Below are positions 1 to 2,216 of a stretch of 2,216 nt of DNA, in pieces; positions within the stretch are counted from its first letter, which is position 1; each line of letters opens with the position of its first letter. Source of the DNA: Dictyostelium discoideum (taxonomy: Eukaryota). The translations under genes were made by a program, and so were the position numbers. A model generated the notes under the pieces. The model made no database searches and was not told where the DNA came from. It saw only the letters and a program-made list of their open reading frames with translations. The stretch covers positions 1 to 2,216 of the forward strand of contig CH709150.1 in the NCBI GenBank assembly GCA_000004695.1. Direction: 5' to 3'.

Positions 1-171
1 TGAATTGGTATTAGATGAGAACATAGGTTCTTTCATGAATCTTGTAAAGGCTAAGGAAATGTTGTTGATTTGATCCTCCATTGATTTCATTCTTAAATCA
101 AAGGATTCAGCACTATTAGAGGCAGAGGTACTACTACTAGAGGCTTCATTATTATTAACAGTGGTAGACAT
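1..171 (-). CDS. 5' partial CDS (N-terminal 57 codons) of an Asn/Ser-rich hypothetical protein. It continues beyond the window start.
   Basis: Reverse complement of 1-171 reads ATG TCT ACC ACT GTT AAT AAT AAT GAA GCC ..., i.e. MSTTVNNNEASSSSTSASNSAESFDLRMKSMEDQINNISLAFTRFMKEPMFSSNTNS, with no stop. An in-frame TAA lies two codons upstream of the ATG (RC of 175-177), so this is the first Met. The context is A-rich (aaaatATGt). Third-position A/T codon bias fits an AT-rich eukaryote. The ORF track misses it because it runs off the window edge. Confidence 0.5.
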   Translation of the reverse strand, partial: MSTTVNNNEASSSSTSASNSAESFDLRMKSMEDQINNISLAFTRFMKEPMFSSNTNS

Positions 172-288
172 ATTTTATTGTTGATATCTAAAATTATAAT
201 ATGAGAAAAATAATAATATTAAAAATTAATAAAGAGAAATAATTATTTGTATAAAATTTGTGTGTGTGTATCTTAAATATATATAGGA
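172..288 (-). promoter_or_regulatory. Putative 5' UTR/promoter region of the 1-171 gene, >85% AT. It lies between the start codon and the TIR element.
   Basis: The call is by position and composition only. TATA-like runs (ttttata, tataat) are present but non-specific in such AT-rich DNA. Confidence 0.25.
259..268. repeat. (TG)5 alternating purine-pyrimidine tract with Z-DNA-forming potential, 20 bp outside the left terminus of the element.
   Basis: tgtgtgtgtg read directly. The only GT microsatellite in the window. Confidence 0.85.
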
Positions 289-390
289 GGAATTCCCAAA
301 TAAAATAAATCAAATTTTTTTAGTTTTTAGTGCCACTATTTATACGTTTTTATTTTCTTAAAAATTTCGCAAAACTCAAAAAAATAAGAG

Positions 391-492
391 TTTTCGACCC
401 TTCACAACTTTGTGCATAGTGTCGGTTCGGAATTTTTCAGTTTTTCGACCTTGCGCAATGATCGCGTCATTGTGCCGGTTCGAAATTTTTAC
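391..492 (+). repeat. Two tandem ~50-bp CpG-rich subrepeats inside TIR-L, with ~70% mutual identity.
   Basis: Unit 1 (391-440) is ttttcgacccttcacaactttgtgcatagtgtcggttcggaatttttcag. Unit 2 (441-492) is tttttcgaccttgcgcaatgatcgcgtcattgtgccggttcgaaatttttac. They share the tttcgacc and gtg.cggttcg.aattttt blocks. Each contains GGTTCG(A/G)A, which resembles the tRNA B-box GGTTCGANTCC in 8 of 11 positions. About 12 CpGs fall in 130 bp, against almost none elsewhere in the AT-rich DNA. Confidence 0.7.
453..475 (+). other. Hairpin-forming palindrome in subrepeat unit 2, with a 9-bp stem (including one G-T/U wobble) and a 5-nt loop.
   Basis: gcgcaatga-tcgcg-tcattgtgc. Pairs are g453-c475, c454-g474, g455-t473, c456-g472, a457-t471, a458-t470, t459-a469, g460-c468 and a461-t467. 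Confidence 0.5.
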
Positions 493-516
493 TTTTCTTT
501 CGAAAATTTTTTATTC

Positions 517-537
517 TTCGAATGTTATAGAACATTC
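517..537. promoter_or_regulatory. Heat-shock-element-like array in TIR-L: GAAnnTTannGAAnnTTC, four contiguous pentamer units of which three are perfect.
   Basis: ttcGAAtgTTataGAAcaTTC. GAA at 520-522, TTa at 525-527, GAA at 530-532 and TTC at 535-537, all at exact 5-bp phasing. It also forms a 7-bp inverted repeat gaatgtt/aacattc. Confidence 0.5.
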
Positions 538-581
538 TAAAAAATTATCTTAAATATTTGGGAAATTCAAATAAATAAATG

Positions 582-932
582 TTATTCATAATATATATAT
601 ATATATGATAATATAAATACGTTTGATAGTGGATAAGTGCTTGAATACTTGATTTGCATCCCATATCTCAACCTACCAGTCATAATTCTTGTAATGAATA
701 GATCATTAACAATATCAGTTTGATTCCTAAGGAGTAACAACTGATTCAACATAGAGCGATTACCGTTTATTGTGGAGAAGGCTAACGGAGGTTTGTGCTT
801 GAACAGATGTGTAAGATAATCCATGAAAACAACTAAAGTAATGTTTGCTGGATTCAAAGAGTTCAAAGTTTGGTCAATACTTCTTGGAATGTTTCCAGTA
901 TTTGAGGAAACATGTGACGATGATAACGACCT
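582..932 (-). CDS. Hypothetical open reading frame of 116 sense codons with no ATG at its 5' end (first Met at codon ~36). Possibly cargo, or a pseudogene fragment.
   Basis: The minus-strand frame is open from the TAA (RC of 933-935) to the TAA (RC of 582-584). It reads RSLSSSHVSSNTGNIPRSIDQTLNSLNPANITLVVFMDYLTHLFKHKPPLAFSTINGNRSMLNQLLLLRNQTDIVNDLFITRIMTGRLRYGMQIKYSSTYPLSNVFILSYIYIYYE. The 'M' in the ORF track at 864-866 is actually a TTG (Leu). GC is ~35-40% and CTG/CCG/CGC/GGG/AGG/CTC codons appear, which differs from the flanking gene usage. The last 7 codons only read through the (AT)n tract. Confidence 0.3.
   Translation of the reverse strand, partial: RSLSSSHVSSNTGNIPRSIDQTLNSLNPANITLVVFMDYLTHLFKHKPPLAFSTINGNRSMLNQLLLLRNQTDIVNDLFITRIMTGRLRYGMQIKYSSTYPLSNVFILSYIYIYYE
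595..617 (+). repeat. Direct repeat copy 1: atatatatatatgataatataaa. This is the inner-end motif of TIR-L.
   Basis: Identical 23-mer at 1140-1162. Both are followed by a[t/a][a/g]cg. Confidence 0.8.
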
Positions 933-1045
933 TTAAAATCACCTTAAAAATCACCTTAAAAATTGCTTAAAAATTTAATTTAAAGAAAATTTTAAAGGCA
1001 TTTTTAAATATCTTAAAAATTACCTTAAAAATTACCTTAAAAATG
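929..1045. repeat. Degenerate 12-bp minisatellite (A/G)(C/T)CTTAAAAAT(C/T), about 7 copies in two blocks, immediately upstream (on the minus strand) of the 582-932 ORF.
   Basis: acctttaaaatc 929-940, accttaaaaatc 941-952, accttaaaaatt 953-964, gcttaaaaattt 965-976, then a 33-bp spacer, then atcttaaaaatt 1010-1021, accttaaaaatt 1022-1033 and accttaaaaatg 1034-1045. Confidence 0.8.
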
Positions 1046-1057
1046 AATTTTTTAAAC

Positions 1058-1118
1058 GCGGCTTTAAATTCAATTTAAATCCAATTTAAATAAACTTTGC
1101 TTTAAATTTGCTTTAAAG
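1058..1118. repeat. Second short-repeat cluster with a TTTAAA core: (g/t)gctttaaa(t/g) x3 and caatttaaat x2.
   Basis: ggctttaaatt 1060-1070, caatttaaat 1071-1080, ccaatttaaat 1081-1091, ttgctttaaat 1097-1107 and ttgctttaaag 1108-1118. Confidence 0.7.
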
Positions 1119-1139
1119 GTGGATTTTTCTTTGCTGTGA

Positions 1140-1162
1140 ATATATATATATGATAATATAAA
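1140..1162 (+). repeat. Direct repeat copy 2: atatatatatatgataatataaa, internal to the element.
   Basis: Exact match to 595-617. Together the two copies bracket module A (619-1139). Confidence 0.8.
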
Positions 1163-1171
1163 AGCGATTAG

Positions 1172-1197
1172 CCTAGGAGATCTAGAAGTGTTTAAAC
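1172..1197. other. Cluster of overlapping 6- and 8-cutter palindromes resembling a cloning linker: AvrII CCTAGG, BglII AGATCT, XbaI TCTAGA, PmeI GTTTAAAC.
   Basis: cctagg 1172-1177, agatct 1178-1183, tctaga 1181-1186 and gtttaaac 1190-1197, all read directly. The cluster sits exactly at the junction between direct-repeat copy 2 and module B. Confidence 0.6.
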
Positions 1198-1780
1198 TTA
1201 TTGGCTGGGTTACTTTATTGATCGGCATCCCCTTTATTATATTCAATAAACAACTACAAAAATTAACCCATTGTTCCGAATAAGTCCATGGGAAGAACTC
1301 ATTTATTACTTGCTTAGACTAAGCCTGCTTATAGAGTATAGGATTTGGCTTGTTGTCTGATCATTATGGGGAAATAACCATTGGCGCTCTATCTGCACCG
1401 CTTATGGGAAGCACCCTATTTTGAGTACTTTTCGACCTACTTCCATCAGACATTGGCATAACCTTATGTGTATCTGTACCAACTAAATCTATCGCTATCG
1501 AAGTTATGTTTGAATTTGATGCGGGTCCAAATTGACCTCCAAACTCCGCAACAGGTAGCGTCAATTCCTACCCCCCTATCAGGATGCTAGGCAGCTTATT
1601 AACCCCAGAACAGAAAAAATCATGAAGGATAACCGAGCGATCCCATACCAGTAGGTTTTGGGCACCACATTCAATGCAAATTGGAGTATAATCGACCTGC
1701 TATTTGTGAAGGCCCCAACGCTTTTCATATTATAAAAAAATCTTACGTTTCTCCCTCAGATGCTAAAGTGAAGCCATAAA
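1198..1780. other. Module B, a ~580-bp non-coding island of roughly 40-50% GC. Candidate structured ncRNA or decayed foreign cargo.
   Basis: Stops are dense in all six frames; the longest ORF is 66 aa on the minus strand. GC was spot-counted at 37% for 1301-1360 and 50% for 1541-1600, against <20% in the flanks. No 3-nt periodicity or internal repeats were recognised. No rRNA, 5S, U6 or tRNA cloverleaf motif was recognised. Confidence 0.35.
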
Positions 1781-1878
1781 TTAAAAATTTAATTTATTAT
1801 ATTAAATATATATATATATATATATTATGAATAACATTTATTTATTAGAATTTCCCAAATATATAAGATAATTTTTTA

Positions 1879-1896
1879 GAATGTTCTAAAACATTC
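1879..1896. promoter_or_regulatory. Heat-shock-element-like array in TIR-R: GAAnnTTCnnaAAnnTTC.
   Basis: GAAtgTTCtaaaacaTTC. GAA at 1879-1881, TTC at 1884-1886, aAA at 1889-1891 and TTC at 1894-1896. This is the mirror copy of the TIR-L site. Confidence 0.5.
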
Positions 1897-1934
1897 GAAG
1901 AAAAAAAAAATTTCGAAAGAAAAGTAAAAAATTT

Positions 1935-1942
1935 CCACGTGG
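1935..1942. promoter_or_regulatory. CCACGTGG palindrome (CACGTG E-/G-box core) within the unique central block of TIR-R. It can pair with downstream ccaagtgg as a hairpin.
   Basis: ccacgtgg(ggcgataattatg)ccaagtgg has 7/8 complementary arms. This 45-bp unit replaces the two subrepeats present in TIR-L. Confidence 0.3.
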
Positions 1943-2057
1943 GGCGATAATTATGCCAAGTGGCAAAAACAGTTTTGTGAAATTTTTAAGAAAATAAAAA
2001 AAATAAAAATAGTGGCACTAAAAACTAAAACAATTTGATATATGGAATTCCAACTAT

Positions 2058-2073
2058 GGGCGGGTGGGATGGG
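2058..2073 (+). other. Canonical G-quadruplex motif GGG-C-GGG-T-GGG-AT-GGG, 7 bp outside the right terminus of the element.
   Basis: gggcgggtgggatggg has four G3 runs with loops of 1, 1 and 2 nt. It is extremely unusual in >80% AT surroundings. Confidence 0.8.
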
Positions 2074-2126
2074 ACTAATATATATAAATTTTTAATATGA
2101 AATATAATTTAATAAATTTTTAATCT

Positions 2127-2155
2127 ATTTTATCATATATATATATATTATGAAA
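2127..2155 (-). repeat. Extra inverted copy of the TIR inner-end motif (ttcataat(at)n gataa) located outside the element in the right flank.
   Basis: 2127-2155 is ttttatcatatatatatatattatgaa. Its reverse complement, ttcataatatatatatatatgataaaa, matches 585-613 (ttcataatatatatatatatatgataatat). It is also a direct repeat of atatatatatattatgaa inside TIR-R (1813-1832). Confidence 0.6.
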
Positions 2156-2216
2156 TTTGGACTACAGTATTTAAGAAACCACCAGATTTTTCACCAATGA
2201 TTCTTTTATCGTAGAA
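2148..2216 (-). CDS. Possible 3' end (last 22 codons plus TAA stop) of a minus-strand gene that enters from beyond the window end.
   Basis: RC of 2151-2216 reads TTC TAC GAT AAA AGA ATC ATT GGT GAA AAA TCT GGT GGT TTC TTA AAT ACT GTA GTC CAA ATT TCA, then TAA (RC of 2148-2150). This is FYDKRIIGEKSGGFLNTVVQIS*. Codon choice (GGT, AGA, TTA) matches the left-flank gene. The open stretch is only 22 codons, so evidence is weak. Confidence 0.3.
   Translation of the reverse strand, partial: FYDKRIIGEKSGGFLNTVVQIS

Follow-up and report, generated by a model that had tools for sequence, protein, structure and literature searches.

[quoted passage not shown] It holds the facing ends of two copies. Read along the minus strand, positions 2216 to 1781 are the 3' end of copy B (recombinase end, internal complementary region or ICR, and right inverted terminal repeat or ITR), positions 1780 to 622 form a 1.16-kb segment belonging to neither copy, and positions 621 to 1 are the 5' end of copy A (left ITR, leader, and ORF1). 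Copy A extends leftwards beyond the window and copy B rightwards. What an earlier note on this DNA had called the terminal repeats of one element are the left end of copy A and the right end of its older neighbour, copy B.

The 5' part of ORF1 (putative GAG) of copy A occupies 1-171 on the minus strand. Its ATG (171-169) is followed in translation by MSTTVNNNEASSSS..., and the strand from this ATG reads MSTTVNNNEASSSSTSASNSAESFDLRMKSMEDQINN..., which is how DIRS-1 ORF1 begins. At their ORF1 start, other DIRS-1 copies share 84-98% identity with this region, and homologues of ORF1 are found in five Dictyostelium species. The left ITR (left LTR) lies at 289-621 (minus), between an outer terminus, TTTATATTATCATAT (617-603), and an inner boundary, GGAATTCC (296-289), so that an ITR (621 to 289) is followed inwards by ORF1 on the same strand, as in a DIRS element. 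It aligns with the left ITRs adjacent to ORF1 in loci L003, L004, L005, L006, and L007, and positions 1-618 are 98% identical to three DIRS-1 copies in L007.

Two promoter landmarks can be recognized in this ITR. The TATA box, TATAAATA (337-344, minus), belongs to the left-ITR promoter, from which transcription runs leftwards into ORF1, and the cited literature places the transcription start downstream of this box. The sequence GTATAAATAGTGGCAC is common to D. discoideum, D. cf. discoideum, D. firmibasis, and D. citrinum, with GTATAAAAGGCGTAGC in D. dimigraforme. Further upstream, at 520-542, is a palindrome resembling a heat shock element (consensus GAATGTTCTAGAACATTC), in which one GAA unit is mutated to TAA in copy A. 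A heat shock element requires three or more GAA and TTC units, alternating at a spacing of 2 bp. Four such units, all perfect, are present in the family consensus, GAAtgTTCtaGAAcaTTC, and each of the two window copies (520-542 and 1874-1896) has one unit mutated. With up to one mismatch, GAANNTTCNNGAA is matched seven times in the window against 0.95 expected, and all but one of these matches fall within the two palindromes.

Zuker et al. (1984), by the title cited in PMC2175303, describe the ITRs as containing a heat shock promoter, and PMC3950715 attributes the heat inducibility of DIRS-1 to Zuker 1983 and Rosen 1983. [quoted passage not shown] According to the latter paper, DIRS-1 mRNA includes little of the left LTR, the sense mRNA contains nearly the entire right LTR, and the right LTR is methylated by DnmA (there citing Kuhlmann 2005).

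Beyond the terminus of copy A, the intervening segment is a patchwork. It begins with a DIRS-1 ORF3 fragment at 622-929 (minus; ANITLVVFMDYLTHLFKHKPPLAFSTING...), which is N-terminal to the recombinase core, lies outside copy A, and matches ORF3 of L002 and L003; its protein homologues are all from D. discoideum. Within it, 870-929 matches many loci at 86-96%. Satellites of 12 and 11 bp follow (929-1117), then a 23-30-bp remnant of a DIRS left terminus (1140-1169, repeat family D6), and finally a 611-bp segment with 40% GC (1170-1780), which has no match in the other loci compared, nor among plasmids, phages, and Escherichia coli genomes.

Copy B enters with its right ITR (1781-2051, minus), a decayed example of a short variant discussed below, which runs from the outer terminus TTAAAAATTTAATTTATT (1781-1798) to GGAATTCC (2044-2051). 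Its best match is the short-variant right ITR at 11262-10868 of L003 (85%), and over its full length it can be aligned with right ITRs of D. citrinum (about 81%). The heat-shock-element palindrome is present, as in copy A, and the TATA box is degenerate. Inside the right ITR is the ICR region (2052-2154, minus), with a G-rich box at 2058-2073, a part complementary to the right terminus (about 2078-2121, minus), and a part complementary to the left terminus (about 2122-2154, minus). The ICR is thus complementary to both outer termini and laid out as in other right ends: 1778-1819 pairs with 2078-2119 (74%; inverted repeats I3/I5), and 585-613 pairs with 2126-2154 (86%; I8). Since the literature describes the ICR as exactly complementary to the termini (PMC7192593), these values indicate that copy B has decayed, and its divergence is also the greater of the two (85% identity to its best match; copy A reaches 98%). 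The tyrosine recombinase ORF ends just inside the right ITR, at 2148-2216 (minus), of which the last 22 codons and the stop (FYDKRIIGEKSGGFLNTVVQIS*) fall within the window. This peptide is identical to the end of the ORF at 4589-5104 of L003, which carries the Phage_integrase domain (PF00589). An ORF with RVT_1 and RT_RNaseH is present in the related full copies in L003, L007, L009, and L011, and falls outside the window.

Short fragments are poor material for domain searches, and Pfam gave no useful match for the short ORFs of the window. The identity of the element was therefore taken from protein homologues and the contigs that encode them. All protein matches were from Dictyostelium, those of the ORF fragment at 582-866 (minus) from D. 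discoideum only, and the contigs encoding these latter proteins are themselves DIRS-1 clusters, with RVT_1 ORFs, Phage_integrase ORFs, and an ORF of 195-221 aa starting MSTT(V/I)NNNDASSSS. That both repeats are DIRS-1 ITRs is a direct observation. DIRS-1 (Tdd-1) is a known element, described in 1983-85 (among others by Zuker et al. 1984 and Cappello et al. 1985) and reviewed, with its ITRs, in PMC5633606 and PMC7192593; that its two ITRs are non-identical and that both act as promoters was already known. The window repeats, 98% (left) and about 85% (right) identical to other copies, show no categorical difference from these ITRs.

It is easy to see how the two ends came to be read as one element. 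By definition, the right ITR is an inverted copy of the left ITR, and neighbours in the same orientation therefore present facing inverted repeats; the facing right ITR and left ITR of the two copies are what was taken for the TIRs of a single element. On that reading, the window would hold one non-autonomous TIR element of about 1.75 kb, whose TIRs differ by design and whose subterminal repeats bind a transposase or recombinase and give directionality. The two long facing inverted repeats (I1, 124 nt at 95%, and I2, 63 nt at 83%) and the variable segment amid conserved blocks would suit it. TIR DNA transposons also have short repeated motifs within the terminal inverted repeat. However, the DIRS-1 ORFs run outwards from both repeats, with coding sequence beyond each, and the conserved termini (TTTATATTATCATAT ending at 617 and TTAAAAATTTAATTTATT starting at 1781) both point to the middle segment, which places 622-1780 outside both elements. 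The supposed interior is the mixture of ORF3 fragment, satellites, and 611 unmatched bp described above, and no mobile unit consisting of 289-621 and 1781-2051 around this interior was seen elsewhere in about 215 kb of DIRS-rich loci. DIRS-1 differs from TIR transposons in being a tyrosine-recombinase retrotransposon that encodes no transposase, and the repeats here come from different copies. Both variants of the repeat also occur on both sides, and we give the single-element reading almost no chance of being correct. We are highly confident instead that the repeats belong to two DIRS-1 copies and that 391-492 is the central module of the left ITR of copy A; it is likely to form an upstream element of a Pol II promoter.

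The comparison of sides rests on ITRs aligned from the same ~215 kb of related loci, in which copies were located with BLAST anchors and 24 D. discoideum ITRs were classified; an ITR followed by the ORF1 leader was called left, and one followed by the ICR was called right. The alignment shows a conserved outer block (terminus, (TA)n, the palindrome GAATGTTCTAGAACATTC, and TTTTCGAAAGAAAAGTAAAAATTT) and a conserved inner block (TTTTTGAGTTTTGCGAAATTTTTAAGA, GTATAAATAGTGGCAC, and GGAATTCC), which are separated by a variable GC-rich module. The long form of the module (about 100 bp, two units) is found in 10 left and 8 right ITRs and includes a window/L007 type (CGAACCGGCAC...) and an L003 type (CGAAACGACAC...). 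The short form (about 50 bp) has one unit, CCACGTGGCACGATGACGCGATCATTGTGCCACGTGG, with flanking CCACGTGG, and is found in 2 left and 2 right ITRs. Two further copies (L001 1110 and L002 6115) have a one-unit form that looks like a deletion from CACAATG of one unit to CACTATG of the other. The number of units varies among copies, between one and two.

Form shows no association with side in these 24 copies (10/8 for long and 2/2 for short, left/right). The same form is present at both ends of four intact elements: L007 9551-14347, in which the 100-bp modules are identical; L003 976-5545; L011 at about 6139-10916, from D. cf. discoideum; and L009 at about 9601-14293, from D. citrinum. This agreement between ends rests on long-form and other-species elements, and matching ends for copies A and B themselves are inferred from it. 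The left/right asymmetry of the window is thus ordinary polymorphism between two same-orientation copies 1.16 kb apart. A role in directionality, which had been suggested for the asymmetry, is contradicted by the presence of both forms at left and right ends and by the matching ends of intact elements; the other suggestion, recombination between family members, comes close to the truth, which is variation or exchange among copies.

The short variant was also considered as a separate old subfamily, and this was rejected: in a neighbour-joining tree built from about 190 nt of the flanking ITR blocks, the short copies were not monophyletic. Such a tree is compatible with recombination between copies or with poor resolution. 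The literature surveyed, the original sequence papers excepted, does not describe the long and short mid-ITR variants, the one-unit recombinant, or an origin by tandem duplication.

The heat-shock-element palindrome, the module, and the TATA box of copy A follow one another in the direction of transcription: the module is about 30 bp downstream of the first and 47-148 bp upstream of the last. The division of the module into two tandem units, 391-440 and 441-492, is confirmed by alignment, with 38 of 53 columns identical (72%; repeat family D10). Unit 1 (391-440) is the inner copy of the duplicated ~51-bp module, and its palindrome has decayed; unit 2 (441-492) is the outer copy, with the palindrome intact. 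The hairpin reported at 453-475 in unit 2 is present as GCGCAATGA-TCGCG-TCATTGTGC, a 9-bp stem (453-461/467-475) that includes one G.T pair, and it is lengthened by an outer stem (444-450/477-484) in which TTCGACC pairs with GGTTCGAA. The folding energy of unit 2 (52 nt) is -12.3 kcal/mol for DNA and -20.4 kcal/mol for RNA (z = -4.5 for both), and none of 200 shuffles folded as well. Unit 1 is no better than its shuffles (z = -0.25 as DNA and -1.6 as RNA), and it is present in all long-variant copies. One might suppose that the window's GGTTCGAA is private to this copy; L003-type copies read CGTTTCGAA, but the L007 copies have the window's version, and the idea was dropped.

Base composition sets the module apart, though less sharply in absolute counts than had been stated. 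CpG is dense, with an observed/expected ratio of 1.9 against 0.9 for the whole window; the claimed ~12 CpG in 130 bp is too high, the counts being 9 in 391-492 and 10 in 368-497 (130 bp). The hexamer TTCGAA does occur five times (479, 499, 517, 1894, and 1912) against 0.86 expected, and none of 200 shuffles reached five. Those at 499 and 517 and both right-hand ones sit in the conserved outer block, and the one at 479 is part of the GGTTCGAA arm of unit 2; on each side, one TTCGAA directly abuts the heat-shock-element palindrome.

The right-hand unit was described as unrelated to the left-hand ones and as having a palindrome of its own. The sequences named are there (CCACGTGG at 1935-1942 and CCAAGTGG at 1956-1963), but their pairing is no better than in shuffled sequence (z = -0.9), and the unit is not unrelated: it aligns to the short ITR variant CCACGTGGCACGATGACGCGATCATTGTGCCACGTGG, whose hairpin core is the same as that of unit 2. 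The palindrome at 1934-1964, CCACGTGG...CCAAGTGGC, is of the short variant and has decayed; it is a homologue of the unit 2 hairpin and differs from the short form by several substitutions and a deletion of 8 bp. In L002, the canonical short form folds with a 16-bp stem at z = -4.3 (DNA) and -5.0 (RNA).

The motif GGTTCG(A/G)A in the two units had been compared with the Pol III B box. On this reading, the motifs would be B boxes bound by TFIIIC, and the ITR a Pol III-related or ETC-like site. The claimed agreement with GGTTCGANTCC at 8 of 11 positions holds for unit 2 (GGTTCGAAATT, 477-487), with only 7 of 11 for unit 1 (GGTTCGGAATT), and 717-727 fits the consensus better than either unit. With up to three mismatches allowed, 7.1 matches to GGTTCGANTCC are expected in the window and 11 are present, a number reached by 22 of 200 shuffles. 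The minimal B box of D. discoideum is GTTCRANNC, a functional site needs an A box (TRRYNNARYNG) 30-60 bp upstream, and solo B boxes can be weak TFIIIC targets (PMC5391098). The window has no match to GTTCRANNC, the units reading GTTCGAAAT and GTTCGGAAT, and no A box at the required spacing and strand; the sole TRRYNNARYNG match is at 2125-2135 (minus), far from the units. ARAGORN found no tRNA, in agreement with the absence of a cloverleaf noted before, and an Rfam search at E <= 10 returned four sub-threshold chance matches, none of them in 391-492. In L003-type copies, the unit 2 motif is replaced by CGTTTCGAA, and it is missing from the short variant and from other species. The motif is already accounted for as the 3' arm of the palindrome, pairing with TTCGACC. 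What is shared with Pol III B boxes and extra-TFIIIC sites is the heptamer GGTTCGA, in one unit; the module differs from them in failing GTTCRANNC, in having no A box, in its lack of conservation among copies, and in matching at chance level. We therefore hold a Pol III function to be extremely improbable.

The palindrome itself can be followed across copies and species. Its register is specific: in a comparison of 17 copies, pairing was seen in 74% of cells, and sliding the register lowered this to 27-41%. Inside the hairpin stem, no compensatory changes were found; most changes are one-sided, at one stem position pairing is lost in 9 of the 16 copies that bear letters there, and two-sided changes arise solely from a single swap of arms between the long and short forms. 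Stem conservation within D. discoideum may merely reflect recent common descent. The variant states in the hairpin comprise 9 transitions and 5 transversions. We do not claim decay of CpG as the source of this variation, for which such counts are suggestive at best.

Between species, the sequence of the module is not conserved; its place and GC-richness are kept. In D. cf. discoideum, the module has two units and is 91 bp long. Both conserved blocks, outer and inner, are retained in D. firmibasis, D. citrinum, and D. dimigraforme, with a different, shorter GC-rich segment in the module's place (GCCACGTGTCACG in D. firmibasis, CGACGTGGCGGCG... in D. citrinum, and CGAGGTGG repeats in D. dimigraforme). 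A GC-rich block of about 40-60% GC, estimated by eye, thus stands at this site in five species, and the flanking ITR has about 15-20%. An ACGTGGC-like core is common to the D. discoideum short form, D. firmibasis, and D. citrinum. The duplication is shared by D. discoideum and D. cf. discoideum and missing in the other three species, and so is young and lineage-specific.

These comparisons bear on two further explanations of the module. In the first, the palindrome serves DIRS-1 replication and not the promoter, either by folding as a hairpin within the 3' portion of the mRNA or within single-stranded cDNA, or as a dyad site for the tyrosine recombinase. Both strands fold strongly (z = -4.3 to -5.0), and in the short variant both arms are replaced symmetrically to give the 16-bp stem. 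The reported sense mRNA with nearly the entire right LTR (PMC3950715) and a replication intermediate of linear single-stranded cDNA (PMC7192593) would offer such a hairpin a place, and inverted arms of 8-9 bp around a 5-bp spacer loosely resemble recombinase core sites. Yet no comparable palindrome stands at the module site in D. firmibasis, D. citrinum, or D. dimigraforme, and the stem is without compensatory changes. Moreover, published work locates the proposed recombination junction at the joined termini and ICR rather than mid-ITR (PMC7192593), and a reported candidate priming hairpin (4792-4805) is near the terminus, not mid-ITR. We consider this explanation unlikely.

In the second, the module is without function: it could be spacer DNA that evolves fast and is tolerated, given that its sequence is unconserved between species, and the palindrome and duplication would be accidents of slippage or template switching that rode along with a successful D. 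discoideum lineage. The copy number of one or two, the decayed inner unit, and the mostly one-sided stem changes all point this way, and we take it more seriously than the other alternatives. The persistence of the GC-rich block (again by eye, about 40-60% GC) between flanks of about 15-20% GC in five species, and the ACGTGGC-like core in the D. discoideum short form, D. firmibasis, and D. citrinum, weigh against it, and on balance we doubt it.

We return to the reading of 391-492 as the GC-rich central module of the DIRS-1 left ITR. It arose as a tandem duplication of a ~51-bp palindromic unit, whose outer copy remains intact and whose inner copy has decayed. The earlier note's remark that variable subterminal regions are where promoters usually sit is well taken, as the module has the heat-shock-element palindrome on one side and the TATA box on the other, in an ITR whose promoter activity, as a whole, has been demonstrated in the literature (PMC4482531 and PMC3950715). 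By its position, the module would act as an upstream element of the ITR Pol II promoter, probably as a dyad-symmetric binding site. A module in a right ITR would also form part of the 3' portion of the DIRS-1 mRNA, in which its outer unit may fold as a hairpin. The matching ends of intact elements agree with the Cappello model, under which each retrotransposition rebuilds the left ITR from the right one (PMC7192593).

Tandem enhancer repeats occur in the U3 region of retroviral and LTR-retrotransposon LTRs, and resemble the module in having a short duplicated unit upstream of the TATA box of a terminal-repeat promoter, with a copy number that varies among family members. The DIRS-1 module differs in being a palindrome whose enhancer function is putative, and DIRS repeats are inverted, not direct. 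A bolder proposal is that the palindromic, CpG-rich module is a functional cis element, either a dyad factor site or a hairpin in single-stranded cDNA, whose arms are kept symmetric (the long and short forms swap both arms together) and whose duplication contributed to the exceptional expansion of DIRS-1 into the centromeric clusters of D. discoideum; we mention it as a speculation that is probably wrong.

For those annotating Dictyostelium genomes, the practical message is that in DIRS-1 clusters the right ITR of one copy faces the left ITR of its neighbour, and the pair has the look of a small TIR transposon. What seem to be asymmetric TIRs in such clusters should not be taken for a new element or for a Pol III site. 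The mid-ITR variants are a small descriptive detail: the module exists in at least three forms (two-unit, one-unit with the CCACGTGG palindrome, and one-unit with an apparent deletion), which are independent of side, and it varies from one Dictyostelium species to another. Because the ITR is used in Dictyostelium as a strong promoter and in a knock-down cassette (PMC4482531), these forms could guide the dissection of the promoter.

The ITR module, the variable GC-rich segment lying between the conserved outer and inner blocks of the DIRS-1 ITR, occurs as a long form of two ~51-bp units, a short form consisting of one palindrome, and a one-unit form. The arms of the palindrome change jointly between the short and long forms, CGAAACGA/CGAGGTCG standing against CCACGTGG/CCACGTGG (alignment columns 7-14 and 36-43), and because both arms differ together, the short-form stem is a perfect 16 bp except for one G.T pair. 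The joint difference is one symmetric event. The one-unit form, CGAACCAGCACAATGTACCAAATTGTGAAAG, is found in two of the related DIRS-rich loci (L001, ~1065-1110; L002, ~6071-6115) and looks like a deletion running from CACAATG in the core of one unit to CACTATG in that of the other; its inner flank is unlike that of the standard DIRS-1 ITR.

A second palindrome of this ITR, resembling a heat-shock element, lies at 520-542 of the window. In its place, the D. citrinum locus (L009, ~9690-9715) carries a CpG-containing near-palindrome, GAATGCCGAAACGACATTC, and the heat-shock element may therefore lack conservation between species.

The sequence ATATATATATATGATAATATAAA, which is the extreme outer portion of the DIRS-1 left terminus, is present twice in the window, at 595-624 and at 1140-1169, the latter being a solitary remnant with no attached ITR. 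Between the two positions lie tandem repeats (929-1117), namely ~10 copies of the 12-bp ACCTTAAAAATT together with 11-bp repeats. Similar satellite arrays, ~72% alike, are seen in further DIRS clusters (L006, 3931-4315; L003, 9771-9873).

The solitary remnant borders a segment of 611 bp (1170-1780), which ends at the right terminus of copy B, the older DIRS-1 (1781). Its GC content of 40%, with a local maximum of 47%, is atypical of the D. discoideum genome. The longest ORF is at most 66 aa, and searches against ~215 kb of DIRS-rich loci, Rfam, and plasmids, phages and E. coli genomes returned no matches.

Two ITRs (L003, 13450-12982; L006, 5270-4794) sit in a left context, with the ORF1 leader following, and carry the right-end-type outer terminus TTTAATTTATTAAATTATATTTTATATTAAATAT. 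Such a combination is expected where inverted ITRs have undergone recombination or inversion with each other, or where terminus repair has been incomplete.

In another locus (L004), DIRS-1 copies are inserted within the ITR of another DIRS-1 at two sites (~1524-1550 and ~17749-17790), one in the outer-block stretch GAAAAGT/AAAAATTT and the other within the palindrome AAAACTCAAAAAAAATGAGTTTT adjoining the module. These nested insertions fit the reported preference of DIRS-1 for DIRS-1 as an insertion target.

What the first reader, a model, noticed from the sequence alone, without database searches (positions are those of the whole stretch)
517..537. Heat-shock-element-like GAAnnTTC arrays inside both terminal repeats
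TIR-L has GAAtgTTataGAAcaTTC at 520-537 and TIR-R has GAAtgTTCtaaaacaTTC at 1879-1896. Each has four pentameric nGAAn/nTTCn units in perfect 5-bp phase, three of them exact. That meets the usual definition of a functional HSF-binding HSE (three or more alternating units). Established knowledge: the inverted terminal repeats of the Dictyostelium retroelement DIRS-1 contain heat-shock promoter elements, and DIRS-1 transcription is heat and development inducible. An HSE in a long ITR is therefore a plausible and precedented design. The TIR-L copy lies ~350 bp upstream of the 1-171 gene start, so it could put that gene under stress control. A TATA-like tatttatac sits at 339-347, oriented outward.
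Basis: partly seen in the sequence, partly recalled or inferred. Interest (0 to 1): 0.6.

Follow-up and report, generated by a model that had tools for sequence, protein, structure and literature searches.

The report
Known DIRS-1 heat-shock promoter element
The two heat-shock-like motifs are real, but they are slightly damaged copies of the long-known heat-shock promoter in the terminal repeats of the Dictyostelium retrotransposon DIRS-1, sitting in two different DIRS-1 copies and not at the two ends of a new element.

Summary
In detail: GAATGTTATAGAACATTC at 520-537 and GAATGTTCTAAAACATTC at 1879-1896, each with four in-phase units, three exact. The interpretation needs correcting. The arm at 305-618 is the left ITR of one DIRS-1 copy, followed by a leader and the ORF1/GAG start at 171->1. 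The arm at 1776-2043 is the right ITR of a second copy, preceded by its recombinase ORF end and ICR at 2216->2076. The outer ends of the two ITRs face each other, so 619-1775 is not an element interior. Across 20 ITR copies from discoideum-clade assemblies the consensus is a perfect 18-bp palindrome, GAATGTTCTAGAACATTC, with four exact units. Both window copies are mutated at the conserved G of unit 3, leaving gap-type-like, probably weaker sites. Such arrays are otherwise almost absent: one other in 207.6 kb. The motif lies 176 bp upstream of a conserved TATAAATA. One side result may be new: 8 of 8 D. citrinum and 8 of 8 D. dimigraforme DIRS-1 ITRs lack the HSE. Verdict: already known, low interest.

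The parts
520..537 (.). HSE copy in the left ITR of DIRS-1 copy A. It reads GAATGTTATAGAACATTC, or GAATGTTCTATAACATTC in element orientation. The family consensus is GAATGTTCTAGAACATTC; here the G of unit 3 is T.
1879..1896 (.). HSE copy in the right ITR of DIRS-1 copy B, GAATGTTCTAAAACATTC. The G of unit 3 is A.
305..618 (-). DIRS-1 left ITR of copy A. The outer end is at 618 and the inner end at about 305.
   Evidence: (window 1-618 is 92.8% identical to L004 9547-10170)
337..344 (-). TATA box, TATAAATA on the minus strand, within the conserved block GTATAAATAGTGGCAC (330-345). It lies 176 bp downstream of the HSE and points toward ORF1.
   Evidence: conserved in most copies and across three species
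172..304 (-). Leader between the left ITR and ORF1; it contains the EcoRI site shared by both arms.
1..171 (-). Start of DIRS-1 ORF1 (GAG), annotated as DDB_G0294172 (partial). It runs off the contig.
1776..2043 (-). DIRS-1 right ITR of copy B. The outer end is at 1776 and the inner end at 2043. It carries the right-type outer extension and lacks about 70 bp of the GC-rich middle.
2004..2011 (+). TATA-equivalent of the right ITR. It is degenerate here (TAAAAATA within ATAAAAATAGTGGCAC, 2003-2018) and would direct antisense, E1-type transcription rightward.
   Evidence: direction inferred from PMC3950715
2076..2153 (-). Internal complementary region (ICR) of copy B. L' (2153->2123) is 29/33 complementary to the left-ITR outer end, and R' (2128->2076) is 43/52 complementary to the right-ITR outer end.
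2148..2216 (-). C-terminal 22 codons plus stop codon of the DIRS-1 tyrosine-recombinase ORF of copy B (FYDKRIIGEKSGGFLNTVVQIS*).
   Evidence: (same C-terminus in the composite ORF)
622..929 (-). Internal DIRS-1 fragment (copy C), joined directly to the outer end of copy A's left ITR. It covers part of the RT/RNase H-MT and recombinase ORF region, with about 190 bp deleted.
929..1139 (.). AT-rich 12-bp satellite (ACCTTAAAAATT and related 11-bp units). It recurs beside DIRS copies in other assemblies.
1140..1163 (-). 24-bp fragment of a DIRS-1 left-ITR outer end.
   Evidence: (D6: 595-624 vs 1140-1169, 90%)
1164..1775 (.). Unidentified 612-bp segment, 40.5% GC, not DIRS-1. It lies between outward-facing DIRS-1 termini.

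Best explanation
The motifs are two copies of the heat-shock element built into the inverted terminal repeats (ITRs) of the Dictyostelium discoideum tyrosine-recombinase retrotransposon DIRS-1. In the family consensus it is a perfect 18-bp palindrome, GAATGTTCTAGAACATTC, made of four alternating nGAAn/nTTCn units. It starts about 87 nt in from the outer end of the left ITR and lies about 175 bp upstream of a conserved TATAAATA near the inner end. Inferred mechanism: trimeric heat-shock factor binds the array on stress and boosts initiation at the ITR promoter. Because the repeats are inverted, the left ITR drives the sense mRNA (ORF1/GAG onward). The right ITR drives antisense transcripts, namely the published heat-inducible 900-nt E1 RNA and the long antisense RNA. 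In this window the left-ITR copy (520-537) belongs to a DIRS-1 copy running leftward off the contig. The right-ITR copy (1879-1896) belongs to a different DIRS-1 copy whose body runs off the right end. Both copies carry a substitution at the conserved G of unit 3, so they are gap-type-like and probably weaker than the consensus. Shown here: the sequence identity of the element, its architecture, motif conservation within the discoideum clade, and the rarity of the motif elsewhere. [quoted passage not shown] Inferred: HSF as the binding factor, and reduced activity of these two particular copies.
For: Organism and gene: the ORF at 171->1 is 100% identical to DDB_G0294172 (partial) of D. discoideum AX4, on a 2216-bp contig. 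Architecture: window 1-618 is collinear with the 5' end, and 1776-2216 with the 3' end, of a repeated element. A composite full-length copy is 4831 bp against the published 4814 bp (PMC7192593). The element encodes RVT_1, and RNase H, a Dam-like methyltransferase and Phage_integrase. The ICR has an L' part 30/30 and an R' part 48/54 complementary to the two termini, at composite positions about 4377-4450. [quoted passage not shown] ORF1 starts after the position of about 321 that the literature gives for the end of the left LTR. Motif: 20 of 20 discoideum-clade ITR copies carry it. Twelve have four exact units, two have three contiguous exact units, five (including both window copies) have three non-contiguous exact units, and one has a phase-breaking 1-bp insertion. 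One other such array occurs in 207.6 kb, and the Markov expectation is about 0.023 per window. [quoted passage not shown] 1984 PNAS 81:2660 and Cappello et al. 1984 MCB 4:591). Both LTRs have promoter activity, and heat shock induces the 900-nt antisense E1 transcript (PMC3950715). Gap-type HSEs still function, with moderate induction (PMC4552642).
Against: I could not align the window directly to GenBank M11339 or read the 1984 papers, because neither is held. So the claim that this motif is exactly the published 'heat shock promoter' rests on it being the only HSE-like array in the ITR. Both window copies have lost the most conserved base of one unit, and the right-ITR copy also has a degenerate TATA (ATAAAAATAG). 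These two loci may therefore be poorly inducible or not inducible. The 176-bp distance from HSE to TATA is longer than in classic hsp promoters. The sister-species DIRS-1 ITRs lack the motif yet keep the TATA, so the HSE is not needed for basal ITR promoter function. No expression or binding data were available here.
Confidence: 0.9

Rival explanations
1. One reading: a single, possibly new, TIR-bounded element spanning about 305-2043, with an HSE in each terminal repeat and 607-1809 as its interior. It would impose stress control on a neighbouring host gene at 1-171.
For: A long inverted repeat does bracket 607-1809, and the left arm lies upstream of an ORF.
Against: The ends of the arms that face each other (606-618 and 1776-1810) are the outer termini of DIRS-1 ITRs. 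These are the ends complementary to the ICR. The sequences continuing away from the pair are DIRS-1 leader and ORF1 on the left, and ICR and recombinase ORF on the right. The 'interior' is a patchwork of a DIRS-1 internal fragment, a satellite, a 24-bp ITR-end fragment and 612 bp of unrelated DNA. The 1-171 ORF recurs next to this ITR in many loci as part of the element.
Confidence: 0.02
2. A chance AT-rich palindrome with no regulatory role. GAA/TTC triplets are common in a 29% GC genome and were simply copied along with the repeat.
For: The genome is AT-rich. The two window copies count as one evolutionary event. DIRS-1 copies are young (about 90-95% identical), so conservation within the species says little about selection. 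The sister-species ITRs do without the motif.
Against: A four-unit exact array in perfect phase is very rare. One other near-match occurs in 207.6 kb and none in 107 kb of D. citrinum and D. dimigraforme DIRS clusters. The Markov expectation is about 0.023 per 2.2 kb even for the relaxed definition. In the divergent 'D. cf. discoideum' locus L002 the ITRs are only 70-79% identical to the composite, yet two of three copies keep the exact 18-mer. The literature reports heat-shock promoter activity for this ITR (PMC2685390).
Confidence: 0.05
3. The 18-bp palindrome is primarily a binding or crossover site for the DIRS-1 tyrosine recombinase, or for another dimeric DNA-binding protein, and resembles an HSE only incidentally.
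For: Tyrosine recombinases recognise inverted-repeat sites. In D. citrinum the same slot holds a different imperfect palindrome with the same outer arms (GAATG...CATTC), so palindromy may be what is kept, not the HSE.
Against: The DIRS replication model places recombination at the circle junction formed by the ITR termini and ICR, not about 87 bp inside the ITR (PMC7192593). A perfect palindrome has no asymmetric spacer, unlike typical recombinase core sites. D. dimigraforme DIRS-1 lacks the segment entirely, yet is present in multiple copies with recombinase ORFs. The HSE phase is exact over four units.
Confidence: 0.03

Closest known systems
[quoted passage not shown] 1984 PNAS 81:2660; Cappello et al. 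1984 MCB 4:591)
   Same: Same organism. Inverted, non-identical ITRs of about 317 and 339 bp. An ICR built from the complements of both termini, sitting just inside the right ITR. The GAG / RT-RNase H-methyltransferase / tyrosine recombinase gene set. A length of about 4.8 kb. Nesting inside other DIRS-1 copies. An HSE in both ITRs upstream of a TATA box.
   Different: Nothing at the family level. These two particular copies each carry a point mutation in unit 3 of the HSE. The right ITR here also has a roughly 70-bp internal deletion and a weakened TATA. Direct identity to GenBank M11339 could not be computed here.
Canonical and gap-type heat-shock elements bound by HSF trimers (for example Drosophila hsp70 and yeast HSEs)
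   Same: Alternating nGAAn/nTTCn pentamers in strict 5-bp phase. The family consensus has four exact units. The window copies have two adjacent exact units plus a third after a one-unit gap, like the gap-type architecture nTTCnnGAAn(5 bp)nGAAn (PMC4552642).
   Different: The window copies start with GAA-TTC, not TTC-GAA, so they mirror the gap-type as usually written. The array lies about 176 bp from the TATA box, not within about 100 bp. Binding by Dictyostelium HSF was not tested.
DIRS-1 orthologous families in D. citrinum and D. dimigraforme (assemblies GCA_054859325.1, GCA_054859145.1 and GCA_054859025.1)
   Same: About 78-79% nucleotide identity over most of the element. The same ITR ends, TATA block and gene set.
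   Different: No HSE. D. citrinum ITRs have GAATGCCGAAACGACATTC at the same slot (8 of 8 copies). D. dimigraforme ITRs lack the segment (8 of 8 copies). Neither has even a dimeric GAAnnTTC anywhere in the ITR.

Membership tests
DIRS-1 retrotransposon (D. discoideum) | Host is Dictyostelium discoideum | tested here: met
   the ORF at 171->1 is identical to DDB_G0294172 (partial) of D. discoideum AX4, on a 2216-bp contig.
DIRS-1 retrotransposon (D. discoideum) | Inverted, non-identical terminal repeats of about 320-350 bp, with the right one longer at its outer end | tested here: met
   composite positions 2-317 align to the reverse complement of the right end, which extends 36 bp further outward. 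The window arms are 305-618 and 1776-2043.
DIRS-1 retrotransposon (D. discoideum) | ICR just inside the right ITR: the first part complementary to the left terminus (33 nt), the rest complementary to the right terminus (55 nt) | tested here: met
   in the composite, L' is 30/30 and R' is 48/54, at about 4377-4450. In the window, L' is 29/33 and R' is 43/52, at 2153->2076. The order and position match PMC7192593.
DIRS-1 retrotransposon (D. discoideum) | Coding set: GAG-like ORF1 after the left ITR; RT, RNase H and methyltransferase; a tyrosine recombinase in place of a DDE integrase | tested here: met
   RVT_1 and Phage_integrase are in the called genes. One search finds RNase H, Dam methyltransferase (PF05869) and Phage_integrase in the composite ORFs. 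ORF1 itself has no Pfam match.
DIRS-1 retrotransposon (D. discoideum) | Full length about 4814 bp | tested here: met
   the composite of L004 and L005 is 4831 bp. No single intact copy was recovered in the sampled loci.
DIRS-1 retrotransposon (D. discoideum) | Nucleotide identity to the reference sequence GenBank M11339 | not testable with these tools
   No eukaryotic nucleotide database is available here, the 1984-85 papers are not held, and a string search of the literature found nothing.
Heat-shock element (HSF-binding site) | At least three contiguous alternating nGAAn/nTTCn units in 5-bp phase | tested here: not met
   For the two window copies, one search finds three exact units but not contiguous (pattern 1,2,_,4 in element orientation). 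For the family consensus the feature is met: four exact units in 12 of 20 copies.
Heat-shock element (HSF-binding site) | Located upstream of a core promoter (TATA/TSS) in the transcribed direction | tested here: met
   the HSE is at composite ITR position 87 and the TATA block at 276. In the window, the HSE at 520-537 and the TATAAATA at 344->337 both lie upstream of the ORF1 ATG at 171.
Heat-shock element (HSF-binding site) | Binding by HSF and heat-inducible transcription dependent on the motif | not testable with these tools
   Known only from the literature for the DIRS-1 ITR as a whole (PMC2685390 citing Zuker 1984 and Cappello 1984; PMC3950715 for heat-induced E1). Nothing is known for these two mutated copies.
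   the ICR-complementary outer termini are at 606-618 and 1776-1810, so they face each other. The element bodies extend outward past positions 1 and 2216.

The most novel reading that the evidence does not exclude
The HSE palindrome may be a discoideum-clade-specific feature of the DIRS-1 ITR. Stress inducibility of this centromeric retrotransposon would then be a recent innovation, or a recent loss in the sister species, and not an ancestral property of the family. In the sampled loci every discoideum-clade ITR has the motif. All 8 D. citrinum and all 8 D. dimigraforme ITRs lack any HSE, even though the flanks are 88-90% identical and the TATA box is conserved. No paper I could reach mentions this.
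Probability: 0.35. Interest if true: 0.4.

Novelty: already known. Interest (0 to 1): 0.15.

Why it matters
For the finding as given, it matters mainly as a correction. The window is not a new stress-responsive TIR element. It is a scrap of a DIRS-1 cluster, the kind of sequence that forms D. discoideum centromeres, and its HSE has been textbook knowledge since 1984. The analysis adds two modest points. First, the family consensus is a perfect four-unit palindrome, and individual genomic copies, including both in this window, have decayed to gap-type-like sites. Only a subset of the roughly 200-300 DIRS-1 fragments would therefore be expected to respond fully to HSF. Second, the motif is absent from the DIRS-1 ITRs sampled in D. 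citrinum and D. dimigraforme. That offers a natural experiment on whether heat or stress inducibility affects the activity, silencing or expansion of a centromeric retrotransposon.

Tried and rejected
1. I tried to read the primary papers (Cohen 1984 PMC369062, Zuker 1984 PMC345129, Glöckner 2001 PMC311061). None is held. Supplements of PMC3950715 and PMC7192593, which hold primer tables and the DIRS-1 sequence figure, are not held either.

2. A full-text search for six sequence strings from the ITR and the ORF1 start found no papers.

3. A Pfam scan of the window ORFs gave nothing significant.

4. AX4 reference copies (P0010, P0030) could not be fetched; they are 'not on record'.

5. The 612-bp segment 1164-1775 was tested against 205 kb of DIRS-rich loci by blastn and tblastx and against the protein database. 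It was also tested against Rfam and tRNA models, plasmids, E. coli genomes and phages. There were no matches, so a vector, host or phage contaminant is unlikely, and the segment remains unidentified.

6. The only Rfam hit in the window is a sub-threshold CRISPR-DR50 match in the AT-rich satellite (E = 0.75, 24.6 bits against a gathering score of 47). I dismissed it as chance.

7. I considered whether four hits at the same G of unit 3 among 20 copies indicate a mutational hotspot. By my own rough estimate this is not significant once possible shared ancestry of the two A variants is allowed for, so I did not pursue it.

Full report
**Observation**

- 520-537 reads GAATGTTATAGAACATTC.
- 1879-1896 reads GAATGTTCTAAAACATTC.

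Each has four GAA/TTC triplets in perfect 5-bp phase, three exact and one with a single mismatch. They are the only such arrays in the window. A first-order Markov null gives about 0.023 per 2216 bp.

The two sites are not independent. They lie in the arms of one long inverted repeat (483-606 against 1810-1933, 95% complementary, and 305-367 against 1981-2043).

Two details need correcting. The three exact units are not contiguous in either copy, and there is no run of three exact units anywhere in the window. The TATA-like string is at 337-345, not 339-347.

**What the window is**

The ORF at 171->1 is 100% identical to 'hypothetical protein DDB_G0294172, partial' of Dictyostelium discoideum AX4, on a contig of exactly 2216 bp. 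The window is therefore a whole unplaced AX4 contig.

Paralogues of this ORF occur in several newer Dictyostelium assemblies. I fetched loci around them. These loci are full of genes with RVT_1, RNase H and Phage_integrase domains. One locus lies at the end of a 4.9-Mb contig, as expected for the telocentric DIRS-1 clusters described in the literature (PMC3950715; bioRxiv 10.1101/2025.08.01.668227).

**Identity with DIRS-1**

BLAST of the window against these loci shows three things:
- Window 1-618 recurs as one unit. It is 92.8% identical to L004 9547-10170, where it is followed by RT and recombinase genes.
- Window 1776-2216 is collinear with the 3' end of the same element.
- Window 622-929 matches internal coding sequence of that element.

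A composite full-length copy built from L004 and L005 is 4831 bp, against the published 4814 bp (PMC7192593). Its features match the published DIRS-1 map:
- Its termini are inverted repeats: positions 2-317 align to the reverse complement of the right end, which extends 36 bp further outward.
- Its ORFs carry RNase H, a Dam-like methyltransferase and a tyrosine recombinase. RVT_1 is recorded for the called genes.
- Just inside the right repeat lies an ICR. Its first part is 30/30 complementary to the left terminus and its second part 48/54 complementary to the right terminus. [quoted passage not shown]

Every defining feature of DIRS-1 that I could test is met. The one thing I could not do is align to GenBank M11339, because no eukaryotic nucleotide database is available here and the 1984-85 papers are not held.

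**Anatomy of the window**

All DIRS-1 pieces lie on the minus strand. Reading the minus strand from 2216 down to 1:
- 2216->2148: the last 22 codons and stop of the recombinase ORF of copy B.
- 2153->2076: the ICR of copy B (L' 29/33, R' 43/52).
- 2043->1776: the right ITR of copy B.
- 1775->1164: 612 bp of unidentified, relatively GC-rich DNA.
- 1163->1140: a 24-bp left-ITR end fragment.
- 1139->929: a 12-bp satellite.
- 929->622: an internally deleted DIRS-1 coding fragment.
- 618->305: the left ITR of copy A.
- 304->172: the leader.
- 171->1: the start of ORF1 (GAG).

The two 'TIRs' are therefore the right ITR of one copy and the left ITR of the next. Their outer (ICR-complementary) ends face each other. 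The stretch between them is not an element interior. This is the nested arrangement expected from DIRS-1's known preference for inserting into DIRS-1 (PMC5633606, citing Cappello et al. 1984).

**The motif across copies**

I located 20 ITR copies that cover the motif in assemblies labelled D. discoideum or D. cf. discoideum, counting the two in the window. The consensus is a perfect 18-bp palindrome, GAATGTTCTAGAACATTC, with four exact alternating units.

| HSE state | Copies (of 20) |
|---|---|
| Four exact units | 12 |
| Three contiguous exact units | 2 |
| Three non-contiguous exact units (includes both window copies) | 5 |
| Phase broken by a 1-bp insertion | 1 |

In element orientation both window copies are mutated at the same base, the G of unit 3 (T in the left ITR, A in the right ITR). 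Guanines are the most conserved HSE positions. Arrays missing one unit ('gap-type') still work, but give moderate induction (PMC4552642). The window copies are therefore probably weakened sites; this is an inference.

Outside the ITR slot, only one comparable array occurs in 207.6 kb of sampled sequence. The motif is therefore far from a compositional accident.

It starts at position 87 of the left ITR. A TATA block, GTATAAATAGTGGCAC, lies at 276 and is kept in most copies. In the window the TATAAATA is at 344->337 on the minus strand, 176 bp downstream of the HSE and pointing at ORF1. The right ITR of the window has a degenerate version of this block, ATAAAAATAG.

**Mechanism**

The literature states that the DIRS-1 ITRs contain an active heat-shock promoter (PMC2685390, citing Zuker et al. 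1984 and Cappello et al. 1984). It also states the following:
- The left LTR drives the 4.5-kb sense mRNA.
- The TSS leaves little of the left LTR in the transcript.
- The right LTR has promoter activity.
- Heat shock induces a 900-nt antisense transcript, E1 (PMC3950715, PMC7192593).

The TATA position found here, about 35-40 nt from the inner end of the ITR, fits that TSS. Since the palindrome is the only HSE-like array in the ITR, it is almost certainly the published element. HSF as the binding protein is inferred from general knowledge of HSEs. I found no held paper on Dictyostelium HSF.

**Cross-species side result**

A search with the DIRS-1 recombinase found close relatives in D. citrinum and D. 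dimigraforme. I fetched five loci from these species. Their DIRS-1 copies are about 78-79% identical to the D. discoideum composite.

The ITRs align well. The 60 bp upstream of the HSE slot are 88-90% identical, and the TATA block is conserved. The slot itself differs:
- All 8 D. citrinum copies have GAATGCCGAAACGACATTC or close variants, which is not an HSE.
- All 8 D. dimigraforme copies lack the segment.
- Neither species' ITR contains even one GAAnnTTC dimer.
- No HSE-like array occurs anywhere in 107 kb of their DIRS clusters.

By contrast, the divergent 'D. cf. discoideum' locus L002 has ITRs only 70-79% identical to the composite, yet keeps the exact 18-mer in two of three copies.

The HSE therefore looks specific to the discoideum clade. 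Without further outgroups I cannot say whether it was gained there or lost in the other two species. The sample is 16 ITRs from three assemblies. The genome papers I could read do not mention it.

**Verdict**

It is an HSE in a long ITR upstream of an ORF, but the element is DIRS-1 itself. The two repeats belong to different copies. The 'gene' is DIRS-1 ORF1. Both copies are degenerate versions of the canonical element.
- Novelty: already known. Interest is low. The only possibly new item is the absence of the HSE from sister-species DIRS-1 ITRs.

Noticed in passing
L006 7845-8010, L007 7441-7597, L008 16623-16812, L009 16267-16449, L010 8105-8290 and other ITR copies in L006-L010: DIRS-1 ITRs of D. 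citrinum (8 of 8 copies) and D. dimigraforme (8 of 8 copies) lack the HSE. D. citrinum has GAATGCCGAAACGACATTC at the same slot, and D. dimigraforme lacks the segment. The flanks are 88-90% identical to D. discoideum and the TATA block is conserved. The HSE therefore appears specific to the discoideum clade.
   Followed up: partly
window 1164-1775: A 612-bp segment with 40.5% GC, against 29% for the whole window. It is bounded by outward-facing DIRS-1 termini and opens with a dense cluster of restriction sites (CCTAGG, AGATCT/TCTAGA, GTTTAAAC at about 1173-1199). It has no long ORF and no match in 205 kb of DIRS-rich loci, the protein database, Rfam, plasmids, E. coli genomes or phages. Its identity is unknown.
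   Followed up: partly
window 2076-2153: A canonical DIRS-1 internal complementary region. L' (2153->2123) is 29/33 complementary to the left-ITR terminus. R' (2128->2076) is 43/52 complementary to the right-ITR terminus. It overlaps the stop codon of the recombinase ORF (2150-2148).
   Followed up: yes
window 929-1139: An AT-rich satellite of 12-bp units (ACCTTAAAAATT, about 10 copies) followed by 11-bp units. Related arrays lie next to DIRS copies in L002 and L005 (D. cf. discoideum), so it may be a repeat associated with DIRS clusters or centromeres.
   Followed up: partly
window 368-482 versus 1934-1980: The GC-rich middle of the ITR differs between the two arms. The left ITR has two tandem units of about 51 bp, each with an internal palindrome (for example GCGCAATGATCGCGTCATTGTGC at 453-475). 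The right ITR has only about 47 bp, with CCACGTGG instead. The number of units also varies between copies and between species.
   Followed up: no
window 530 and 1889; L001 4732; L003 9164: The G of HSE unit 3 is substituted in 4 of 20 copies (to T, A, C and A), more often than any other position of the 18-mer. This may be a mutational hotspot or shared ancestry of a subfamily. My rough estimate did not find it significant.
   Followed up: no
window 619-622 and 868-869: Junctions of the nested fragments. The outer end of copy A's left ITR abuts DIRS-1 recombinase-ORF sequence directly, and the internal fragment carries a deletion of about 190 bp relative to full-length copies. This is consistent with DIRS-1 inserting into, or recombining with, DIRS-1.
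   Followed up: partly

Follow-up and report, generated by a model that had tools for sequence, protein, structure and literature searches.

The 23-bp sequence ATATATATATATGATAATATAAA, which is found twice in direct orientation in an unplaced contig of Dictyostelium discoideum AX4, is the known outer end of the DIRS-1 terminal repeat and not its inner end. The two copies are independent copies of one element terminus, and they represent neither a duplicated target site nor the boundary of a cassette. The window, that is, the whole stretch of DNA analyzed here, covers the entire 2216-bp contig and is a mosaic of nested transposon fragments. With a probability of roughly 0.9, we regard it as a nested DIRS-1 mosaic in a repeat cluster rather than as one TIR element. 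The source of the contig is a DIRS-1-rich repeat cluster of the centromere type.

DIRS-1 (Dictyostelium intermediate repeat sequence 1; GenBank M11339), reportedly described by Cappello et al. in 1985, is the founding tyrosine-recombinase retrotransposon; its LTRs are inverted, and it has an ICR. The motif is textbook DIRS-1 terminus and ICR sequence, and as such it is already known and ordinary. The value of the check is negative, in that two LTRs facing outward will not be entered in catalogues as a new TIR transposon whose modules can be exchanged.

The 23-mer and its four occurrences

The exact copies lie on the plus strand at 595-617 and 1140-1162, at a spacing of 545 bp, and their identity extends over no more than 23 nt. 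When up to three mismatches are allowed, a third copy appears on the minus strand at 2124-2146, and the 23-mer was matched at this threshold in none of 200 dinucleotide-preserving shuffles. The tail GATAATATAAA alone is much weaker evidence, since with up to one mismatch it gave at least two matches in 15 of the 200 shuffles. Two inverted relatives are present, namely (AT)10 followed by TATGAA at 1806-1831 and TTATC(AT)7TATGAA at 2130-2154. On these points the initial annotation of the contig was accurate: the exact direct repeat is confirmed, the inverted relatives lie within 1-2 nt of where they had been placed, and the fourth motif does overlap the stop codon of the right-flank gene, as the stop of a minus-strand ORF (2148-2150) is inside it. 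Its view that the motif is a specific element-end sequence and more than a bare (AT)n microsatellite also holds.

The side of the terminal repeat on which the motif lies was read from a published primer and from the flanks of other copies. The reverse complement of the 23-mer is the first 23 nt of the published DIRS-1 left-LTR cloning primer. Recurrence was searched in a Dictyostelium sample of ~136 kb in eight loci, where (AT)n followed by GATAATATAAA (up to two mismatches in the tail) occurs 18 times, and the same pattern occurs three times in the window. Where it stands after gttattcata, which is the LTR context, a different flank follows every time, and where it stands after the recombinase stop codon, which is the ICR context, ttaaaaatttaattt always follows. 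Because the sequence past GATAATATAAA is different in each of nine other LTR copies, it is flanking DNA. The left LTR of DIRS-1 has TTTATATTATC(AT)nTATGAA as its 5′ terminus, and the motif, which had been taken as the inner end of a TIR, is placed at the outer terminus by the published primers and the variable flanks alike. The left-LTR terminus, its complement in the ICR, and the (AT)nTATGAA core of the right LTR together account for all four occurrences of the motif. Comparison of the left and right ends gave no clear consensus target for DIRS-1 insertion beyond A/T richness.

Terminal repeats, ICR, and coding ends of two DIRS-1 copies

The following identities, orientations, and boundaries were observed directly. 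A long inverted repeat is formed by 483-606, which pairs with 1810-1933 (95%), and by 305-367, which pairs with 1981-2043 (83%). It had been interpreted as the ends of a single TIR transposon at ~305-2043, but the repeats are LTRs that come from two separate DIRS-1 copies, whose bodies extend beyond the window to the left and to the right. Identity of the copies to the full-length DIRS-1 used as comparison (positions 978-5567 of locus L004) is 75-93%.

The left LTR of copy 1 occupies 290-617 on the minus strand, with its outer end at 617 (±2), where the first 23-mer (595-617) is found, and its inner end at an EcoRI site (290-295). A spacer (172-289) separates it from DIRS-1 ORF1 (GAG), of which the first 57 codons (1-171, minus strand) are present; the frame continues beyond the left end of the window. 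The ORF at 1-171 is identical to DDB_G0294172 (partial, AX4), and eight more repeated copies are found on DIRS-rich contigs. Positions 1-617 align in a single piece to positions 623-1 of the L004 DIRS-1 at 93.4% identity. The published left-LTR forward primer TTTATATTATCATATATATATATATATTATG matches from 617 to 587 without errors. With up to six errors allowed, the published left-LTR inner primer is not matched at 290-315; compared with the primer, the window contains an insertion there.

The right LTR belongs to copy 2 and occupies 1781-2051, again on the minus strand, with its outer end at 1781, (AT)10 at 1806-1825, and an EcoRI site at the inner end (2046-2051). Both published right-LTR primers are located, the outer one at 1781-1812 (four errors) and the inner one at 2025-2050 (two errors). 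In total, three of the four published LTR primers lie at the expected places, and sequence identity to the DIRS-1 reference is judged here indirectly, through these primers. Positions 1781-2216 align to the last 530 nt (positions 4588-4059) of the full-length DIRS-1. The terminal repeats are inverted and non-identical, as in the DIRS order: the left-type outer end carries GATAATATAAA, whereas the right LTR carries a specific extension of ~25 nt at 1781-1805. A right-ITR extension of 27 bp has been described in DIRS-1 (PMC4482531).

An ICR of ~88 nt lies at 2067-2154 on the minus strand. Its first ~33 nt (2122-2154) hold the fourth copy of the motif, and the rest is complementary to the right-LTR end; the published layout of the DIRS-1 ICR is 33+55 nt (PMC7192593). 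The reverse complement of the ICR agrees with the left-LTR start at 32 of 34 positions, and it also aligns with the right-LTR end. The fourth motif copy is not outside the element, as had been proposed, but is the ICR and internal to the right-hand DIRS-1 copy. The context of a YR stop, then (AT)nGATAATATAAA and ttaaaaatttaattt, is also found in seven other copies. The ORF that ends here (2148-2216, minus strand, stop at 2148-2150) contributes the last 22 codons and the stop of the copy 2 tyrosine recombinase, and the equivalent position in loci L001, L003, and L004 is the end of genes with PF00589 (Phage_integrase). The full homologous genes in these three loci carry PF00078, PF17917/PF17919, and PF00589 (RT/RNase H/Phage_integrase). 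The window contains the N-terminus of ORF1 (1-171), a fragment of the recombinase N-domain (622-929), and the recombinase C-terminus (2148-2216), and the RT lies outside it. A Pfam search of the window ORFs gave nothing usable, and a search for tRNAs was negative both in the window and in L008, a second assembly described below.

Compared with DIRS-1, the window shows no difference in kind. Both have inverted LTRs of ~270-330 bp with EcoRI sites at the inner ends, and the left-LTR terminus, TTTATATTATC(AT)nTATG, is identical to the published primer. The right-LTR extension of ~25-27 nt, the 88-nt ICR, which directly follows the recombinase stop and is complementary to the two LTR ends, the location of ORF1 downstream of the left LTR, and the clustering with other DIRS-1 fragments are likewise the same. 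Of DIRS-1 itself, the window holds no more than the ends of two copies, the stub of one further LTR, and a recombinase-gene fragment with a deletion.

The segment between the direct repeats

The segment 618-1139, named module A in the initial annotation and considered there as a unit bounded by a duplicated site, consists of two unrelated pieces and is not a cassette. The left piece (622-929, minus strand) is a fragment of the DIRS-1 tyrosine-recombinase ORF with the N-terminal SAM-like domain. It has an internal deletion of ~193 bp at 866/868, and its 3′ side is truncated by the insertion of copy 1. There are 24 Dictyostelium homologues of this fragment, one of which has PF13495, and the fragment maps inside the RT/RNase H/Phage_integrase genes of L001, L003, and L004.

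The right piece (930-1138) is the right-terminal ~210 bp of a non-autonomous TIR element with the TIR CACAGCRAAGAAAAAWCCACC, and it ends with ...TTGCTGTG at 1138. Subterminal tandem repeats of 11-12 bp, the “minisatellite” of the initial annotation, are included in it. A CRISPR-repeat match in this minisatellite (Rfam, E≤1) was rejected as a chance match, as its 24.6 bits fall below the gathering score of 47. A complete copy of the small element with both TIRs, ~790 bp in length, is present in L008 (3492-2712). Seven other copies share the conserved end ...GCTGTG and differ from one another in what comes after it, and ten termini with variable flanks were found. Like non-autonomous, MITE-like TIR transposons, the element is short, has TIRs of ~40 nt (CACAGCRAAGAAAAAWCCACCTTTAAAGC...) and subterminal short tandem repeats, lacks coding capacity and any long ORF, and is dispersed in multiple copies with differing flanks; these copies sit in DIRS-rich loci. 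It may belong, as a short member, to one of the Dictyostelium DDT or thug families. At its insertion in L008 there is a candidate 10-bp duplication, AATATATATA, the site of which lies inside an (AT) tract, and inspection by eye of the terminus pairs in L001 and L006 found no matching duplication.

The second 23-mer and the L008 assembly

The second 23-mer (1140-1162, minus strand) is the outer-end stub of another DIRS-1 LTR, called copy 0 here, and is 100% identical to positions 23-1 of the full-length DIRS-1. The stub is 23-24 nt long, running from 1162 to 1140. Its origin can be followed in L008, another D. discoideum assembly, which matches 929-2216 of the window at 98.9%. Positions 1-928 are absent from L008, where their place is taken by the small element in complete form and the body of an LTR. 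The arrangement in L008 is LTR body, complete ~790-bp TIR element, 23-mer, and module B (the DNA at 1163-1780). At the sequence level the order is ...aaataaatgttattgaatatatata, TIR element, aatatatatatatgataatataaa, and agcgatt..., and an LTR interrupted inside its (AT) tract is thus observed directly. The stub at 1140-1162 exists because the TIR element was inserted in the (AT) tract of the LTR and cut the end from the body. The stub-bearing LTR in L008 has an inner flank of the right-LTR type and an outer end of the left-LTR type, so that the designation “left LTR of copy 0” is only approximate.

Since L008 keeps 929-2216 beside a different left neighbor, the 545-bp unit is not a mobile cassette. 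This is also the outcome of the survey of other copies that the initial annotation had proposed: in the second assembly the right part is shared and 1-928 is replaced. Of its three readings of the repeat, the first was correct in that a nested insertion is involved, but not in that a duplicated site delimits a cassette. The second took the motif as a recombination site used for module exchange; the motif is indeed among the sequences thought to act in end-joining and recombination of a tyrosine-recombinase element. The third assumed an (AT)n-associated hotspot that seeded the TIRs. The (AT) tract at the DIRS-1 LTR or ICR end is a recurrent breakpoint or insertion point, which agrees with this reading in a weak sense, although not with the seeding of TIRs.

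Alternative explanations

The original interpretation, a TIR DNA transposon at ~305-2043 with the motif at the inner TIR ends and module A as a cassette or nested insertion, would account for the long inverted repeat that flanks the region and for the exact 23-bp repeat that brackets 545 bp. It is nevertheless most improbable. The outward sides of the repeats continue unbroken into DIRS-1 ORF1 on the left and into the ICR and recombinase on the right, which are the inner sides of LTRs, and the true termini are the sides toward the middle of the window, whereas a TIR transposon would have its outer ends facing host DNA, with a target-site duplication. The motif side has variable flanks elsewhere and is placed at the outer end by the published primers. 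Module A is made of two unrelated fragments, L008 keeps 929-2216 without 1-928, and the composite unit is absent from the ~136 kb of eight Dictyostelium loci, where only 929-2216 recurs (in L008). Even less credible, to a nearly negligible degree, is the view that an AT-rich string recurs by chance at (AT)n microsatellites, given a sequence with 71% A+T. The 11-nt tail, with up to one mismatch, does recur at least twice in the 15 shuffles mentioned above, but the whole 23-mer is matched in none of the 200. Furthermore, 18 of the 102 strand-counted (AT)≥6 tracts in the 136 kb of Dictyostelium loci are followed by GATAATATAAA, and 14 of these 18 stand in an LTR or ICR context in a strict test. 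Besides these 14, LTR ends with variant sequence, one LTR end that abuts an ICR, and a stub appear among the matches listed.

Site-specific recombination would give the direct repeat another meaning: a circle with one end motif and module A would have been integrated by the DIRS-1 recombinase into an LTR terminus, with a core duplication like that of attL/attR. The DIRS-1 tyrosine recombinase is thought to integrate via the circle junction of these ends (PMC7192593), and L002 carries the motif twice in tandem at 20403-20453, where an LTR end abuts an ICR. The likeness to the attL/attR cores of phages and integrative elements consists in a short identical sequence at both borders and in a family that encodes a tyrosine recombinase. 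Here, however, the copies belong to two LTR ends, one of which was split off by an unrelated transposon, and therefore there is no sign that the intervening segment was integrated as a unit. The left neighbor of the second 23-mer is the precise terminus of another TIR element, the 23-mer in L008 is continuous with the rest of the LTR across this element, so that insertion in the (AT) tract explains the stub, and the first 23-mer is part of a complete, separate LTR. We consider such an integration very unlikely. An assembly artefact that joins the left half (1 to ~929) to the right half is a somewhat more serious concern, yet still unlikely; it would deprive the 545-bp spacing of biological meaning and would be compatible with the identity of the motif. 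In its favor, the contig is short (2216 bp) and unplaced, the second assembly corroborates 929-2216 only, and none of the other loci sampled has the joins at 929/930 and ~620. On the other hand, the breakpoint at 929/930 is not in sequence shared by the partners, as a repeat-induced mis-join normally would be, and the uniqueness of the joins is judged from only ~136 kb of other Dictyostelium sequence.

Proposed history of the nested mosaic

The nested DIRS-1 mosaic is described here along the minus strand, and the order in which its insertions and deletions took place is inferred. The first part is the end of DIRS-1 copy 2, with the C-terminus of the recombinase, the ICR of 88 nt, and a right LTR that ends at 1781. 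The 618 bp of module B come next, and then the 23-24-nt outer-end stub of the copy 0 LTR. This stub is followed by the terminal 210 bp of the small TIR element, which had been inserted in the (AT) tract of the copy 0 LTR. Beyond it lies the recombinase-gene fragment, and finally the left LTR (from 617) and ORF1 of copy 1, presumably inserted in that fragment. The joins at 618-622 and 929/930 were found in no other locus of the ~136 kb sampled, and the history given for the left part is putative. As for function, it has been proposed in the literature that the ICR pairs with both LTR ends of an incomplete cDNA, by which full ends and the circle junction are rebuilt, and that the tyrosine recombinase integrates the circle (PMC7192593).

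Nested and fragmented DIRS-1 is the normal content of Dictyostelium centromeric clusters. DIRS-1 prefers DIRS-1 as its insertion site, and later insertions heavily fragment the centromeric elements (PMC2665215). With the centromeric DIRS/DDT/Skipper clusters (Glöckner and Heidel, 2009; PMC2665215) the window shares strong fragmentation, DIRS-1 inserted in DIRS-1, interspersed pieces of DNA transposons, and the form of an unplaced repeat contig, whereas the 618-bp module B corresponds to no catalogued repeat, as far as checked.

Module B and a transporter remnant

Module B (1163-1780, plus strand) is the 618-bp segment that separates the ends of copies 0 and 2; it is non-DIRS DNA with 40% GC. 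Its first part (1163-1283) holds the final 40 codons, with the stop, of a peptide transporter of the bacterial POT/PTR2 type. In a tblastn search, residues 378-417 of the EukProt protein P0035 (gene2956-3689_t), which has the domains PF00854 and PF07690, matched window positions 1161-1280 at 87.5% identity (E 6e-18). As a separate observation, module B is bordered precisely by a left-type end of DIRS-1 on one side and a right end on the other, which are the sequences joined in the circle junction.

The block is conserved at 98.9% in L008 and is thus present in two D. discoideum assemblies. It had no match in the 136 kb of DIRS-rich loci, nor, in a distant search mode, in plasmids, phages, or E. 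coli genomes, and the latter result makes vector or E. coli contamination unlikely. Six-frame pieces of module B, compared with the Dictyostelium loci and with 160 bacterial and metagenome loci, matched only at the transporter C-terminus, and the transporter peptide, searched as a degenerate DNA pattern, was absent from the metagenome contigs. No donor of the transporter was identified, since in GTDB genomes and JGI metagenomes the relatives of P0035 are no more than ~51% identical. A 67-aa minus-strand ORF of module B, searched with HMMER against the full library, gave P0034, a gene model on the same DNA, and weak matches to repetitive Ig-like/RTX proteins, which were rejected as compositional.

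It is very doubtful that module B, as the 3′ end of a POT transporter gene with a further ~500 bp, is a relic of foreign, Bacteroidota-like bacterial DNA that became fixed in the D. discoideum genome after being captured or carried by DIRS-1 tyrosine-recombinase recombination, instead of host DNA into which DIRS-1 was inserted twice. Considerably likelier, and perhaps a real if minority possibility, is that it represents a horizontally acquired gene destroyed by DIRS-1 insertion. The relic of a transporter gene, bounded precisely by DIRS-1 ends, may merit a look as a possible remnant of horizontal transfer.

The Repeated Motif Is a DIRS-1 Terminus

The 23-nt sequence ATATATATATATGATAATATAAA is found exactly at 595–617 and 1140–1162, spaced by 545 bp, and a third, inverted copy with 2 mismatches lies at 2124–2146. 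Recurrence of the 23-mer by chance is excluded, since none of 200 dinucleotide-preserving shuffles contained any match with ≤3 mismatches. The 11-nt tail alone is far weaker, with at least 2 matches (≤1 mismatch) in 15 of 200 shuffles. The direct repeat reported in the initial annotation is therefore real, and further (AT)n-containing copies (1806–1831 and 2126–2154) and a long inverted repeat (483–606 vs. 1810–1933 at 95%; 305–367 vs. 1981–2043 at 83%) are present where they had been placed. The gap in the inverted repeat (368–482 vs. 1934–1980) arises because a tandem duplication of about 51 bp at 391–458 (TTTTCGACC...CAA units, family D10) exists only in the left copy and is absent from the right one.

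(AT)n followed by GATAATATAAA, with ≤2 mismatches in the tail, was searched for in eight Dictyostelium loci and in the window, giving 18 and 3 occurrences, respectively. Save a few stubs or junctions, these fall into two contexts. In the LTR context, the motif comes after ...aaataaatgttattcata and is followed by a different flank in every case; it is therefore the terminus of DIRS-1. In the other context, it comes after ...gtccaaatttcata, with the recombinase stop codon, and is invariably followed by ttaaaaatttaattt..., that is, DIRS-1's internal complementary region (ICR). Published DIRS-1 LTR cloning primers (PMC4482531, S1 table) were then matched to the window. The left-LTR forward primer TTTATATTATCATATATATATATATATTATG matches 617→587 with 0 errors, and its first 23 nt are the exact reverse complement of the 23-mer. 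The right-LTR primers match at 1781–1812 (outer) and 2025–2050 (inner). The left-LTR inner primer has no match within 6 errors at 290–315, where the window has an insertion relative to the primer. The primer matches settle the motif as the outer end of the DIRS-1 LTR; with the variable flanks, they overturn its earlier reading as an inner TIR end.

DIRS-1 LTRs are inverted and non-identical, and the right one has a 27-bp extension (PMC7192593, PMC4482531). The first 33 of the 88 nt of the ICR are complementary to the 5′ end of the left LTR and the other 55 to the 3′ end of the right LTR (PMC7192593, PMC4482531). The window has an ICR at 2154→2067, the reverse complement of which aligns with the left-LTR start (32/34) and also with the right-LTR end. 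Thus, each copy of the motif can be assigned: 585–617 is the left-LTR terminus of a first DIRS-1 copy (copy 1), 1140–1162 is a stub of another LTR terminus, and in the right LTR of a further copy (copy 2) the (AT)n core is followed by the right-specific extension (1781–1805). The fourth overlaps the recombinase stop codon (2148–2150), as had been noticed, but it forms the L′ half of the copy 2 ICR, so that it lies within DIRS-1 and not beyond an element.

The Window as DIRS-1 Territory

Homology places the window in DIRS-1 territory. DDB_G0294172 (partial, D. discoideum AX4) is matched at 100% identity by the minus-strand ORF at 171→1. This ORF is repetitive, with 8 more copies on contigs that also bear copies of module A's (618–1139) minus-strand ORF. 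The latter ORF (622–929) codes for the SAM-like domain at the N-terminus of a tyrosine recombinase and has 24 Dictyostelium homologues, one of them with PF13495; the loci around them abound in genes for RVT_1, RT_RNaseH, and Phage_integrase domains. Relative to its homologues, the fragment lacks about 193 bp at 866/868 (…SIDQT|LNSLNPAN…). A homologous protein, P0019, has a different internal deletion.

A full-length DIRS-1-like copy (L004, 978–5567) has the order LTR, ORF1, RT/RNase H, recombinase, ICR, and LTR. Window 1–617 matches its first 623 nt in a single reverse-orientation alignment (93.4%) covering the left LTR, spacer, and ORF1 start, and 1781–2216 aligns to its last 530 nt. The two LTRs thus belong to different DIRS-1 copies whose bodies run out of the window on both sides, with 618–1780 between them. 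The feature is an already known one, DIRS-1 LTR termini and an ICR in a nested repeat cluster.

A Small TIR Element Accounts for the Second 23-mer

The "minisatellite" at 930–1138 makes up the last ~210 bp of a different repeat. Seven other copies share a conserved end, ...TTGCTGTG, beyond which their sequences are unrelated, and ten termini matching CACAGCRAAGAAAAAWCCACC were detected. The repeat is a non-autonomous TIR element of about 790 bp, possibly of the DDT or thug family, with ~40-nt TIRs (CACAGCRAAGAAAAAWCCACCTTTAAAGC...) and subterminal 11–12-bp tandem repeats. DIRS-rich loci commonly contain it, with further termini in L001, L002, L004, L005, and L006. A complete copy lies at 3492–2712 of L008, a 5.3-kb contig from another D. 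discoideum assembly that matches window 929–2216 at 98.9% over 1288 nt. In the interior of this copy (~3240–3180), gggattcgatcccccgaccctc...accattacacca resembles a tRNA T-arm/acceptor remnant by eye; ARAGORN predicted no tRNA in L008.

In window orientation, L008 reads ...gggaaattcaaataaataaatgttattgaatatatata | CACAGCG...(~790 bp, both TIRs)...GCTGTG | aatatatatatatgataatataaa | agcgattagcc.... There, the small element interrupts a DIRS-1 LTR inside its (AT) tract, leaving the last 23–24 LTR nt beyond it, with module B (1163–1780) directly adjoining them. A possible 10-bp duplication, AATATATATA, is seen at this insertion within the tract. AX4 shares the stub, the end of the element, and module B with L008, but left of 929 its element is truncated and fused to the recombinase-gene fragment, which carries the copy 1 insertion at ~618–622. 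The 23-bp direct repeat therefore represents two independent copies of one terminus. Module A dissolves into two unrelated fragments, the recombinase-gene piece (622–929) and the element end (930–1138), and is not a cassette.

Module B

Module B has 618 bp with 40% GC between a left-type and a right DIRS-1 end. Searches of 136 kb of DIRS-rich loci gave no match to it, nor did those of plasmids, phages, or E. coli. Its first 120 nt (remnant 1163–1283, plus strand) encode ...SLGDLEVFKLIGWVTLLIGIPFIIFNKQLQKLTHCSE*, which represents the last 40 codons and stop of a bacterial-type POT/PTR2 peptide transporter. This peptide shares 87.5% identity with the C-terminal end of P0035, a POT/PTR2-MFS transporter of 417 aa for which EukProt is the only source, and the homology begins exactly at the DIRS-1 end (1161–1163). 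In GTDB genomes and JGI metagenomes, P0035 has its best relatives among Flavobacteriaceae and other bacteria, with ≤51% identity. Module B contains codons such as GCG, CCC, GGC, and CTA, which are atypical of D. discoideum. Module B is kept in L008 (2689–2071, 98.9%); it is therefore genomic and no AX4 cloning artefact. It resembles what is left of a bacterial-type gene, with DIRS-1 ends on either side, and may stem from horizontal transfer. An AvrII-BglII-PmeI site cluster (1172–1196) is no polylinker, as it lies inside the coding remnant.

Origin of the Arrangement

DIRS-1 integrates by preference into copies of itself, and the elements in centromeres are described as "highly fragmented, mainly due to subsequent insertions" (PMC2665215). 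In assembled D. discoideum centromeres, DIRS accounts for ~49% and DDT for ~19% (PMC2665215). The nested, stub-bearing window fits these published descriptions. Part of the ends is missing from the DIRS-1 transcript, and the ICR pairs with LTR-end fragments of the cDNA, by which complete ends and a circle junction are regenerated (PMC7192593). Integration of the circle is thought to be carried out by the tyrosine recombinase, and deletion of the ICR abolishes retrotransposition (PMC7192593). From the anatomy and part boundaries shown in this analysis, we infer an order of events: DIRS-1 copies would have inserted on both sides of module B, the small TIR element would then have entered the (AT) tract of an LTR, the sequence would have been broken or deleted at 929/930, and copy 1 would have inserted into the recombinase-gene fragment.

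The initial annotation took the region for a TIR element, with an internal cassette as one possible reading. It was right to see in the motif a specific, recombination-related end sequence, but it read the architecture inside-out, and the model of a TIR transposon with a cassette is contradicted by LTR orientation, flank variability, L008, and the published primers. Once the small TIR element is taken into account, the 23-bp duplication requires no site-specific, "att-like" origin, and L008 speaks against one. The left half of this small, unplaced repeat contig may have been chimerically joined, but the identity of the motif is unchanged either way.

Breakpoints and Recombined Ends

Other stubs are cut at the same (AT) tract, at 9215 in L003 (joined to ORF1 interior) and at 9050 in L005, and in L002 (20403–20453) an LTR end abuts an ICR, with the motif twice in tandem. 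The (AT) tract of the DIRS-1 end is a recurrent breakpoint. At the sampled termini (9–10 left and 9 right ends), no target consensus beyond A/T richness was found, in agreement with the report that no specific DIRS-1 target is defined (PMC2665215).

At L003 14432 (minus strand), L005 9050, and L002 20403–20453, a left-type end motif directly adjoins a right-LTR end or an ICR. These junctions resemble circle junctions or tandem joins, which suggests that DIRS-1 recombines at, or inserts into, end or ICR sequences of its own. At L008 3860–3493 plus 2712–2690 and L001 9676–10155, a right-LTR-type inner flank (ICR, recombinase C-terminus) is combined with the left-LTR-type terminus GATAATATAAA. 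Such mixed-type LTRs could come from recombination between inverted LTRs, which would invert the interior.

Follow-up and report, generated by a model that had tools for sequence, protein, structure and literature searches.

A 2,216-nucleotide stretch of Dictyostelium discoideum DNA (the window, by which the whole of the analyzed stretch is meant) carries, from position 929 onward, phased short repeats that abut an open reading frame (ORF), raising the question of whether this array represents a replication origin, a regulatory region, a minisatellite or part of a mobile element. The repeats are confirmed to be real and far above chance. Tandem Repeats Finder delimits a repeat of period 12 at positions 929 to 1044 (9.9 copies, 74% matches) and two further tandem repeats, each of period 11, at 1063 to 1091 and 1091 to 1117. 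The window holds 20 occurrences of the unit CTTAAAAAT with at most one mismatch (4.6 ± 2.2 expected), a count reached in none of 200 shuffles, and the autocorrelation of the region from 929 to 1138 peaks at lag 11 (z 5.4) and lag 12 (z 6.5) relative to Markov-resampled controls; no peak was apparent in an AT-rich control from the same window.

A preliminary description had placed about seven copies of this unit in two blocks of exact 12-bp phasing. The copies were recovered, six of them exact on the plus strand (starting at 943, 955, 966, 1012, 1024, and 1036) and one a near-copy (931), but the phasing is not exact, the first block being spaced by 12, 12, and 11 bp. The three copies of gctttaaa(t/g) and two of caatttaaat are present as had been stated, and the end of the array, formerly set at 1118, is to be moved to 1138, where it closes with the conserved terminus ...GGTGGATTTTTCTTTGCTGTG. 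The proposal that the units occupy one face of the helix is weak, as a spacing of 11 to 12 bp corresponds to a rotation of approximately 17 to 51 degrees per unit when set against a helical repeat of 10.5 bp. Units that have diverged are found in reverse orientation as well (989 to 997 and 1000 to 1008, on the minus strand), and the array therefore contains local palindromes.

DIRS-1 pieces around the array

The window was compared with 174 kb of related loci, all of which had been picked through DIRS-1 proteins. It is a D. discoideum DIRS-1 cluster composed of four unrelated pieces, namely, two DIRS-1 ends, one internal DIRS-1 fragment, and one end of a TIR transposon, designated here element X, with the following features.

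1 to 618: 5′ end of DIRS-1 copy A, with matches to loci L004, L001, and L002
1 to 175, minus strand: start of copy A ORF I (GAG), with its ATG at 175 (MSTTVNNNEASSS...); the ORF leaves the window at the left edge
290 to 618, minus strand: left-hand inverted terminal repeat (LTR) of copy A; 618 is its outer end
595 to 617, unstranded: first copy of a 23-mer, ATATATATATATGATAATATAAA, with which the DIRS-1 left terminal repeat ends on its outer side
622 to 929, minus strand: internal DIRS-1 fragment, tyrosine recombinase N-terminal region; this is the ORF of the preliminary description, there placed at 582 to 866
929 to 1095, minus strand: subterminal repeats (right arm) of element X, approximately 14 units of 11 to 12 bp that run inward along the minus strand and belong to two types, TTTTTAAGG(T/C)(A/G)A (on the plus strand, (T/C)(T/C)ACCTTAAAAA) and TTTAAA(T/G)NNNN
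1096 to 1138, minus strand: TIR of element X, approximately 43 bp, CACAGCAAAGAAAAATCCACCTTTAAAGCAAATTTAAAGCAAA read inward from 1138
1139 to 1162, unstranded: second 23-mer copy with an A before it, which is what remains, at its outer end, of an older left terminal repeat of DIRS-1
1163 to 1775, unstranded: unique sequence outside the array, bordered on one side by the old DIRS-1 repeat end and on the other by the copy B right repeat
1776 to 2216, minus strand: 3′ end of DIRS-1 copy B, comprising the ORF III C terminus (2216 to 2150) and the right inverted terminal repeat (2150 to 1776)

The left piece, at 1 to 619, aligns to L004 11268-10694 (86%), L001 8106-8739 (91%), and L002 8905-9519 (90%); in L004, the start of a 335-amino-acid gene lies at 11098, with an RT/RNaseH/Phage_integrase gene after it, while the start of ORF I is shared with L006 (MSTTINNNDASSS). 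Many DIRS-1 terminal-repeat matches to 290 to 618 were found in L002, L004, and L008, and this left repeat contains heat-shock-element-like TTCGAA and GAAnnTTC motifs at 499 to 540. Its outermost part (585 to 618) is 100% identical to L004 15010-15043 and to L002 792-825 and 6814-6781. The 23-mer also recurs at the ORF III/right-repeat boundary of DIRS-1 copies, which fits the described architecture, in which the ends of the DIRS-1 LTR are complementary to an internal complementary region (PMC3950715). The right piece, at 1777 to 2216, aligns to L004 15423-14948 (85.6%), corresponding to the end of the RT/RNaseH/recombinase gene and the right repeat, and positions 1776 to 2216 are 97.7% identical to L008 1639-2079.

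These assignments bear on the large inverted repeats at approximately 290 to 618 and 1776 to 2150, whose paired arms (483 to 606 with 1810 to 1933, 95%; 305 to 367 with 1981 to 2043) might be taken to delimit one small element. They belong to two successive DIRS-1 copies, as the left terminal repeat of the first and the right terminal repeat of the second, and the candidate of a single small TIR element (approximately 290 to 2052) enclosing both ORF and array was rejected, as both arms carry on outside the window as DIRS-1 coding sequence and correspond to different ends of canonical DIRS-1.

The same observations, coupled with the nature of the ORF, apply to a reading of the array as an iteron-like origin or partition site serving some autonomous element (a nuclear plasmid or a virus, for example) with the large inverted repeats as its boundaries. 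Short direct repeats in phase, at near-helical spacing and beside an AT-rich tract and an ORF, are indeed reminiscent of plasmid and viral iterons, and Dictyostelium harbors nuclear plasmids with inverted repeats. We nevertheless accord this reading next to no credence, and the earlier suggestion of an origin is not upheld: the inverted repeats belong to two separate DIRS-1 copies that extend past both window edges, the adjacent ORF is a truncated and internally deleted fragment of the DIRS-1 recombinase region rather than an initiator or Rep gene, and the locus lies within chromosomal DIRS-1/Skipper clusters in several assemblies. Unlike iterons, the array is accompanied by neither an initiator gene nor an autonomous replicon, and equivalent arrays form, in both orientations, both ends of a dispersed 0.8-kb TIR element in a chromosomal transposon cluster.

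The ORF fragment itself was identified through protein homologues (24 Dictyostelium protein matches at 59 to 92% identity, one of them with PF13495), a Pfam search of the window ORFs having returned no match. It aligns in two parts, 622 to 869 to L004 14443-14166 and 868 to 929 to L004 13975-13914, both within the RVT_1/RNaseH/Phage_integrase gene, and it carries an internal deletion of approximately 190 bp near 868 together with a frameshift. As the array lies immediately upstream of this ORF on the minus strand, promoter-proximal transcription factor sites serving the ORF at 582 to 929 had also been considered. Such a role is extremely improbable in our estimation: the junction at 929 cuts through DIRS-1 coding sequence, leaving a fragment that lacks the N-terminal ~55 residues present in P0021 and P0007 in addition to its deletion and frameshift; the corresponding region is internal in intact DIRS-1, which is transcribed from the left terminal repeat (PMC3950715); and in the allelic contig L008, the remainder of X follows the array in place of the ORF, which was brought beside it by rearrangement.

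Within the related loci (174 kb), the sequence at 1163 to 1775 matched the L008 allele and nothing else, even by tblastx, and a concatenated-frame protein search returned a sole match, P0025, a gene model from the same locus. It gave no Rfam match, showed no excess RNA structure on folding (z = +1.4), and contained no convincing ORF under the alternative (ciliate) genetic code. Its G+C content of 40% is unusually high for Dictyostelium noncoding DNA.

Element X and its truncated copy in the window

A DIRS-1 origin of the array was rejected, as it has no counterpart in the full DIRS-1 copies of L002 and L004; region 929 to 1138 found no match in L001, L004, or L007. It is the end of a TIR element. 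The terminus CACAGC.A....CACCTTTAAAGC and the TTTAAA/CCTTAAAAAT units recur in eleven other ends of X, distributed over five loci (L002, L003, L005, L006, and L008), with unrelated sequence beyond each terminus, and arrays homologous to 929 to 1095 are present in L006, L003, L002, and L005. When the 12 ends from six sources are aligned, CACAGC.A proves invariant and CACCTTTAAAGC..A.TTTAAA conserved, while the flanks differ, with a Skipper fragment and an rRNA-like fragment among them as well as a DIRS-1 ORF and a DIRS-1 terminal repeat.

Two complete copies, L008 2712-3492 (781 bp) and L006 3120-4009 (890 bp), are 80% identical and carry the TIR at both ends in inverted orientation. Their layout comprises termini of the form CACAGC(A/G)A...GCTGTG, TIRs of approximately 43 bp, two arms made up almost wholly of 11- to 12-bp units in both orientations, and a unique center of approximately 200 bp. 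Both arms consist of the same units in inverted orientation, beginning directly after the TIR; the unit core is TTTAAA or TTTTTAAGG, and the named unit types include CCTTAAAAAT and GCTTTAAAG. The complete element folds as a panhandle (z = −12), and the copies contain no ORF above noise and no transposase-coding capacity. The center is strongly conserved, and its tRNA-like look is an impression; ARAGORN detected no tRNA on the X-bearing loci. No X copy turned up in L009 (sampled from D. citrinum), L010 (sampled from D. dimigraforme), or L011.

Taken as a whole, the reading that we favor with good, if not complete, confidence is that positions 929 to 1138 constitute the right 210 bp of a noncoding TIR DNA transposon of approximately 0.8 to 0.9 kb, that its units are probably transposase-binding sites expanded by slippage, and that the window retains a one-ended relic of it.

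The relic state is apparent from comparison with L008, an allelic contig from another strain. Window positions 929 to 2216 are collinear with L008 2921-1639 at 98.9% identity; past 2921, L008 continues through approximately 570 bp more of X to the other terminus, at which point the window has the DIRS-1 fragment, and X in the window thus keeps one end alone (TIR at 1096 to 1138). The missing left 570 bp, including the other terminus, was lost at the rearrangement junction with the DIRS-1 fragment at 929, and the allele pair places this rearrangement later than the insertion of X. Because X in the window lacks its other terminus, the array is a relic that cannot move and that serves no function for the neighboring ORF.

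The L008 copy sits within a DIRS-1 terminal repeat, at its outer end; the rest of that repeat (3493-3860) lies directly across X, the flanks reading ...GAATATATATA before X and AATATATATATATGATAATATAAA after it. X inserted into an (AT)n tract of the older DIRS-1 left terminal repeat whose remnant is found at 1139 to 1162. The clearest insertion is that of L003 (7449-9917), where X, flanked by a 2-bp duplication, GA, interrupts a DIRS-1 ORF that is uninterrupted in L004 and L002; this empty site is seen in paralogous DIRS-1 copies rather than in alleles, the sole true allele, L008, also having X. Other copies are flanked by AA/AA (L006), TT/AA (L002), and TA/AA or a 10-bp AATATATATA (L008 and the window), and a target duplication of 2 bp is regarded as probable, the duplication not being consistent among copies.

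The unit arrays may also be viewed as a minisatellite in a dead transposon, arising through replication slippage and unequal exchange of an AT-rich unit of 11 to 12 bp and having no sequence-specific function. Adjacent units are base-perfect (955 to 976 and 1022 to 1045), as expected of recent local duplication, and the genome is extremely AT-rich; furthermore, X copies differ in unit number and order by whole-unit or block indels (11 to 13, 48, and 66 bp), with an additional internal tandem duplication of approximately 115 bp in L006. This explanation is considered unlikely on its own, as the same unit types recur in both arms of every X copy, inverted and directly after the TIR, and slippage accounts for changes in copy number but not for a unit family kept at both ends of diverged copies. 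In addition, the motif CCTTAAAAAT occurs at 2.9 per kb within X versus 0.01 per kb outside it (approximately 290-fold) in the 174 kb of equally AT-rich DNA, in which motif clusters are confined to X except for a tiny cluster of five matches at L003 2411-2423, so the array is not a generic satellite. Nor is it a hypervariable one, a candidate rejected on the single available allele pair: across the 210 bp shared by the window and L008, from two strains, the unit number is equal and two substitutions were found. Comparison of the two complete copies gives a conservation of 90% for A/T cores, 71% for spacers, and 89% for the TIR, but the core-to-spacer difference is subject to bias: the cores act as anchors when repeat arrays are aligned, and the mutational bias of the genome favors A/T-rich cores. 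The minisatellite and binding-site readings are compatible rather than mutually exclusive.

Proposed role of the subterminal units and affinities of X

By analogy with cut-and-paste elements, it is proposed that a transposase supplied in trans by an autonomous partner would bind at the multiple subterminal units and join the two ends of X for excision; the arrays would also have grown and shrunk through slippage and block duplication. Short subterminal repeats, thought to act in transposition, are an established feature of hAT and CACTA-type elements (PMC4298943). Transposase binding is, on this analogy, most likely the role of the units; it is inferred purely from such comparison, since no transposase or autonomous partner with X termini was found in the 174 kb, and the widely varying unit number and order among copies would also arise from slippage alone. 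The earlier suggestion of transposase-subterminal sites, one of several options put forward, fits the evidence in kind, but the element concerned is X, a different and unrelated short TIR element truncated at 929.

In being short and noncoding, with a conserved TIR and many 10- to 12-bp motifs in both orientations, X resembles the subterminal regions of nonautonomous cut-and-paste or MITE-like elements of the hAT and CACTA/En-Spm types; its dispersal among unrelated flanks, its panhandle, and the short duplication in the cleanest case are likewise MITE-like. Its terminus, CACAGC, differs from the ends of CACTA (CACTA) and hAT (CAG/TAG) elements, and, unlike in MITEs of these types, the arrays fill most of the element (approximately 550 of 780 bp in L008, which is almost all arrays). 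Relative to CACTA/Mirage/Chapaev-type elements, X begins with CAC, carries subterminal repeats, and may have a 2-bp duplication, but its terminus reads CACAG, not CACTA; a 2-bp target duplication has been reported for the CACTA-related TRC elements (PMC4298943).

Among the elements of the host, DNA transposons of the DDT group (DDT-A/B/S) and the thug group are known in Dictyostelium (Glöckner et al. 2001, as cited in PMC5633606 and PMC2665215), DDT being strongly enriched in the centromeric DIRS-1 clusters of D. discoideum and making up approximately 20% of their sequence as 151 fragments averaging approximately 1 kb (PMC2665215). X is found in the same host, in DIRS-1 clusters, and in fragmented form, and is probably a catalogued element of the DDT type, an assignment made from descriptions of host, location, and fragmentation and not from sequence; a literature text search yielded no sequence features for DDT-S or thug-S. 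Thug-S has been described as intron-containing and as a miRNA source, whereas X has no gene model and the published miRNAs, including those associated with thug-S, are absent from it. Tdd-4 and Tdd-5 (Ginger2) share with X the host, the TIR type, and the clusters, and an rve-type integrase fragment adjoins the L006 copy of X, yet they have TIRs of 260 to 297 bp and 5-bp target duplications (PMC2836005), and a derivation of X from them was rejected in view of its ~43-bp TIR and the 2-bp duplication at its clean site.

A host structural role for the X arrays in centromeric DIRS clusters, through bent DNA, positioning of nucleosomes or CenH3, or small-RNA hairpins, is suggested indirectly by the strong 11- to 12-bp periodicity of the A/T tracts, by the occurrence of X only in DIRS-1/Skipper clusters, and by the long hairpins that the inverted arrays form, which give weak matches to MITE-derived miRNA families in Rfam. 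We judge it very improbable. The cluster association is an ascertainment effect, because the sampled loci were chosen through DIRS-1 proteins, and the Rfam matches of the window and of complete X are all below threshold, at 24.6 bits for CRISPR-DR50 (gathering 47) and 30 bits for mir-548 (far below the gathering score of 90), and reflect AT-rich hairpins; published miRNA sequences (PMC4894637) do not occur in X.

It is likewise very improbable that X represents an undescribed MITE-like family whose phased A/T arrays could affect centromeric DIRS-1 clusters (by bending, nucleosome or CenH3 positioning, or small RNAs) and whose conserved center, with B-box-like or tRNA-like motifs, could recruit RNA polymerase III factors. 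Many retroelements of the Dictyostelium genome home to tRNA genes, and recruitment of such factors by the X center would constitute a new way to shape where mobile elements land.

The array is an ordinary feature, a broken transposon end, and neither a replication origin nor a gene regulator, and as such has little importance beyond annotation. X is now usably defined by its terminus, its TIR of approximately 43 bp, its family of 11- to 12-bp units, its size, and a probable 2-bp target duplication, and its arrays could serve as natural bait for the still-uncharacterized transposases of Dictyostelium DNA transposons.

Phased repeats among DIRS-1 fragments

The repeats between positions 929 and 1138 were confirmed as genuine by Tandem Repeats Finder, shuffling and autocorrelation. 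Tandem Repeats Finder returned a period-12 array in the window at 929-1044 (74% matches over 9.9 copies) along with period-11 arrays at 1063-1091 and 1091-1117, and CTTAAAAAT occurred 20 times at ≤1 mismatch against 4.6 +/- 2.2 expected, a number attained in 0 of 200 shuffles of the window. Autocorrelation of 929-1138 displayed maxima at lags 11 (z 5.4) and 12 (z 6.5), with no peak in an AT-rich control from the same window. The preliminary description had proposed exact 12-bp phasing and an end at 1118; the phasing is not strictly 12 bp, as the six exact plus-strand copies of CTTAAAAAT (starts 943, 955, 966, 1012, 1024 and 1036) and a near-copy starting at 931 are spaced by 12, 12 and 11 bp in the first block and by 12 and 12 bp in the second, and the array in fact ends at 1138. 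Diverged units in the opposite orientation occupy 989-1008, thus producing local palindromes.

The minus-strand open reading frame (ORF) beside the array has 24 homologs (59-92% identity) in Dictyostelium discoideum, D. cf. discoideum, D. citrinum and D. dimigraforme, all hypothetical proteins, one of which harbors a phage-integrase SAM-like domain. Contigs encoding these homologs served as comparison loci; they contain gene clusters with RVT_1, RNase H and Phage_integrase domains, the signature of the retrotransposon DIRS-1, intermixed with Skipper-type elements (gag-protease-RT-rve). Local blastn against these loci yielded the following anatomy of the window.

1-618, minus strand: 5′ end of a DIRS-1 copy (local blastn against fetched loci)
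~290-618, minus strand: left inverted terminal repeat of that DIRS-1 copy
175, minus strand: start of ORF I (MSTTVNNNE...)
622-929: internal DIRS-1 fragment, N-terminal part of the recombinase region (local blastn)
1776-2216, minus strand: 3′ end of another DIRS-1 copy (ORF III C terminus and right inverted terminal repeat)

The 622-929 fragment carries a frameshift and a ~190-bp internal deletion near 868, and its product lacks ~55 N-terminal residues of the full proteins. Because the window ends match two different DIRS-1 copies, its long inverted repeat (483-606 versus 1810-1933 [95%] and 305-367 versus 1981-2043) pairs the left repeat of one DIRS-1 copy with the right repeat of its neighbor; a reading of these arms as the end pair of one small element was rejected, since they belong to two copies. 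The 23-bp repeat ATATATATATATGATAATATAAA forms the outer terminus of the left DIRS-1 repeat. Its recurrence at the ORF III/right-repeat boundary in DIRS-1 copies (100% matches) agrees with published work in which the repeat ends are complementary to an internal complementary region (PMC3950715).

The middles of the terminal repeats (368-482 versus 1934-1980) are not collinear: the conserved blocks are ~115 bp apart on the left, where TTTTCGACC(C/T)T... is present as two direct copies (391-407 and 442-458), versus 47 unrelated bases on the right. Within the same repeats, 499-540 and its mirror at ~1876-1917 contain TTCGAA and GAACATTC, alternating TTC/GAA motifs resembling heat-shock elements, which, as sequence motifs, fit the reported stress-inducible transcription from DIRS-1 repeats.

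Structure and copies of element X

No counterpart of the array was present in the canonical DIRS-1 copies of the fetched loci. Matches at 71-80% were found in contigs L002, L003, L005 and L006, all of which stop at ...CTTTAAAGGTG.ATTTTC.TTGCTGTG, beyond which the sequences are unrelated. This boundary marks the end of X, a short element with terminal inverted repeats; in 12 aligned ends from six sources, read inward, CACAGC.A is invariant and CACCTTTAAAGC..A.TTTAAA is conserved. Complete units, with inverted termini at both ends, lie at L006 3120-4009 (890 bp) and at 2712-3492 (781 bp) of L008, the allelic contig of a different D. discoideum assembly, and are 80% identical to one another. The terminal inverted repeat (~43 bp) is directly followed by the units, which are inverted between the two arms; the arms consist almost entirely of 11- to 12-bp units, TTTAAAG/T-NNNN and TTTTTAAGGTAA (which reads TTACCTTAAAAA on the opposite strand), running in both orientations (periodicity z-scores of 9 to 10), and flank a unique center of ~200 bp. 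No ORF was found within X, which folds into a panhandle (z = -12). In its anatomy, the array corresponds to the subterminal repeats of a cut-and-paste transposon of the non-autonomous kind.

The density of CCTTAAAAAT in the 174 kb of fetched loci is 2.9 per kb within X versus 0.01 per kb outside, and that of GCTTTAAA is 4.2 versus 0.08 per kb; clusters are confined to X copies, except for a tiny five-hit cluster at L003 2411-2423. The possibility of a generic scattered satellite therefore fails within this sample. An iteron or replication origin, as had also been suggested, is contradicted by the chromosomal cluster context, by the lack of an initiator gene or replicon, and by the arrays being the ends of a dispersed element.

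The center of X (L008 ~3160-3310), its best-conserved part and missing from the window copy, contains B-box-like/tRNA T-arm-like motifs, oppositely oriented (GGTCCTGAATTCGAAGCC ... GGGATTCGATCCCCCGACCC) on either side of a T-rich run; neither ARAGORN nor Rfam detected a tRNA there. In the left arm (L008 3349-3436), inverted CCTTAAAAAT/ATTTTTAAGG units make a near-perfect hairpin with weak miRNA-family matches, e.g., to mir-548, itself MITE-derived (28-30 bits against a gathering score of 90-94). At L006 3120-3460, an array block of ~115 bp is tandemly duplicated (TTTAAATTCAATTTAAT GGCGC TTTTTAAAAATTCATTTTTAAGGCAA...); X arrays thus expand through the duplication of blocks in addition to that of single units.

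The breakpoint at 929 and the allelic contig

A protein search with translations of 1163-1775 returned a single gene model, P0025, which in its first exons matches the window sequence exactly. Its contig, L008, is collinear with window positions 929-2216 (98.9%) and carries a complete X, embedded in the (AT)n tract with which a DIRS-1 left repeat ends on its outer side (...TTGAATATATATA-X-AATATATATATATGATAATATAAA, then unique sequence), which implies that the second 23-mer (1140-1162) is the stub of this old repeat's end. The window lacks the left 570 bp of X together with the old repeat, and has in their place the internal DIRS-1 fragment and a new DIRS-1 5′ end. The 929 junction lies inside both X and DIRS-1 coding sequence, which identifies it as a rearrangement breakpoint rather than the edge of a normal insertion. 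A promoter-proximal array serving the minus-strand ORF is thereby discounted: that broken ORF fragment came to lie beside the array through rearrangement, and L008 lacks it at this position.

The shared 210 bp of array have equal unit numbers and differ by two substitutions (0.95%), against 0.33% in the unique part and 2.3% in the DIRS-1 part; in this one strain pair, the array is neither hypervariable, as had been considered, nor unusually conserved. A 4-bp length difference between the window and L008 at 1806-1810, in the (AT)n tract at the DIRS-1 right repeat end, is ordinary microsatellite variation.

The 613-bp stretch at 1163-1775, between the old repeat stub and the next DIRS-1 copy, is unusually G+C-rich for non-coding Dictyostelium DNA (40%, with peaks of 44-47%), and the two strains share it at 99.7% identity. 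The stretch is without a match in the 174 kb of related loci and has no protein homolog besides P0025 (same locus), no Rfam match and no excess of RNA structure. P0025 is a chimeric model splicing this stretch to Skipper-like gag/protease sequence.

Affiliation, insertion sites and proposed mechanism

The DNA transposons of D. discoideum comprise the Tdd, DDT and thug groups (PMC5633606). DDT elements constitute ~20% of centromeric DIRS-1 clusters (151 fragments, mean ~1 kb [PMC2665215]), and because X matches them in location and fragmentation, it probably belongs to the DDT type, perhaps as its short member; the array is an ordinary and almost certainly already catalogued kind of sequence. 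Tdd-4/5 were excluded, having 260- to 297-bp terminal repeats and 5-bp duplications. Weak evidence from sequence suggests that X is unlike thug-S, which is described with an intron and as a source of miRNAs, whereas X has no gene model and lacks the miRNAs listed in that paper. To CACTA-related elements X bears a resemblance, and no more, in its CAC start, possible 2-bp duplication and subterminal repeats.

Only for L003 7449-9917, which interrupts a DIRS-1 ORF, is the empty site known; there the insertion converted the target ...ATGGATCT... to ...ATGGA-X-GATCT..., with a 2-bp duplication. Flanks elsewhere are AA/AA (L006), TT/AA (L002) and, in L008 and the window, TA/AA or the 10-bp AATATATATA within an AT tract; the duplication is therefore not consistent among copies.

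Subterminal transposase binding holds for CACTA elements such as En/Spm. It has also been proposed for hAT subterminal repeats (PMC4298943). The units of X are likewise probably multiple binding sites for a transposase acting in trans, and slippage and block duplication shape their exact number; complete copies differ by indels of 11-13, 48 and 66 bp. The unit family is retained in copies diverged to 70-80% identity, and conservation between the complete L006 and L008 copies is 90% for A/T cores, 71% for spacers, 89% for the terminal repeat and 84% for the center, the core-versus-spacer comparison being biased by array alignments that anchor on cores. No transposase for X was found in the fetched loci (174 kb). 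Of the original interpretation, the transposase-subterminal option survives insofar as the anatomy fits an X end, with binding as a candidate function, and the remainder falls away. Being single-ended, the window copy is immobile and its array a relic.

Directly abutting an X terminus at L003 17300-18200, within a DIRS-1/Skipper cluster on a D. cf. discoideum contig, is a fragment of bacterial-type small-subunit rRNA (398 bits to Rfam RF00177 over model positions 128-764, the match being truncated on both sides by the limits of the region searched). Inserted mitochondrial or bacterial DNA could account for this fragment, as could a chimeric assembly.

Follow-up and report, generated by a model that had tools for sequence, protein, structure and literature searches.

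The 2,216-nt stretch of DNA analysed here (the window) contains a segment that is much richer in GC than its surroundings, and the question is what this island is and how it came to lie where it does. The initial annotation described positions 1198 to 1780 as a non-coding cargo inside an element with terminal inverted repeats (TIRs) and offered as readings an element-borne structured ncRNA, recent foreign DNA, with a check against endosymbiont genomes, or synthetic filler. Its observation was in part confirmed and its interpretation in part supported, as set out below.

The GC content was 40.5% for positions 1164-1775 and 25.1% for the remaining window, and 100-nt windows across 1198-1780 gave GC fractions of 0.32-0.47. 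The raised GC content across 1198-1780 was thus evident, but values below 20%, which had been attributed to the flanks as a whole, were found only at the immediate AT-rich junctions; parts of the window away from the junctions reached 33-40%, and about 40% GC is likewise seen in DIRS-1 coding DNA from elsewhere. The limits given for the segment had to be moved, the left border of the island being 1161/1164 and the right border 1775/1783. As had been noted, all six frames of the island contain stops, no ORF exceeds 66 aa (the longest occupies 1364-1564 of the minus strand), and the C-rich tract cctacccccct is found exactly at 1567-1577. The term non-coding is correct in that the island has no intact ORF, but it contains a strong residual protein-coding signal on the plus strand. 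The features of the window are collected in Table 1.

Table 1. Features identified in the window.
Feature	Position	Strand	Basis or remark
DIRS-1 ORF1 (gag-like) 5' end, copy Y	1-170	-	Start codon 170-168
DIRS-1 copy Y left ITR	290-619	-	Outer terminus ~619, inner end GGAATTCC (289-296)
DIRS-1 tyrosine-recombinase ORF fragment, N-terminal part	622-929	-	Cut at 622 by copy Y insertion
Array of ~12-nt repeats (accttaaaaatc-type)	930-1139	.	Recurrent in DIRS clusters
DIRS-1 ITR outer tip, 24-nt copy (atatatatatatgataatataaa)	1140-1163	-	Left island border
Bacterial POT/PTR2 peptide-transporter gene, 3' tail	1161-1283	+	tblastx vs contig tails
Remnant of intergenic spacer and wbqC-like 5' third after ~300-nt deletion	1284-1366	+	Not significantly alignable
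WbqC-like (PF08889) pseudogene, C-terminal ~130 codons (about two-thirds)	1367-1761	+	Pfam, frameshift-aware alignment
Frameshift 1, 1 nt lost (gggaag|cacc vs expected aag-gca-ccc)	1406-1412	+	Common to second assembly
In-frame TAA, Gln (CAA-type) in homologues	1459-1461	+	Common to second assembly
Frameshift 2, C6 homopolymer (the 'C7-like tract')	1571-1576	+	C5 in second assembly, frame kept
In-frame TAG, Gln in homologues (Y-Q-Q-V-F-G)	1652-1654	+	Common to second assembly
Frameshift 3, one T lost (ctatttgtg vs expected cta-ttt-tgt, L-F-C)	1697-1708	+	Common to second assembly
DIRS-1 copy X right ITR	1776-2050	-	AT-rich terminal extension 1776-1809; outer terminus 1776 = right island border
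DIRS-1 between recombinase stop and right ITR	2051-2149	-	Inverted repeats I12, I16; blastn matches
DIRS-1 copy X tyrosine-recombinase ORF 3' end (...FLNTVVQIS*)	2150-2216	-	Translation

Several searches with the island were negative. A blastn search (distant setting) of positions 1160-1800 against plasmids, E. coli genomes and phages gave only chance matches of 25-31 nt, and exact-pattern scans of IMG/VR with a 31-mer of the island and with an ITR motif gave zero matches. The island frames had no match in NCBIfam, a stitched island peptide had none at E ≤ 10 in a word-indexed search of 5.8 billion proteins, and an exact-protein look-up of five island ORFs and of the segment called module A found nothing on record. 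A ciliate genetic code was considered and rejected: TGA still interrupts the frames, no protein match results, and, independently of the code, the flanks belong to DIRS-1 of Dictyostelium.

The coding signal was identified by profile comparison. Pfam matches to WbqC were found in two plus-strand frames at consecutive profile positions; one single raw frame scored 22.8 bits against PF08889, above the gathering threshold of 21.3 bits, and the frame-corrected peptides scored 45.6-46.9 bits against the same model. A frameshift-aware alignment of the profile to the DNA gave 31.5 bits on the plus strand as compared to 15.8 on the minus strand, and 150 dinucleotide shuffles used as a control gave 14.6 ± 1.7 with a maximum of 20.4. 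With a Cytophagales subfamily profile the island scored 107 bits, or 82 when the retrieval motif was masked. A general-family HMM derived from 120 WbqC proteins of Bacteroidota type yielded weak whole-frame hmmsearch scores, and tblastn was noisy; the WbqC signal was clear only after frameshift-aware alignment with the right subfamily. Both hallmark motifs, Y-x-K-A-P-Y/F-F and L-S-I-I/L-D-L-L-F, were found in order, as AYGK(A)PYFEYF at about 1400-1431 and NWSIIDLL(F)C at about 1679-1708, in agreement with the motif spectra obtained for 120 members of the family, and the WbqC part shared 68 of 132 residues with Amoebophilus homologues.

The wbqC-like remnant is a pseudogene fragment and not a gene. 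It carries two nonsense codons and two to three 1-nt frameshifts in homopolymers, and a full uninterrupted WbqC ORF (about 200-230 aa with the N-terminal half) was not found. The N-terminal 60-80 positions of the WbqC profile left no detectable trace in the island: the N-terminal profile scored 9.1 bits relative to a shuffle mean of 12.2, and its colinear statistic was reached by 633 of 1000 shuffles.

Upstream of the pseudogene, tblastx aligned 36-43 aa at 51-67% identity with the transporter tails found in six independent bacterial contigs (L010, L042, L043, L044, L067 and L101), and the matching stretch of the window (1161-1289) corresponds to the C-terminal tail of the transporter directly upstream of wbqC in these contigs. 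The tail consists of about 40 uninterrupted codons, and its TAA stop (1281-1283) coincides in position with the one in Amoebophilus. The transporter of L042 matches PTR2/MFS_1 (PTR2 at 214 bits) and is deposited as 'MFS transporter [Candidatus Amoebophilus sp. 36-38]'. The raw island frames had no PF00854 match in Pfam; the fragment is short (about 40 residues) and lies far C-terminal for this model. The 35 nt to the left of 1198, which look like a polylinker (cctagg-agatct-aga...gtttaaac), encode S-L-G-D-L-E-V-F-K-L, and this peptide aligns to ...M-G-D-L-A-V-F-Q-L of bacterial transporters. We had also considered this restriction-site string together with 'FKLIGWV' as the N terminus of WbqC; no N-terminal profile signal was obtained, and these residues instead form the end of the transporter encoded upstream. 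The distance between the transporter stop and the conserved Trp is 83 nt in the island as compared to 347-429 nt in L042 and L010. These results demonstrate that the island is of bacterial origin and that it is the decayed coding DNA of two protein genes, not an ncRNA.

The order of transporter tail and wbqC on one strand is the same in the island as in all six contigs, and in Candidatus Amoebophilus the gene order is transporter, wbqC-like, clpC. The closest relatives of the island are contigs L042, whose deposited proteins carry the name Candidatus Amoebophilus sp. 36-38, L043, the transporter of which clusters at at least 90% identity with Aasi_0463 of A. asiaticus 5a2, and L044. The amino-acid identity of the WbqC part to Amoebophilus was 47-52%, in comparison to 60-75% within the genus. 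A neighbour-joining tree (128 aligned columns, distance method) joined the island to Amoebophilus in 178 of 200 bootstrap replicates, whereas the wider Amoebophilaceae-type clade was recovered in only 91 of 200. At the DNA level the identity to Amoebophilus homologues was only 54-58%, and no sampled bacterium was close.

The Amoebophilus homologues have 34-37% GC, and the island (40.5-42.8%) is 5-8 GC points richer, within the donor-lineage range of 34-45%. There was no excess of GC-to-AT decay at conserved Amoebophilus sites, with 13 of 61 GC positions changed as compared to 28 of 148 AT positions. Neither the higher GC content nor the lack of such an excess would be expected of old neutral DNA in an AT-biased genome. 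The Amoebophilus lineage (Amoebophilaceae, Cytophagales) consists of obligate intracellular symbionts of amoebae, and Amoebophilus endosymbionts have been described in D. discoideum (PMC8518690). The suggestion of recent foreign DNA, to be sought among endosymbiont genomes, is supported in the form of a syntenic two-gene fragment of an Amoebophilus-lineage genome.

The DNA around the island was compared to D. discoideum loci. Each 50-nt bin outside 1151-1775 had 1-16 matches in DIRS-cluster loci containing RT and Phage_integrase, whereas bins inside 1151-1775 had zero matches in about 92 kb of DIRS-cluster DNA; because it has no counterpart there, the island is not part of DIRS-1. The flanks are 75-93% identical to D. 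discoideum loci with RVT_1, RT_RNaseH_2 and Phage_integrase ORFs, which places them within DIRS-1, and the window itself holds only the ends of such elements (ITRs, ORF1 start and recombinase pieces).

On the left, DIRS-1 copy Y runs on beyond the window. Positions 1-619 are 91-93% identical to 1600-976 and 12814-13430 of locus L002 and to 8106-8739 of locus L001, and the L002 counterpart of the copy Y ORF1 is the start of a 326-aa ORF that precedes RVT_1 and Phage_integrase ORFs. The left ITR had 8-16 blastn matches per 50 nt in the approximately 92 kb of D. discoideum DIRS-cluster DNA, and it forms an inverted repeat with 1810-2043. The recombinase fragment next to it had 24 D. discoideum homologues at 59-92% identity and matches two segments of L002 (4323-4501 and 10090-10363), each followed directly by a Phage_integrase ORF. 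Neither module A nor the repeat array had a Pfam match in any of six frames, and both were identified through their Dictyostelium homologues; the array, which belongs to direct-repeat family D1, is matched at 70-82% by longer arrays in L003, L004 and L122. The 24-nt ITR tip at the left border is identical to positions 595-618 and has perfect counterparts (100%) among the ITR tips of L001 and L003. On the right, 1777-1935 matches L002 13461-13297, and 1851-2216 matches L002 11262-10868, the counterpart there being the end of a Phage_integrase ORF at 10421-10936. The right ITR had 12-16 blastn matches per 50 nt of DIRS-cluster DNA, and a 27-bp extension has been described on the right ITRs of DIRS-1 (PMC4482531). 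A stretch at 2123-2148 is complementary to the ITR tips. The window is part of a DIRS-1 cluster of Dictyostelium discoideum or of a very close relative.

The inverted arms (63-124 nt, 83-95% identity, around approximately 1.2 kb) had been taken for the TIRs of a single element with the island as its cargo. This does not hold, as the arms belong to two different DIRS-1 copies, of which one contributes its left ITR and the other its right ITR: the left arm continues leftwards into ORF1 and the right arm rightwards into the recombinase ORF. Every DIRS-1 piece of the window, from the ORF1 start to the two ITRs and the two recombinase pieces, has the same reading direction. Because both copies have the same orientation, the island lies between the elements and outside both, and it is not cargo. 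The idea of an engineered construct (a REMI or ITR knock-down vector; an EcoRI site lies at the end of each arm) was rejected on the grounds of the outward ITRs and the coding homology of the site string. Synthetic filler is likewise ruled out, the cluster of restriction sites being homologous coding sequence and the insert being present in a second D. discoideum assembly as well.

This second assembly, GCA_054883475.1 (L122), matches positions 929-2216 of the window at 98.9%; it shares with the window the junctions, the two stop codons and two frameshifts out of three. Given these common junctions and lesions, the island is most probably a genuine nuclear integration. It appears from their similar accession numbers that the two assemblies belong to one assembly series, and the independence of the pipelines may be limited. 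L122 was the only other copy found, and its differences from the window amounted to 2 events in 612 nt of the island and 9 in 676 nt of the flanks. Three marks of a nuclear transfer were found here: phylogenetic nesting in a symbiont lineage, donor gene order and a reproducible joining to host DNA. We also observed an annotation error: the gene model ACTFIT_005029 (KAM9950948.1) splices the antisense strand of the bacterial remnant onto a retrotransposon-like coding sequence, and the C-terminal part of KAM9950948.1 is reverse transcriptase-like.

Taking the evidence as a whole, the island is very probably a dead fragment of about 0.6 kb from an Amoebophilus-lineage chromosome, integrated in the nuclear genome of the amoeba within a DIRS-1 cluster. 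An intracellular symbiont would have released DNA, of which the nucleus captured a piece, possibly by end-joining at a break or as filler at a DIRS-1 junction, and DIRS-1 insertions would then have trimmed it. The present-day island would have no function of its own.

It is improbable that the wbqC-like gene was instead acquired horizontally, domesticated and expressed for a time, and pseudogenised after DIRS-1 invasion. Only a few codons are missing between the end of the remnant and its natural stop close to the right border, and the D. discoideum genome paper reportedly described bacterial genes acquired by this species. However, the fragment starts in the middle of the transporter and keeps the donor intergenic arrangement, as a random genomic piece would and a gene-sized acquisition would not; it lacks a host-type promoter, an intron and AT-shifted codon usage, with a GC content that is still donor-like; and no intact paralogue was found in the word search of 5.8 billion proteins.

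It is more doubtful still that the fragment is not inert, in that read-through from a neighbouring DIRS-1 copy would feed 21-nt small RNAs and so provide a heritable 'memory' of the symbiont or, in a weaker form, that it is the fossil of a long-carried, unsampled and GC-richer Amoebophilaceae symbiont of the D. discoideum lineage. Exaptation as a silencing template, in which the fragment, lying in siRNA-producing DIRS-1 heterochromatin, would yield small RNAs against symbiont transcripts in the manner of viral fragments in piRNA clusters, is very unlikely. DIRS-1 ITRs are strong promoters, and inserts between opposing ITRs give siRNAs of about 21 nt (PMC4482531); the lower divergence of the island than of the flanks between the two assemblies would also fit, but this gap is small. 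Furthermore, both ITRs face away from the island, which is outside both elements and therefore not between convergent ITR promoters, the identity to known Amoebophilus DNA (54-58%) is too low for siRNA targeting, and no route is established by which RNAi could act on a bacterium in the cytosol or in a vacuole.

An assembly chimera or contamination, with reads of live Amoebophilus mis-joined to DIRS-1 repeats, is extremely unlikely. Amoebophilus is frequent in D. discoideum isolates, mis-assembly is likelier in repeat-rich regions, and all three frameshifts lie in homopolymer runs, as with sequencing errors. Such an origin is at odds with a piece of only about 0.6 kb that has exact DIRS-1 termini on both sides, with the two Gln-to-stop substitutions and the internal deletion of about 300 nt, and with the recurrence of the junctions, both stops and two frameshifts in the second assembly, and no further Amoebophilus-like DNA was found in the Dictyostelium loci examined. 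The reading as a structured ncRNA gene borne as cargo by a TIR transposon fits the lack of an intact ORF and the raised GC content of the island but retains next to no probability, failing by the initial annotation's own measures: the island has no Rfam match even at E ≤ 10 and no tRNA (the absence of RNA-gene signatures had been correctly noted), its folding energy is that of dinucleotide shuffles (z of +0.87 on the plus and +1.29 on the minus strand; 150-nt windows -1.67 to +1.35), its sequence is fully explained as two decayed bacterial protein genes, its bacterial homologues encode proteins, and the supposed TIRs belong to two different DIRS-1 copies.

Integration of an Amoebophilus-lineage fragment would mean that DNA of an obligate intracellular symbiont entered and persisted in the nucleus of a model social amoeba, as a concrete and datable event that, if confirmed across strains, could serve as an age marker for the association of Dictyostelium with Amoebophilaceae. 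It would point to a donor lineage that has not yet been sampled and to DIRS-1 clusters as a graveyard for foreign DNA. In the literature that could be searched, a transfer of DNA from Amoebophilus to Dictyostelium was not found to have been described. The piece is small and almost certainly non-functional, and its biological impact is therefore modest.

The locus shares with a TIR DNA transposon carrying cargo the presence of two inverted arms that flank an interior; it differs in that the arms come from two retrotransposon copies, there is no transposase, and the interior is a DIRS mosaic plus a bacterial piece. [quoted passage not shown] In the vector, however, the ITRs are bare and their promoters face inward, whereas in the window each ITR is still joined to the ORF1 or recombinase ORF of its own element and points outward; the window has extra DIRS fragments, its BglII/AvrII/PmeI string is homologous bacterial coding sequence, and its arrangement recurs in the genome assembly of another strain. 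Outside the island, the window consists of nested, truncated pieces of DIRS-1, the multi-copy tyrosine-recombinase retrotransposon of D. discoideum, as found in its centromeric clusters (PMC4482531, PMC3950715, PMC7192593). For the small-RNA 'memory' reading, the analogue would be endogenous viral elements in piRNA clusters.

The donor counterpart is the Candidatus Amoebophilus locus (Aasi_0463; OJW67239.1; wbqC-like; clpC OJW67241.1), in which OJW67239.1 is the transporter of A. sp. 36-38 and Aasi_0463 that of A. asiaticus. The island has the same two adjacent genes, strand, order and transporter stop, but of that locus it keeps only the last approximately 40 transporter codons and lacks the spacer, about 60-70 wbqC codons and clpC. 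Endosymbiont DNA is known from host nuclei, as in the Wolbachia-to-host transfers of insects and nematodes and, by analogy, in NUMTs and NUPTs. The island differs from Wolbachia-type insertions in its amoebozoan host, its donor among the Amoebophilaceae (Bacteroidota), its size of about 0.6 kb, its trimming by retrotransposon termini and the absence of a close extant donor genome. It shares with them the donor gene order, a mostly non-functional state with stops and indels, and a location in repeat-rich chromatin.

The window is AT-rich, with GC raised to 0.32-0.47 (100-nt windows) between about 1150 and 1750; the segment 1164-1775 was 40.5% GC, relative to 25.1% for the remaining window. All six frames are interrupted, the longest ORF being 66 aa (1364-1564, minus strand), which bears out the initial annotation of a GC-rich segment without an intact ORF, and the C7-like tract (cctacccccct) was confirmed at 1567-1577. 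The borders of this island are 1161/1164 and 1775/1783 rather than 1198 and 1780, and GC below 20%, as had been stated for the flanks, does not hold throughout them, because the inverted arms and 622-929 reach 33-40%. The description of the island as non-coding holds only in that no ORF is intact, since a coding signal remains.

In a six-frame Pfam scan with stops masked, two plus-strand frames matched the WbqC-like family PF08889 at consecutive profile positions (22.8 and 13.6 bits; cut-off 21.3 bits), and the frame-corrected peptide scored 46.9 bits. Because the frame correction was made with the family already known, a frameshift-tolerant profile-to-DNA aligner was used with shuffle controls. 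With a first profile built from 120 family members, the plus strand scored 31.5 bits and the minus strand 15.8, and 150 dinucleotide shuffles, each scored by its better strand, gave a mean of 14.6 +/- 1.7 and a maximum of 20.4. When the species genomes of GTDB were scanned for the motif K-A-P-Y-F-E-Y-F, written as a degenerate pattern, 36 loci were obtained, nearly all from Cytophagales and including two Amoebophilaceae MAGs. A subfamily profile of the resulting proteins of about 205 aa raised the frameshift-aware score to 107 bits; masking of the retrieval motif left 82 bits. Its positions 79-206 align to nt 1367-1743 with no large gaps, and the N-terminal 80 positions had no detectable match in 1164-1366.

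It was found by tblastx that 1161-1289 codes for the C-terminal tail of another protein, the counterpart of which in the Amoebophilaceae MAG L010 is a 452-aa ORF that directly precedes wbqC and shares its strand. Closer relatives came from scanning metagenomes with the WbqC alignment as seed, and the pair of transporter-tail and WbqC matches, in the same order, was present in all of three Candidatus Amoebophilus contigs (L042, L043 and L044) and two further bacterial contigs (L067 and L101). In L042, the upstream protein is a POT/PTR2 transporter (214 bits) and the wbqC-like ORF scored 128 bits with PF08889. The tails are G-D-L-E-V-F-K-L-I-G-W-V-T-L-L-I-G-I-P-F-I-I-F-N-K-Q-L-Q-K-L-T-H-C-S-E-stop in the window and G-D-L-A-V-F-Q-L-I-F-W-I-C-V-I-V-G-L-P-F-I-I-F-N-K-K-L-M-K-L-I-H-G-A-E-stop in L042, with an identical stop codon position. 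Between this stop and the conserved WbqC Trp lie 83 nt in the window, but 347 nt in L042 and 429 in L010; the island has therefore lost about 270-350 nt, made up of the spacer and 60-70 codons from the start of wbqC.

The intact wbqC-like ORFs of L042 and L043 (both about 2760-3400) and L044 (about 230-860) have no in-frame ATG near the 5' end and appear to start at a non-ATG codon just upstream of '...TLLIDL...'; the gene may be under-annotated in these genomes.

Only the tail of the transporter is present, the region 1367-1761 contains five lesions (two in-frame stops and three 1-nt frameshifts, listed in the table), and the island cannot encode a functional protein. Among 1.84 billion representative proteins, the 66-aa antisense ORF had one match, at 91% identity, to KAM9950948.1 ('hypothetical protein ACTFIT_005029, partial [Dictyostelium discoideum]') on contig L122 of a second assembly, GCA_054883475.1. 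This contig is 98.9% identical to window 929-2216 over 1288 nt, with identical left and right junctions, and only two differences separate the islands, an A/T difference at 1261 and the length of the C-run (C6 in the window, C5 in L122). The two assemblies share both in-frame stops, frameshift 1 and frameshift 3. The C7-like tract is thus a homopolymer differing in length between assemblies, either by a real slippage polymorphism or by a homopolymer sequencing error in one of them; the C5 form removes frameshift 2, and only C5 keeps the WbqC frame there. Contamination or a chimeric contig as the explanation of the island is strongly argued against, because this second genome assembly has the insert too, decayed in the same way and joined at the same points. 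No further Amoebophilus-like DNA was found in the other Dictyostelium loci compared.

There were 2 differences per 612 nt in the island versus 9 events per 676 nt in the DIRS-1 and repeat flanks, a small gap that may stem from gene conversion between DIRS copies and not from constraint on the island. The gene model deposited at L122 2123-4985 (ACTFIT_005029) is chimeric and almost certainly an annotation artefact: exons 1-2 come from antisense ORFs in the bacterial remnant (MKSVGAFTNSRSIILQFALN and LTLPVAEFGG...MSDG), spliced to retrotransposon-like coding sequence, the C-terminal part of which resembles reverse transcriptase by reading (...GAPVIFAKKKNGKWRMFIDYRSLNE...).

A minus-strand ORF in 622-929 had 24 homologues, all hypothetical proteins and several per contig, found only in Dictyostelium discoideum, D. 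cf. discoideum and D. dimigraforme. These loci are DIRS-1 tyrosine-recombinase retrotransposons, since they carry RVT_1/RT_RNaseH_2 and Phage_integrase ORFs. In blastn against about 92 kb of DIRS loci, each 50-nt bin outside 1151-1775 had 1-16 matches, whereas bins inside had 0. The island had been placed inside a TIR element; the minus-strand order of the parts shows two DIRS-1 copies arranged head to tail, the inverted arms being the right inverted terminal repeat (ITR) of the first and the left ITR of the second, and therefore the island lies between elements. Each ITR of DIRS-1 directs transcription into its own element, sense from the left ITR and antisense from the right (PMC4482531), and so both promoters here face away from the island.

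Parts of the window in minus-strand reading order, and lesions of the WbqC-like remnant
Feature	Position	Strand	Remark
Recombinase ORF 3' end	2216-2150	-	
Recombinase downstream region and right ITR	2149-1776	-	
Bacterial island	1775-1164		between right ITR and 24-nt ITR tip
24-nt ITR tip	1163-1140		after island
12-nt repeat array	1139-930		after 24-nt ITR tip
Recombinase-ORF fragment	929-622	-	
Left ITR of another DIRS-1 copy	619-290	-	
ORF1 start of the same copy as left ITR 619-290	170-1	-	
Frameshift 1, 1 nt	~1406-1412	+	short homopolymer run
In-frame stop TAA	1459	+	Gln in homologues; one C-to-T change from CAA/CAG
Frameshift 2, 1 nt	1571-1576	+	C-run; C6 in window, C5 in L122
In-frame stop TAG	1652	+	Gln in homologues; one C-to-T change from CAA/CAG
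Frameshift 3, 1 nt	~1703	+	short homopolymer run

The units of about 12 nt (accttaaaaatc / taccttaaaaat) at 930-1139 also form arrays beside recombinase-ORF fragments in several DIRS clusters (L003 7537-7728, 9735-9924 and 17095-17322; L004 3120-4013; L122 2923-3501), far longer in L122 and L004, and resemble a satellite or part of a deletion derivative of DIRS-1. The ITR tip atatatatatatgataatataaa occurs three times: at the left ITR end (595-618), alone at the left border of the island (1140-1163) and inverted at 2123-2148. This last copy, the complement of the tip, follows closely on the end of the recombinase ORF, in the stretch that separates this ORF from the right ITR, and probably represents the internal complementary region of DIRS-1. 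The ITR middles are not collinear (left 368-482, 115 nt; right 1934-1980, 47 nt). The left insert has two direct repeats of about 51 nt (391-407 / 442-458), each with palindromic cores (cacaactttgtg, ttgcgcaa) flanked by tttcgacc and ggttcgaaa, and the right counterpart has ccacgtgg and gccacttggc; these sites may have a role in regulating the ITR promoters. Both ITRs are marked at their inner end by GGAATTCC (289-296 and 2045-2052), which contains an EcoRI site.

An element-borne structured ncRNA, as initially suggested, is rejected on the grounds of Rfam and folding energy that the suggestion had itself named: the 4 weak, sub-threshold Rfam matches in the window at E<=10 included 0 inside the island, ARAGORN found no tRNA, and the MFE did not depart from dinucleotide shuffles (z of +0.87 on the plus and +1.29 on the minus strand for 1164-1775; -1.67 to +1.35 for 150-nt windows). 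An engineered origin, suggested by the EcoRI sites and the polylinker-like cluster at 1171-1198 (AvrII, BglII, XbaI, PmeI), was also rejected, as the former are natural ITR sequence and the latter is natural bacterial coding sequence, the codons for S-L-G-D-L-E-V-F-K-L.

By exact-sequence look-up, the ClpC and transporter of L042 are proteins of 'Candidatus Amoebophilus sp. 36-38', and the L043 transporter shares a 90% cluster with A. asiaticus 5a2 Aasi_0463. In frameshift-aware pairwise alignments, the WbqC part was identical at 68/132 positions (52%) to L043 and L044 and at 60/128 (47%) to L042 and L010, compared with 60-75% identity among the Amoebophilus homologues. The remnant joined L042-L044 in a neighbour-joining tree (bootstrap 178/200), in which the wider Amoebophilaceae-type clade had a bootstrap of only 91/200. 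Because DNA identity to the Amoebophilus homologues is 54-58%, GC is 42.8% versus 34-37% in Amoebophilus (42-44% in other Amoebophilaceae), and sites conserved in the bacterial homologues show no excess of GC-to-AT change in the remnant, the donor was probably an unsampled, somewhat GC-richer member of the Amoebophilus lineage. D. discoideum hosts a dictyostelid-specific Amoebophilus clade with 16S 6% diverged from A. asiaticus (PMC8518690).

The end state is syntenic, decayed bacterial DNA between DIRS-1 termini, in two assemblies. It may have arisen by lysis of an intracellular symbiont, the DNA of which would have entered the nucleus and been joined into a chromosome; DIRS-1 copies would then have inserted into or beside it, so that about 0.6 kb remained between element termini. 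A short bacterial fragment may instead have been captured as filler at a DIRS-1 junction. The island most likely has no function, and a piRNA-cluster-like 'memory' of the symbiont is unlikely because of the ITR promoter orientation and the low DNA identity to known symbionts. Full-text literature searches, which covered Amoebophilus in D. discoideum, found no description of nuclear integration of Amoebophilus DNA. The fragment is small and probably inert; it gives a useful annotation correction and is a testable fossil of a host-symbiont association. Nuclear Wolbachia insertions occur in arthropods and nematodes, and the island is an amoebozoan counterpart of these.
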